Shown here: positions 1 to 64,000 of the stretch, in pieces
Layout: the number at the start of each line of letters is the position of its first letter
How positions within the stretch are numbered: position 1 is the first letter of the stretch
Assembly (NCBI GenBank): GCA_963752595.1
Contig: CAVVYZ010000005.1
Span: forward strand, 1-64,000
DNA: 64,000 nucleotides
Reading direction: 5' to 3'
From: an uncultured delta proteobacterium
GTDB lineage: Bacteria; Desulfobacterota; Desulfomonilia; UBA1062
Made by a program: the position numbers and the translations under genes
Notes under the pieces: model-generated
Told to the model about the DNA's origin: nothing
Seen by the model: only the letters and a program-made list of their open reading frames with translations
Databases searched by the model: none

Positions 1-266
1 TTATCGCGACCGGTGCCAGATCATTTATCTGCCGGCGGTTGTTGGAATCGTTCGGCGGCCCCATCATCAGCACCAGCGCCAGTCTGGCCGGACAGCCCTA
101 CCTTAATGACATAGACGAAATATGCGAAATTTTTCAATATATGGTCGATGTGGTGCTCGATAGCGGTCCCGGCGGCCTGGTGCCTTCGAGCATAATCGAT
201 TTGACCGCCGACAAACCGCAACTTTTGCGGGTGGGAAAAGGCGATACCACCGGATTCGAGACCTGA
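1..266 (+). CDS. tsaC: L-threonylcarbamoyladenylate synthase (TsaC/SUA5/YrdC family), 3' part only
   Basis: C-terminal motifs GPIISTSAS, VDVVLDSG and PSSIIDLT..LLRVGKG. Runs off the window start, with a probable 1-nt indel near position 25. Confidence 0.8.
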   Translation, partial: IATGARSFICRRLLESFGGPIISTSASLAGQPYLNDIDEICEIFQYMVDVVLDSGPGGLVPSSIIDLTADKPQLLRVGKGDTTGFET

Positions 267-338
267 TCCTAAAAAACGAATTAATGACGGCGTTATGCTT
301 TCATCCATAATCGGGAATATAAAAAGGAGTGTTTTTCA

Positions 339-1465
339 GTGCGACGATTTATCCTGCTTTTTCTCATCATCCTTTTAATCGGGACTTTTCTTTTTGCCCA
401 AACAGCCTCCCCGCTCGATCGGGTTCGCCTGACCATAAAGCATGTGAAGGAGGAGATGGTGACCGACCGGCGACTCGAGCTTTTTCAAGGTCATACCGCT
501 CGTTCGCAACGATTCGCTGTTTCTACAGGGAGAGACCACTCTGCCGGCCGCGGACGACACCCTCATGCATCGGCTCTCCGGCCTCGTCGGCTGGCGTGTG
601 GTAAATGAGATAATCACGCGCCTGACAGTTCTGCCGGCAACCGGTCTCATGGGGTCATCACCATCAGCACGGGACATCTTCGCCGCGGCCCGGATGTGGA
701 TCACGAAATGATCAGCCAGGGAATCCTAGGAGAACCGGTGCAGATCCTGAAGAGGGATCACGATTTTTTCCTGATCAAACTTTCGGATGGTTATATAGGC
801 TATATGATGGGGGCTTTCATTTGCCGGATGACCGGTGAAGAGTTTCGCGGATGGCAATCAAGATCCAAAGCGGTTTATTATCACCAGAACTTTGGTGAAA
901 TTTACAGCGAAAAAAATACGGACTCTATTCCAATCAGCGATATCGTGCGCGGGGCGATCGTGGCTGTTGTCAAAAAGAGGGTAAATGGTGGCAGGTGCAA
1001 TTGCCCGATGGCCGCAGGGGGTATGTGAAAAAATCGTCGATGATGGATGAGGCGGCATTCCGGTCGCAGCCGAAACCAAAGCCCGGGCAGTTGGTAAAAC
1101 TGGCCCGCGAGTTCACCGGCCATCCCTACCTCTGGGGCGGGTTGTCGACCAAGGGATTCGATTGCTCCGGATTCACCAAAACCATCTATCGGCTGCACAG
1201 CATCGATCTGCCGCGCGACGCCAACATGCAGGTGAAAATGGGAAGCCCGGTGCCGTTCGATTCCACCTTCAGCACTGTGAAGCCCGGCGATCTGCTCTTT
1301 TTCGGCCGGGCGTTGGATAAAATCACCCACGTCGGCATGTACATCGGCGATTACCGTTACATGCATAGCGACGGGATGGTCAAGATCAATAGTTTCCATC
1401 CCAAACATGCCGAATACAGTCCATATCGATTTAAGAGTCTGAGGGCGGTGCGCAGGATCCTGTAA
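339..1465 (+). CDS. Secreted NlpC/P60 (C40) peptidase with SH3-like domains, split by frameshifts
   Basis: SD AAGGAG then GTG, and a signal peptide (MRRFILLFLIILLIGTFLFA). SH3b-like segment at 696-1028. Catalytic PYLWGG..GFDCSGF and ITHVGMY..YMHS in 995-1465. The pieces lie in different frames. Confidence 0.8.
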
Positions 1466-2021
1466 ATTTACCTATATATTGCTTGACTTGTTTGGCGAAA
1501 TAGATTACATTTATCATTACGTGGTTAAGCGTGTCATACTCCAGTTGAGCACCTTTGCCAGGCCTCTTTGCCTCATCAGCCAATTTCCTGTTTATTGATT
1601 TTTCTCACATTTAATCTCCCGATAACTGCTATATTGAATCGGGTTTATCTGTCCTGCATCTTTTGTCCGGCATCGATTATTTTCTGCAATAACAGCCATT
1701 TTCCGTATGTACCTATGACGGAAATTTTAGAATAGATTCCCTCTCTTTATTGTTATCATTAGGGAGACTGGGGGATTAAGCGGTTTTTGGTCAAGTCGGT
1801 TCGAGTTTAAAGTTTTGAGTATAATTTATAGGCTGACGATAAAGCTTCTATCAACAGGTTTTGGAACATTTTTTTAACCAGGCAAATTCTCATCAAAGGA
1901 GGTGATTGAACGGTTGAATTGATTCTGAAAATTTCATGCTGATTGAGATGAGAACGGTGAAAGATTGAGTGCGAATCGATCGGCATGATCCCTAAAAGAC
2001 TTTTATAAAAAGGAGATAAAG

Positions 2022-3124
2022 ATGAAAAAGATTACTTTTTCCAGTCTGCTGCTGGCGTTGCTGTTGCCGGTATTGGTCATTTGCGCTCGGGCAGGCGGGA
2101 TCTAATCTGGATTTTCAGACGACCAGATAGTCATTGTTCCGGATAATGCCTGTTGGATAATCTGGGTCAGGAATACACCATCGAGACTTGGATTAACGTG
2201 CCGGTGTTCAACGCCGCCTGGAGCTATCAATACCTGGTGGAGCGCGAGGATGTTTTCGCCTTTGTCATTAACTCCACTACCGGTAATTTGGAATTCTTCC
2301 GGCGTGGTCCGGGCACCAATTTTGCCTCGACGAGTGCCGTCGGGACGGGCGCGTGGCATCACGTGGCGGTGCGGCGTCAGTTGACGGGGATCGCCACCTA
2401 TACCACCACGCTTTTAATCGATGGTGTGGCCAGTGGTTCCTCCACCAGCAACGATTTTGATCTGACCCCCGGCGGTGTGAAGGATTTGACCATCGGCAAT
2501 ACGACCTTTACCGGTTTTGCTTACTTATATCCTTTAATGGGCAAAATGGATGACGTCCGTATTTGGAGCGTTGCGCGCAGCGATGGGCAGATACTCGCCA
2601 ATCGCGGCGTGCCCCTCAGCGGTGGTACAGCCGGTCTGCTGGCGTACTATAAAATGGATGAGGGCGCCGGTCAATCCGCCGGAGATGCCACAGCCAACGC
2701 GCTCAACGGCACGCTGGGTTCCACCGGTGGCGCCGATGTCAATGATCCGGCCTGGGGTGTCTCCGATGCGCCGGTGGGATTCAATCTGATTGCGCCCAAC
2801 GCAGGTATCTTGAACTGTGGTGCGCCGCTGATCGTCAATTGGGTGGCCAATCCTGCTGTGGCGAACGTCAACATCCTCTATAGTCTGGATGCCGGCGCCA
2901 ACTGGACGTTGTTGGCCGCAGGCGTACCCAACAGCGGCACGTTTAATACATTCGTTCCGGGTGTCGCCACCAATAGCGGGCTTTTCCGCGTCGCCGATCC
3001 GGCCAATGCCGCCGCTTTTGACGACAGCGACGTCAACCTGCAATTCAATGCGGCTGCGTTCGTGCCGGTTTATCTCAGCTACGAAGCTGAGGGCGCCACC
3101 GGAAACGGTGGTAAACGAAGATAA
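2022..3124 (+). CDS. Secreted LamG/concanavalin-like domain protein, frameshifted near 2100 and truncated at about 3110
   Basis: SD AAGGAG, ATG at 2022 and a signal peptide. LamG motifs YTIETW, WHHVAV, GKMDDVRIWSVARS and GLLAYYKMDEG. Stops just after YEAE, which usually starts a CBM6/35-like domain. Confidence 0.75.
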
Positions 3125-5273
3125 ATGTTCCCAGAGGATAGCTATCGTATCCGTAGATCGCCGGGTTGTTGCTCAAGCTCAAGATCGCGATGATAATAAA
3201 GCCAGTAAGGACCCGCTTAACCGTCTTTCTGTTGTGGATATCCGTCTTCCTGGAGGCATTGACGAGCAGGTAGATGCCGTAGCCGATTCCTGCGCCCCAC
3301 AGGGCGCTCATGACATCGTACAGGATCGCCTTATGGGCGAAAAAGCCCCAGGAATACTCGTAAACACCCTGAAAGTAGTAGCTTGTCTGGCTTAAAGGGG
3401 CCATGACGAGCCCGACGAGGTACCCGGCGTAGACGATCCACCACTTATCCTTTTTCCCGATAACAAGATAAACCAGATGCAGATTCACGCCAAGCATGAG
3501 GAGCGCCAGGAAAAAATGGTCGATCCTGGATATGAACAGGGCGAGTTTCGGGTCCTGGATTATCCCCAGGATGCATATGTCCAGATTCAGCAGGGCATAG
3601 CAGAAGCAGATGAGGCTGAAGAGCTGGCTCTCGGGACGGTTCTTTTCCAATCCCAGCACGAACAGCGACAGAAAGGCTGCACTCACGAAGGAGAGGAGCG
3701 GTGGAATCCCGTAAGGGATTATGCTGCCCAAGATGAACCGGGACGAAAAATCTTTCAGGATTTCCATAATGCCCAGGAGGATCAGGATGTATACAAACAC
3801 TAGGAGCAATCTCAGGCCGTTTGAGAGAGACTGCCTTCTCGTATACGTGTTGATCCTCTGGATATCCCGATAGAAGATACCGTAGCCGACAAGCATGAGC
3901 GAGATGAAGCTCAGGTTGTAGAACGGATAAGAACTCAGGCCTATGCTGGTAATCATACTGCCAGAGAAAACCACCATGATGAATACCATGCCCGCGAGGA
4001 TGAAGGCGAGTTCCTTTCGCCTGACCGGGTCGGTCCTTGTCTTACGCTCCTTGTACAGCAAAAGGACATTGACGGTGAGCATGACCAGGAAAAGGACAAT
4101 GAAAAGAACATGGCCGAGGCCTTTGAATGCGACAGGGTCGTATATAAACAGGCTTCTTCCCAGGTATGATTCATACAGCATCACCGGGACAAGCATCAGA
4201 CCTGCCCCATAAGACAGGAGGATTTTCCATAGGTCAGCCTTCCGGGTCAGGATCAATGTCATGTGCCCGCATATGCCGATGAGGTTTACCAGGAATATGT
4301 CGTTGATGGGGATGATCTGCCGGGAGAGATGCTCCGGCAGGCTCGTGATGATGAGATCCCGGAGGTTGAGAATGCACGTCAGCAGGCAGATGACTGTATA
4401 GAGGAGCATTTCGGACCTCTTCTCGACCCTGCGGAAGCTCACGTAAGCGCAAAGACCTGCGATCACGAGCGATACAATGGTGATAATGGTATGGTGGAAC
4501 AGCCAGGAGGTGATATCGCCGATGTACAGGCTCTCGAAGTGATACAAGATGAAGAGCAGGTTGGAGAACACGGGCAGCAGGACGAAGGAGATGATGAAGG
4601 TGTAGAGCAGATTCGTCCTGTTGGGATATAACGGCTTCGAATCATGATCCAAAGCCGTTACCAGGCCTGTTGAGATCAGAATGACGGGCACGAAGCAAAG
4701 GCTTAACAAGGGAAAGGGAACTCCTGCGAGGGAATCTGTCCCCAGGAACAGAAGGATCAGGGGTATGCCCGATGCAACACATAGCCTCGGGATGATACGT
4801 GGTGTTTCTTTCTCATGTTTTGTTGCATGCATAAAACAGAATATACTGTATGCCGCGCCCGTAAAAACGAGAAGGGCGGCAATAAGGTTTACCTGGGGAA
4901 AGGTTTCCTTCACCAGCCAGGTAATGCCGATGGTCAGCGACACAAGGACATAGGAGATCCATACGAGAGGCGCTCTCCTCTGTATCCCCAGAACGAGGTG
5001 CGTGAGGTGGATCATCATGGGGAGGATGATGAACGAGACAGGCAGGAGGTATGAAAGCCATGCAACGATTCGGGGATATGGAAGTATATAAGAGCTCACC
5101 TCTGCCACGCCCCAAAGAAGCAAAGCAATGCACGATACGGCCAGGAGCCTGAAATCCTCCCTGACATCCCGGGACCCGGCGATGAGGAAGACAAGAGAAA
5201 TGCACGTCAGCAGGCTCGCCAACGGAAAGAGTACATAAGGAAAGATGTGCTGAAGATCCGCTCCCACCGTCAC
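3075..5273 (-). CDS. Polytopic membrane sensor with three tandem 7TM (HisKA_7TM-like) units; C-terminal output domain missing (truncated at about 3113)
   Basis: Almost entirely hydrophobic helices. Three units end in PFPLLSLCFVP, SYPFYNLSFIS and SYPLGTFIFV. Confidence 0.65.
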   Translation of the reverse strand: MTVGADLQHIFPYVLFPLASLLTCISLVFLIAGSRDVREDFRLLAVSCIALLLWGVAEVSSYILPYPRIVAWLSYLLPVSFIILPMMIHLTHLVLGIQRRAPLVWISYVLVSLTIGITWLVKETFPQVNLIAALLVFTGAAYSIFCFMHATKHEKETPRIIPRLCVASGIPLILLFLGTDSLAGVPFPLLSLCFVPVILISTGLVTALDHDSKPLYPNRTNLLYTFIISFVLLPVFSNLLFILYHFESLYIGDITSWLFHHTIITIVSLVIAGLCAYVSFRRVEKRSEMLLYTVICLLTCILNLRDLIITSLPEHLSRQIIPINDIFLVNLIGICGHMTLILTRKADLWKILLSYGAGLMLVPVMLYESYLGRSLFIYDPVAFKGLGHVLFIVLFLVMLTVNVLLLYKERKTRTDPVRRKELAFILAGMVFIMVVFSGSMITSIGLSSYPFYNLSFISLMLVGYGIFYRDIQRINTYTRRQSLSNGLRLLLVFVYILILLGIMEILKDFSSRFILGSIIPYGIPPLLSFVSAAFLSLFVLGLEKNRPESQLFSLICFCYALLNLDICILGIIQDPKLALFISRIDHFFLALLMLGVNLHLVYLVIGKKDKWWIVYAGYLVGLVMAPLSQTSYYFQGVYEYSWGFFAHKAILYDVMSALWGAGIGYGIYLLVNASRKTDIHNRKTVKRVLTGFIIIAILSLSNNPAIYGYDSYPLGTFIFVYHRFRWRPQLRS

Positions 5274-5460
5274 CCTCTCTCCGTTATCGCTGACTTATCC
5301 ATGATGCGGTCACCCGTATAGCCATAGAGTTCAGTATCGGTTTTCTTTCGTGCTATATTGAGGTGTTTCCCGAATGATATGTGAACTATGATCATCCTCC
5401 GAGAGCCCATCATTTTTCCAGTTGAGATCCCGGTGCATATCTGACTAGATAAGACTCATC

Positions 5461-7214
5461 ATGGCGCACAAAGACTACCGGCTAAGGGCCCTGTTTGTCG
5501 ATCTCCATTCACGGAGTGCGGAATATGCCCAGCTTTCAGGCGATACCTCTAAAACCTTTCTTGGCGGCAGGGGTATCGGTGCATGGATCATGAGCAGCTG
5601 CCCTACTTTGGATCCCCTCGATGAGCAGGCCCCGCTGATCTTCGCCGCCGGGCCGTTGACCGGGTCGCGTATCCCCTCTTCCGGCCGTATGGTGATTTCC
5701 GGGTTCTCGCCGCTGACCGATACGGTCTGCAGCGCTTCCGTGGGAGGAAAGCTCGGCCTCTCCATGAAGCACGCAGGCATCGACCTCATCATTGTCACGG
5801 GTCGTGCGGAAAAACCTGTCGTACTCACTATTGATGACCGGAGCGTGCGGTTCGAACAGTCGGACATTCCACTGGATACACCCCTCCATGAGGTGTTCAG
5901 TCGTTTGAGCTCTTTCGGCGGGTCTGCCGCAGCAATAGGAAGGGCTGCATTCCAGGGATGCAGGTACGCCTCGGTCATGATCGACGGCTCCTTTGCATCG
6001 GGCAGGGGTGGCCTGGGCCTGGTCATGGCGTCCAAGAACCTCCAGGCCCTCATGGTCCGCGGCACCGGGAAAACAGCTGCCCATGACCGGCAGAGAGAGG
6101 ATATCGCCCGGAGCGACATCATCCGGCTTTTTGACGCCTCTCCCGCAATCATGGGCGGATCGGGCATTGCGAATCACGGGACAGCCGCCCTGGTCGACCT
6201 CATGGCCTCCCGCCGCATGATGCCCACCGCCAATTTTCGTAAGACCTATTTTGAGGAGTACCGCACGTTCTGCTCTGCCCGGATCAAGGAAAGAAAGAAC
6301 CCGAAGCACTATGCTTGCCCCGGCTGCCCGATCGCCTGCAAGCAGAAGGCGCAGAGCGAAATCCCGGAATTCGAAACCCTTTCCCACTTCGGGGCTCTTA
6401 ACGAAAACACCGATCTGGATGCCATCATCGAGGCCAACCGTATCTGTAACGAAGCCGGCATGGATACCATCACCGCTGCATCGACCATTGCATGCCTCGC
6501 GGAAATAAGGAACGAGCGGTACACGGGAGAAGCCCTCGTGGACAAGGTACGGCAGATCGCCTCGTGCACGGGCGACGGAGAACTTCTCCAGCTCGGCTCC
6601 GCTTCTCTTGCCAGGCAGATGGGGCAGCCGGAGAAGTCCATGAGCGTCAAGGCCTCGAGCTGCCTGCCTACGACCCGCGGGGGGCATACGGCATGGCGCT
6701 CGCCTACTGCACCTCGACCCGGGGGGCATGCCACCTGCGGGCATACCCCATCGCCCATGAGATCCTGCGCAAGCCCGTTGTCACGGATCGGTTTTCCTTC
6801 TCGGGAAAGGCCCGGATCATCAAGATATCCGAAGACCTAAACGCCGTGATCGACTCCATCGGGGCCTGCAAATTCGCATTTTTCGGCGCCTCGCTCGAAG
6901 AATATGCCAAGGGCTTTTCTGCCGTGACAGGCCTGGACTGCGACACCCAGGACCTCCTGGCCTCCGGGGACACCATTTATGCCCTGGAGCGCTACATCAA
7001 CACCCTGCGCGGGTTTGCCAGGAAAGACGACGTGCTCCCGGAAAGGTTCTACACCGAGCCGGGCACCTCAGGGGCAGGTATCGAAGTACCTCCCATCGGC
7101 AGGGCAGCCTTTGAAGAGGCCCTTGACCGGTATTACCGGGTCCGGGGCTGCAACTCTGACGGCACCCTTACCTCGGAGAGGATACAGGAGATGGAATCGT
7201 GCAGGAGCAAGTAG
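5461..7214 (+). CDS. aor: Aldehyde:ferredoxin oxidoreductase (tungsten/molybdopterin AOR family), 1-nt frameshift near 6650
   Basis: FLGGRG, GRGGLGLVMASKNL, CPGCPIAC and PEFET, then in another frame GLELPAYDPRG..TRGACHLR and DDVLPERF. Confidence 0.9.
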
Positions 7215-8350
7215 AAAAATATCTGACCAAACTTCAGAGGCACGGCCTCGTCGAGGGGCAGGAGGGAGCCTTCCTCTACGGGCTCGATGACGAGATCTAT
7301 ACGAATGCGCCCTCGGTCAGGCATGAAGTCCATGCCCTCTTCAGGCTCCTGAACATCAACAGCCTTATCATCGCCAGGCCCGAGCCCGTGCTCTGGAGCA
7401 TCATCAGCCGTCTGGCCGACCAAGAGCAGCAGGGCCTCATCTGTCCCTGCGACTGCGAGAGCCTCACCTTCATCCACGACATCCCGGTGGTGCCTACCCT
7501 TGACGCATCTTCTGTAGCCCGGGCACTGAACCGACGCAAGGGCTGCATCGTTAAAGACACGGGTATCGTCACAACCGGGACCGTAACCCTTGAGCAGGCC
7601 TTCATCGTCTTCAGCTCTATCTGTTTTGCAAGCTTCGTGAAGTTCTTTGCCGATGCTCTCAATGGACTGCACGGCTGCGGATGCACACCGAAGCCGGATT
7701 CCCGCACCATGGATGCCGTGTCCGAATTCCTCGGAAAGGCGGCGCCGCTTACACCCGGAAAGCTCCTTTCCCGTGAAGTCCCCGTGGAGGAGGACCGGAT
7801 TCTCCATGCCATGGATGAGGCGGGCAAGGCGGTTGTCGAGGCAAAGCTCGTCGATTCCTTTTTCGGGAACATCTCGTACCGCCTGGATGACGTCATCTTC
7901 ATCTCCCAGACAGGGTCCTCCCTGGACGAGCTTGCCGGCTATATCGACCGCGTTCCCATGGACGGCTCGTCCACCTGCGGGATCACCTCATCTTCCGAGC
8001 TCATGGCCCACGTGAAGACCTATGAGCTCACCCATGACAATGCCATCCTCCACGGCCATCCCAGGTTCTCGGTGGTCATGTCCATGTTCGGAGAGCCACT
8101 TGCCTTCGGGCAGAAACGCTACATCGAAGACATACCCGTCATCTCGGGAGAGGTAGGAGCAGGAAAGCACGGTCTCCTGCACACCCTGCCCGCAGCGATG
8201 CAGGAAACTCATGGTGCAATCGTTTCCGGACACGGGACCTTTGCGGGGTGCACGGGTTCTTTTTTCGATGCGTTCGACAGGCTTTCATCAATCGAGCTCA
8301 GGTGCTACAGAGCATACAGAGATGCGCTGCAGGGATCAGGCACCAGGTGA
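7199..8350 (+). CDS. Class II aldolase/adducin-family protein with two tandem domains
   Basis: C-terminal domain has DSFFGNIS, SSELMAH, AILHGHP and GHGTF. N-terminal half is a degenerate copy (CESLTFIHDIP). Overlaps the aor stop. Confidence 0.75.
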   Translation: MQEQVEKYLTKLQRHGLVEGQEGAFLYGLDDEIYTNAPSVRHEVHALFRLLNINSLIIARPEPVLWSIISRLADQEQQGLICPCDCESLTFIHDIPVVPTLDASSVARALNRRKGCIVKDTGIVTTGTVTLEQAFIVFSSICFASFVKFFADALNGLHGCGCTPKPDSRTMDAVSEFLGKAAPLTPGKLLSREVPVEEDRILHAMDEAGKAVVEAKLVDSFFGNISYRLDDVIFISQTGSSLDELAGYIDRVPMDGSSTCGITSSSELMAHVKTYELTHDNAILHGHPRFSVVMSMFGEPLAFGQKRYIEDIPVISGEVGAGKHGLLHTLPAAMQETHGAIVSGHGTFAGCTGSFFDAFDRLSSIELRCYRAYRDALQGSGTR

Positions 8351-8381
8351 CCGATCCGCTTGTCCTTATAGTTTCGCACGA

Positions 8382-8600
8382 TTAACCAGTGGTAAGGCGG
8401 TTCCGGCCGTTCTGCTTGCTAAGGAATGAACATTTTTTCGATGAGCACGCGGTATCTGTTTCCGACTTTTGCCAGGGCATCTTTCTTGACATGGGGCGGA
8501 TGATTCCCACGAACTCTTCGCCGCCCCAGCTGCCGACCAGGTCAAAGGGACGGGACGTATGCGTGATGGTGCGTGCAACGGTCTGCATCACCAGGTCTCC
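8382..8600 (-). pseudogene. Diguanylate cyclase (GGDEF) remnant
   Basis: GDLVMQTVARTITHTSRPFDLVGSWGGEEFVGII with no N-terminus and a disrupted C-terminus. Confidence 0.65.
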
Positions 8601-8646
8601 GGAAATAAATTGAGTATGTATTACAGGAGAGTGCTTTGGGAAAGAC

Positions 8647-8913
8647 TTAAAGGACGAGCAGGATCTCCTGGTGGGCGCTCAAGACTTCGTAGATACCGAG
8701 ACGATCTTCATCATTCACGACCGTGAGCTCCAGGTTCATGCAGCAATACCGGCTGTTCCTGCTGCTGCGGGATAGGCTTAAACGATACTCGCTGCCGGGC
8801 ATGATCATGGCGATTGCCTTGTGCAGAACCTCCTGATCCTTTCCAAAAATCTTATAGACCCATGTGCAGGGGTATTCGATGCGAGCTTTTTCACCGGAAG
8901 GAATGCGTTTCAT
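8647..8913 (-). CDS. DUF493 / YbeD-like protein
   Basis: IEYPCTWVYKIFG and SRSSRNSRY; 88 aa from the ATG at 8913. Confidence 0.75.
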   Translation of the reverse strand: MKRIPSGEKARIEYPCTWVYKIFGKDQEVLHKAIAMIMPGSEYRLSLSRSSRNSRYCCMNLELTVVNDEDRLGIYEVLSAHQEILLVL

Positions 8914-9059
8914 GGAGAAAGCGTACCAAGCTCCTGTCCCGGATGCAATACCGAATGTATGTTGCGTATATAATTGACAAAGATATGTCGCCTCGATACA
9001 TGAAGTAATACCCTTGTGATACCCGCAGGTCACTTCAGGATATGAAGGAGGTTCGTTTC

Positions 9060-10133
9060 ATGAGAGTGCTTGCCGTCAATTCGAGCCCGAGAAAAGATGA
9101 ACACAGCAATACCAAGCAGATGCTGAATGCCCTCGTTGCCGGGATGCAGGAGGCAGGTGCCCATGTAGACGTCATTGACCTGAAAGAAAAGAAGGTCAGG
9201 AACTGCATCGGCTGCTTAAGCTGCTGGACAAAAACACCCGGCATCTGCTCCATTAAGGATGACATGACCCGCGAAATCTTTCCCCTCTGGCTCGAATCCG
9301 ACCTCGTGGTCTATGCCTCGCCGCTCTATCACTTCACGGTCAACGCTGCCATGAAAACATTCATCGAGAGAACCCTTCCCGTGCTGCAGCCGTTCTTCAT
9401 CACTTTCGGGAAGGAGACTGTCCACCCCCTGCGCCATAAACATCCCAACGTCGTATTCCTTTCGGTTGCGGGATTTCCCGAGTATTCGGTCTTCGACCAG
9501 CTCTCCTCCTGGGCTCGGTTTATCTACGGCCGGGTGGGGATGCTGACGGCAGAGATCTACCGGCCTCTTGCCGAGGCTCTCACGCTTCCCTCCCTGAAGC
9601 ACAAGGCGGACGAGATCTTCGCGGCCGTACGCCGGGCAGGAAAGGAGATCGTGGAAAACAGGATCGTGTCGGAAGAAACCATGGCACTTATCACCCAGGA
9701 CATCGTCAAAGACGTGAAGCTTTTCCATGATGTGGGCAACATCATGTGGAAGACATGCATCAATGAAGGCATCACCCTTACAGAGATGAGGGAAAGGTGC
9801 CTTGCTCCTGTCCCGGATTCCATTGCAGGCTTCCAGAAGGTGATACAGTTCGGTTTTATCCCTGGACCTGCAGGCGACATGAAGGCCGTATGGCAGTTCC
9901 ATTTCAGCGGAAGCCAGCAGGGATCGTGCTACTTCATCATCGAAGCCGGAGAGATCGTGGCCTTTGACGGCGTGGCCGCTTCACCGGATATCACGATCAA
10001 AACCGACTTCGGGCTGTGGATGAGTATCATTGCCAAAAAGATAGACAGCCGGGAGATGTTCATGCAGCAGAAATATACTGTCCAGGGTGACTTGAACCTC
10101 CTCATGCGGATGAACGAGCTTTTCGGGGGCTGA
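9060..10133 (+). CDS. Flavodoxin-like (iron-sulfur flavoprotein / NADPH-dependent FMN reductase) protein fused to a C-terminal SCP2 domain
   Basis: NSSPRK..SNT, CIGCLSCW..C and ASPLYH. SCP2 tail ...PDITIKTDFGLW..FMQQKYTVQGDLNLLM. SD GGAGG. Confidence 0.8.
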   Translation: MRVLAVNSSPRKDEHSNTKQMLNALVAGMQEAGAHVDVIDLKEKKVRNCIGCLSCWTKTPGICSIKDDMTREIFPLWLESDLVVYASPLYHFTVNAAMKTFIERTLPVLQPFFITFGKETVHPLRHKHPNVVFLSVAGFPEYSVFDQLSSWARFIYGRVGMLTAEIYRPLAEALTLPSLKHKADEIFAAVRRAGKEIVENRIVSEETMALITQDIVKDVKLFHDVGNIMWKTCINEGITLTEMRERCLAPVPDSIAGFQKVIQFGFIPGPAGDMKAVWQFHFSGSQQGSCYFIIEAGEIVAFDGVAASPDITIKTDFGLWMSIIAKKIDSREMFMQQKYTVQGDLNLLMRMNELFGG

Positions 10134-10396
10134 TGCTTTCACGAAGGAAACCTTTCCCCGGGCGAGGTGAGAATGATACTTTATCCTCCAGGGTCCGCCG
10201 GCAGGAACGCCGTGCTCTCGATGAAGGCAGGTAATCGCATGATTCAGTGTAGAGAATACTGGCAGAACCGGCCGCATATTTGACGGGATGCATCCTGAAA
10301 ACCTTCCTTGTATGCGTTCAAACCCGGCATTTCCCCTCATCCGGCATTCTGGCATGGTATTTGTTATATTAAAGAAAAACATGCGTGAGGAGCAGG

Positions 10397-11167
10397 ATGA
10401 AGATAAAGACCGACACTATCCTGGAACAATTGGGGCAAATCCTCCCCCTTGCCAGAGAAAATGCACCAGCTTCCGCTCTCCAGCCGCAAACTTCGTTTGC
10501 CGATGTGCTCCAAGACCTCGTGTCCAAGGCTGCCGAAGGGAAACCCGGCCTTGCCTCGCTGGATAAAGATCAGCTTTCCACCATGGTGGAGATGATGAGC
10601 CTTAAGATGTGCTATTCAGCGATGAACGCGCTCGGCAGGCTCGATCAGGAATCCGGAGAAGACTTCGCAGCCCCTGTTTCTCTCTTTTCGTCTCTCTCAT
10701 CTTCCCCTGGGATCAATTCGCCGGCACAGCCGGGAGGGATTGCGGGAACCGGCATCCGTCACCCGTCTTCTTCCCCTGCCCGTGGATCCGATTTCGATTC
10801 CATCATAGACAAAGCCTCGGAAACCTATCGTGTCGACCGGGACCTCATCCGGTCAGTCATCCGGGCGGAAAGCGGTTTCGATCCGGACGCCACCTCCCCC
10901 AAAGGAGCCATGGGGCTCATGCAGCTCATGCCGGATACGGCCAGTGGCCTCGGGGTGAAAAATGCATACAACCCTGAGGAAAATATCATGGCAGGGACAC
11001 GCTATTTGAAGTATCTCATCGACAGGTACGATGGCAATGTGCCCATCGCCCTTGCCGCTTACAACTGGGGCATGGGGAATGTGGAACGCGGCACCGGAAG
11101 ATACCCCGAAGAGACCCGCGGCTATGTCGCAAGAATCATGAGGGACTTCCGCCGCGGCAACGTCTAG
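10397..11167 (+). CDS. Lytic transglycosylase (SLT domain)
   Basis: IRAESGFDPDATSPKGAMGLMQLMP, ALAAYNWG and ETRGYV. Confidence 0.9.
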   Translation: MKIKTDTILEQLGQILPLARENAPASALQPQTSFADVLQDLVSKAAEGKPGLASLDKDQLSTMVEMMSLKMCYSAMNALGRLDQESGEDFAAPVSLFSSLSSSPGINSPAQPGGIAGTGIRHPSSSPARGSDFDSIIDKASETYRVDRDLIRSVIRAESGFDPDATSPKGAMGLMQLMPDTASGLGVKNAYNPEENIMAGTRYLKYLIDRYDGNVPIALAAYNWGMGNVERGTGRYPEETRGYVARIMRDFRRGNV

Positions 11168-11183
11168 GGTTGCTGTTCTTTTC

Positions 11184-11798
11184 TCAATCAGTCTTCGGCG
11201 TTGCAATCCCCGCTTCTTTTCTGATCTTCCCGATATCGAGGCCGTTGATCCACGGCGCGAGATTGATCCATACCTCGTGGAACCCGAACCCACCTTCGGT
11301 CATCTCCCGGATTGCCTCCTCCTTGGTCCATCCTTGGACCGCAATGCGATAGAGGGCGACCATCGCGCCGGTCCGGTCGGAGCCGTGAAAACAGTGGACG
11401 AGAACAGGCTTCTTCCCCGGATCGGTGACGATCTTGAGGAATCTTACAGCCTCCCCTTCCGTAGCATGCCAGGCTACCATGGGGATATGCTCGTACAAGA
11501 GCCCGGTATCGCCGATCTCATCACGGTCCGAATGGAAGGCACGCAGGTTGACGACCGTCTTTATCCCCATTATGTGAAGATTCTTCATGCCTTCGGCCGT
11601 GGGCTGCCCGCTCCGGTAGAGATCATCCGATACCTTGTGGAGGTTGGGGACCCCTTCCATCATGATCGGCCGAGCCCACCCGGCAGGCCTTGGGGCTCCT
11701 CCCGGCAGCTCCTGAGACCAGTTTGCAGCGCATGAAGACATGCCGCTCAGAAAAATCGAGCACAACATGACAAGGACACACACATACCTTCGATTCAT
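11184..11798 (-). CDS. Exported protein-tyrosine/dual-specificity phosphatase family protein
   Basis: PNLHKVSDDLYRSGQP and the P-loop VHCFHGSDRTG. Hydrophobic N-terminus. Start codon uncertain (11798, 11810 or 11837). Confidence 0.85.
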   Translation of the reverse strand: MNRRYVCVLVMLCSIFLSGMSSCAANWSQELPGGAPRPAGWARPIMMEGVPNLHKVSDDLYRSGQPTAEGMKNLHIMGIKTVVNLRAFHSDRDEIGDTGLLYEHIPMVAWHATEGEAVRFLKIVTDPGKKPVLVHCFHGSDRTGAMVALYRIAVQGWTKEEAIREMTEGGFGFHEVWINLAPWINGLDIGKIRKEAGIATPKTD

Positions 11799-12052
11799 TA
11801 CGCCATCCATATCCCATCTCTCCTGCCGGGTTTGCATTCCTTTAATATCCGGCAGATATCAGAAGAATCTGATGGGAGAATACCATCAGCATGCAGGCAA
11901 AGCAATGCGGGCAAGAGCTGAAGACTTCCCCGAATCCTTTTTACTCCATTATATCTATGAGTTATCATGGTAATCTCTTGCCACTCCTGTCCCCTATGCC
12001 TAATATTATTATTAAAAGTCTTTTATACTGTTCTAAACAAAAGGGGGCGGCC

Positions 12053-13528
12053 GTGAGAAAATATACCTGTTGGTTTTCAGTATTGACAGTGATCCTTACC
12101 TTGTCTGTCATTGGATGCACGAAACAGGACATTACATCAAACAAGCCTGAGATAACGAAAGAAAATCCTTCCTCCCAGGGAAGACCTCTCCTGACCGAAA
12201 GAGATTTCCGCGAGTCCATCATCGATGTTGCAAAGGCAAACATCCCGGCAGTGGTGCACATCGAAGTGACGCAGCGCCAGGAGATCGAGAACCCGCTGGC
12301 ACCGTTGTCTCCCTTTGAGAATGACCCGTTCTTCAGGCGGTTTTTCGATTTCCCCCAGATGCCCAAAAAGTTCAAACGGGAGCTCCGGGGGATCGGAACA
12401 GGTATGATTATCAACAAAGACGGCTATATACTCACGAATTACCATGTGGTAGCAGGGGCAAACGAGATACAGGTAATCCTCTCTGACGAGAGGCAGTATA
12501 CTGCGAAGGTTATCGGCTCCGACCAGAAAACGGATCTGGCAGTGATAAGAATTCCTTCCAATGAAATACTCCCCACGGTCATCTTCGGCGACTCGGATAA
12601 GGTCGAGGTCGGGGAGTGGGTCGTCTCCATCGGCCATCCCCGAGGCCTTGACCAGACAGTGACCCAGGGCATCATCAGTGCCAAGCACCGGCAGGGGATA
12701 ACCGATCCGAGCACCTATCAGGATTTTCTCCAGACAGATGCGGCAATCAACCCGGGAAACAGCGGCGGCCCTTTGCTGAACCTCGACGGACAGGTGATCG
12801 GGGTCAACTCAATCATCGCTTCGCAGTCGGGCGGCTTTGAGGGGATCGGGTTCGCCATACCCAGCAATATGGCCATCCACATATCCAATTCACTGATGGC
12901 TTCGGGCAAGGTAGAGCGGGGCTGGGTCGGTCTCACTCTGCAGGATATCCCCTTTGAAAAGCTCAAAAAGCTCAAGCTCGAGTCGACCAGGGGCGCTTAT
13001 GTCGTGGATGTGGTGAAAGGCGGCCCTGCGTATGGTGCAGGGATCAAGTCCGGAGATGTCATCCTTTCCGTTGATGGGAAAAATATCGCGGATTCAGGCG
13101 AACTGAGGAACCTGGTTGCCGGTACCCCCATCGGGAAAGAGGTCAAGCTCGGGATCATGCGGGGCGGCAAGCGGATGAACGCCCCGGTAAAAATCGGGAA
13201 CCCGGCAGAGGCGGCAAAGATCATGGCCGCATCCATACGGGAAAGGCTGGGAGTGGACGTGAGGCCGGTCAGTGAAAATGAGGCGGGCAAGTACGGCATT
13301 CAGCCGGGAGTGGGAGCCGTCATCACCCGTCTTGACCCGAAGGGACCACTGGCCGCTGCGGGCTTCGAAACCAACGATGTACTCCTGCAGGTAGAAGACC
13401 AGCCCATTGACAGCGTGGAGGGATTTGGGTCCATCGTGAGTGTCCTGAAACCGGGACAGACGATCGACGTGATCGTCGCCGATCACCGGACCGGCCGTCT
13501 CGGCAGCATCAAGGTGCAGGTGCGGTAA
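12053..13528 (+). CDS. degP: Periplasmic serine endoprotease DegP/HtrA (Do family), two PDZ domains
   Basis: TNYHVV, DLAVI, QTDAAINPGNSGGPL and two PDZ domains. GTG start with the lipobox-like LSVIGC. Confidence 0.9.
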   Translation: MRKYTCWFSVLTVILTLSVIGCTKQDITSNKPEITKENPSSQGRPLLTERDFRESIIDVAKANIPAVVHIEVTQRQEIENPLAPLSPFENDPFFRRFFDFPQMPKKFKRELRGIGTGMIINKDGYILTNYHVVAGANEIQVILSDERQYTAKVIGSDQKTDLAVIRIPSNEILPTVIFGDSDKVEVGEWVVSIGHPRGLDQTVTQGIISAKHRQGITDPSTYQDFLQTDAAINPGNSGGPLLNLDGQVIGVNSIIASQSGGFEGIGFAIPSNMAIHISNSLMASGKVERGWVGLTLQDIPFEKLKKLKLESTRGAYVVDVVKGGPAYGAGIKSGDVILSVDGKNIADSGELRNLVAGTPIGKEVKLGIMRGGKRMNAPVKIGNPAEAAKIMAASIRERLGVDVRPVSENEAGKYGIQPGVGAVITRLDPKGPLAAAGFETNDVLLQVEDQPIDSVEGFGSIVSVLKPGQTIDVIVADHRTGRLGSIKVQVR

Positions 13529-13542
13529 GAATACTAAGTCGA

Positions 13543-15282
13543 TCAGCGTGATGCAGCCTGCGGAATGAGCGCCTTCTGCGGGATCGTTCGCGGCTTGTCC
13601 TGGGCGCATGCGAGTTTTTCCAGTTCGAGTGCCCCGGCATTCTTCTCGTAGAATGTGCTGGGCTCATACGTCCACCCGCTCTGGAGCCTTTTCTGCTCTC
13701 TGCCGATGGCGTAATATCCGAAGATTCCCATCAGCGGGGCAATGATCCGGGTTTTCCAACCGAACTCTGCATAAATGTCGCTTAATATCGCTCCGATCTT
13801 CGCATGCATCCTTTTATCGCCCCGGTACCACCTCTTCATCGCCCAGAGAGCTGCGGCATAGGTTGTCTTGAGAGAATTCACTTCCCTCTGGAAGCGCTTG
13901 CGGATGTTCTTGTCCGGATGATGCTTATACCGTTTCCACCCCGTGATCATGGTGCGGATCATCCTGACAAGACTCGGCCCGTTGGTCTCGAAGTCTCTGC
14001 GGAAGGCGGTGCGGAGGAACTCTGTCTCGAGGCCGTCCCTTATATGCCCATGGCGATAGTTGAACCGGTACTGGCCGTGGCTGTCGGCAGCAGGGACTTC
14101 GTCTTCGCCGAGCAGGGTGCCGTTTTCCCGGTGATACTCGTACAAGGGCGTGCCCGGGATGGGTGTATAGAGCATGAACTGATGGAATACCGTGTCGTGG
14201 CTCACCGCATAATCGATGACCTTCTCGATGTTCTCAGGGGTGTGGTCTTCCAGCCCGATAATGGTCGATCCCAGGACTCGGATGCCGTGGGACTGAAGCT
14301 CCTGCACAAGAGTCCTGGTCTGAACACCGCTGAGCTTCGCGTATGCGCTTTTTTCCCCTTCGAGCCCCATCCAGACCCAGGATATGCCCAGGCGTACCAG
14401 TTGCTCGATGGTGTATGACCGCAATACCCGTGCCGAAGAGAACACGAAGAGAGACCAAGACTTGTCGTTCTCCTTCATGAGATCCAGGAGCCGGAGTGCC
14501 CTGCCGCGCTGGAGGAGGAAATTTTCATCCATGATGAAAAACGAGCTCACTTTGAGGTTCTTCTCGATATCGCACATGACCGTATAGAGGTCGTCGCCCG
14601 TTTCGTAGAAGTTGATGAACTTGCCCTTTCCGCCAAAGAGCGCGGAGGTGGAGCAGAAGTTACACCCCATAGGGCATCCGACCGAGGGGATGAGGATCGC
14701 CGCCGTGTCTCCCTGCTTGTTCGTTGGGGCCACGCCCATGATGCGGGTGCCGTATCCGGACAGCTCGTGCGGGTGCTTCACCGGGGCATTTTCATCCAGG
14801 CCTAAGAATTTCCGGAACCAGCGGATGCCGTCTCCCTTGCAGATATGGTCTGCATCGATCCTGTCTTTCAGACCGGGCATGCTCGCAATATGGCCCCCCA
14901 CGACGATCGTGGCCTTGGGATGATAGGCCCGGATGAGCTCGCACATCTTTTTCACTTTGCCGACGTTCGGCATGATGGCGCTGATACCGACGATGTCATA
15001 CGTATGACCGGTGAGCTCATCGACAAAGCGGTCCTGATCGGGAAAATCGAGCAGGGTGCACGGTGCATCGAGGTTTTCCTTGATCATCATCAACCCGAAC
15101 GACCTGTGAAACATACGGAGAGAGAATGGTCCCTGCTCCCTCGTGACCTGGTTATGGTAGAGCTCCATGGGATTGATCTTCCGGCTTCCATACTCATCAT
15201 CCTGCGCATATGGTCCGAACACGCTCGTCAGCAGGATATTCGCCTTTGATCCGAGGGAATGTACAGGGGATTGTGAGTTCAT
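13543..15282 (-). CDS. Cobalamin-binding radical SAM protein (class B type)
   Basis: B12-binding segment DIVGIS..IVVGGH..GDG, then GCPMGCNFCS (CxxxCxxC), DENF and TPIPGTPLY. Confidence 0.85.
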   Translation of the reverse strand: MNSQSPVHSLGSKANILLTSVFGPYAQDDEYGSRKINPMELYHNQVTREQGPFSLRMFHRSFGLMMIKENLDAPCTLLDFPDQDRFVDELTGHTYDIVGISAIMPNVGKVKKMCELIRAYHPKATIVVGGHIASMPGLKDRIDADHICKGDGIRWFRKFLGLDENAPVKHPHELSGYGTRIMGVAPTNKQGDTAAILIPSVGCPMGCNFCSTSALFGGKGKFINFYETGDDLYTVMCDIEKNLKVSSFFIMDENFLLQRGRALRLLDLMKENDKSWSLFVFSSARVLRSYTIEQLVRLGISWVWMGLEGEKSAYAKLSGVQTRTLVQELQSHGIRVLGSTIIGLEDHTPENIEKVIDYAVSHDTVFHQFMLYTPIPGTPLYEYHRENGTLLGEDEVPAADSHGQYRFNYRHGHIRDGLETEFLRTAFRRDFETNGPSLVRMIRTMITGWKRYKHHPDKNIRKRFQREVNSLKTTYAAALWAMKRWYRGDKRMHAKIGAILSDIYAEFGWKTRIIAPLMGIFGYYAIGREQKRLQSGWTYEPSTFYEKNAGALELEKLACAQDKPRTIPQKALIPQAASR

Positions 15283-15450
15283 CTTGAGCAGTTCTCCTTC
15301 GTGATGTTCTGATGATTTCATTTAAGGTACCATAGAGCAGCCCACATGCTGGAAACAACTTAAATAATTGATTTGATATTAGAATTACACTTTGCTTACA
15401 AATATTTTACATTGGATGCATAACCTGCCGGAAACTCTGCTTCTTGCCTT

Positions 15451-16218
15451 TCAATGTTTCTTCCCATGCAGATAGCGGCCGAACAGGACATAGCCTGCCC
15501 AAATAAGCGCTGCGGCCATAATGATATCCCCTATGACAAGGGATGAGAGTGCGATTCCATGGCTGTGCCCGACAAGGCCGATCTCGGTGAGAATGTATTC
15601 CCAGTCGTGAAAGCCATAGGGTGCGGTGCTGCCGGTGTTCCCGCCCAGCAGGGGCAGCTCCAGCCGGTTTGAATCATTGATATAGGGAGCGATGTCCATG
15701 AAGTTCACACCCAGCCACCAGAGGCATACTGCAGCGCCGAAACTGTCCCGTGTCTTGACGAGAAACGTGACCATGCAGATAACGGGCATCAGGAGCTGGC
15801 CGAGGGTGCCGCCCAGCGAGGTCATGAACCGCCCCAGCACGCGGAAGAAAATATGGCCCGCCTCATGGAACGGGAGGTCCACGAGGTGAAGGAAAGTGTT
15901 TAACCCGGACAAGTCCTCAAGAGAAGCGAACATGAATTTCAAACCCAGAGCCAGGATGCCGAGAAACACGATCACTCTGCCCCCGAAGTAAAAGGGGTTC
16001 CCCGCATCCTGATCCGGCAAGGACGAATTCTCAAAAAGACTCTGCTCTGAAGACCGACCCAGGCTGTTCATCTGCCCTGTCTGTATCTCTTGATCCGACC
16101 CGGCTCTTTTACCGGCGTCACCCGCAAGCCGTCTCAGGTATTTTTCGAACACGATGCCGCAATGCAGGCACTCGGCAACGCCGTCGGCCTGCTCAAAACC
16201 GCATTTCGGGCATTTCAT
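15451..16218 (-). CDS. Zinc-ribbon membrane protein with an M50-like HExGH motif
   Basis: CPKC..CLHC N-terminus, several TM helices, FHEAGH and HDW. Confidence 0.7.
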   Translation of the reverse strand: MKCPKCGFEQADGVAECLHCGIVFEKYLRRLAGDAGKRAGSDQEIQTGQMNSLGRSSEQSLFENSSLPDQDAGNPFYFGGRVIVFLGILALGLKFMFASLEDLSGLNTFLHLVDLPFHEAGHIFFRVLGRFMTSLGGTLGQLLMPVICMVTFLVKTRDSFGAAVCLWWLGVNFMDIAPYINDSNRLELPLLGGNTGSTAPYGFHDWEYILTEIGLVGHSHGIALSSLVIGDIIMAAALIWAGYVLFGRYLHGKKH

Positions 16219-16604
16219 CGAATGCCCCGGTGGTAGATATTATTCATTATTCGTTCTTTTCGTATTACCGGTTAGAAAAAATGAGTTTGTCAGGGAAACA
16301 TTTCCGATCCGGCAAACCGGCATACCAATATTCCCCAACCCTTTACAGCTAAACAACCCTCACCTGTAAGTGAAATATTTCAATGACCCCCGCCAGAGAC
16401 AATAAAGTATGGCCCCTGGTTCTCGTTCTTCTCATGAGAGGGATATATAGATGATCCATAAGCAAAAAATGAAACGCTCCAATTGATATGAGCGAATGTG
16501 GAAGAAAGTACTGGACAAGTACCTTGAGATATTAATTATAATAGAATTATTGTCGATTAATATTCATTCGGGCACCACACAAAAAAAGCACTCGAGGAGA
16601 TTTT

Positions 16605-17414
16605 ATGGTTGAACGCAATGAATATGTGATGGAAGATCCTGAAGAAGCTGTAAGGCTTGACATCAAGATGGACGCCGAAGCTGTTAGAAAACAGGCTTTG
16701 ATGTGCGGAATATTCCCCGGTGCACGAGTTCTCGATGCCGGATGCGGTTCGGGAAAGGCTTCATCTGTTTTCCATTCCTTGACCCAACCCGGAGGCCAGG
16801 TAATAGGAATTGATTTTTCGCAAGCCAGGATCGATTTCGCAAAAAGCCATTATGAAAATGAAGGCACTCATTTCCATCTGATGGATCTGAGAAGTTCTTT
16901 GGAAGAGATCGGCTCTTTTGATTTCATCTGGATGCGGTTCGTGCTTGAGCATTATCTGAATGGAGCAACGGACATTATAAAAAATGTCGCCTCCTCACTG
17001 AAACCGGATGGCATCATGTGCTTGCTTGACCTTGATTACAACTGCCTGAGTCATTACCCCATGACCGGAGATATGGATAAAACACTGCATAAGCTCGTTG
17101 AGAGGATGATGGAGAAACACAACTTCGATCCATTTGTAGGAAGAAAGATGTATTCTTACATGTATGATCTTGGGTTCAGAGACATTCAGATCCACATGGC
17201 GCCGCATCATCTTATTTACGGTGAGCTTAAGGATGTTGATGACTTCAACTGGATAAAAAAAATTCAAATGGCATCCAGAAAAGCCCATGACCTTTTTGAG
17301 AATTACCCTGGGGGATATGATGCTTTTTTTCATGATTTCAATACCTTTTTCCATGATCCGAGACGTTTTACCTACACACCACTCATAATCTGTACCGGCA
17401 AAAAACCTTTGTAA
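16605..17414 (+). CDS. Class I SAM-dependent methyltransferase
   Basis: VLDAGCGSG, GIDFS, FDFIWMRFVLEH and LKPDG. SD GAGGAG. Confidence 0.9.
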   Translation: MVERNEYVMEDPEEAVRLDIKMDAEAVRKQALMCGIFPGARVLDAGCGSGKASSVFHSLTQPGGQVIGIDFSQARIDFAKSHYENEGTHFHLMDLRSSLEEIGSFDFIWMRFVLEHYLNGATDIIKNVASSLKPDGIMCLLDLDYNCLSHYPMTGDMDKTLHKLVERMMEKHNFDPFVGRKMYSYMYDLGFRDIQIHMAPHHLIYGELKDVDDFNWIKKIQMASRKAHDLFENYPGGYDAFFHDFNTFFHDPRRFTYTPLIICTGKKPL

Positions 17415-17619
17415 GCAGAAGGCGCAGCCTGTGGACTGGGGGTTTGATTATATTTTTTAAAGAATCCCCTGCAACTGGCCGAAAAGGAGCCAGAAGATGA
17501 ATACCAGGCCATCCATCGTTTCATTGTTAATTAGATTATGTTATAATTGTATTACAATATAACTACCATGAAAAAACGTATTTGAATATTAGCTACTTCC
17601 ATCAGGGGGGAATGCTTTA

Positions 17620-18453
17620 ATGACTATGCGCTTAAATTACGCCAACTGGAAAACTGATAATAAATCCATCCTCGAAACGCTTTCTGACAAAAAAGTTTTG
17701 ATGGCATTCTCCGGGGGCAAGGACTGCTCTATCGTGCTGCATTATCTATACCTGGCTGGAAAGGATTTCGGTTTTGAGTTTGAAGCAGTCGGCGCAACGT
17801 ATCCTAATCATGTATATCCCCCTGAAGAAACAAAAAGGCTCAGTGATTACTGGCATTCACGCAATATAGATATTAATTGGATAAGCCCCGGCCAATCAGA
17901 TTCGGTTATGGAAGAAGCCGAGCAAGAAGGGAAAAGCGCGTGCCGTGTCTGCCAGAACAAAAAAAGAACCATGTTGGGCAGTTACTTAAAAAGGTTTGAG
18001 CAAAGTAATAAAGAAATTGTGATTGTTATCAGCTTCACATTATGGGACATAGTTACCTACTCTGTTGAATATATGCTGGGAGGGATATTCAAGCCGGATG
18101 ACAAAACCACAACCTCCGGTGACATGATTACCGATGACAGGATTAAACAGACATCCCATCGTTTTTACCAATTTTTTAAAATACAGGATGGTCTTTCCAT
18201 CTTCAAGCCTTTGATCAAATATAACGACGAGGAAATTCGAAAAGCAGTATCGGAAGCAAATGTTCCATTTTCAGATATTGATTGTAAGTACAAAAATACC
18301 AGAACAAAACGGGTTTTATTTGATTACTACAAACAGATGAACCTGTCTTTTGATTATGACAAGGTCCTCAACTTCTATGAGAAGACCCTTAAACTCCATG
18401 ACTTGTCATTTTATACAGGGTTGGATAAAGAAAATCTCATTAAGATTCTATGA
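17620..18453 (+). CDS. PP-loop (adenine nucleotide alpha hydrolase) ATPase, TtcA-like but non-canonical
   Basis: AFSGGKDC P-loop, one CxxC (CRVC) and IFKPL. Confidence 0.75.
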   Translation: MTMRLNYANWKTDNKSILETLSDKKVLMAFSGGKDCSIVLHYLYLAGKDFGFEFEAVGATYPNHVYPPEETKRLSDYWHSRNIDINWISPGQSDSVMEEAEQEGKSACRVCQNKKRTMLGSYLKRFEQSNKEIVIVISFTLWDIVTYSVEYMLGGIFKPDDKTTTSGDMITDDRIKQTSHRFYQFFKIQDGLSIFKPLIKYNDEEIRKAVSEANVPFSDIDCKYKNTRTKRVLFDYYKQMNLSFDYDKVLNFYEKTLKLHDLSFYTGLDKENLIKIL

Positions 18454-18590
18454 GCGACGTTATTAAAATATTTCAGGTCTTATTCTAAGTGTCTAGGTTA
18501 ATGATATTGTTATTGTATCTTGTTGATTATATCAATGCGCAGATAAGGTTGACCATGTCGGACGTTTTATAATTTCCTAGGAGACGTGAA

Positions 18591-20690
18591 ATGCCACATA
18601 AAAAACCTGCATTTGAATCATTTCTAGATGAACCCAAAAGTACAAAAGATCAATCTTCCGTTCCTGTAATCTCTTTCAGTCGCAATAACCTATCGAAGTA
18701 TTCTTCAGAATCGGTGAGCCAGAAGAAATTCATAAATGTTCTCAATTATATTCATTTTTCAGAAGGACAGCTCTTCCTTCAGGCAAACCCTAAAGGCAGT
18801 AAGCACGACTTTCTGATACGAGTACTCCCTGATCCTTGCCAAGGGGATGAAGTGACCTGCAGGTTCCTTGAAGAGTCTATCGATGAAGTCAAGGATCTTA
18901 CTTTGAAAAATCTAATTATCGATGATGGAAAGTCAATACTCTGCATGCCGATAAACATACTCGCTGCTTCGAATAAGAGTATTACTGCTAAGATGAAAAG
19001 TAAATGCTTCGCCTTCAGTGATAGGCAATCAAAGAGATTTCGTTCTCTTATGGTAAATGTGAAGATTCAGAACGGTAGCATTGAAGCAGAGGGAAGCATT
19101 GATGATTTCAGTTCCTCCGGGTTTCGGATACATATAAAGGATATACCAATCAATGCATTTAATCTGGCAAAGAATTTTACAATAGAACTCTCTAAAAAAG
19201 GTGAAATAATATTTTCAGGAATTTGCTGGTCCGTACGTACAGATACAAAGGTAAATTCTATTGTCCTTACCCCTTACGAAGACCAGAGAAATGTATCCAA
19301 GAAACGAAAGTTGCGCAACCCTCGTTTGAATCTTGTACCAACACCCAAGATATCATTTATTCATCCAGTTACAGGTAGAACAGTTACCTATGAAATTTTC
19401 GATATAACAACAGCCGGATTTTCTGTCTTCGAAGATACCGAGAGCTCTTTATTATTTCCGGGGCTGATCATCCATGATGCAACAATTCAATTTGCGGGGG
19501 GATTTAAGCTAAGATGTACAACCCAGATAGTTTATTATTTAAAACATAAGAAAAAAATCAAGCGCCATGGCTTTGCAATAATCGATATGGACATGAAAAC
19601 TTATAATGAATTGTTCGATATATTGAGCAGCGCACATGATATACATGCAAATTTTACTCGAGAAATCGACATGGAATCTCTTTGGAGATTTTTCTTTGAA
19701 TCAGGGTTTATATATCCTAAAAAATACTTATCACTTTGTAAATATAAAGATTATTTTAAAAAAACATACGAAAAATTATATCGCAATAGTCCAGATGTAT
19801 TTGGCAGCTTTACTTATCAGAAAAATGGAATGATGTATGGCCATGTATCCATAATTAAAGCATATCATCGCACATGGATGATTCATCACTTAGCAGCAAA
19901 ATCAATGGGAAGAAAACGTACGGGGTTGTATATACTCAATCATGTACTTAATTATTTTGATGGTCTCTATCGCATGCCTTCCGTTAACATGGATTTTATG
20001 ATCTTCTATTTTAGACCTGATAATAAATTTCCAGATTATTTCTTTGGTGGTTTTTGCAGGGCACTTAAGAATCCTAAGGCATGTTCGATGGATCAATTCG
20101 CTTATCTTACATGTGCAATCCAACATAATGATACACTTCCGAATGGATGGGAGTTTTGTGAAAGTAATGAAAGCGATGTCGATGAATTTGAGCAGTGGTA
20201 TGACGACTTTTCTGGTGGACTCATGATTAAGTCCTTTTGCCTTAAAAGTTCGGATGCTGGTGAACCACTGGAAGATATGTATTCAAGAGTAAATCTTAAA
20301 AGGAAGTATTACCTCTCAAAGCTGACCCATAAGAGAAAGGTCAAGGCATATTTCCTGGTTGACCTATCTGATCTTGGAATGAATCTTTCAGATCTCTTAA
20401 ACAGCATAAAAATATTTGTAGTCGACAAGACATATTTATCTTGGGACACTATCAGGAAGGCAATAAATCTCGTGGGAAATGAATGCAATGAGGAGAAAAT
20501 GACTGTAATGGTGTATCCGGTCTCTTTTGCAAACGACTCAAAGATTGAATACGAGAAAAAATACAACCTTTGGGTACTCAATTCGCAATATGGGGATGAT
20601 TATTGTGAGCATCTTAAAAATAAAGCTAAGTTCAGTACTGGTAAATATATTCTTGGTTATCTGAAATCGAAAGTGACCGGAAGATCCTAA
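18591..20690 (+). CDS. Tandem PilZ-domain protein with a large C-terminal putative enzyme (GNAT-like?) domain
   Basis: PilZ-1 motifs RQSKR and DFSSSG; degenerate PilZ-2 motifs RNPR and DITTAG; about 350-aa C-terminal region (FFESGFIYPKKY, GHVSII..WMIHH, YFRPDNKFP). Confidence 0.65.
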   Translation: MPHKKPAFESFLDEPKSTKDQSSVPVISFSRNNLSKYSSESVSQKKFINVLNYIHFSEGQLFLQANPKGSKHDFLIRVLPDPCQGDEVTCRFLEESIDEVKDLTLKNLIIDDGKSILCMPINILAASNKSITAKMKSKCFAFSDRQSKRFRSLMVNVKIQNGSIEAEGSIDDFSSSGFRIHIKDIPINAFNLAKNFTIELSKKGEIIFSGICWSVRTDTKVNSIVLTPYEDQRNVSKKRKLRNPRLNLVPTPKISFIHPVTGRTVTYEIFDITTAGFSVFEDTESSLLFPGLIIHDATIQFAGGFKLRCTTQIVYYLKHKKKIKRHGFAIIDMDMKTYNELFDILSSAHDIHANFTREIDMESLWRFFFESGFIYPKKYLSLCKYKDYFKKTYEKLYRNSPDVFGSFTYQKNGMMYGHVSIIKAYHRTWMIHHLAAKSMGRKRTGLYILNHVLNYFDGLYRMPSVNMDFMIFYFRPDNKFPDYFFGGFCRALKNPKACSMDQFAYLTCAIQHNDTLPNGWEFCESNESDVDEFEQWYDDFSGGLMIKSFCLKSSDAGEPLEDMYSRVNLKRKYYLSKLTHKRKVKAYFLVDLSDLGMNLSDLLNSIKIFVVDKTYLSWDTIRKAINLVGNECNEEKMTVMVYPVSFANDSKIEYEKKYNLWVLNSQYGDDYCEHLKNKAKFSTGKYILGYLKSKVTGRS

Positions 20691-20838
20691 TATTATAGCA
20701 CTTCACATATAATTTACTGCGTAACAATTTTTTATCAACTTCCCGATATAATACAGGAGAGTTGTAACACTATGTAGAAATGCTCCTGTGCATTTAATGG
20801 GAAAGTTAAATGGTTAATGTTAACAGTATATTAAGATA

Positions 20839-23826
20839 ATGACAAAGAATGATAAACATTATGATAGGCTTTATCATGGTAGGCTCCTTAGGACCTACCT
20901 AGAATATATTAAAAAAAAATACCCCACCCTTGATATAGATGCACTTCTTGATTTTGCTGGGCTCTCTAAATTCGAAATTAATGATGATGGTTTCTGGTAT
21001 ACCCAAGAGCAAGCCGATCGGTTTCACGAAATACTGAATAACCTAACAGGTAATGAAAACATTGCAAGAGAGGTTGGACGTTACGGTGCATCCTCAGAAT
21101 CCCTGAGCGTTATAAAACAATATGTAATATCATTAATGGATCCATCAATGGCATATGAACTCCTCGGGAGAATAGGGTCGAAACTCACGAGGGGAACGAA
21201 GATTGAAATCAAAAGATTATCTAAAAATTCAGTGGAAGCAATATATACCTTAAATCCAGGGGTAAACGAAAAACCCTATCAATGCAAGAATCGATACGGA
21301 CTCATGGAAACCGTAGCAACGTTTTTTACTGGTGAGTTTGCTAATGTAGATCATAAAGAGTGTATCCATGAGGGATATAATTTCTGCAGATATATCATTT
21401 CTTGGGATAAAACATTATTATCCAGGTTAAGACGGTTAAGAAGTATTCTTATGCTTGTTGGAGTTATCGCAAGTATATTCTTTCTGTTTCTTCTTCCTCC
21501 TACCAATTTTTTAATGTGGCTCCTTTCATATTCAGCGGGTATTCTCGCCTTTTCATTATATGACAGTAAATTGGAGGTAAATAGTTTAAAAAATCAAATT
21601 CAATCACAAGGTCAGGCAGCAGAACAATTGATTGCTGAGTCTGACAAAAGATACAGGGATGCCGACCTGGTCCAAGAGATCGGACGAATTATCTCAACTG
21701 TATTGGATATTGACGATCTTCTCTTAACAATAATGAAAACGATTGAGAAGTACTTCGATTATGATAGAGGAATGGTACTTCTTTCCGATAGCAATAAAAA
21801 GCATCTCGTGTATCAAGTGGGATATGGATATTCATCTGAACAGGAAGAATTCTTCCGACATTCTGCTCTTCATCTAGACAAGCCCAAAGCAAAAGGACCA
21901 TTTGTTTTGGCTTTTAAGGAACAAAAGCCTTATTTAGTTAATAATATAAAAGAAATAGTGAATGAATTATCTGAAAGAAGCAGGAGTCTTGTTGAGATAG
22001 CAGAAACGCATTCTTTCATTTGTGTCCCCATAGTATATGAGAACGAGTCATTGGGTGTGCTCTCGTTAGATAACAAAAGATCAACAGGTCCCCCAAAGCA
22101 GAGTGACCTTAATCTCCTCATGGGCATAGCTCCACAAATAGCTATCAGTATCATGAATGCCCGCTCGTTTGAGCGGCTCCAGGCAAGCGAGGAAAAGTAC
22201 CGGGACCTTGTGGAGAGTGCGAACAGTATCATCATGCGCCTGGACACGAAAGGGAAGATTACTTACATCAACAAGTTCGGCCAGGGATTCTATGGATATA
22301 AAGAGAGCGAGATAATCGGGAGGGAAGTGCTTGGTTTTCTCATGCTCGATGTAGATGAAAGTGGGAATGATCTATCAAGAAGCTTCACCTACTTTCTCAA
22401 CCATCCTGATTTTTTCCGGTACTCTACCAATGTGAATATCCTCAGAAATGGAGAGCCTGCGTGGATTTCCTGGAGCAACAAGGCCATTTATGACAAGGAC
22501 GAAGTCCTTGTGGAAATTCTCTGTGTCGGAAACGATATCAGTGCGAGGAAAAAGGCTGAAGATGAAAAGCAGAAGCTGGAGATGCAACTCCAGCGGTCTC
22601 AGAAGATGGAGGCAATCGGGCAGCTTGCCGGCGGTGTCGCTCATGATCTGAACAATATTTTGAGCGGAATTGTAAGCTATCCGGAGATCCTCATGATGGA
22701 GCTCCCTAAAGACAGCCCCCTGACACAATCGCTTGAGATAATTAAAAAATCTGGCGAAAAAGCTGCAGCCATTGTTCAGGATCTGCTTACACTTGCGAGA
22801 AGAGGGGTGAATGCGACCAATGTGGTAAACATTAATAAGGTCGTGAGCGACTTTTTGAGCAGCCCTGAATACAATAAGATTATGCAATACAATCCGAATA
22901 TCCATATAGAGGTTAACCTGGAGTCCCATCTCATGAATGTTCTGGGATCTGAGCTTCATCTTTCGAAGACTGTCATGAATCTCATATCCAATGCTGCTGA
23001 AGCAATGCCCGATGGTGGAGTACTGGCCATAACCACTGAAAATCGTTATATAGATATCCCAACTCAGGGTTATGACCTGATCGAGGAAGGCGAATATGTT
23101 ATATTGCGTGTCAAGGATACGGGCATCGGAATATCCCAGGAAGACCTCAAGAGGGTATTCGAGCCATTCTATTCCAAAAAGGCTATGGGCAGGAGCGGCA
23201 CCGGCCTGGGAATGGCGATCATCTGGTCCACGGTAAAAGATCATAACGGCTTCATCGATGTGAAAAGTACTGTCGGAGAAGGTACCTGCTTAGAGCTTTA
23301 TCTCCCGATTACCCGTCAGGAAGCGAAGACTCAGGAACCCAAGCAATCTATCGAAGCTTTCAGGGGTACGGAGAAGGTCCTGGTGGTTGATGATGTATTC
23401 GAGCAGCGGGAAATTGCGAGAAGACTACTTGAAAATCTTGGATATACAGTTGGGGTATCATCCAGCGGGAAAGAAGCTGTCGAATACCTGAAAAACAACA
23501 GTGCTGATCTTATCATGCTGGATATGATCATGGAGCCCGACATGGACGGCCTGGAAACCTATAAGGAGATCCTCAAGATACACCCAGGGCAGAAGGCGAT
23601 TATTGTCAGCGGCTTTTCCGAAACCGATCGGGTAAAGGGTGCCCTAAGTCTGGGCGCAGGATCATATGTCAAAAAGCCCTATCTCCTCCAAGATATCGCA
23701 AAAGCTGTGCGAAACGAGCTTGATAAAAAAGATAAAAAGTTCAACCCTGCGATCTTTTTTCCCTCTCAAGACTCCAGAACTCTCAGAAAGAACAAAAGAA
23801 TGCTTAGGTTGAAACGCTTTCCTTGA
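20839..23826 (+). CDS. Hybrid sensor histidine kinase: V4R/HNOB-like - 2TM - GAF - PAS - HisKA - HATPase - REC
   Basis: N-terminal Cys motif QCKNRYG..HKECIHEGYNFCRY; GAF (SFICVPIVYE); PAS; AGGVAHDLNN; GTGLG; receiver VLVVDD..LDM..KP. Confidence 0.9.
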   Translation: MTKNDKHYDRLYHGRLLRTYLEYIKKKYPTLDIDALLDFAGLSKFEINDDGFWYTQEQADRFHEILNNLTGNENIAREVGRYGASSESLSVIKQYVISLMDPSMAYELLGRIGSKLTRGTKIEIKRLSKNSVEAIYTLNPGVNEKPYQCKNRYGLMETVATFFTGEFANVDHKECIHEGYNFCRYIISWDKTLLSRLRRLRSILMLVGVIASIFFLFLLPPTNFLMWLLSYSAGILAFSLYDSKLEVNSLKNQIQSQGQAAEQLIAESDKRYRDADLVQEIGRIISTVLDIDDLLLTIMKTIEKYFDYDRGMVLLSDSNKKHLVYQVGYGYSSEQEEFFRHSALHLDKPKAKGPFVLAFKEQKPYLVNNIKEIVNELSERSRSLVEIAETHSFICVPIVYENESLGVLSLDNKRSTGPPKQSDLNLLMGIAPQIAISIMNARSFERLQASEEKYRDLVESANSIIMRLDTKGKITYINKFGQGFYGYKESEIIGREVLGFLMLDVDESGNDLSRSFTYFLNHPDFFRYSTNVNILRNGEPAWISWSNKAIYDKDEVLVEILCVGNDISARKKAEDEKQKLEMQLQRSQKMEAIGQLAGGVAHDLNNILSGIVSYPEILMMELPKDSPLTQSLEIIKKSGEKAAAIVQDLLTLARRGVNATNVVNINKVVSDFLSSPEYNKIMQYNPNIHIEVNLESHLMNVLGSELHLSKTVMNLISNAAEAMPDGGVLAITTENRYIDIPTQGYDLIEEGEYVILRVKDTGIGISQEDLKRVFEPFYSKKAMGRSGTGLGMAIIWSTVKDHNGFIDVKSTVGEGTCLELYLPITRQEAKTQEPKQSIEAFRGTEKVLVVDDVFEQREIARRLLENLGYTVGVSSSGKEAVEYLKNNSADLIMLDMIMEPDMDGLETYKEILKIHPGQKAIIVSGFSETDRVKGALSLGAGSYVKKPYLLQDIAKAVRNELDKKDKKFNPAIFFPSQDSRTLRKNKRMLRLKRFP

Positions 23827-23897
23827 ACCGCGCTCGCACAGGTGACAGCCGTCGGTAAAAATCCATAGTGCCCATTGTAATCCTGAACAACATGTAA

Positions 23898-25651
23898 CCT
23901 AAATTCCCGTGTTATTGTAACGAGGCAGGCGGCGTGACGCCCAATTTGGTGTAGAGGTCCATCTGCCGTTTCGTTGTTTCGCCGACCTGAGTTGCTGACC
24001 CGGCACTTCAAAGCATTCAATGACATCGAGCTCATCCAGAACTTCCTGCATGGTATGGTCCTTGAACAGGTTGTTTTCCTGCATTTTCCTGGTGATATAG
24101 GATAAAAAGATGAGAGCGATGAACTGCACAAAGAGCTTGCCATCCAGACTTTGTTCCGATGAGACGGCCAGCCGGCGCAGATTCAGCCGTTCTTTCAGAT
24201 TATCGAAGGCCTTTTCCACCAGGTCCTTGTTCCGGTAGATCGCAAGCGCCTCCACCGGGTCCTTTATTTCGTTGCTCAAAAGGGCAAAATACCCGTAATT
24301 GCGTTTTGCCTCCGCCAGGGCCTCTTCTTTGGCAATAACCTTCGTGCCTCGAACCGGCGTGCTTTTCACCTCAAAATATTTGGCATACTGCTTCTCATGA
24401 TCCGGATGGCGCTGGCCGCTTTCCAGTTCTTCCTGCCAATCGGCCAGCCGGCTGTTGAAGGCTTTTTCATCCTCCAGGGCCCGCTCCGGGGAATAATACA
24501 GATGAAGATACATCCGGCGATCCGCTTTGATGGTGTCCCCTTTATAGGGGCGATCCTGGACATAGTCCCAGGTGATCGGCAGGGAGTAGGTATAGAGTTG
24601 GTAGGCCTGACTGTAATGGGTCCAGCTGCGCATCTTGTCCCGAACGGTGTCCAAATGTGTCTTCACGAGTTTCAGGGACAGCTTGGCGGCAATCAGGAAC
24701 TTCATATGATGCCTGTACATGTCGTTGATGTTGGCCGCACTGAAGAAGCCCCGGTCCAGGACCACCTTGATCTTCTCATAGCCCAGCGTGTTCATGTCGG
24801 CCAGCAGTTTCCTCAGCGTTTTCACATCGGGAATGTTTCCTGCCAGCTTCCGGTAATAAAACGGCAGGCGGGATTGTTGCCCGAAGAGCAGGGTCAGATT
24901 GATCTGTGCCAGATGCTCATGATCTTTGTTTTTGCCGTAGCGGACCTGCCTGAGGCATTTCGAATAACTGGAGATGGACGTGCTGTCATAGGCCAGGTAT
25001 TCCCTCTCCACCCGGCGTTTCCCCTGAAGCCGGAAAAATCGCTGCCTGGCTTCCTCGGTGATGGAGGCAAAGAGTTCGCTGCTTCTCTGGGAGGAGATGA
25101 CCTCACCGTGGGGATGCCGATGGAGTGCTGCCCAGCGGGGAAAACGGCTCAGGGGGTTCCTATCCTCCAGGATCAGGTAATAGGCAATGGACAGGATCTG
25201 CCGGTAACTGTCGGGAAAGCATGTCTTCAGATCCTCCGTCACTCCGGTATCCTCCCCGATGCGGTCGAAGAGATAGGTGGCCCCATAGAAACTGCGGGCC
25301 GTCCATGTGATCGGCACCGGCCCTCGCTTGGCTTTCTCCCCGACTATCGGCGTGTTTTCTTTTCCGGGTGGGAATGATCTTCTGTGTCTCGGGATCCACC
25401 CGCCCGATGCATTTGCGTTTTGCCCGGGACTGCTGCTTATCCTTATCCCAGTAAGAGATCGACTCGTACGCATAGGTGATCCCGGTCTTTTTATTGGTCT
25501 GATACACGATAGCCGCCATATACAACTCCTCCTCACCTCGTTACAATAATATATATTGTAACGAGGTATAATGCAAGAGAAATCGTATTTGTTTATTCTT
25601 TATTAGAGACTTATCTCCAGTTTCATCGTTATACTTTTTCGGGAACTCAGG
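23898..25651 (-). mobile_element. IS1634-family insertion sequence
   Basis: Terminal inverted repeats CCTAAATTCCCG (23898) and CCTGAGTTCCCG (reverse complement, ending 25651). No target duplication visible. Confidence 0.8.
23912..25525 (-). CDS. IS1634-family DDE transposase (frameshifts near 25370 and 23985)
   Basis: YDSTSISSY, YGKNKD, VLDRGFFS and YRNKDLVEKAFDNLK. The N-terminus (YAYESISYWDKDKQQSR) is in another frame. Confidence 0.85.
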
Positions 25652-26296
25652 ATCTACCGCAAGCCCAATACCAGCAGGCGTCACCCGGGTCATCAGATCT
25701 ATCCCTATCTGCTACGTAACCTGAAAATCGAGAGACCCAACCATGTCTGGGCAGCTGACATCACCTATATTCCGATGAAAAGGGGCTTTGTCTATCTCAT
25801 CGTGGTTATGGACCGGGCATCACGGCGGGTACTATCGTGGAGGCTGTCAAACACCCTGAGCACAGATTTCTGCATGGAGGCGGTTCAGGAAGCCTTAGAT
25901 CTTTATGGCACCCCGGAAATCTTCAATACCGACCAGGGCAGCCAGTTTACCAGCCTGGAGTTTACTGAGCTTTTGAAGGAAAAGGGTATTGCCATCAGCA
26001 TGGACGGGAGAGGATGCCGGCGTGACAATGTGTTCGTAGAGAGGCTCTGGAGAAGCATCAAATATGAGGAGGTCTATCTGCATGCCTATGATAGTGCCAG
26101 TGAAGCCAGGAGCGGATTAGAACGCTATCTGACGTTTTACAATAATCGCAGGCCACACTCGACGCTTGACAGATCAACCCCGGATGAAGTTTATTTCGGT
26201 TGTCGGGAGGAGATGCCCGATGCGGCTTAATGGGAATAGTGGCAAGACTCCACTTATAAATCGCCATCTCCTGTCTAAACAACCGGAGCCATCTCT
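25652..26296 (+). mobile_element. 5'-truncated IS3-family element (OrfB integrase core and right end)
   Basis: IYRKPNTS..YPYLLR..PNHVWAADITYIPM, FNTDQGSQFTS, DNVFVERLWRSIKYE, stop at 26230. Right end ...CTGTCTAAACAACCGGAGCCATCTCT. Confidence 0.85.
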
Positions 26297-27117
26297 CTGA
26301 ATTGATTGAACCATGAATGGCAGACTTCAACAACCCAGCGTTTTGCATGATATCCCGGGTTATGAGCTTTTTCCGATTTTTCTTTTCTGCGGGATCGGAC
26401 GTGAGGAATGTAGCCGTGAGCACGAATGATCTCCTCTGCAGGTTTCCCCGCATATCCGGCATCGGTACACAAGTTGGGCTGAACCTCTCCTTTTGCTGTA
26501 TCAACTTTAGATCATACGGGCATCCAAGACCGCTTCAAGCTGGCTGACATCGTGACGATTCGCCCCGGTTACGATGATCGACAGCGGGACTCCACGTTCG
26601 TCTACCAACAAATGTCTCTTGCTTCCCTTTTTTCCCCGATCAGTCGGATTGTTTCCAACCGCTTCTCTCCACGGGGCGCCTTCATCATGGCCCCATCAAT
26701 GCTCTGCCATTCCCAGGCTATCCCTCCCATGTCATCATATTCCGCCAGTCCACGCCTCCAGAGTTGCTCGAAAAACCCAGCTGCCAGCCACTCACAAAAA
26801 TACCGATGAATCGCACTTCCGCTGCCGAACACCTCTTTGGGCAAAGCCTTCCATTGTATGCCGGTCCGGAGCACGTATACGATGGCCTCGAATACCTTCC
26901 TCGCGGGCAATGGCGGTCTTCCTGCTCCAGGTCGCCTCTCATAGTTGCGTTTCGGATCCCTCTCCTTGTGAGGTATCAACGGCTCTACTATCTCCCAGAA
27001 TTCGTCAGATACTTCCCATGATTGTACTCTCTTCATTGCTGTCCCTCGTACTGTGTTTGTTCGCAATACGTAGGGTCATCTTATATCCTTTCAACCCCAA
27101 TTAAGGGATTGGTTCTA
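26297..27117 (-). mobile_element. IS5-family element with a disrupted transposase, 3' end cut by the IS3 element
   Basis: From the ATG at 27036: GRPP..VLRTGIQWKALP, SIDG, DAGY and KRWVVE..SWFNQFR, ending abruptly at the IS3 end. Frameshifts or stops inside. Confidence 0.8.
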
Positions 27118-27287
27118 AATACCATTTTCCAGGGGCAAAATGAGGCTCCTAAGCTCCTTAATGGCCCGCTTTAAGCCCCTTCTAACATCATTTCAATCAC
27201 TTACTTTGGTCCGACCCCCGCCCGCGTCCTTAAGGCCTCTCACAGCCCTTAGCCGCCTCCTCGTTGAGTGTTGGTTCTCCTCTCGCT

Positions 27288-27342
27288 TCCTTAATCAGGA
27301 CCCGTCCCGGATTTCTCCTTAATCGTGACCCGTCTCTAATTT
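27288..27342. repeat. Two tandem 27-nt imperfect repeats (REP-like), period 28
   Basis: TCCTTAATCAGGACCCGTCCCGGATTT (27288) and TCCTTAATCGTGACCCGTCTCTAATTT (27316). Confidence 0.7.
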
Positions 27343-27608
27343 CCATCTATATCTCTATTAATTATAAGCCATTGCTAACATGAACGCTCCGAAGACTGCT
27401 CCCAGATGAACCATAATCAATATGTATCCTGTTCTTTTCAATTTTCTTCTATTATTACTGGCAACAAGGATAACTCCATACATTGGGTACTGAATGAGTA
27501 ATACCAAATAATGTAAAACCGATTTCAACTCTGCATCTTGTGAAATAGCACGTATGTCAATGGGCGTATAAAAGTTTACCAATTCTGGGCGTGAGAAGTT
27601 TACCACCC

Positions 27609-28385
27609 TTATGCAATACTGCCATGAGAATCGACCCCATCCTTTGAGATTTTCCCCCGTAAACGGAAACTGTTGCCTCTGATGTTGATCACGACGCTGT
27701 GATGCAGAAGCCGATCAAGGATCGCCGTGACGATGATCTGGTCATGGAAGAGCTCAGTCCAGTCGGTGAACGCCTTGTTGGAGGTCAGGATGGTGCTGGC
27801 CTTCTCGTAGCGGTTGGCAACGAAGCGGTAAAAGAGATTGCACTCCTGCCGGTCGATGGGCGTGTAGCCCACCTCGTCAACGACCACGAGAGCGGATTTG
27901 TAATAGCTTCTCCCCCTGCCGGAACGGCCCGTCTCGTGATCTTTCTTGAGCTTCCCGATGAGGTCCTCCATGGTGGTGAAGTACACGCTCAGGCCCGACT
28001 GGCAGGCTTTCACCGCCAAAGCCACGGCCAGGTGGGTCTTTCCCACCCCCGGAGGGCCTAAGAAGATCACGTTGCCCTTCTGCCGGATGAAGGTCAGGTC
28101 GAACAGCGACATCACTTTCTGCCGGTCGAGCCCAGGCTGGAAGGTGAAGTCGAACTCGTCGATGGACTTGATGAAGGGCAGGCCCGAGATCTTGAGCGTG
28201 GTCTCCACTCTTCGCTGCTCCTTCTGGGCCACTTCCTCTTCGAGGAGGTCGTCAAGGAAGGAGAGATAGCTCTTGCTCTGCTCCTCGGCAGCATGGATGG
28301 TGCCGTCGAGGACCTCCCGGATCCTCGGGAGCCTTAAGCGTGCGAGGTTGGCTTCGATCCGTTCGTACACCAGGATATCGCTCAT
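27609..28385 (-). CDS. istB: IS21 helper ATPase IstB
   Basis: GPPGVGKTHLA, VVDEVGY and AILDRLLHH. 4-nt overlap with istA. Confidence 0.95.
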   Translation of the reverse strand: MSDILVYERIEANLARLRLPRIREVLDGTIHAAEEQSKSYLSFLDDLLEEEVAQKEQRRVETTLKISGLPFIKSIDEFDFTFQPGLDRQKVMSLFDLTFIRQKGNVIFLGPPGVGKTHLAVALAVKACQSGLSVYFTTMEDLIGKLKKDHETGRSGRGRSYYKSALVVVDEVGYTPIDRQECNLFYRFVANRYEKASTILTSNKAFTDWTELFHDQIIVTAILDRLLHHSVVINIRGNSFRLRGKISKDGVDSHGSIA

Positions 28386-29656
28386 AGCGAAGCCCCCGCC
28401 GCATGGTCATAAACCGAGAGCGGCCTGATCTGCACGTCCATGTCGTATAAAGGCTTTACCGGAGAGATGGTGAGCTTCGCCCGTCCCTTTGCCGGTCTGG
28501 CGTGATGATACTTCCGTGCATTCATCGCCCGGTCCTTGCGCAGAGCCTCGTAGAATCGCCTGTCCTGCACCAGGTGGCCAGAGCCTTCAGGGATTACATA
28601 GGCAACGATAAGCCGGTCGTCGGCAAACACCCGCATGACCTTGTCCTTCACGCGAAGCACAACCCCTTTGCCCACCAGGGTATGGGGAACAACGTAGCTG
28701 TTGCCCTCGAAGCGCACCGTGCAGTCCTTGTGCACCTTCCGGTACACCCGGTACGAGGTATCGAACTCCCTGAGAGGCACGGGCTTCAGGTATGGCAGCT
28801 CGCGCTCGTACCGAACTCGCACCACCTCATGGGTCGTGCCGTGCACTCGCTCATCCTTGATCTTCAGCCATTGGGCCAGATCCCGGTTGGCAGTCTCAAT
28901 GCAGGTGAACCCGTACCCTCTCCAGAACCCTTCCCGGATGTACGAATACGGCCTCTCCACCTTGCCCTTCACCCAGGCGGCATAGGCTGGCGCCACCCTC
29001 GGCTTGAATCCATAGTGGACGGCAAAGCCCTGGAGCGTGGCGTTGAACCTGGCCTTGCCACCGACCTTGCCGATGTAGACGTTCCTCATCCGGTCGTAGA
29101 GAATCTCCCCGGGCACGCCCCCGAAGGAATCAAAGGCTCGGATGTGGCAATCCAGGAAGGTGGGCAGGTCACAACGCTCGATGAGCTCCCCGTAGAGCTT
29201 CCTCGAATATCCCAGGATCATGGAGAACAGGTAGTACTTCAGAACCGTGCCGTCTTCACGCACCACCTGGAACTCACCGAAGTCTACCTGCGCCTGGCAG
29301 CCCGGCTCACTCTCAAACCGCATATAAGCAATGCGCTGCGTTTCCACCTTGAGCTCATGAACCTTGCGCTTCACAGGATCGTAGCTCCCGGCATACCCCA
29401 GCGGCCTGAGATGGTCGTATATCCAGGTCGCTTTGTACTCGGGGTCTTCGCTCAGCCATGCCCGGATGTTGCCCTCATAGGGGTCGAGCTTGCTTTCCCT
29501 CACCACTGGCCGCCGTCCCCGCTCGCATGTTTCGGGGGCATCGAGGTACTTATGCACCGTCGGCCGGGAGATCCCCAACCTCTTCGCTATCTGCCTCTCT
29601 GACAACCCCTGCCTCTTGAGCGCCACGATGTCCATCACATCTCCCAGTCTCTTCAC
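28382..29656 (-). CDS. istA: IS21 transposase IstA
   Basis: HTH (SERQIAKRLGISRPTV), RFESEPG.QAQVDFG, YDRM and KGKVER. Confidence 0.95.
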   Translation of the reverse strand: MKRLGDVMDIVALKRQGLSERQIAKRLGISRPTVHKYLDAPETCERGRRPVVRESKLDPYEGNIRAWLSEDPEYKATWIYDHLRPLGYAGSYDPVKRKVHELKVETQRIAYMRFESEPGCQAQVDFGEFQVVREDGTVLKYYLFSMILGYSRKLYGELIERCDLPTFLDCHIRAFDSFGGVPGEILYDRMRNVYIGKVGGKARFNATLQGFAVHYGFKPRVAPAYAAWVKGKVERPYSYIREGFWRGYGFTCIETANRDLAQWLKIKDERVHGTTHEVVRVRYERELPYLKPVPLREFDTSYRVYRKVHKDCTVRFEGNSYVVPHTLVGKGVVLRVKDKVMRVFADDRLIVAYVIPEGSGHLVQDRRFYEALRKDRAMNARKYHHARPAKGRAKLTISPVKPLYDMDVQIRPLSVYDHAAGASL

Positions 29657-30030
29657 CCACGCCCCCTCATGCTTCCGCTTCTGCACTCCATTAAGTGCTC
29701 CTCGGAAACCACGTCGGGGCGGCTGACTACTTCGAGGGGGACACATTCCCCCTCGACCCCTTTGAAAACCGTTCTACACTCCTGAAAATGAAAACCCTAA
29801 AGACTCTCCGGGTGGTAAACTTTCACGTGCCCATTTTTGGTAAGATTTATCACGCCCAAGAACAACGTATTAGAACCCAGAATGGGAACAATACTTTCAT
29901 GGGAACATATGTCCCATCACCTCCTGCTGATAAAAAGGACTCCAATTGCAATGGCAACTGGAGTTACAATGATTGACGATATGATTATTATCCAATTTTT
30001 CATCCTTATTCCTTCCCTTATATTTTACAA

Positions 30031-32019
30031 TCATTTACAAGGCTTTCCACATCTCTTTTCCCATTTCCCAACCCATTTTTCTGTCCAGTCATTAGCTTTG
30101 TACCAAGCTGAGATATCTTTATCTGGTTTTGTAAAATCTTCAGCATGACCAAATTGACTTGATTTAGGATTCCAACGATATCCTTTATCATAATGTGAAA
30201 AGCTATCTTGACCTTGGGGCATTAAACTTTCAAAAGATCTCTTATAACAATTGTTAAGTGCTATTTCCAAGTCTCTTTCGACTGAACCCCTGTCTCTGAA
30301 ATGTCTATATGGATCTCCCCAAGGCCATGGACTAGGTACTGTACGCAAAGTCATTACTGTAACCATAGGAATATAGCGCCAATGATCCAGAGTGTTTGAT
30401 AGCTTGAAGCTGATTTATCATACCGGGTAGCGATGGCCCTGAAGTGCTTCATGCGATGAATGAAGCGTTCGATTCGGTTCCTAAGGCGGTAGATGGTCTT
30501 ATCGAACGGGCCTGTCCTGGCTTCATCCCTTCTCCGAGGGATCGTGATTCTGATATGATGGTCCGCAAGGTACTTTCGTATTGCGCCGCTGCTATAAGCC
30601 TTGTCGCCGATCAGTCGGCCCGGCCTGATCTTGGGGCGACCTCTTCCTTGCCGCTTTACCGCGCCGGTCTCCATGAGGCGATAAAACGCAGTCGTTTCAT
30701 GCCGATGTCCGGGAGTAAGCGCAAGGGTGATGAGCTTGCCGTTTCCATCTGTTCTCAAATGGACCTTGGTTGAGTACCCGCCCTGGCTGTAGCCGAGTGC
30801 TTCGCTTTCTTGCCCCTTTTTTTCAGCCCTGAGGCATGCTGATGGGCACGGATGATGGTACTGTCAACATAATGCGTATCCCAATCCAGACACCCGCGTG
30901 CATCTTCCTGGGAAAGGATGGAAGCGAAGATCTGGTCCCAGATGCCTTTTCTCTTCCATCTGAAAAACCGGCTATATATGGTGCTCCAGGACCATATCTC
31001 TCAGGGATGTCCCTCCAGGAGACACCTGTCTTCATTCTCCAGAGGATACCATTAATGACCTTCCTATGGTCTTCAGATGGTCTGCCTGTTTCCTGTTTCT
31101 GGGGCGGAAGCAACGGCTCAAGCTGCTCCCATTGCTTGTCGGTTAACTCATGACGCTTTACCATTCATGTTTAGATGCACCCATTGCAAAATGGTTTGCG
31201 TACAGTACCTAGTAGGCCCATGATCTTCTCGAGAAAAATCATACCTTACACCACCATAAAAATCACTATGCCCAAAAACTCCACCTCCCGCTCTATAACC
31301 ATCTCCAAATAAACCTTTAGGATCAATTAAGTTAACGGGATCATTGACACAATACCTATAATAATTCTCATCTCCACTCTCAAACCCAATCAGATCTTCA
31401 GTAATGTATCTCCCCGTTCCCGAATCATAGTATCTATTGAGGTTATAGTGCATCCCTGTTTCTTCATCATAATATTGGCCGGGGAACCTAAGATTGTTCG
31501 TCACGCTGGACGACGAATCCACCGTCGCTTTTCCGAACGCATCATACTTCGCCGACCACACCACGGCCCCACTCTCACTCGTCAGCTACTGTGGCGTCCC
31601 GAGATGATCATTCTGAGAAGTAATACTGCCCGTTGTGCTTCATAAACAACGGGTCGGTGGTCCAAGTGGAGTTAGGCCTGTACCCATACTCTTTTGTCTG
31701 GTTCCCGCTCGCATCGAATTCCGCCACCAATCCCTCATCGGCATCTTACCCCGGACACATCCTTCTACAGCCTCCTGCCGAACGGATCATACGTGTACTC
31801 CGCTATTTGTGAGCCTGAGCCGTTTGTTACCCTGATAAGCCGGTTGTCGATGTCATAGACAAAGTTCGTCACGGTAGAGCCTTCCTTCTTCCTCGTCATG
31901 TTCCCGTTGTCATCGTACTCACAGCTTGCGCCGGAGTTGCTTGCCAGCTCGTTGTTGGTATTGTAGCTCCAGGTCCCGCTCGTCTGTGCAGAGGTCAGCC
32001 GGTTGCCCACCTTGTCATG
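30031..32019 (-). pseudogene. Orphan Rhs (YD-repeat) core remnant with a C-terminal toxin domain, interrupted by IS5
   Basis: YD repeats (YDDNGN, YDIDNRL, YTYDPFGRR) and the core signature LRFPGQYYDEETGMHYN..RYYD..DPVNLIDPKGL. The toxin tip continues in frame beyond the IS5 to the stop at 30031. Confidence 0.85.
30335..31209 (-). mobile_element. IS5-family element (two-ORF transposase, 31164-30354)
   Basis: Perfect 18-nt inverted repeat CTAGGTACTGTACGCAAA at 30332 and ending 31212, including the CTAG target. ELTDKQW..GRPSEDHR, GDKAYSS and YRLRNRIERF. A7G slippery site near 30820 and an extra indel near 30990. Confidence 0.9.
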
Positions 32020-32243
32020 GGGTTTTTTTCTCACAATAACCTTCAGGAGCCCGCATCGAGAAAGTGAACAGCCGTCCTACTCCCCATTGATTAATTCCAT
32101 GTTTCCCGGTATGGGAAATCCATGTATACATGCAAAGAAAATGCATGAGCTGAGTTCCCTTAAAAAGACAGTGCACCAGCACTCGGCCGGGGGAAAGAAG
32201 TACCCTTCCCGGCTGATAAAAAACAACGGGAAAGGATGGTCAC

Positions 32244-33367
32244 ATGGCAAGAGTAGCATTTATCGGTTGGCGGGGCATGGTCGGTTCGGTCCTCATGGAC
32301 CGGATGACCTCCGAAAAGGATTTCAAAGGTTTCGAGCCCGTGTTCTTCACCACCTCCCAGGTGGGGCAGAAAGGCCCCGGATAGGGCTGGACACCCTGCC
32401 GCTCAAGGATGCATACGACATCAAGGAGCTCAAAACCGCCGATATCATCGTCACGTGCCAGGGCGGCGACTATACGAAGAAGGTCTACCCCCAGCTGCAG
32501 GAAAGCCCGGCTGGAACGGCTACTGGATCGATGCAGCCTCGGCCCTGCGCATGCAGGACGACAGCATCATCGTGCTCGACCCGGTGAACCGCGAGCGTCA
32601 TCGACAAGGGCCTGAAGAAGGGCATCAAAAACTATATCGGCGGTAACTGCACCGTGAGCCTCATGCTCATGGGACTCGGCGGTCTTTTCGAGCAGGGCCT
32701 GGTCGAGTGGATAACCTCCATGACCTACCAGGCTGCATCCGGCGCTGGGGCAAAAAACATGCGCGAGCTGATCGAGCAGATGGCCTACATCGGCAAGTCT
32801 TCGCAAGAAGCTTCTGGATAATCCCTCATCGGCAGCGCTGGACCTCGACAAGCAGGTGCACCGGCGCGATGCATGAAGACTCATTCCCCACGGAGAATTT
32901 CGGGTTCCCCCTGGCCGGCAAGCGTGCATTCCATGGATCGACTCGCGCCCTGGAAAACGGCCAGAGCAGGGAAGAGTGGAAGGGGTATGCGGAGACCAAC
33001 AAGATCCTCGGGCACAAAGAAGCCCATCCCCGTAGACGGCCTCTGCGTGCGGGTAGGCGCCATGCGCTGCCACTCCCAGGCGCTCACCATCAAGCTGAAG
33101 AAGGACCTGCCGCTGGACGAGATAACGGATATCATTCAGAAGGCCAACGACTGGGTGAGGGTGATCCCCAACACCAAGCAAGAAACCCTGAAGAATCTCA
33201 CCCCCGCAGCCGTGACCGGCGGGCTCGAGGTCCCGGTGGGAAGGATCAGGAAGCTCAACATGGGCCCGAAGTACCTCACCTGCTTCACCGTAGGCGACCA
33301 GCTGCTCTGGGGAGCTGCAGAGCCGATCCGGAGGATTCTGAAGATCGTAGTGGATTATCTCTCCTGA
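32244..33367 (+). CDS. asd: Aspartate-semialdehyde dehydrogenase, with several apparent indels
   Basis: [57 protein letters not shown] and [12 protein letters not shown], spread over several frames. Confidence 0.92.
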
Positions 33368-33387
33368 GATTAGATCGATTATGTTTC

Positions 33388-33433
33388 AAAAAAGGGTGGA
33401 TGGGGGTTATCAAACCTCCATCCCCTTTTTATT
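33388..33433. terminator. Probable bidirectional intrinsic terminator after asd
   Basis: AAAAAAGGGTGGATGGGGG-loop-CCTCCATCCCCTTTTT. Confidence 0.65.
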
Positions 33434-33612
33434 CAATCAGAAAATTTCCGGCAGCTTGGCCTAAGGGGGTTGCCCTTTCTCCCTCTCCACGGTGCACCCG
33501 CAAAGGGAGTCTTAGAGAGGACTTAAGAGGCCCCGGAAATAAATACGCCCCCTCGGAAGGGGGCATGCTCGGGCCTTCCCTGGGCGGCCCTGATATATCG
33601 ACTCCTTTACTT

Positions 33613-34113
33613 CTAAAACGCCATGGAAAACAGCATTGCAATCCAGTTCGGCTTTTTTTCATCAGCCGACTTGATAATTTTTAGGTCTTCTTCCAATGCA
33701 GTGGCCGGGATATAGCCGATAGCCCCATCCGTCCTCTCGATGAAATCGATGATCCCGTCCGAGGTCGAAAATGCCTTCGGGGTCCCGGCCCTGCCGGTGA
33801 ATACCTGTTTCTTCCAGTATAAATCAAACTGCATGGCTGTCTTTCTCACGAAAGTTTCCAGGAACGTCTCGTGCGCCTGTCCGTCTTTCATGGTAACAAA
33901 GCTGATCTTCTGCCCGTCATCCCACACGGTTTTCCTGCCAAGGAATATATCCCTGATGTCGTCCTGGCTTAAAGAACTCGCCGTGACCGACTTGTTGCAG
34001 ACGATGATGACATCTTCCGCATAAGCAAGACCGCCCGAGATGATGAAGAGAAGGACGATTATTGCTAAAATACCGATTAGCGTTCGTTCTTTTCTGCTTT
34101 CCATGGCATCCAT
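33613..34113 (-). CDS. Small periplasmic PBP-superfamily (phosphate-binding-like) protein
   Basis: Signal peptide, IRDIFLG..W.DG, YWKKQVFTG and GAIGYI. Confidence 0.75.
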   Translation of the reverse strand: MDAMESRKERTLIGILAIIVLLFIISGGLAYAEDVIIVCNKSVTASSLSQDDIRDIFLGRKTVWDDGQKISFVTMKDGQAHETFLETFVRKTAMQFDLYWKKQVFTGRAGTPKAFSTSDGIIDFIERTDGAIGYIPATALEEDLKIIKSADEKKPNWIAMLFSMAF

Positions 34114-34307
34114 GCTCCTTACACGTATTTATTCAAATCCATTTGATTCCAAGTCCAGGGAACTACGGGTATTATCGGGGAATGGAAGGTGAAACTTTAC
34201 GGTCTCTTCGTCTATTGTGCAAAGTCACTGGACAGTCAGGGAGTGATGACGGAAACAGCGTCTTCATATTCAAAGATTCACCGGCAGAAAAGAAGCATTG
34301 ATAACCC

Positions 34308-35177
34308 TTACTGCTGGACGGGCTTGTATCCTTTTTGCCGCAGCAGGGCCGGTACACCCTGCTCTCCCACCAGGTGGCCGGCGCCAACGATGATGATGGT
34401 GTCTCCGTCCTTCTTCATCAATTCTTCAATGTGGGAGGCCCAGAGGGAATTTCTCCTGGTGAAAAGCGCATTCCTGATCTCGGGATATTCATCGAGGCTG
34501 ATATTCACGAGTGATTCCATCTTTGCGGTATCACCCTCTTTCCAGGCGTTCATCATCACGGCCGATTGTCCGGCGATGACTTCCAGTTCCTTCAAAGCCT
34601 GTTTCAGAAGGTCTTCCTGCATGTCCCCGAGCGTCTTCGACAGGAGGCCGATCTGATACCGGGCAGACTCGAAAAAGATCGTCTCCTTGCCGTCTTTCTT
34701 CGCTTTCGCAGAGAAATGGGCATCGATGCCCGACCCGGGGTCATACCCCAGACGCTTCAACTCCATACCGCTCAGGCTGACTGCGCACAGCCAGGGCTTG
34801 CACCCGGCAAACCGCGATGCGGGGATGCCTGCCGAGTTAAGCCTTTGTTCGAGGAGGCCGTAAGTCTTTTTCGAGATATGGTCTTTCAGGGAGGTCTTAT
34901 CCTGATACATCCCCTGCGAGATCAGAGCCTGCTGAACCTCCCGGCTGCGTGCCTCCTCCATGTCCGCCTCGAAAACGACCCTCCTGCTCCTCCTGTACGC
35001 ACGCTCTATACGGCTGTCTAAAGGATATGCATCCGGCTTGAGCACATGAACCGAGCCCAGCAGGTGCACGGTTCCTCTCGGCCCTTTCACGGACCAGAGG
35101 AAAACGGGTTTTTTTTCCGCAGCCTGCACTGCCCCGGCGAAAACAATAACTAAGCAGAAGAGTGCGAGCGCCTTCAT
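34308..35177 (-). CDS. TraB/GumN family protein
   Basis: FLWSV, LLGSVH, GID, RN..W and VGAGHLVG. Signal peptide from the ATG at 35177. Confidence 0.85.
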   Translation of the reverse strand: MKALALFCLVIVFAGAVQAAEKKPVFLWSVKGPRGTVHLLGSVHVLKPDAYPLDSRIERAYRRSRRVVFEADMEEARSREVQQALISQGMYQDKTSLKDHISKKTYGLLEQRLNSAGIPASRFAGCKPWLCAVSLSGMELKRLGYDPGSGIDAHFSAKAKKDGKETIFFESARYQIGLLSKTLGDMQEDLLKQALKELEVIAGQSAVMMNAWKEGDTAKMESLVNISLDEYPEIRNALFTRRNSLWASHIEELMKKDGDTIIIVGAGHLVGEQGVPALLRQKGYKPVQQ

Positions 35178-35242
35178 TATGATACCGGCTTTGGTAAATT
35201 CCTTTCTCTTTCCCGGATGCATCATGTGAATAAACCCGGCAT

Positions 35243-36181
35243 TCACTGGGAAATCATGATCACCGGCTCTGACTGCCTGCCCTGTACGACCCGCATACCG
35301 GGAGGGACGTCGCTGGTGAGCCACACGTTTCCGCCGATGACGGCCCCTTTGCCGATGCGGACCCGGCCGAGGACCGTAGTGCCGGAGTAGATGATCACGT
35401 TGTCCTCTACAATTGGATGCCTCGGGATGCCCTTGACGAGCTTGCCTGTCTCGTCCTTGGGGAAGCTCACCGCGCCGAGGGTCACCCCCTGGTAGAGCCG
35501 TACGCTGCGCCCGATCTCGCATGTTTCGCCGATGACCGTGCCTGTCCCATGGTCGATGAAGAACCGCTCTGCGATCTTGGCGCCGGGATGGATATCTATG
35601 CCGGTCTGCGAATGGGCCATTTCGGTGATGATACGGGGAATCATCTCGACACCCAGGGTATGCAGCTCGTGGGCAATGCGGTAATTTGTCACGGCCTTGA
35701 TGCTCGGGTAGCAGAAAACGGCCTCTCCGGGGCTTTTCGCCGCCGGGTCGCCCTCATAGGCGGCGACCACATCGGAAGACATGAGCTTCCTGATCTTTGG
35801 TATGGCGGCTATGAAGCGCCGGGACAAACTCCGGGCCCGCTCTTCACACTCGATGGAAGCCTGCCAGTATGTCATCTCATGTGAAAAACCGATCCCCCGT
35901 TTGATCTGTTCGGAGAGGAGGCGCTCTACCTTTTCGAGGTGGTTCCCGATGATATACGGCATGGATTCGAGCGACATCTCGGAATCGCTGAAATACGCGG
36001 GGAAAATGACCATCCTCAGACGCTCGACAATCTCGGTCAACGCATCGAGGGAGGGCATCACCCTCTCCTCAGTGGGCTTGTGGTAAACGTCCTCGTATGA
36101 TTCGGGCTTGCAGAGTTCGTCGACCACCTTGTGGATGGTCCTCTCTGTCCGGCACATACCTACCCTTCTCTCATCCTCCAT
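35243..36181 (-). CDS. cysE: Serine O-acetyltransferase (CysE/EpsC type)
   Basis: YEGDPAA, TGIDIHPGA, FFIDHGTG, YQGVTLGA and RHP, with hexapeptide repeats. Confidence 0.9.
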   Translation of the reverse strand: MEDERRVGMCRTERTIHKVVDELCKPESYEDVYHKPTEERVMPSLDALTEIVERLRMVIFPAYFSDSEMSLESMPYIIGNHLEKVERLLSEQIKRGIGFSHEMTYWQASIECEERARSLSRRFIAAIPKIRKLMSSDVVAAYEGDPAAKSPGEAVFCYPSIKAVTNYRIAHELHTLGVEMIPRIITEMAHSQTGIDIHPGAKIAERFFIDHGTGTVIGETCEIGRSVRLYQGVTLGAVSFPKDETGKLVKGIPRHPIVEDNVIIYSGTTVLGRVRIGKGAVIGGNVWLTSDVPPGMRVVQGRQSEPVIMISQ

Positions 36182-36237
36182 TATGGTAACCTCCCGGTAA
36201 ATCTCGCAAAAACCGGCTGATCAGCGAAACAAACCGC

Positions 36238-36513
36238 CTATTCGATGTCTCTGCCGCCCGGGGAAAGCGGCGTGACAGGCTGAGTCGGGTCCTTTCTCTT
36301 GTTCCTGTCACGCTTGCGCTCCTGGAGAAGAAACAGGAGGGCTTCAGTGTTGGTCTTTATATGAACAAAAATGCTCTCCAGGCCTTCGAATTTGCTGTGG
36401 TTATCCAGATTGAACTGCAATTGGTCAATAAGCTTCCTGAGAGTCTCCTCATGGAGCTCATGCTTTCTGTTTACGAATACCTTTTTGGCCTCAAGATCCA
36501 TTTCAGAGTCCAT
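36238..36513 (-). CDS. Hypothetical protein (about 91 aa)
   Basis: ORF with a GGGGGAG SD and helical composition; no motif recognised. Confidence 0.5.
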   Translation of the reverse strand: MDSEMDLEAKKVFVNRKHELHEETLRKLIDQLQFNLDNHSKFEGLESIFVHIKTNTEALLFLLQERKRDRNKRKDPTQPVTPLSPGGRDIE

Positions 36514-36594
36514 GGCTCTCCCCCTTTTGTTTTTATCATCTATAGTGTAAAAAAAATTACCCCATATCCATGCTTTGGTCAACGGATATCATCA

Positions 36595-36636
36595 TTGACA
36601 TGATGTCCTATTTAGGATAGTTCTAATTAGTACTAT
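36595..36636 (+). promoter_or_regulatory. Putative promoter (-35 TTGACA) and palindromic MarR operator
   Basis: TTGACA at 36595-36600. Imperfect 20-bp palindrome ATAGTTCTAATTAGTACTAT at 36617-36636, upstream of the MarR gene. Confidence 0.55.
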
Positions 36637-36671
36637 AAATGAAAGGAATGCTATCCGGATAAGGAGCGGAA

Positions 36672-37148
36672 ATGAAGCGGAAAGGTGCTTTCATCATTGC
36701 ACAGATGCACCGGATTTCCGGGCGTATCTTTTCCCGGATGCTCAAAAAGTACAAAGTCGATACTATCAGCCCTTCCCAGGGGAGGATCCTGTTTGCCCTG
36801 TGGAACAAGGATGACATCCCTATCCGCGAGCTTGCGGATAGGACTTCTCTGAAAAAATCCACGCTCACGACCATGCTTGATGCCCTCGAAAGCTCGGGAC
36901 ACGTAATTCGGGTTCCATCCGGCACTGACCGGAGGAAGATCCATATCCTCCTCACTGATAAAGACAGACGATTCAGGGAGACCTACCACCAGGTATCCCG
37001 GGAAATGGCCTCACTTTGCTATGCAGGCTTTTCTGAAGAAGAGATCGATGCATTCGAGGGTTTCCTGGAGAGGATTCTCGGAAACCTCAAGCGTATAGAA
37101 TCCGGACATGACACCTTTGCCTTCCTTCCTGGAGGGACAAAACAATGA
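36672..37148 (+). CDS. MarR family transcriptional regulator
   Basis: ELADRTSLKKSTLT..LDALE..G..R and DRR..LT. Confidence 0.9.
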   Translation: MKRKGAFIIAQMHRISGRIFSRMLKKYKVDTISPSQGRILFALWNKDDIPIRELADRTSLKKSTLTTMLDALESSGHVIRVPSGTDRRKIHILLTDKDRRFRETYHQVSREMASLCYAGFSEEEIDAFEGFLERILGNLKRIESGHDTFAFLPGGTKQ

Positions 37149-37945
37149 TAAAGGTTCGTACATCAGGAGAGGTTACCGATTTCTGCATGGGCCGCAGCAT
37201 CGGCCCCCTGGTACCGTATGCCGTGCATGCCTTCCTGATAGGAGACACCCTTATCGATACCGGAACTGCATATGCACGCCGGGAATTCATGGGCGCACTC
37301 GTTGGAAAGCGGGTTTCTGCCGTCATCAATACCCACCACCATGAAGACCATATCGGGAACAACAGGATCATCAAAGATACCTTCGGGGCAGCAATCCATG
37401 CCCATAAAGATTCCCTCCCGTATATGGCTGACCCGGTAACATTAGGGCTCAAAGCCTACCAGCGTTTTGTATGGGGCCTGCCCGAAAAATCCGCAGGCTC
37501 TCCCTTAAGCAGCCGGATCTCAATTGCGGGCACCACGTTTGATGTTATCCCGACTCCCGGGCATTCGCCCGGCCATGTCTGCCTTTATGACCGGGAGACC
37601 GGCAGGCTGTTTACCGGGGATATCTTCTGCGGCCGGCTCGTGCGGTACCTGCGGCAGGATGAAGATTTCCCGCAGATTCTCTCCTCTCTCAAAAACCTTG
37701 CCCGCCTTGATATATCAACAATCTTCTGCGGCCTGAAAGGCATCGTAAATGACGGCAATGCAGCGCTGACCGCAAAGATCGCCTTCATGGAGAACTTGAA
37801 GCAGCAGGTCTGGGAACTTGCCGGCAAGGGCCTTCCCCGGCGGCAAATACGGATAAGCCTTCTCGGGTATGAAGACGCCATGTATTACCTGAGTACCGCC
37901 CATTTCTCCAAGCAGCATGTTATAGATTCCATTCTCGGCGAGTAA
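37145..37945 (+). CDS. MBL-fold metallo-hydrolase
   Basis: LIDTG, THHHEDHIG, TPGHSPGH and FTGD. 4-nt overlap with the MarR gene. Confidence 0.9.
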   Translation: MIKVRTSGEVTDFCMGRSIGPLVPYAVHAFLIGDTLIDTGTAYARREFMGALVGKRVSAVINTHHHEDHIGNNRIIKDTFGAAIHAHKDSLPYMADPVTLGLKAYQRFVWGLPEKSAGSPLSSRISIAGTTFDVIPTPGHSPGHVCLYDRETGRLFTGDIFCGRLVRYLRQDEDFPQILSSLKNLARLDISTIFCGLKGIVNDGNAALTAKIAFMENLKQQVWELAGKGLPRRQIRISLLGYEDAMYYLSTAHFSKQHVIDSILGE

Positions 37946-38213
37946 ACGCAATGATATCCGTGCAGAAGAATCGACATCTCCCTTGAATCTGCCTACCGAG
38001 GACGTTATTATTCATACATCTCCATCCTTCCAAGTCAATACGACCGGCAGGCAGAGAGCTGCTGCCTGGCTGTGGGTACAGTTCTGCGTTTCGAAGACCG
38101 TGGATCTAAAAAAAGTTCACCGTCGGAGGAACGTCGACAGGGAGGTCCACCATCATGTCCGATTATCTCACCGAACACAGGGACGATTACGGCGGTAGCA
38201 CCCGGCGATGCCG

Positions 38214-39167
38214 TCACGCCCTTCCGGGTAAGAGTATGTCCCGCAGGCTGAACCTGCCCACAGGACCAAGCGAGTAGGGCTTTCCGGTTGCGATCGCCCT
38301 GGCTGCGAGTATTCCGCTGCGTACGGCCGGCCCGATGCCTTCACCCATGTCAATGGTTGCGAGGCCTGCTGCATCCCCGACGAGATACGCGTTATCCAGA
38401 TTGACCGGGCCTGTATCCTGCCTGGTATAGTATGCATAACCTCTCGGCGGACAGTCTCCCTGGACTTCGACCGAGAGGTTTTTCAATTTCTCTGCAAAAG
38501 AATTCCAATGGCTCCTGATGCTCATGTGCTTTTTTTTCATCCGGGAATAGTTCCCGCCTATCCCTGCGTTGATATATCCGCCTTCTTTCGGTACGTACCA
38601 GGCATATCCGGGAAGGCCCTGCTCGAAGAACCAGAGGCGGCTCAAACCGTCTTTCCCGCTGTACGGCAGTTCCTTCTCCAGGGCAAGGATGAGAGAATCC
38701 CCGGCCCTCGGCCTTTTATCCTTGAAAAATGCAGCATGGACAGGGCAGAAAGTTCCTCCTGCTCCAACAAGGTGTTTGCAGGCAAAGGCATTGTCGATAA
38801 TATAGGAATTACCTTCCTTTCGGATGTCACGAGCCCGGTGCGTGAATACGGTAACGCCGGTACGCCCGATGAGCCAGGAGTCGAATTCATCTCTCCGGAT
38901 GGAATACTGCCTGGTGGGAAGAGTGAGCCGCTTCCCGAAAGCATTGATTTCCAGCTTCTGCATCGTAAGCATACCGTATGGGTACTCCTGGGGCCGTACG
39001 CCGAGATCTCTCAGGACTGACGGTGTTATCCAGCCCGCACACTGCTTCGCTCTCGGGAAAGATTCCTTGTCGAGAATAATGGCCTGTCTGCCGTGAGATT
39101 TGAGTTTCCATGCACAGCTGGCGCCGGCCGGACCTCCGCCTATGATGATCACCTCTGACTTGACCAC
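38214..39167 (-). CDS. Geranylgeranyl-reductase-family FAD oxidoreductase (candidate methylene fatty-acyl reductase)
   Basis: IIGGGPAG, FPRAKQCAG, GYAWYVPK and VGDAAGL..GEGI. Confidence 0.85.
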   Translation of the reverse strand: MVKSEVIIIGGGPAGASCAWKLKSHGRQAIILDKESFPRAKQCAGWITPSVLRDLGVRPQEYPYGMLTMQKLEINAFGKRLTLPTRQYSIRRDEFDSWLIGRTGVTVFTHRARDIRKEGNSYIIDNAFACKHLVGAGGTFCPVHAAFFKDKRPRAGDSLILALEKELPYSGKDGLSRLWFFEQGLPGYAWYVPKEGGYINAGIGGNYSRMKKKHMSIRSHWNSFAEKLKNLSVEVQGDCPPRGYAYYTRQDTGPVNLDNAYLVGDAAGLATIDMGEGIGPAVRSGILAARAIATGKPYSLGPVGRFSLRDILLPGRA

Positions 39168-39179
39168 TTCGGTCCCCTT

Positions 39180-40301
39180 TTAGATTAACCGGCATTCCGG
39201 CTGATGCATGCCCGGCTTGGTCATCACCACCTGCCACAGCTGTATATCGCGGGAGCGGAATGCTCCGGCCGAGCTGAGCAGATAGAATCGCCACATTCTG
39301 CGGAAGCGCTCGCCATACCGGTCTTTCAAACCGTTCCAGCTTTTTTCGAAATTTTCATGCCAGGCCATCAGGGTCTTGTCATAATCCGGCCCGAAATTAT
39401 GCCAGTCTTCCATGACAAACAACCCTTCCATTGCCTCGCTGAGCTGAGCGATGGAAGGGATCTGGCCGTTCGGGAAGATATATTTGGCGTACCACGGGTT
39501 TGTGATTTTCATGCTCACATTCCCGCCGATGGTATGGAAAAACCCTATGCCGTCGGCTTTCAATGTACGGTCTACCAGTCCCATGTAATCCCGGTAGTTT
39601 TTATACCCCACATGTTCGAGGATCCCGATTGAGACTACCCTGTCATACTTCCCCTCGACGTCCCGGTAATCCTGCAGCCTGATATCGACCGGGAAGCCTT
39701 GGCAGAGCTCTTTTCCCAGCTTCACCTGCTCTTTGGAAACCGTTACGCCTGTTACCGACGCCCCGTAGCGCTCTGCGGCATACCTGGCAAACGCACCCCA
39801 TCCGCAGCCGAGGTCCAGCACCTTCATCCCGGGCTCTATTTCGACTTTCCGGCACACCAGATCCATCTTTGCAACCTGTGCATCATCAAGGTTATCCGAT
39901 GCCCTCCAGTAGCCGCAGGTATACACCATCCGGGAGTCGAGCATTAGTCGATAGAGATCATTCCCGATGTCATAGTGCCTCTTTCCCACTTCATAGGCCC
40001 TGCCGGTGCTCTGGAGATTAAAGATCCTTGCCTTGAAATTTTCCCAGACAAATCTGAAATCCCCTTTCACCGTTCTTTCAATCCCGGCACGCAGGGCACG
40101 GTCAAAGAACTGATCGATGGACGGGCAATCCCACCACCCGTCCATATATGACTCACCCAGTCCAAGCACGCCTTCACGCAGGACCCGCTCATAAAATTCA
40201 TTGCGGTGCACGGTTATATCCCAGGGGTTATCACCATTGACGCGTATGCCCGATGAAGACAGCAGGTCCTGGATGATATGCTCTGCACCTTGCTTCGGCA
40301 T
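39180..40301 (-). CDS. cfa: Cyclopropane-fatty-acyl-phospholipid synthase-like methyltransferase
   Basis: GLGESYMDGWW, HYDIGNDLY, YTCGYW, LDLGCGWG and RMWRFYL. Confidence 0.9.
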   Translation of the reverse strand: MPKQGAEHIIQDLLSSSGIRVNGDNPWDITVHRNEFYERVLREGVLGLGESYMDGWWDCPSIDQFFDRALRAGIERTVKGDFRFVWENFKARIFNLQSTGRAYEVGKRHYDIGNDLYRLMLDSRMVYTCGYWRASDNLDDAQVAKMDLVCRKVEIEPGMKVLDLGCGWGAFARYAAERYGASVTGVTVSKEQVKLGKELCQGFPVDIRLQDYRDVEGKYDRVVSIGILEHVGYKNYRDYMGLVDRTLKADGIGFFHTIGGNVSMKITNPWYAKYIFPNGQIPSIAQLSEAMEGLFVMEDWHNFGPDYDKTLMAWHENFEKSWNGLKDRYGERFRRMWRFYLLSSAGAFRSRDIQLWQVVMTKPGMHQPECRLI

Positions 40302-40634
40302 GTACCCTCCTTTTTGTCCACAGGCCATGCAGTATTTCATGATAGGGCAGGCAGGACGTTTCTCAAGACCGGGCATTCAGGAAGGTTAATTAAACTATCT
40401 TAATATATCAATAAGTTATGAAACATATCCTTGTATATACTTTAACGTTTTGAATTAATTAAAGATATTGCTGTACTTTGCCGAGCTATCCGGTACTCCA
40501 GTAGTTTCATTACATCGGCCGGGCGGCGCTCGATGTTGCCCGGCTTTTTTTCCCAGCGGTTCCCCAGGTCATGGGAAAATGAGTATCATACGGGTCTTGG
40601 GCTATGAATTCTCTGGTATCTCTTTGGATTCGGG

Positions 40635-41717
40635 CTATTGATACGTAGCCCTGAAACGGATTACCAGCCTATGGCCGAATCCATCGGCTGATGACCGGTA
40701 TAAAATCTGCTCGTTAACATTGAATGACCAGGATATCCTCACCATATTCTCATCGAGGGGCTCGATTTGGGCATATATTCCCCCCGCTGCAGGGTCCGCC
40801 CCCAATGAAGGTATCAATGCATCATTCATTACTTCGTAATCTTTGAGATAGGTGTGCTCTTTGACAAACTCGCATACCCAGTTCCACTGGGATGCATTCC
40901 CCGATGCCAGGACCTTGCTGAATCCGCTGGAGGCGTCAAAGGTAGCCGAATCGCCCTCAGGGCTTATGATTGCGGGGATTCCTGTCTGAACGAAGGTTGC
41001 ATGCCGGTCGATTATCGCAAGAAGACCTGTCGGTCTCCGGGTGATGGTGAGATTGTAATAGAAGCACGAATCCACACTCCCCTCAATGATGTTGCCATTG
41101 CCTATAAGACAGTCCCCGGTTGTAAACAGAGGAGCCGAGCCATCCGTGGTATTTGTCGGAACACTGGAATCCAGTGTCTGGGAATCTGATGTGTTGATAT
41201 AGACGAGATAGGTGCTGAAGTGTGTTGTGTCAACGATCGCCAGGTTCGTCTTTTCATCCCTCCCGCTTAGCTCCAGTTCCTCCCACCGGCCTGTCCGTTC
41301 GTTATAATAAAGGACACCTGTCTTTGCTTCATTGACGGCCTTGCCGTCCACGATCCCGTCGTTGTTCACATCCGCATAGGGAAGATAGAGCCTTACGGGC
41401 TGCTTGAAGGTAATGCCGTCAGGGCTGAAGCTGATGCACCGGCCTGCTGCCCTGTACCCGTTCGGAAGTGCATGGGGAAGGCCGGTAGATGTAAGACTGA
41501 TGCTCTGATTGCCCTCCAGGGCATTGCGGGGGATGGATACTTGAGCGCCGGATAAACCGCTTCCTTGTTCAGATGTTGCAACGATGCCGCCTTCAGGACC
41601 GATATTAATCCCGGATATTCCTTCCACACCTCCGGTTGAGCTCGATTTCTTGCATGCAGCCTGAAACGACACAAGGATGAGAAGGCCTATGAGAAAACAA
41701 CGGCATCCGGATTTCAT
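40635..41717 (-). CDS. Lipoprotein with a ZU5-like domain
   Basis: Lipobox FQAAC; IGPEGG, IPRNAL, FSPDGITFKQPV and TTHFSTY. Confidence 0.6.
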   Translation of the reverse strand: MKSGCRCFLIGLLILVSFQAACKKSSSTGGVEGISGINIGPEGGIVATSEQGSGLSGAQVSIPRNALEGNQSISLTSTGLPHALPNGYRAAGRCISFSPDGITFKQPVRLYLPYADVNNDGIVDGKAVNEAKTGVLYYNERTGRWEELELSGRDEKTNLAIVDTTHFSTYLVYINTSDSQTLDSSVPTNTTDGSAPLFTTGDCLIGNGNIIEGSVDSCFYYNLTITRRPTGLLAIIDRHATFVQTGIPAIISPEGDSATFDASSGFSKVLASGNASQWNWVCEFVKEHTYLKDYEVMNDALIPSLGADPAAGGIYAQIEPLDENMVRISWSFNVNEQILYRSSADGFGHRLVIRFRATYQ

Positions 41718-41795
41718 GAAAGATTCCTGCACCTCATTATGTATTGAGTATCCCTGTTCCTGCCGATTTCTTTGCGTTGATGCCCTTATCGTCAT

Positions 41796-41831
41796 AAACC
41801 CGCCTTATCATGAAGCCATGAAAGGCGGGTT
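41796..41831 (-). terminator. Stem-loop downstream of the ECF sigma operon
   Basis: AACCCGCCTT..CATG / CATG..AAGGCGGGTT inverted repeat with a short U tract on the minus strand. Confidence 0.55.
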
Positions 41832-41876
41832 CACTGGGTCATGCGCCCGAAGGCATGGGGATATCCGGCTGCGACA

Positions 41877-42332
41877 CTATTCATTCAGCGGGAAGGTATC
41901 GTTCCTTTCTCTTCCTCTTTTTTCGCGAAACTCCCTGGCGGTCGTCATGAGTCTTTTATAGCGGTCATGACCAAGGATCTTCCGCACATCGAGGAGATAC
42001 CGGAAACGCTCCATCGCAAGCTTTTCCCTGCGCAGCTCCAGCTTCTTGAACTGCTCCATTGCCGCCCGGTCGCTGGAATTCTGCTTATCAAGTATGGTAT
42101 CCAGCTCGAAACGTTCCTTTTCGAGATCACCTTTCATCTCCATCAGGGTTCTCCGGCTCTGGACGTAAAGGGTATCGAGCGCATCCTTTTCCGTCTGGCT
42201 TAAACCTAGACTCTCAGCGAGCTTGGGCATCTGCCACCACCTCCCGGGGGGCGCATCGTCACGGGCCCATGCCGCGACCGGATAGAGAAACAACGCAATC
42301 GCAATAGTATATAACCAGGCTTTACTCTTCAT
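41877..42332 (-). CDS. Periplasmic Spy/CpxP/heavy-metal-sensor family protein
   Basis: Signal peptide, GRWW, LGLSQTEK and VRKILG. Confidence 0.75.
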   Translation of the reverse strand: MKSKAWLYTIAIALFLYPVAAWARDDAPPGRWWQMPKLAESLGLSQTEKDALDTLYVQSRRTLMEMKGDLEKERFELDTILDKQNSSDRAAMEQFKKLELRREKLAMERFRYLLDVRKILGHDRYKRLMTTAREFREKRGRERNDTFPLNE

Positions 42333-42365
42333 GATATCTTGCCTCCTTTTCTCTTGTGCCGTACA

Positions 42366-42881
42366 TCAGACCTTTGTCTCGTCGACGGGCACGATGAAAT
42401 CCAGGGTGTCGTCGATATCGGCCGTTGACTCTTCCGGAGATATCTTCCGGTAATCCTCGGGCAGAGGGTCTTCTTCCAGGCTGCTGACCTGGGCCATGAG
42501 CCTTTCGTCTTCCTCCATCTCTTGAGCGATGCTTATCTGATCAGCGACCTTGAAATGCCCGCTGTGGTGCGTCAGGGAGAAGGTCACCAGGAGAAGGGCA
42601 AAGGCGGCTGCAGCGCCGAAGGCAAGCTGCCGGCCGAACGGCCGCACAGGGTGCCTGACCGGTTCCTCAGAGGGCAGAACCACCTTACGAGACAGCTCCG
42701 GAGCATACCTCTTCGCACGCGCCCCCAGCTGATCGAGCTGCTCCAGGATGAGCTGTCTTTCTCTCCGGCATACCGTACATGCCTGGAGATGATCCCTGCT
42801 CTGCCTGTCCAGATCATGCTCGGCAATGACAGAGCGGCTCAGTTCTTCTCCACTCAAATGTCCTCTGCCGTCCGTACTCAT
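42366..42881 (-). CDS. Zinc-binding anti-sigma factor (single TM)
   Basis: HLQACTVC (HxxxCxxC) and one TM helix; overlaps the sigma gene. Confidence 0.8.
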   Translation of the reverse strand: MSTDGRGHLSGEELSRSVIAEHDLDRQSRDHLQACTVCRRERQLILEQLDQLGARAKRYAPELSRKVVLPSEEPVRHPVRPFGRQLAFGAAAAFALLLVTFSLTHHSGHFKVADQISIAQEMEEDERLMAQVSSLEEDPLPEDYRKISPEESTADIDDTLDFIVPVDETKV

Positions 42882-43495
42882 AGCTTTCCCTCCTGCAGGA
42901 ATTCGTGTACGCCCTGCTCTTTGCGGAACTTATCCACGGCACGGTACAGGTGGGTCTTGACCGTGCTCTCGTTTTTTCCCAGCACCTCCGTGATTTCCCT
43001 TATGCTTAAGTCATCAAGGAACTTAAGCCTGAAGACCTCGCGTTCGGAAGCAGACAGCCGTGACATAAACCGGCCGAGGCCGTCCCAGAACTCCTTCCTC
43101 TCCAGATGGTCCTGCCCGCAGTCCTGCGCCGGAACGTGCTCCTCATCCTTCTCACGGGAAAACAGGGTGATGATGGACCGCACCCGCTTCTTCCGGTAGA
43201 AATCACGCACGGCGTTGAGCGCGATGCGGTACAGCCACGGCTTGAAAATTTCCGGGTCTTTGAGGGAGCTTACACCCCGGTAGGCATTGATGAAGACCTC
43301 CTGGGTAATGTCTTCCGCATCCATGCGCGATGATGTCCGGTAATAGACCATCCTGAATATCTCTCCCTGGAACCGGTTGATGAGCCCTTCAAAAGCGGCT
43401 CTGTCACCTGCGGCAGCCATACGTACGGCAGCCTTCAGGGAAGAGTAATCATCCGTACCCTTTTCTTGATCTTCTTGGTTCAAAGATCCGCCCAT
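42878..43495 (-). CDS. ECF RNA polymerase sigma-70 factor
   Basis: DAEDITQEVF, FKPWLYRIALN and STVKTHLYRA. Confidence 0.92.
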   Translation of the reverse strand: MGGSLNQEDQEKGTDDYSSLKAAVRMAAAGDRAAFEGLINRFQGEIFRMVYYRTSSRMDAEDITQEVFINAYRGVSSLKDPEIFKPWLYRIALNAVRDFYRKKRVRSIITLFSREKDEEHVPAQDCGQDHLERKEFWDGLGRFMSRLSASEREVFRLKFLDDLSIREITEVLGKNESTVKTHLYRAVDKFRKEQGVHEFLQEGKL

Positions 43496-43661
43496 CTCTT
43501 GTCAATCCTTTAAGGGGTTTGTTGCTTCACCCACGGCCTTCAGCACTGCCTTTGCTCTATCGCGTACGGATGATCGCCTTTTTCTCATCATCAGTTCCGA
43601 CTATACCCTACAGATGCCCGGGCGTGGGATTTTGTCTACACGAATTTCTTTTAAGATACGA

Positions 43662-44162
43662 TCATCCTCCTGATTCTACCCGCCCGGGTACCGGGATCAC
43701 CAGGGGATGATGCCCGGTGAGCTCGATGACCCGCATGACATCATCCATTGAGATCACCAGAGTGCTCGTATTCACCAGCGGATGGCACTGCATGGCACTA
43801 TACGCAAGGAGGTCCCGGTCCACGATCACTTCGACGCTGCCTTCATGGTCGTTGATGACACCGAGGAGGGTAACGGAACCCGGCCTCAATCCAAGATATT
43901 TCTGCATCCTCTCGGCAGAAGCGAAGCTCAAGGACTTTGCATCGATGAGTGCCTCGAGTGCCCTGATATCCACTGCCTTGCCTGCTCCCACCGTTACCAG
44001 GATATGCCTTCGGCCTTTCCTGTCCCGTAGAAAGAGATTCTTGGTCTTGGCAGATCCGCCCGGTATATCGAGCCTGTCTGCCTGTTCACAGGTATAGACC
44101 GGCTCATGGTCATACCTCGTATAAGGTATCATGTGGAGATTCATATACTCATAGATGTCCAT
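43662..44162 (-). CDS. YbaK/ProX aminoacyl-tRNA deacylase (ProRS-associated domain)
   Basis: HEPVYT, KNLFLRD, LSFAS, PGSVT and HPLVN. Confidence 0.85.
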   Translation of the reverse strand: MDIYEYMNLHMIPYTRYDHEPVYTCEQADRLDIPGGSAKTKNLFLRDRKGRRHILVTVGAGKAVDIRALEALIDAKSLSFASAERMQKYLGLRPGSVTLLGVINDHEGSVEVIVDRDLLAYSAMQCHPLVNTSTLVISMDDVMRVIELTGHHPLVIPVPGRVESGG

Positions 44163-44251
44163 CCGCACTCCTGTGAAGCAACTGAAGGTCATACATGGCA
44201 CATCCTATGTCCGGGATCAAGGATCATGCCGTCTGGAGCCTTCATGGAGCC

Positions 44252-45581
44252 TCATCTCCTTGGGATGAGGCTTCTGATCTGGATAATCCAGAATCCGAGA
44301 AAATAGGTGAGGAGAAATATCACCCCTATGATGAAAAACCGCCTGAACTGCTCTTTCACGAGCCTGTCCGGCTCATAGTCCGCGTTTGCCGAAGATCTCC
44401 CCACCTTCCATGCAGGGATCTCAGCAAGGCTGCCGTACGTGCCGTGCGGAACAATCCGTTCAAGGCCGTATCGCGCTCCAGGGATCTGCCCGGATCCGTA
44501 ATGTATTTCATAAGACCTGCCCTGTTTGGGCATGAAGAGCAGATACCTGCGGGCACACCTGAGGGAGACCCGGTCAATGGCAAGCGGAGGCGCCTCTTTG
44601 TTCATGATGCGTATCCGGAAAAAATGCGCCTTTTTCATATCGGCTGTAACGGTATCCATGCTGAGATCAAGCCCGGGAATTCTGTAAATGACTCCTGCGC
44701 CTTTGCGCCGGTACAATGATTCCTCGGACATGTCGGCGGTATTGAGCTCCACCTCGCGGTAAAAACACCCGTCTGCGGCCTGGATCGATACCTGGTCAAC
44801 AGGAAGGTCAACCTTACCGAGATCGATAATGGTATCACCCTGATCATCCAAGCTGCATTTGGGCTCCTGATAAACCGCCTCGTCGATGTCCGGCCCTTTG
44901 CCTCGGAAGGCTCGCAAAGCCGCGTATGCCGCTCAAGGGATTGAAGCCCGGTCCGATGTCATCAAAAAGCCTGCATGGTTCAAGCCTTGGTTCTTCTTTG
45001 ACGGCAGGCTTTTTCAAGAGAACTCTGAGCCGCTCCGCAAACGTTTCCGGAAGGGCGACACCCATCCGGTAGGCATTGTATGAAGGCCTGAGGTCCGCCA
45101 CCCTGCCTTTGGCGATGAGCTGCCCTGCTGCCCCTTCAGCAGCGGAGAAGATCTCGATATCGGACCAGCCCGGTCTCTGGTCGGCGATGATCTCCAGATT
45201 GTTTACAAAATCTGCCCCGTTCGGGTTGCTGATGAGAAAAAAGGCCCCTTCCCCGGTTTCTTGAGACTGTACGATATCCCACCTGACTGCCTGCCTTTCC
45301 GGCTCGCGGACCGTATCGATGGAAAAGGGCACTTCTTCCCCGAGATCATCGAATATTCTGCAATCCGTAAGTCCAAGGCCCGAGCGGGTGAGGATCTCGG
45401 AGGGAACGGCAACCTTTACCAGTCCCGAAGACGCCCCTCCCTCAAGGGAGGCGGAAAAGGGGAAGTCTTCGGTCTTTACCTGGCGTGCAGAAGCCTGGCT
45501 GCATAAGATCATCCCAATGCCCACGAGGATGCCGCACCATAGTAGAGTCCTTGTCCTCTCTTTGGGCATATGTTTACACAA
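44252..45581 (-). CDS. Exported membrane-anchored protein (DUF3999-like), frameshift near 44910
   Basis: Signal peptide and DCRIFD..GEEVPF in 44844-45581; IMNKEAPPL, YEIHYG and a C-terminal TM in 44252-44917. Confidence 0.55.
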
Positions 45582-45587
45582 GGGGGT

Positions 45588-46178
45588 TCATGAAAAGATG
45601 ATATCATCCAGTCCGCGCTTGGGAACATGATGGACTCCCTCCTCATCCCGCCAGTACTCGATGCCTTCTTCAGGGCCTACCTCTTCTATCTTCACCTTTT
45701 CCAGGGGCTTGCCCAAGGCAAGGACGAGGAGGATCTCAAACTTTTTGGGGATATCGAGTGCTTCCCTGAGCCGGTTACGCTTGATCGATGCGATCATACA
45801 GCCGCCCAGGCCTTTGTCGGCTGCTCCGAGAAGAATGCTCTGGCCGGCGATCCCGTGGTCGCAACCGAAGGATTTGGTGATCGTTGTGTCTCCCAGGACA
45901 ATGATGTATGCAGATGGCCGCTGACCAGCCTCCGGCCCCGGCCAGTCTTTTAAATATCCTGCCCACCCCAGATTGGGAAAGATGAGGTTGTTCTTCTTCA
46001 GCGTACACGAGAGGATGTACCGCAATGGCTGAAGGTTCGCTGCCGACGCCGACAGCCGGGCAAGGTCGACCAGTTCCCTCAATACGCCCATCTCGACAGG
46101 CGTATCCTCGTGAAACCTCCTGTACGACCTGTTTTTTTCCACGAGCTCCCGTATCATAGCCAAATCCTCCTTGGTCAC
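45588..46178 (-). CDS. Nitroreductase family protein
   Basis: NRSYRRF, SASAANLQP, GLGGC and HHVPKR. Confidence 0.9.
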   Translation of the reverse strand: MTKEDLAMIRELVEKNRSYRRFHEDTPVEMGVLRELVDLARLSASAANLQPLRYILSCTLKKNNLIFPNLGWAGYLKDWPGPEAGQRPSAYIIVLGDTTITKSFGCDHGIAGQSILLGAADKGLGGCMIASIKRNRLREALDIPKKFEILLVLALGKPLEKVKIEEVGPEEGIEYWRDEEGVHHVPKRGLDDIIFS

Positions 46179-46282
46179 GTTCCATCCGGCTCAAATCAAT
46201 TGTTCATGCAAAAGCCCTGTCGTTTTCTTCTATCACCATAGCAGGCTTAACTCAAAATGAGAAATTACCTTATGCCCATTGC

Positions 46283-47023
46283 TTATGTGCTCCGCATGGA
46301 AACATCGGCCCGGGCTTTTTTGAGGTTTCTCAAGAAAGGTTTGAAGAGAAAGCTTTTTTCATCAAGACTGCAGAGCTGTTCGAACATAGGTTTTGTGACC
46401 GTAAAGGCAAGTATCTGCGGGGGGAGATACTGCCGCATGGCGATGTCTGTTGCGCCGATGATGGCCTGGGGCCTGTCCAGGTCCTCGAACAGGGGCAGGA
46501 GTTCCATGCACCCTGATCCGAAGGGCGAGATTACGGCAGGGGCATCACCGGGGATGCTCCGGTAGTTGGCCCCTATGATGAGCATGCTCAACTGGTCGGG
46601 GTTGACGAAGAAAGTGATTGTCTTGAGGTATTGGTATTTATCGGGTTTCAGAGGACCGATGAGGAGATAAGGATGCTCCATCTTGTAGGCTTTCCGCTTG
46701 TCAAACCATTGCTCCATGATGGTGCTCGAAGCCTTGAGCCCTTCCCCTTCATAGAGGAAATGCACATAATCTTCCCGCGAGCGCGTCTGCACATCGCACA
46801 GGCAGCTGCCTGCTCCTCCGCAGCCGAAATTCTCCCGGGTGATGACCAGCGCCTCGCCCTTTCTGAAATTCTCGTAAAAGCAGTAGATGCACATGTGCTT
46901 CCCCGGTTCCGGACGTATGAGCGGCTCGAATCCGCTCGTATCTGGTGAGTCATACAATCCGACCAGGGGAATGGTAAGGTCGATCTGCATGGTCAATCTC
47001 TTTTGGTCAGACATTATGGGCAT
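46283..47023 (-). CDS. DUF169 family protein
   Basis: GCGGA, FFVNPDQLS, PFGSGC and IGATD..R. Confidence 0.75.
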   Translation of the reverse strand: MPIMSDQKRLTMQIDLTIPLVGLYDSPDTSGFEPLIRPEPGKHMCIYCFYENFRKGEALVITRENFGCGGAGSCLCDVQTRSREDYVHFLYEGEGLKASSTIMEQWFDKRKAYKMEHPYLLIGPLKPDKYQYLKTITFFVNPDQLSMLIIGANYRSIPGDAPAVISPFGSGCMELLPLFEDLDRPQAIIGATDIAMRQYLPPQILAFTVTKPMFEQLCSLDEKSFLFKPFLRNLKKARADVSMRST

Positions 47024-47103
47024 CTCCTTTTTTTATGATATTCCCGTCTATGGGATATATTCTCTATCATTGCCTCAACCTGAGGCATATGAATTTTCAC
47101 CTC

Positions 47104-48171
47104 TTATATGAGAACATCGGAAGGGTCGAAAAGCCCGGCAGCCCCCTCGAATGTGGATGGGATCCAGTTCGGATGGTCATCCCTGTCAATGAGCCTCGCC
47201 CGCACCCCTTCACGGAAATCATGCCGGGATGTGAGGTAACGGGAGGCTTTGAGATCGGTCTTGAACACTTCAGCCAGGTCCCGGCCTTCATTATACCTCA
47301 GCAGCGCAAGGGTCCAGATCGTGGCCGAGGGAGAGCGCTGCGACAGCCGGTCGAAGACCCCCTTGCACAGATCCTGCTCAATGCTGCACTGCTTTAAATG
47401 AGAAAGGATTTCGGGTACGGAGCTCAACCCCGAGAAGTATGCCCTTACCCATGCATCCATGTCCGGCCGGCCCGGAATATCCTGGGTGAGCAAGGGTTTC
47501 AGGAGGCCGGAAACGGCCCGCACATACCCGTCCTTCTCAAAGCCGAGCTTTTCCGCATTGTCTTCGACCAGGTTCACTATGTGGCTTATCTTGCCGGAAG
47601 GGGCAAGATGAGTGGCCAGGCCTAATCGCAAGCACTCCGACCCTGAAGCCTCATAGCCTGTGAGTGCGAGAAATTCGGGGTACCCGGAAGGACATTTCCG
47701 GAACAGCCACCCGGTAGCCCCCACATCCGGGAAGAAACCGATCCGTGTTTCGGGCATTGCCATACGCGTAAGCTCCGTGGCAATCACCAGGTCGGCACCG
47801 GCAGAGATGCCCAGCCCTCCGCCCATGGTGATCCCGTCTGCAATGACCAGAACAGGCTTGAGAAAACGGTGAATGCGGAGATCGAGACAATACTCGTCTT
47901 CGAAGAACTGCATGGCTTCATTCCGTGAGTCATCGGCCACTGCCTTTGCAATGAGCCTGATGTCCCCGCCTGCACAAAAGCCTTTCGGCCCGGTGCCGGA
48001 GATGATAACGAGCCTCACCTCCTCTAGGCTTTCAGCCTCGTCCATGGCTTGATCAATCATATGAACCATGTGTACATTCAAGCTGTTCAGAACCTCCGGA
48101 CGATTAAGCACGATGTGCATCACGGCTGGTTTTCTCAAGACAATTACCGGATCGTTCAAGGAATCAGCCAT
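47104..48171 (-). CDS. Enoyl-CoA hydratase/isomerase family, 3-hydroxyisobutyryl-CoA hydrolase-like
   Basis: LNRPEVLNSL, FCAGGDI, MGGGLG, MPETRIGFFPDVG and DFREGVRARLID. Confidence 0.9.
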   Translation of the reverse strand: MADSLNDPVIVLRKPAVMHIVLNRPEVLNSLNVHMVHMIDQAMDEAESLEEVRLVIISGTGPKGFCAGGDIRLIAKAVADDSRNEAMQFFEDEYCLDLRIHRFLKPVLVIADGITMGGGLGISAGADLVIATELTRMAMPETRIGFFPDVGATGWLFRKCPSGYPEFLALTGYEASGSECLRLGLATHLAPSGKISHIVNLVEDNAEKLGFEKDGYVRAVSGLLKPLLTQDIPGRPDMDAWVRAYFSGLSSVPEILSHLKQCSIEQDLCKGVFDRLSQRSPSATIWTLALLRYNEGRDLAEVFKTDLKASRYLTSRHDFREGVRARLIDRDDHPNWIPSTFEGAAGLFDPSDVLI

Positions 48172-48344
48172 GCTCTCCCTATGCCCTCGTACAGCACTCC
48201 TCTGAATAAATCTTCCTGCACCCTATCTTAAAGATAAGGTCCTACCTCATGCATGTCCAGAGTGTTTTCCTTCGATGAATGACAAAGATCTTCCCGGAGC
48301 TGATATCATGGCCGGAATCGAACACTAAAAAAAGGAATGCTGCC

Positions 48345-49646
48345 TTACTCGAGGTGTTGCCGTATACTCTCCATCTGATCCTTAACCTTTGACTTGATGG
48401 AGGCAATTTTTTCGGCATCCATCTTGAGCAGTACGGCGGATTCGGTATTCTCCAGATCGACTTCGAACGGATCGGACTGACCGAAGCCCATATTCTTGAC
48501 GAGCAGATTTGAAAAATGCACGACCTGAAGCTCTTTCGTGATGTTGTCGGCGTTTGCAAGGGAATGATGATGATTGGAGATCGAGACGTATCTCTCCGAG
48601 AATCCCCATTTTTTCAGGAGTATGCTGCCGGTTCTCCCATGATATACATCCAGGGCTTTAAACATCTCCAGGACCTCATCCTGATCTGCTGCCTGCGTCC
48701 TCTTTTCCGCCTCGCCCACTACCTGGATCAGGATCAGCTTCCCGATGTCATGAAGGAGCCCCAGGGTGAAGGCGTCTTCTTCGAGCCTTGCCTGGGCAGC
48801 GCTTGCCGTAATCTGGGAAGCATAGGCGCACGAGAGCGAATGCAGCCAGAGATTCTCCACGATCTGCGTATATTTCTTGTTGTTGATCGTATACATCCCC
48901 CGGTTGGCGATAGCGCTGACGGTCTGCTTCGTGGTTTCGAGACCGAGGCGCGATATGGCGCTCTCGAGGGTCTTATTCTCCGTCAGGCCACGGTAATAGG
49001 AAGAATTGGAGATGTTGATGAGTTTTGTCGTGATGGCGGCATCCTGCCTGAGGAGTTCGGCAATATTCTGCAGGGTAGCTCCTTTGTCCACCAGTTCCTT
49101 GAATTTCGAATGTATCTGGGGCAGCGAAGGAAGATCAATTTCTCCACGCTTAAAGCGATTGATGATATTTTCGATAAACGCGCCCTTTTTCTCAAGCCCT
49201 TTGGATTCTTTCGCAGCCTCTCCTGATGTGCCGTTTTCGGGAAGGCTGCCCTCGACCTTGAATCCTTTGTTTATCAGTTTTTTCGTAACAGTCTCACGGT
49301 TAAAGGGTTTGGTGATGAAGTCATCGCAACCGGACCGGACACAAGCAATGATAGTGTCCTTCTCAGACTGGGAGGTTACCATGAATATATTGACTCTCTT
49401 ATCCTTGGGAATTTTCCTCTCCTCTTCGATCCGTCTTATATTATTGAGCACCTCGGTTCCGTCCATGTCGGGCATGACGATGTCCAGGGTGATGAGATCG
49501 AAAGGAACCCAAGATTCCCATGCCTGCGAAAAGGCATTCAATGCCTCTGTACCGTTTTCTACAGCCAGGCATTCGCCGATCCCTTCCATGATCATCTGCA
49601 TCTTTTTCCTGCTGACGAGTTCGTCGTCAACCACTAGGATCTTCAT
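48345..49646 (-). CDS. Response regulator with an HDOD output domain
   Basis: REC motifs ILVVDD, LDIVMP and KPF; HDOD motifs LPSLP, LWLHS and GLLHDIGK. Confidence 0.9.
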   Translation of the reverse strand: MKILVVDDELVSRKKMQMIMEGIGECLAVENGTEALNAFSQAWESWVPFDLITLDIVMPDMDGTEVLNNIRRIEEERKIPKDKRVNIFMVTSQSEKDTIIACVRSGCDDFITKPFNRETVTKKLINKGFKVEGSLPENGTSGEAAKESKGLEKKGAFIENIINRFKRGEIDLPSLPQIHSKFKELVDKGATLQNIAELLRQDAAITTKLINISNSSYYRGLTENKTLESAISRLGLETTKQTVSAIANRGMYTINNKKYTQIVENLWLHSLSCAYASQITASAAQARLEEDAFTLGLLHDIGKLILIQVVGEAEKRTQAADQDEVLEMFKALDVYHGRTGSILLKKWGFSERYVSISNHHHSLANADNITKELQVVHFSNLLVKNMGFGQSDPFEVDLENTESAVLLKMDAEKIASIKSKVKDQMESIRQHLE

Positions 49647-49727
49647 GGCAACTCCTCAGAAGATATGAAAAAGATCAGTGCTTGCATTTTTCTCGCCTTT
49701 AATACCGGGAAGCATCTATAAAAGTGC

Positions 49728-52700
49728 TCACAGCTCGGTCTTATCGAATACATCCAGACGGACATATTCCTTTTCCATCCTCTGGAGCATCTCCTCGCCG
49801 CCATCGACCTTACCGGATTTCCCCAGATTCTCCATTTCCATGGCCGCCCCTGAAAGATCGTCGGCACAAATGTTCGCAGCCCCTCCCTTGATGGAATGTG
49901 CCTCTTTGCGTACCGTTTCCGCGTCCCCCTGCTGAATGGCCTTGCGGATGATTTCTATCTGCTTGCCTACATTCTGCAGAAATCCCCCCAGAATCTCCCT
50001 GAGAAAATCCCTGTCGGCATCGAATTCATTCATTACCCTTTCCAGATCTATGGGACACCCATTTTTATCCATGGACTTATCACCTTTCCCTTCCTCTGGT
50101 TGCAGTTGTCTGGCAGAGTCACCTTTCATCGTGTCCTTCTTTTTTGTCCATCTGTCTACCATTTCAATCAATTCTTCCCTCCGGAGAGGCTTGGCTATGT
50201 AATCATCCATACCGGCTTCGATGCATTTATCACGGTATCCGGTAATGGCGTGTGCGGTCATCGCTATGATCGGGATTCTCTTCCGATGCTCCGATGATCC
50301 CGGCGGCAACTTGGAGCTTAGTTTCTCCTCCCACCCTCGAATCTGCTTTGTAGCTTCGTACCCGTCCATGATCGGCATCTGGATATCCATGAGGATGAGG
50401 TCATAACGTTTTCGCTTGAAAGCAGCTACCGCCTGCTGGCCGTTCTCCGCGACCTCGGCCTGGTACCCTGCCTTGAAGAGATGCCTCATGGCAACCTGCT
50501 GGTTGGTGGGATAATCTTCTGCAAGAAGGATCTGGATATCGCCTCGATAATCCTCCACCACGGTATGCCTGGTAATGAGTTTGGAGATCTCTTCCGTATC
50601 CTCTGCCTTGGAAATACCCATGACGGACAAAATGGCCTTTTTGAGGTCGTCCCTGCGCATCGGCTTAGGCAGATAACCCTGGATGCCGATATCCTTGCAA
50701 TACTTACCGTCACCGAGGTCTCCGAGTGATGTCAGGATAATGATGGGTATCTTCTTCAAGGATTTTACCGCCCGTATCTCTTTTGTTAATTCGAAACCAT
50801 TCATATCCGGCATATTGAAATCCAGGAGGATCAGATCAAAGGGCTCATTGAGGATAATCCCCGCCCTGAGCAGGGATACAGTCTCCTGTCCTCCCGGATA
50901 GTCGACAGGGATACAGCCCCATGTTTTCAGGTACTCCATGAGGATGAACCGGTTTGTCTCGTTGTCATCAACCACCAGCACCCGCATGCCTTTGATATCC
51001 ACCTCGTCAAGTACGGGATATATTCTCTGGTCTTTCTGCTTTGGAAAAGCAGCCGTGAAGAAAAAGGTGCTCCCCTCACCCTCGATGCTATAGACGCCGA
51101 CTTTCCCTCCCATCATCTCAACGATCTTTTTCGAGATTGCAAGCCCTAGGCCGGTGCCTCCGTACTTCCTCGTGGTAGATCCGTCCGCCTGGGTAAAGCT
51201 CTCGAATATCCTTTCCTGTTTGTCCTTGGGGATTCCGATCCCGGTATCCCGTACACTGAACTTCAGGGAGACCTTATTTTTATATTCCCTATGCTTTTCC
51301 ACCTTGATGAAAATCTCGCCCTTTTCGGTGAATTTCAGGGAATTGCCTGCCAGGTTGGCAATTACCTGGCGCAGCCTCCCCGGATCCCCCATGAGGCGCG
51401 ACGGTACATCGGGGGAGACGAAGGAAATGAATTCCAGCCCTTTCTTTTCCGACCTCATGGCAAAACTGTGGGCCAGATCCTCGATCAGAATTCTCAAGTC
51501 AAAGGGAATCTTCTCCAGCTCATACCGGTCGGCCTCTATTTTCGAGAAGTCCAGGATATCGTTGATGAGATTCAGCAGGATCTCTGATTCTCTGTTGATG
51601 ACACGGACAATATCTCTCTGGTTCTCATCCAGGCTGGTATCCATGGCAAGCTCCGTCATCCCGATGATGCCGTTCAAAGGGGTGCGGATCTCATGGCTCA
51701 TATTGGCCAGGAATTCGCTCTTGGCTCTGTTCTCGGCCTCTGCTTTGAGCTTAGCAGCCTTGAATTCCTCAGTCTGTATCCGCTCGGAGACATCCCGTAT
51801 CAGACCCCTGAAACCCACTGGATTTCCATTCGAATCCCTGATGAGGAGGATCGAGGTTTCCGTAAGGACCTTGCTGCCGTCCTTCCGGATCAGCGTCCAG
51901 CCGAAGGCCTTCTCGGGCTTCCCTGTTTCGAATACCCGTCTGAATGTCTGGAAGACCGTGCGAGCGCCTTCCTCGTCCATTAATATTTTGTAATTCCGAC
52001 CCTTCATTTCTTCGGCTGTAAATCCCATATTCCGGCCCAACGAATCATTAAAGAAGGTGAGATTGCCCGCAAGATCGGTTTCATAGTAACCCTCTTCAAT
52101 GCTCTCGAGGATTGACCGGTACTTGGCCTCGTTCTTCCTGATCTCTTCGTCCGCATTGATACGGTCGGTGATGTCCCGGGTGATACCGACAAAGCCTATG
52201 GGCTTGCCGTTGTCATCGAGCTGGATCGATGCAATGGTATCTGCCCAGAACTCGGTGCCGTCCCCGCGGGTATGCTCGAACTCGAACCTTTTCACAACAT
52301 GGGATACATCTTCACCTTGATCGACCAGGGCCATGATCTCGCCGAATTCGGAAACAACCCTCTTGAACAACTCCCGGCTCATGACATGTCGGACATTCAG
52401 TTTCAATGTCTCCTCGACTGTTGTCCTTGCGACCTGCTTCACCGAGGGGCTGACATAGGTGAAATTGAAATCAAGGTCTGCCGTCCAGATGATGTCATTG
52501 ACGTTCTCTGCCAGGAGACGGTACCGGTGCTCGCTCTCCATGAGTGCCCGCTCTGCCTGGACCCGCTTCGTGACATCCCTGACTATGCCCCGGAATCCGA
52601 CGCATTCGCCGCTGCGGGACAGTACTCGGGAAACAGAGATCTCGCAATTGATCCTTTCACCGCCCTTCTTGATGAAATCCCACGAAACCGGCGCAAGATC

Positions 52701-55700
52701 CCTGCCTGTCTTAAAGACCTCATGAAATGCCGCGAAAATGACATTTGCCTTGTCCCCATCCGCCAGGTCCCGGTAATTCATGCCCACGAGCTCTTCCCTT
52801 CTGCAGGCCGTGATCCTGCATATGGCTCCGTTGCAGAAGGTAAAGGTTCCATCAAGATTCACCTCGTAATACCCCTCCTCGATGCTCTCGAGGATGGTGC
52901 GGTACTTTTCCTCGCTTTCCTTCAGGGCATGCTCGGCATGGACACGGCGTGTGACATCCCGGCCCATTCCCCGGAAACCGATGACTTCCCCAGTCTTGGA
53001 AAGAATGCGCGACACCGAGACCTCGATAAAGATCTGCTCGCCATCGTTTTTCCTGAAGAACTCCCACTGAGTGGAGCCCAGATCCTTGCCTGTCTTAAAG
53101 ACCGTGTTGAAAGTTTTAAATATGACATTGGATGTACCGCCCTTTACAAAACTGCTGTAGTTCGAACCTATGAGCTCACTACTCGTACATCCGAAAATCC
53201 GGCTCATGGAATCGTTAGAAAAGGTAATTTTTCCATCCAGGTCCACCTCGTAGTAACCCTCCTCGATACTCTCGAGGATGGTGCGATATCTCTCTTCGCT
53301 GTCCTTTAATGCGCGCTCGGCCTTTACGCGTTTCGTGACATCCCGGACAATCCCCTGGAAGCCTCTCAATTCACCGCTCTTGGTTAGGGCGCGCGACACC
53401 GAGACCTCGATAAAGATCTGCTCGCCGTCGCTTTTTCTGAAAAATTCCCATTCGGCAGACTCCACATCCTTGCCGGTCGTGAACACGTCATTAAAGGTCT
53501 TATAGATGCCGCGTGCCGTGTTATCGCCTACAAACGAACTATAGCTCATGCCGATGAGTTCTTCATACGTGCATCCGAGAATCCGGCATAGGGAATCATT
53601 GGAAAACGCGAAGTTCCCCTTGAGGTCCACTTCATAATAACCTTCTTCGATGCTCTCAAGAATGGTGCGGTACTTGAACTCGCTCTCTTTCAGCTTGTGC
53701 TCGACCTGGACCCGCTTCGTAACATCTCTGGTAATCCCTCTGAACCCCTTGCATTCACCTCCGCTTGACAATATGCGGGAGATGGAGAACTCGACGTAGA
53801 TCCTCTGTCCATCGTTCCTGATGAATTCGAATTCGACGGATTCAAGATCTTTTCCTGTATTGAAAACCGTACTGTACGTATCTGAAGCAACCTTTGCTTT
53901 ATCTTCATCCGTGAAACGGCTGAAATTCGACCCGATGAGTTCCTGCATGGGGACCTGGGTGATCCTGCAAAGGGAATCGTTTGCAAAGGTGAAGTTTCCC
54001 GTGAGATCTACTTCATAATACCCTTCTTCGATGCTCTCGAGAATGGACCGGTACTTCTCCTCGCTCTTTTTGAGCTGCCTCTGTACCTGGATGCGGTCGG
54101 TCACATCCCGAGCAGACCCCTGCACCCCTGTAGGCACGCCGTTCTTGGAAACGAGGAGGTTTTTGTATTCCAGGATGTGCTCTTTCCCATCATTCGTAAA
54201 AATTACCGTGAGCAGGCCTTCATCCAGATTTTTTTCCTTGATGCGCTTCAGGTATTCGCCGAAGAACGGCTTGTGCCGTTCCGGGATCAGGTCAATGAGG
54301 TTCATGCGGCGGGTCATCTTTTCCCGATAGCCCCATGCATTCTTGGACTGCTCGTTCGTTTCTTCGAAATCAAAATTCCCGTCAAGGTCGTGGAAGTAGA
54401 GAAAATCCGATACATTGTTGAAGATATTCCGGTAGCGCTGCTCGCTTTCTATGAGGGCATGCTCGGACTGGATCCGGTGGGTGACATCCCGGATCATCCC
54501 GCGGAACCCTATACACCCACCATCCTTGCTCAGGATGCGGGAGATCGATCCCTCAATATAGATTTTGCGGCCGTCTCTTTTCCTGATAAACTCCCACTCG
54601 GCCATCGGCTTGTCTTTCTGCGACTCGAATACCTCATGAAAGGTGTTGGAGATCTCCTTCACTAACCCATCATCCATGAATGAGGCATAGTTCGTGCCTA
54701 ACAGTTCCGTGCTGGTGGTCCCTAAGATCCGGAACAGGGAATCATTGCCGAAGGTGAATCTGCCCTTGAGATCTATCTCATAATAGCCTTCCTCAATACT
54801 CTCAAGGATAGTCCGGTACTTCTCTTCGCTCTTCTTGAGCTGCTTTTCGGCATGCAGACGATCCGTGATATCACGGGCAGAACCGCGTACACCGACCGGA
54901 TTGCCTTCCTTATCATATGTCAGGGTATTCCTGTATTCGAGGATACGTTCTGCTCCATCTTTATCAATAATGCATAAGGGTCCCTCATCCTGCCCTTTCT
55001 GTATTATTACCTCCAAGTATTGATCCAACTGGCCACGAAAGCGCTCGGGCATGATATCGCGAAGATTCGTCCTGCCCTGGCTGTCCCTCATGTCTTTCCA
55101 GTTATCCCTGACCGTGTTGTTGCATTCATCATATCTGAAGTAGCCTTCCAGATCGTGGAAGTAGAGATAGTCGGATACATTGTTGAAGATATCCCGGTAG
55201 CGCTGCTCGCTCCGTTTGAGCTGTATTTTCCCCTTAATCCGGTCCGTGATGTCGCTGGCGATCCCCCGTACACCCGCCGGGACGCCGTCCTCGCAAATGA
55301 GAGAATTCCGGTATTCAAGGATACGTTCGCTGCCATCGGTATTGATGACAGAGATAAGCCCTTTGTCTTTGCCTTTCTCTTTAATCCTCTTAAGATATTC
55401 AGAGAACAGGGGCTTATATTTATCGGGCATGAAATCCTTGATATTGCTGTAACGGTTTTCTTCGCCCCTGTAGCCCCACGACTGCTTCATCATATCATTG
55501 GTTTCTTCGAAATCGAAGTTTCCTTCAAGGTCATGGGTAAAGACATAGTCCGAGATGCTGTCGAAAAGGTCGCGGTACTTTTCCTCACTTTTTACGAGGG
55601 CCTCTGTGGCATTGAATCGCTCGGTAATATCCCGGGCAAGCCCACGGGCGCCCATCGGGCCGTTTTCACCGGAAATGAGGAAGGACTTGTATTCAAATAT

Positions 55701-56626
55701 CCGCTCGCCGCCGTTAATGCTCAAGAGCCTGATGATGCCTTCGGCTTTACCTTCTGCCCTGACCCTCTTTACATACTCATCGAATTCACCGCGCACCCTT
55801 GCAGGGATGAGGTCTTTGAGGTTCAGCCGGAGAAGGTCTTTCTCGGTGTAGCCTTCCACCTCCTCATCCACCAGCTTCATCTCTTTGATGAAGCCTTCCA
55901 TGTCATGAAAAAACATGAAGTCGGACGTGTTCTCGAATACGAAGCGGTACTTATCCTCCAGATCTCTGATCTCCCGACTGAATCCCTCTCCCCTCACCAG
56001 CCCTTCCAGACATCCTTTCACTGCCCCGTGCATCAAGCCCTGAACATCTGCCTCCCCTCCGGGAACGAAATTAGTATTATCTATGAGCCTTTCCCCTATG
56101 ATCACGAGGGGATAGATCGAAAGGGATTCCATCAGAACATTTGGAGGAGTCTTCTTCATACATAGAGACACAAGATAATGCATGATTCCGCCCTGTTCAG
56201 CGAAAGTAGCTTGCCCATGAAGGACTTGAAAGATCCATGGGAAAGGAATTGTGCCGGAAGGCTGCTGATATCGAGACAGATGCGCACTCCTTTCCATACG
56301 CTCCCCAGGACCTTGTTTACTTCCGAGCTGAGAAACGAGATGAAGGAATCTCCATCGGCAGGGATGTCTTTGTTTGCAAAGCGGGAAAAGCCGGTAATGT
56401 TGGAGGCTGCCTGGTTGATTTCCCCATGTGCGCTTGATTCGGGAATATCTTGTGACTCATGCCCGTTGACAAAGGTGATGAGCTTGTGGCCTTTTTGCAG
56501 GGCATTCGCTGCAAAGCCCTCGATTACGCTTTTGCATTCGTCGTCGCTCGCATAGTAGCATCCAAGATAATCCCCGACCCTTACATGTTTCAGCTCCGAG
56601 GTAATCTGTTTGTAACTCTCGGACAT
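49728..56626 (-). CDS. Giant hybrid histidine kinase: MEDS - 11 PAS - HisKA - HATPase - REC - REC - Hpt (frameshift near 56160)
   Basis: MEDS-like 56626-56156 (GCYY, GVRI, ILCLY) continues in another frame. Eleven (S)ExxYR-PAS units, ANMSHEIRTPLNG, GGTGLG, two receivers and Hpt AHSIKG. Confidence 0.9.
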
Positions 56627-57059
56627 ATGGCCTCACCTCTCTGCCGGGTATGACTTCCCATAAGGCAGCTTGCAGGGTAAATACCGCCGGTTTGCTCGGA
56701 TTCATTCTGATGGAAGGGATGGAATCTGTACGTCCTGCCGTTCATCATCGCCGTCAGGCCGCATATCGTGCTTGATCTTCCTACGTGCTTCCTCTTGGAC
56801 GATACTATCCCCGCCCTCATCAAAGCAATACCCCCGCACACCTTATCTGTCTCTTCATACCATCGGGTTTTTTGAGGAAATTAATTAAGGTAATATTATG
56901 GAATCAGCAGACAGGTATCTATCATGCGGGAAATGGATAAACAGGAAAAGAGCTTTCTCCGGTAAAAAGATGTCCTTCCTTGAGAAACAGGAATCGATAC
57001 TATTGGATCCTTTTGTCCATTATCCTTCGCCACACAGAAAATGCCGGGTTGAGGAAGGG

Positions 57060-57791
57060 CTATCTCTTGTACTTGGTAAAGGTAATGGCCTTCTTCATCG
57101 ATTCGGTAAATAGCTTCTTGGACCTTTCCTGACCATCAGGGGTAATATCGCCTTTTATCCACTCCCTGCAGGAAGACGAGTCGTCGATATCCATGAGATC
57201 TTCGAAATAATACACGCACAGCCGGGTGTCGTTTCCTGCTCCCGCCCTTATTCCAAAGGCCTCGACCATGAAGCACTTGGGAATGACGAACCCGCTATAG
57301 GCCAATTTATCGCCCCGCATCACGGGTTTGACGTTCTTCATGCCTTCTTTGATGACATAATCCATTTCATCATTGGTGAAAATATCCGAACGTACCGCCA
57401 TAAAATGCTCATACCGGTCCATGTTGATATCTTCATAATCGGAGACCAGCTTGTTCTTCACATCTGCGAACATATCCGTGTCCCAGTAGCTCTTGCTTAT
57501 CTTGTCCACCCTGATGATGACGCCTTTTCTGAGAACATTGTCATCGCCTACCTCTGCAAAGAGGTAGGAATTGTAGCTCACGAGGAGCCCGCGTGCCCCG
57601 TGAACACTCTGATGGTGACTTGACGTGCTGACCTGACCGATATACCGGAATTGAGGGTTTATCCGGATCTGCACCTTCGGGTCTGCCATTGAGGTAAAGG
57701 TGTTGTTTTCCACCTTCCTCTCAAAGGTTATGGCGGAGCAGCCGGAGAATACCACGAAGCTCACAGCCAGTATTCCGAACCATTTTTTCAT
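57060..57791 (-). CDS. Hypothetical lipoprotein
   Basis: Lipobox FSGC; no other motif recognised. Confidence 0.65.
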   Translation of the reverse strand: MKKWFGILAVSFVVFSGCSAITFERKVENNTFTSMADPKVQIRINPQFRYIGQVSTSSHHQSVHGARGLLVSYNSYLFAEVGDDNVLRKGVIIRVDKISKSYWDTDMFADVKNKLVSDYEDINMDRYEHFMAVRSDIFTNDEMDYVIKEGMKNVKPVMRGDKLAYSGFVIPKCFMVEAFGIRAGAGNDTRLCVYYFEDLMDIDDSSSCREWIKGDITPDGQERSKKLFTESMKKAITFTKYKR

Positions 57792-57953
57792 GTCTTACCC
57801 CCTGCACCCGTACAAACATCACACATCATGATGGAAGTATGGTCCTATATCATTTACAATCGACTGAAATCATATCACAGTTTATACATTTTCACCAGGA
57901 GCGTTAATTGCACTCTGTTTTATCCCCCCCGATTACTCTTCATCTTATGAGTA

Positions 57954-59447
57954 CTACCGTGCTTCCAGCACCTCGATCCTGAGCTTGCCCATCACGTTCA
58001 CAATGGGTACCAGGGATTGCATTGTTTCGCCTTCCACGAACTTGATATGCGTTGCATCCGCCGGCATCTGGCTCATCGTGGGATCTACGGCCACCCAGCT
58101 TCCCTGCACGAAGCTCTCGGCCCATGCGTGGTAGAGAAAGCCTTTGAAGTCACTGGAATAAACGATGCCGTTTGCAATGCGTGTCGGGATTCCCAGACTG
58201 CGCGCAAATGCGGCATAGAGATAGGCATGTCCCTGGCATTCGGCTTTCTTCCGGGAGAGAACGTCAAGCGCGGTGAAGGCATCCACAGGTTCCTGCTCGA
58301 TATTTTCCCTGATCCATTTCAACAGAGCATGGATCTGTTCTTCCCGGGTGGATGCCGCACGGACGATCTGCCCGGCAATCGTACGGATCTCGACGTTATT
58401 GCCGGGCACGGTGTAGCTCGGTTTGAGATACATCCCGGGCAAGGCTCCTTCCTCCTGCGGATTCCGTGATTTTTCTTTCACTCCCGAAACCACGCGGCAG
58501 AAGATCCTCTCGCCCCTCCTCTCGATTTCCTGGCGATCTCCCGAGGGCAGTGTCATATCGCCCGGGAACCCATCGATGTATACTTCGAGAAAGGTCGTTG
58601 CCGGCGGATCAGGTATGGATCGAGCGACCTTGATGAGGCTGAACGCAAGAAGGCTCTCGTCTTTATTGAGGCTCGATTCCACAAGATAGCGTCTGGCCTC
58701 CTGCTCGCTCTCCAGACCTGATACGAATGCCCCGCCCATCGCTGTCTCAAGCAGCGGCAGGCCTTTTCCGTCGATCCAGGAGGTCACCTCCTGCCCCTGG
58801 TAGCCCGTTTTCATCTTGAATGCCTCCCCACTGAACAGATCGCTCCGTTGATACGCGAGGATCTCCTGGCTAACGCCGGTTATACATTGAGACTCGCCGT
58901 CATAGATCTGATATTCATACTTTTCCCCTACTCCCAGACCTTTGAGAAGCGGATAGAGGTACAGGACGCTCCCGGGGTAGAGCCTGGCCGGTGCTTTGAT
59001 CGCATCTTCAGTGTTCACCCCTCTGGAGGATCTGACGACCTTGAGTTTCCCTTCTTTGACCTCACCGGTGAGCCCGAGCCTGTTGCCGTCTATCTCATAC
59101 TCATAGGTAAAACGGAGGAGACATAAATCCCTGTCCACCAGGTCGTAGGAGGTAAGCGAGACGCTTTTATCCATCATGAGGAAGCGAAAGTGGAAGAATG
59201 CCTGGCTCCGGACCTCGAAGAGATCTTTTTCCTTCGCCGACGGCGTGATGACGAAGTGAGTGAATCCGATCTTGCTGCCGTTGAATACGACACCTGTCCA
59301 ATATTCGTTTGCCGGGAGCTTATCGAGCTCGTAGTGAGGAGGATCGTTCAAGGGAATATCCACGTCATGGAAGTGCCGGCCGGCGCACCCGTTCAAGAGA
59401 AGCATAATGCATGCCGCAGCCCACAGGTAGCTCACACTTCGGTACAT
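57954..59447 (-). CDS. Transglutaminase-like domain lipoprotein
   Basis: Lipobox LNGC; catalytic triad ECQGHA, HAWAE and VDPT. Confidence 0.85.
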   Translation of the reverse strand: MYRSVSYLWAAACIMLLLNGCAGRHFHDVDIPLNDPPHYELDKLPANEYWTGVVFNGSKIGFTHFVITPSAKEKDLFEVRSQAFFHFRFLMMDKSVSLTSYDLVDRDLCLLRFTYEYEIDGNRLGLTGEVKEGKLKVVRSSRGVNTEDAIKAPARLYPGSVLYLYPLLKGLGVGEKYEYQIYDGESQCITGVSQEILAYQRSDLFSGEAFKMKTGYQGQEVTSWIDGKGLPLLETAMGGAFVSGLESEQEARRYLVESSLNKDESLLAFSLIKVARSIPDPPATTFLEVYIDGFPGDMTLPSGDRQEIERRGERIFCRVVSGVKEKSRNPQEEGALPGMYLKPSYTVPGNNVEIRTIAGQIVRAASTREEQIHALLKWIRENIEQEPVDAFTALDVLSRKKAECQGHAYLYAAFARSLGIPTRIANGIVYSSDFKGFLYHAWAESFVQGSWVAVDPTMSQMPADATHIKFVEGETMQSLVPIVNVMGKLRIEVLEAR

Positions 59448-59560
59448 ACTCCCTCCTCGATATCGATAAAAAAAGTATCCTACCATACCTTGGAGGTTAT
59501 AGGGAGTACCTGAGAGATCGAAGCGGGTACTTTAAGGGGAAAGAGGTTCCATGCAAGGCA

Positions 59561-60265
59561 TCAGGAACCCTGTCTCAGATAACCCTTCCGCATGATGTCT
59601 CCCGCTTTCTTTCCACAGTTGAAAAGGAGGTCATAGATTGAGAGGTTGGAGATAAAATCACCCCAGAGCTGAGGATAGACGAGAACCGGAGGGTTTATGA
59701 AGGAGATGGCGATCCCGGCCTCATGGAACAGGCCTTCATCGAGGTATTTGCGGGCAGAAGAAAAGGCCAGAAATCCGGATGCCCCGAGGTCGCGGCAGAT
59801 TGCGACGAGGAGGCCGGTCCCGGACTCACGGATGCCCAGGTCGGAAAGGAGCACGAGCCGGGCCGGAATATCGAGACAGCCCATGACATGGGCTATCATG
59901 TCCGAATCGATGTCCCTGATCGTCTCGTTTTTTTCGGCAAATGCCCTTTGAAAGGGGGGAAGATGGTCTTCGAGGTAGGGCGCATGGGCATATGCAGTCC
60001 TTATGCTTTCGATGTGCTTTCTCTTCCAGCTTCCCTCGTTGCACACCCTTACCTCGTCTATCTTCTGAAGACCTCTGCCCTTCTTCCACACGGGCACAGC
60101 CATCCAGAAAGCACCGGAATCGTTTTTAAACCGGTTGCGGGTGATCCATGAACCGCCCCTGGGGAACTGGACAGAATCGAGGATAACGAAGACCTCGGAA
60201 TTCATGGCCTTCGCGAAATACCCGGGATAGGGGCAGAAATAAGGCTGGTGCGCGCTTATTATCAT
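59561..60265 (-). CDS. WbqC family protein
   Basis: HQPYFCPYPGYF, D.VQF..RNR, YPQL and LSIYDLLFN. Confidence 0.9.
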   Translation of the reverse strand: MIISAHQPYFCPYPGYFAKAMNSEVFVILDSVQFPRGGSWITRNRFKNDSGAFWMAVPVWKKGRGLQKIDEVRVCNEGSWKRKHIESIRTAYAHAPYLEDHLPPFQRAFAEKNETIRDIDSDMIAHVMGCLDIPARLVLLSDLGIRESGTGLLVAICRDLGASGFLAFSSARKYLDEGLFHEAGIAISFINPPVLVYPQLWGDFISNLSIYDLLFNCGKKAGDIMRKGYLRQGS

Positions 60266-60304
60266 ATGGGCGGAATAATAAGCGGCATGGAGCGAAAAAC
60301 AATT

Positions 60305-60802
60305 CTAGAGATCGTAGAGGGTAGCGTCCACCTGTGGTTTCGGCTTCTTCCCGGCCGATGCGGATTTCTGTTCGAAAAGGAAAGGATCTTCGCCTTCCAG
60401 CAGATCGCCCATCTCCTGCTCGATCCTGTCCGGGTCATCGCCCCTCTCCATGCGGCTCAAGGCCTCTTCCATGCCGGACCCCATCCTCAAGCCGGTTGCC
60501 TCGGAGAGCTTGCGCATGAGGCGGGCTGCCTGCCGCGGGTCGTCCTCGTTGATCTTGCCTGCTTCGGATGCCAGCATGGCAAAAGCCTTTTCCATCTTCG
60601 ACTCGTCCATGGGAGGCATACCGTCTTCCCCATCGCCTTCGCTTTTGCTTTTACCGGTAATGGCTGCGAACAGGGAAACCTTCCGTCTTAAGGCAGTATC
60701 TTTGCACTTTGGGCAACTCGGGACCTTCTCGGTATTCACCGATTTGGAGAAAAAGTTATAGATCGTATTGCAGTTCCCGCAGTAGAATTCATAGATCGGC
60801 AT
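60305..60802 (-). CDS. FmdB-family zinc-ribbon protein
   Basis: MPIYEFYCGNC..CPKC with an acidic helical tail. Confidence 0.85.
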   Translation of the reverse strand: MPIYEFYCGNCNTIYNFFSKSVNTEKVPSCPKCKDTALRRKVSLFAAITGKSKSEGDGEDGMPPMDESKMEKAFAMLASEAGKINEDDPRQAARLMRKLSEATGLRMGSGMEEALSRMERGDDPDRIEQEMGDLLEGEDPFLFEQKSASAGKKPKPQVDATLYDL

Positions 60803-60926
60803 GGCACATCCTCTTTAATCTTTTCTCTGGCATATATATGGTCAAAACGGCACCCGAAATCAAGAGGGTATTTCCTGAAGAAAAAGATCATGCTACGATG
60901 GGGAAAACCTGCTTTGGGAGAAGCGT

Positions 60927-61346
60927 ATGACAAAAGACGAGATCCTTCAGTTCATCAATGCAAACCCCGCATGCTGCCTTGCCACCGTCGAAGATGATCG
61001 CCCGAGGGTCCGCGGGATGCTCATGTACCGGGCAGACGAAACCGGCATCCTGTTCCATACGGGCGAATTCAAGGATCTCTTCCGTCAGATACAGAAGAAC
61101 CCGCACGCCGAAGCCTGTTTTACCAGCCCTGACGGCGGCATTCAGGTCCGGGTGAGCGGCACTGTCCGGATCATCGAGGACCTGGACCTGAAAAAGGAAA
61201 TCGTAGCCGCCAGAGAGTTTCTCCAGATGTGGGTATACGAAAACGGTTATGATACGCTCAAGGTCTTCCGTTTATCGGACTGCACAGCCACGGTCTGGAC
61301 CTTTGAGACGAACTTCATGCCCAAGGAATATATGGAGCTTACATGA
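60927..61346 (+). CDS. Pyridoxamine 5'-phosphate oxidase-like FMN-binding protein
   Basis: LATVEDDRPRVR, FHT..K..QIQKNP and QVRVSG. Confidence 0.85.
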   Translation: MTKDEILQFINANPACCLATVEDDRPRVRGMLMYRADETGILFHTGEFKDLFRQIQKNPHAEACFTSPDGGIQVRVSGTVRIIEDLDLKKEIVAAREFLQMWVYENGYDTLKVFRLSDCTATVWTFETNFMPKEYMELT

Positions 61347-61755
61347 CCGACATGATCTTGGTCAGCTTGGTGAGCTTGATGGGGTGGGAGAGCATGCCCT
61401 CCACCTTGAGCTCGCCGCTCAAGATCTGTTTCAGCACGGTCATACCGGTCTCATCGAAGTAGTACGGCAGGCCGAACTTGATGCTGATGGAATTAAGCCC
61501 GATGATCTTGTCCGAATCGGTCCTTATGACGAGGTCCGGCTTTCCTACGATGCCTTGTTCGATCGTGGCTCTGCCGCCCTTGAAGATAATCGTTACCGTG
61601 GCTTCGATATCCTTGAGGTCTATGGCCACGATACTGTAAAGGCTCTGAAACGTCTTGAGCTTGGCAGGGTTCTGCTTGAGGTTTGATTCCAGCAGCTCGC
61701 CCAGGACAAAGGAAAATGGGACCTCCCCTGCATTGTTCTCAACGATGTCGCACAT
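61339..61755 (-). CDS. SCP2 sterol-carrier domain protein
   Basis: PDLVIRTD and LSGELKVEG. SD AAAGGAG. Confidence 0.7.
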   Translation of the reverse strand: MCDIVENNAGEVPFSFVLGELLESNLKQNPAKLKTFQSLYSIVAIDLKDIEATVTIIFKGGRATIEQGIVGKPDLVIRTDSDKIIGLNSISIKFGLPYYFDETGMTVLKQILSGELKVEGMLSHPIKLTKLTKIMSVM

Positions 61756-61770
61756 ATTATACTCCTTTGT

Positions 61771-61813
61771 AAAAAAACGGCAGGGGAGGACAAGGGCACC
61801 CTATCCCCCTGCC
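61771..61813 (-). terminator. Intrinsic terminator between the ADH gene and the last SCP2 gene
   Basis: Minus strand GGCAGGGGGATAGGGTGCCCTTGTCCTCCCCTGCC followed by G and T7. Confidence 0.65.
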
Positions 61814-61822
61814 TTGGGGTTA

Positions 61823-62986
61823 TTAAAACGTCTTCTGAAAGATGCCGAGCACCTCAGAAGAGTCCATAACGAGTCTCGGGTTGTTTACGATCGACCCGTC
61901 CGAGAGGCTCATATCCGCAGCTTTTTCGAGATCCGCTATCTTCACGCTGAACTCGGAGAGCTTCTGGGGATGAGCTATCTTCCGGGTGAAGTCCCTTATG
62001 CCGCGGATGGCAGCATGTGCCGCATCCAGGTCATCCATGCCTTTTTCGCGCACTCCGATGGCTTCAGCGACCATGGCATATCCGTCGGCTGATTCCTCAA
62101 GGTTGAATTCCATACAATCGGCCAGGAGGATCCCGTTGGCGACGCCGTGCGGGACATGGGCTACGGCGCCGATGGAATGGGCCATGGCGTGCACGATACC
62201 GACCATGGCATTCCCGAATGCCCAGCCGGCGATGGTGGCTGCTATCTGGACCTGACCCCGTGCATGGAGGTCTGAGCCGTTCTCCACGCAAACCGGAAGA
62301 AACTTGTACAGCAGCCGTATTGCGTGGAGCGCCAGTGCGTCCGTTATGGGCTCGCGCGGGATGGAGTGGATGGCCTCGACCGCATGGGTCATGGCATCCA
62401 TCCCGGTGCTTGCAGTGAGAAGGCGCGGGAGCTTTTCCGTCATTTTGGGATCGAGGATCGCGAGCCGCGGGATATTGTTATTTTCCACCAGAAGGCGTTT
62501 CTGGCCCATCTCTTTATCCATGATCACCGCTACATTCGTCACCTCGCTTCCGGTTCCTGCAGTCGTAGGGATTACGATATGAGGCATCTGAGGCCGGCTC
62601 AGGAGCTGCACGCCGTTATAATCCCGCAACGTTCCGCCCTCGGTCATGAGGATGCACATGCCCTTGGCAGTATCGATGACGCTGCCGCCGCCTACGCTGA
62701 TCACGATATCGGCGCCGTTCTTCCCGGCGAACTCGGCCCCTGCATTAACCACCTCCACACCCGTATCCTGAGGTATGTCGCTGAAGACACCCACACACTT
62801 ATTCCCCAGTGTTTTGACAACGGGATCCACGAGCCCGGCATTGATGATGCCCTTGTCGGCCACCACCACGGCTTTTGTGCCGCCGAGTGATCCCATCTCC
62901 ATCTCGACATCTCTCGATGACCCTACCCCGAAGACGATCTTGGTCGGGCCGAAATAATTGAATGATAAATCCGCATCGTATCCCAT
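61823..62986 (-). CDS. Iron-containing (group III) alcohol dehydrogenase
   Basis: GGGSVIDTAK, PTTAGTGSEVT, GMDAMTHAVE and HAMAH..PHG. Confidence 0.92.
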   Translation of the reverse strand: MGYDADLSFNYFGPTKIVFGVGSSRDVEMEMGSLGGTKAVVVADKGIINAGLVDPVVKTLGNKCVGVFSDIPQDTGVEVVNAGAEFAGKNGADIVISVGGGSVIDTAKGMCILMTEGGTLRDYNGVQLLSRPQMPHIVIPTTAGTGSEVTNVAVIMDKEMGQKRLLVENNNIPRLAILDPKMTEKLPRLLTASTGMDAMTHAVEAIHSIPREPITDALALHAIRLLYKFLPVCVENGSDLHARGQVQIAATIAGWAFGNAMVGIVHAMAHSIGAVAHVPHGVANGILLADCMEFNLEESADGYAMVAEAIGVREKGMDDLDAAHAAIRGIRDFTRKIAHPQKLSEFSVKIADLEKAADMSLSDGSIVNNPRLVMDSSEVLGIFQKTF

Positions 62987-63041
62987 GAGCTTTCTCCTTA
63001 CTTCGGAGGCCCTTCAAACATCCGGTCCTTAGCACTTACGA

Positions 63042-63494
63042 TCAGCCGATCCATGTAAAGTGAACCTTATCCTTCACGTCATCAGGCCATTCGGTGTCCA
63101 CTTTGCCCAGGATATCGATGACCTTGTTGACCGTCTTGATATTTCTCACCACATAGGGCAGATCGCCCTTCATCTTGAGCTTGCCCTGGAGCAGTCCCTT
63201 GGTGGCATCGAGCTCCTTGAACGCAACCTGCTTCCAGCGCATATAATCTCCGGTCATGACGAACTTGGCACTCTCGGCCTTCTCTTTGTCGCAGACGGCG
63301 AATTCGCCCACGTCGCCGTGCCAGTAGTCCATGTAGACATAGACAGGATCGGGTACGTTCTTCGAAGGATCCGGGTTGCAGATGAGGGAGACGCTCCCTT
63401 CCCAGTCCTTTGCAATCCCCTTGTACTCCGGATCAGCCTGGATAGCAGCCTTATATGCATCCATCCATTCCTGTGTCAGTGCACGCTTACCCAT
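63042..63494 (-). CDS. SCP2 sterol-carrier domain protein
   Basis: FVMTGDYMRWKQV and LLQGKLKMKGDL. Confidence 0.8.
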   Translation of the reverse strand: MGKRALTQEWMDAYKAAIQADPEYKGIAKDWEGSVSLICNPDPSKNVPDPVYVYMDYWHGDVGEFAVCDKEKAESAKFVMTGDYMRWKQVAFKELDATKGLLQGKLKMKGDLPYVVRNIKTVNKVIDILGKVDTEWPDDVKDKVHFTWIG

Positions 63495-63519
63495 ATCGTT
63501 ACCTCCTGATTCATATTTT

Positions 63520-64000
63520 TTATTGGTAGAGTCTTTCTTTCAGCTCATCGAGACCGAGCTCTACAAGCTTTTCCTGTCTGGGGAACCCCCGCTCATCAAG
63601 CCCCCGGATGGCATAATATTCGCTGAGGAGCAGATTCATATCCGGCACCGATCCTGCGGCGCCGCCCTCTTCCAGGGCCGTCATGATCCGCTTGGGCAGG
63701 ACATCGTCTTTTTTCGATACCCCGAGCAGGTTGTTGAAACCGCGCTTGAGCGTCCAGTCGCGCATGCCGGACCGGAGGAGATCATCGAACCCGAACTCGG
63801 AACCGGTAACGGCGTTGAAGGCTGCAAGAAGGGTTTCAGGCTTTATGGAATAGGCCACGTAGTGGCAGATGGCCAGCGAGTTGGCCAGAATGCCGTAGTT
63901 TTCTGAATTGTAGACCAGGGCTGCCTTGCCTTCACTGGTCGTCCCCTGATAGTCGTCCTTCATGTCGAAGAGCTCCGGCCAGGAGGCCATCCCCTGCTCG
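63520..64000 (-). CDS. aor: Aldehyde:ferredoxin oxidoreductase, C-terminal part (runs off the window)
   Basis: NSLAIC, AVTG, FNNLLG..DDVLPKR and YYAIRGLDERGFP..LVELGL. Confidence 0.85.
   Translation of the reverse strand, partial: EQGMASWPELFDMKDDYQGTTSEGKAALVYNSENYGILANSLAICHYVAYSIKPETLLAAFNAVTGSEFGFDDLLRSGMRDWTLKRGFNNLLGVSKKDDVLPKRIMTALEEGGAAGSVPDMNLLLSEYYAIRGLDERGFPRQEKLVELGLDELKERLYQ

Follow-up and report, generated by a model that had tools for sequence, protein, structure and literature searches.

A PilZ-GNAT protein and a V4R-like sensor form the core of a conserved Desulfobacterota cassette that may produce and sense an acylated, lipid-like molecule

Four genes lie together on the + strand of the 64,000-nucleotide stretch of delta proteobacterial DNA analysed here (the window), namely a class I SAM-dependent methyltransferase (MT; 16605-17414, 269 aa), a PP-loop (AANH) ATPase (PP; 17620-18453, 277 aa), a PilZ-GNAT protein (18591-20690, 699 aa) and a hybrid sensor kinase (20839-23826, 995 aa). 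All four are uninterrupted reading frames, and with gene GC of 0.43, 0.39, 0.36 and 0.43, respectively, against 0.524 for the contig, they form the AT-rich block of intact, co-oriented genes described in the initial annotation; their GC3 values fall within the lowest 5-15 of the genome's 890 long ORFs. The spacers, previously put at 140-205 nt, are 205, 137 and 148 nt in order. A bordering pile of insertion sequences was also described, and it exists to the right, where NCBIfam identifies IS1634, an IS3 fragment, an IS5 fragment and IS21 istAB at 23899-29746 (no strand assigned), while ordinary genes lie to the left. The IS3 and IS21 parts of the pile have further copies elsewhere in the genome, and the pile is context, outside the mechanism proposed below. 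Promoter and terminator scans gave chance-level results (25 vs 21.1 and 6 vs 5.5, respectively), and the upstream scan of the four genes returned no sigma-54-like site.

The AF2 model of the PilZ-GNAT protein (mean pLDDT 88.9), combined with Foldseek, gives a YcgR-N-like domain (~36-144), two PilZ domains (142-230 and 239-352) and a tandem GNAT region (348-670). Pfam detects one weak PilZ domain only, the C-terminal half has no Pfam or NCBIfam match, a GNAT profile found no PDB sequence at E<=10, and atlas searches returned unnamed clusters together with a low-scoring Acetyltransf_1 lead. By structure, VIA-align matched the model to the histidine acetyltransferase 9emd (Z 13.2, rmsd 4.4, 258 aligned) as well as to the PilZ domains of YcgR and Alg44, and the fold matches of the GNAT part take in the protein acyltransferases NMT and VipF. 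The expected motifs, RxxxR and (D/N)xSxxG, lie within a PilZ barrel of the Alg44 and YcgR type. In the first PilZ domain R145 and R149 are found in 58/58 sequences, D/E172 in 58/58 and G177 in 39/58, and the second carries the variant K/R-x-x-R242-x-x-R245 with DxTxxG. Judged on these residues, both domains retain motifs of the c-di-GMP type, in agreement with the earlier assignment, and the protein is predicted from its model to be a c-di-GMP-gated acyltransferase that would bind c-di-GMP and transfer an acyl group. The GNAT fold itself does not reveal the substrate.

The hybrid kinase starts with a V4R/AraC-N-like domain (1-192) and a hydrophobic hairpin (~197-245), followed by GAF, PAS, HisKA (H602), HATPase and REC (D895), of which Pfam-level searches recovered GAF-PAS-HisKA-HATPase-REC. 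Positions C149, H172, C175 and C183 are C, H, C and C in 56, 55, 56 and 52 of 56 family members, respectively. The description of this protein as a V4R-like kinase stands only at the level of the family, 33/56 of which match Pfam V4R at E<=0.05 (best 1.6e-6), while the N-terminus of the window's own kinase has no V4R match. The sensor-hairpin-GAF front is constant and the outputs vary among kinase, HD-GYP and adenylate/guanylate cyclase, and the front domain presumably binds a ligand. Given the hairpin that follows it, the sensor domain is predicted to be cytoplasmic and membrane-anchored, so that its ligand could just as well come from within the cell or the membrane as be a diffusible autoinducer of the quorum-sensing kind suggested earlier.

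The locus in the window represents one form of a cassette conserved in Desulfobacterota, with versions in many related anaerobic sulfate reducers and syntrophs. A profile query found the PilZ-GNAT cassette in 46 of the phylum's 401 sampled genomes, a genome scan with a single protein query having returned no match, and searches of plasmids and viral contigs returned none. The sensor adjoins PilZ-GNAT in 41 of 46 non-redundant loci, and in 77 of 95 it lies directly 3', often with a 4-nt overlap, so that synthase and receptor are neighbours in these loci if the GNAT is taken as putative synthase. The triad is kept even in a distant family with PilZ-GNAT proteins of ~950 aa. Eight of the 46 PilZ-GNAT genomes had no sensor match at E<=1e-10, and some genomes, such as G169, carry the parts on different contigs. 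Because gene order is conserved across families, both an artefact and a chance cluster of purely mobile origin were rejected. In a mirror-tree comparison the GNAT and sensor co-diverged with rho 0.71, no higher than the 0.75 for GNAT and GAF, which indicates co-inheritance only and no signal of specific co-evolution. The four genes had been expected to co-occur, and they do so far beyond chance, but what is conserved is not the full set of four, since MT is replaceable and PP is present in only 6/46 loci; the core of the module is the PilZ-tandem-GNAT protein with its sensor. A search of 91 upstream regions brought out no common palindrome, and ACP, acyl-ligase and exporter genes were not among the 45 commonest neighbour clusters. 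We found no publication on such a cassette in the literature searched, which covered few subscription papers.

The window MT matches Pfam Methyltransf_31 above the cut-off (E 7e-16), and its family is present in 37/401 genomes of the phylum, 35 of which also carry a PilZ-GNAT gene. Among the 46 non-redundant related loci, the tailoring slot holds an MT in 27 (six-frame recount), an enolase-family enzyme in 10, and both together in none. Mapped on the tree, the enolase label requires at least 6 changes, and in three locus pairs (L067/L065, L074/L137 and L062/L098) MT is swapped for the enolase together with a WbuX-like PP-loop enzyme at the same syntenic site. Per genome the two are not exclusive: six genomes carry both, with an additional weak match in G297; the enolase locus was inspected in three of these, and there the enolase adjoins a sensor of a second type. 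MT had been likened to the signal synthase PhcB; we rejected a PhcB-centred model because the methyltransferase is replaceable, and the GNAT acyltransferase is the likelier synthase. MT likely fills the tailoring slot and acts on a small molecule, on which it may form a methyl ester or N-methyl group.

PP reads SGGKDC at its PP-loop and has the CxxC-C arrangement, with GGKD and C108, C111 and C222 invariant in 48/48 sequences, and all three cysteines align with those of the genome's own TtcA-like protein. The Pfam PP-loop call is weak and all NCBIfam scores are far under cut-off (TtcA 26.3 bits vs 272); the two other TtcA candidates of the genome, at 221 and 201 bits, also fall under that cut-off, and the TtcA stretch GHHxDD is SFTLWD in PP. 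The top Foldseek matches are TtuA (E 3e-9), and the best sequence match of the PP profile is PDB 8cnz, probably a LarE. PP is predicted to be a [4Fe-4S] sulfur insertase of the TtcA/TtuA/LarE kind, with its cluster putatively exchanging O for S, and to be accessory to the module.

A homologous sensor (HH probability 98.7) also occurs in a second cassette, beside an unrelated acyltransferase. The latter is of the Lip_A_acyltrans family in 13/17 loci, and the same enolase family is found in 13/17 and the family of the window PP in 2, counts that are biased since loci were selected by a match to sensor, enolase or PP. That a single sensor family occurs next to acyltransferases of two unrelated folds argues for acyl transfer as the step that produces the sensed molecule. 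FadL-type channels were seen in 7 inspected loci, sometimes in the second cassette, and a first FadL profile gave 0/46 in the 46-locus set. Other neighbours include patatin, an enolase-alpha/beta-hydrolase fusion and B12 radical SAM enzymes, and in L054 a cyclopropane fatty acid synthase (Cfa) lies between PilZ-GNAT and the sensor.

We therefore favour, at what we regard as an even chance, a circuit in which the GNAT acyltransferase makes an acylated lipid-like molecule, MT and PP tailor it, and the V4R-like sensor kinase reads it. c-di-GMP would gate the tandem-GNAT acyltransferase, the product would be an acylated, lipid-like small molecule (at best guess an N-acyl amino acid or amide), and after tailoring by MT and the PP-loop enzyme it would be bound by the adjacent membrane-anchored sensor. 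In versions with an HD-GYP output, such a circuit would act back on the very c-di-GMP by which the synthase is gated. A wider proposal, which we think unlikely, is that these are modular lipid-signal circuits combining a zinc-site V4R-like receptor with either acyltransferase, a c-di-GMP gate and swappable tailors. Interchangeable tailoring enzymes would then amount to signal dialects, and the version in the window would yield, from sulfur insertase and MT, a thio-acyl autoinducer (thioamide or thiocarboxylate-derived) suited to sulfidic anaerobes.

The lipid-handling neighbours might also be read as membrane-lipid remodelling, a somewhat unlikely alternative in which the cue comes from outside (stress, or a fatty acid or aromatic entering via FadL) and the sensor, on detecting it, controls enzymes that make or modify an aminolipid, a product that is structural and not the ligand of the sensor. 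FadL, patatin, Cfa and the lipid-A-type acyltransferase fit such a role, ornithine-lipid pathways combine N- then O-acylation with the N-methyltransferase OlsG in the available text of PMC12971839, and a sigma-54 activator adjoins several second-type cassettes, with a sigma-54-like site in 3/12. However, the outputs are often second-messenger enzymes and not transcription routes, the sensor gene of the GNAT cassette mostly runs in the same direction as the enzyme gene, which it often overlaps, and few upstream regions have a sigma-54-like site (3/90 for PilZ-GNAT and 0/44 for MT). It is improbable, in our view, that the GNAT instead acylates and MT methylates a protein, possibly the sensor or motility machinery, as PixB may do. 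PixB, with two PilZ domains and a GNAT, governs Frz-dependent motility (PMC8316039, available text). The N-myristoyltransferases among the fold matches and the fusions of NERD-Ser/Thr-kinase to the PilZ-GNAT protein (P0276, P0304) are consistent with a protein substrate, but the second cassette with its lipid acyltransferase is left unexplained, as is the swap of MT for an enolase-superfamily and a PP-loop enzyme, since these act on small carboxylates or amides. That PP, and perhaps MT, modify tRNA or a nucleotide as passengers of a two-gene PilZ-GNAT/sensor unit is very improbable: although PP is closest in fold to the tRNA thiolases TtuA and NcsA, and to TilS, and 3 of the 5 PP-positive genomes (of 401) have no PilZ-GNAT match, in those three PP adjoins the cassette's enolase, 15/15 PP rows in inspected loci adjoin a cassette component (near-duplicates included; the window twice), and the genome has two other TtcA-like genes, each next to a miaA-like one, which makes PP unlikely to be the housekeeping tRNA enzyme. 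The gene neighbours suggest chemistry on small molecules or lipids and not on tRNA, in support of the earlier reading.

Little is established about how syntrophs and sulfate reducers signal from cell to cell or through lipids. The cassette offers a defined set of synthase, tailor and receptor amenable to heterologous expression, and the favoured circuit, if true, would suggest what class of substrate PixB-like PilZ-GNAT proteins use and what ligand an unnamed sensor family binds.

Parts of the cassette recall several known systems. V4R effector domains are known from the sigma-54 activators XylR, DmpR and MopR; the window sensor family shares the C-terminal Cys/His(Glu)/Cys/Cys pattern with V4R and H-NOX, but its domain is fused to hairpin, GAF and a variable output and not to a sigma-54 activator. 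Shewanella H-NOX gave a weak profile match over the C-terminal stretch only (2kii/4u9b, E 0.02), and YxSxR and the proximal His, through which H-NOX binds heme, are absent from the consensus of 56 sensor sequences. PP shares the PP-loop and CxxC-C motif with TtcA/TtuA, and with LarE (PMC9283937) and CtaC (PMC6772006), which thiolate small-molecule carboxylates and amides according to the accessible parts of these papers; from TtcA it differs in the score and the SFTLWD stretch given above. Compared by function alone, the Ralstonia PhcB/PhcS pair, in the source as available, likewise ties a methyltransferase and a histidine kinase to a fatty-acid-derived signal, whereas in this cassette the methyltransferase can be exchanged and it is the acyltransferase that stays. 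The PilZ-fused N-acyl amino acid synthases Nas354 and Nas343, reported along with FeeM and NasP, have products proposed as messengers and, like the window protein, join a second-messenger-binding domain to an acyltransferase (PMC4897644); the available text mentions no cognate sensor for them, and the window cassette has a putative one. Unlike FeeM/NAS and LuxI, entries for which were not among the fold matches listed, the PilZ-GNAT protein has a GNAT-type fold without a sequence match to a family profile or solved structure. Likened by domains alone, the closest counterpart is PixB (MXAN_2604) of Myxococcus xanthus, which likewise has two PilZ domains and a C-terminal GNAT, binds c-di-GMP in vitro and is given no substrate in the available text (PMC8316039); the window protein departs from this plan in its extra YcgR-N-like domain, in having its GNAT in tandem and in its fixed association with tailoring enzymes and a sensor.

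The four genes in the window, which the initial annotation had read as a candidate signal synthesis-and-sensing module, do belong to families that co-occur elsewhere, but what is conserved is a PilZ-GNAT gene and a sensor gene, accompanied by a tailoring slot whose occupant can be replaced, rather than the set of four. Related loci were found in Desulfomonilia, Syntrophales, Desulfobacteraceae and Smithella records. Among 401 genomes of the phylum, profiles matched PilZ-GNAT in 46, the sensor in 55, the methyltransferase family in 37 and the PP-loop family in 5, and a hand count placed PilZ-GNAT in 35 of the 37 with the methyltransferase family and in 38 of the 55 with the sensor, counts drawn from non-independent kin and incomplete genomes. 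The 159 fetched loci yielded 158 with a called PilZ-GNAT ORF, 53 with sufficient flank and 46 after removal of near-duplicates; these 46 carried the sensor (41), the methyltransferase (27), an enolase-family gene (10), the PP-loop gene (6) or a B12 radical SAM gene (4), and methyltransferase and enolase were never found together. Where at least 1 kb of flank was available downstream (95 loci), the sensor gene came immediately after PilZ-GNAT in 77. The triad is also kept in a distant family with PilZ-GNAT proteins of ~950 aa and B12 radical SAM genes.

Exchange in the tailoring slot was recurrent, the enolase label requiring at least six changes on the PilZ-GNAT tree, and in three syntenic pairs an enolase and a WbuX-like PP-loop enzyme occupy the site of the methyltransferase. 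Methyltransferases of the kinds matched in the PDB, racemases and cycloisomerases of the enolase superfamily and PP-loop adenylases act on carboxylates or amides, and we infer that an acylated molecule bearing such a group would fit all three enzyme types. At L013:3498-5540 and in its relatives, a fusion of an enolase-family protein with an alpha/beta hydrolase lies immediately upstream of PilZ-GNAT, a position held at L012:8563-9402 and in seven other Desulfobacteraceae-like loci by an unnamed 275-aa protein that had no match in Pfam or NCBIfam. The PilZ-GNAT gene or the entire module is duplicated in tandem at L056, L145, L117 and L130.

As the initial annotation had stated, the genes in the window are co-oriented and intact, with uninterrupted forward-strand ORFs for the methyltransferase (16605-17414), the PP-loop protein (17620-18453), the PilZ-GNAT protein (18591-20690) and the sensor kinase (20839-23826), separated by 205, 137 and 148 nt. 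Their GC content of 0.36-0.43 is below the 0.524 of the contig, their GC3 falls in the bottom 2% among 890 long ORFs, and IS1634, IS3, IS5 and IS21 elements form the right border. In the same genome, the site at which relatives carry the methyltransferase, PilZ and sensor genes is intact but empty (contig C22, ~141380-141640), with a release-factor-like gene on one side and a membrane-protein gene on the other. The module shares 55-68% identity with its nearest relative (L081), within the range of 44-82% shown by flanking genes. The module, PP-loop gene included, was probably moved, or re-acquired from a relative, to the AT-rich block that adjoins the IS pile. The last ~30 residues of the kinase (23731-23826) overshoot the alignment to its closest relative, possibly as a result of the adjacent IS insertion. 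Two genes upstream of the module lies a B12-binding radical SAM gene (13543-15321, reverse strand), of a kind recurrent in related cassettes and here a candidate member only, and 15 kb downstream a reverse-strand ORF (39180-40376) reads as a cyclopropane fatty acid synthase-type methyltransferase.

Residues 1-192 of the kinase form an unnamed domain with weak matches to V4R in 33 of 56 members and to the AraC-N Arabinose_bd domain in 27 of 56. Its C/H/C/C pattern aligns weakly with the C-terminus of a Shewanella H-NOX, and the H-NOX heme motifs were not found in the family consensus. Next comes a two-peaked hydrophobic stretch, which would leave both sensor and outputs in the cytoplasm. Behind this front end, 16 scanned relatives carry a kinase (9), a cyclase (2), or HD-GYP or truncated outputs, the HD-GYP cases being four with a Pfam HD match among L009, L011, L037 and L052, plus L075. 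L065 and L067 each encode two sensors with differing outputs, and a truncated further copy of the sensor domain, with an open frame of 204 aa, lies without partner genes on another contig of this genome (G000:C17:21929-22540, reverse strand, in L220).

In our main reading, to which we give about an even chance, c-di-GMP bound by the PilZ pair would gate the GNAT, which would acylate a small amine; the methyltransferase and a sulfur insertase would tailor the product, and its binding by the membrane-anchored sensor would drive a phosphorelay. Set against this reading, no specific co-evolution signal was found, the common neighbours include no conserved ACP, ligase or exporter, and in some genomes the parts are scattered. 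Regulated remodelling of aminolipids is an unlikely alternative, modification of a protein is quite unlikely, and it is very improbable that the PP-loop gene, perhaps with the methyltransferase gene, is a tRNA-modifying passenger.

A second cassette was reached by tracing PP-loop genes lacking PilZ-GNAT, and distant sensor matches, to their loci. Besides an enolase of the same family, these loci encode an acyltransferase of the lipid-A type (Pfam Lip_A_acyltrans) and a homologue of the window's sensor (HH probability 98.7), in which Glu replaces His in the metal-site pattern and the hydrophobic hairpin is absent. Among 17 such loci the acyltransferase and the enolase each occur in 13 and the PP-loop family of the window in 2, counts biased by the choice of loci through matches, with three misses at contig edges. 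FadL channels, a patatin, a hydrolase fusion and a cyclopropane synthase occur at single or few loci.

The AlphaFold model of the PilZ-GNAT protein (58 relatives as input; pLDDT 88.9) matched, by structure comparison, YcgR-N at residues 36-144, PilZ barrels at 142-230 and 239-352 and a tandem GNAT at 348-670. The top structural match (Z 13.2, rmsd 4.4, 258 aligned) is to a histidine acetyltransferase; N-myristoyltransferases come next, along with further tandem GNATs. In the first PilZ, RxxxR is invariant and is joined by the motif D/E-x-S/N/T-x-x-G, and the second has variant motifs. Sequence searches of Pfam, NCBIfam and the PDB gave no match to the GNAT half, the profile of which matched 1700 cluster representatives at E<=0.001. 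Two relatives (P0276, P0304) are ~1210-aa fusions with NERD and Ser/Thr kinase domains, one member of the P0322 cluster likewise carries the name NERD domain-containing, and at L195:655-1737, on a short contig, a tandem GNAT of 360 aa without PilZ adjoins the methyltransferase.

The PP-loop protein resembles TtuA, NcsA and TilS in fold, GGKD and three cysteines are kept in 48 of 48 sequences, and these cysteines have aligned counterparts in a TtcA-like protein; apart from the PP-loop gene, the genome has two TtcA-like genes, beside miaA-like genes. In LarE (PMC9283937) and in CtaC, a thioamide synthetase (PMC6772006), this CxxC-C motif binds a [4Fe-4S] cluster. We infer that the protein inserts sulfur into a substrate other than tRNA.

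Searches of curated families gave no match to the module beyond generic domains, and a literature search found no paper on the cassette. We propose, with low confidence, a modular family of lipid signals, with a sulfur-containing signal in this genome. The module would work like a synthase-receptor pair, and it resembles PixB (PMC8316039) and the PilZ-fused N-acyl amino acid synthases (PMC4897644).
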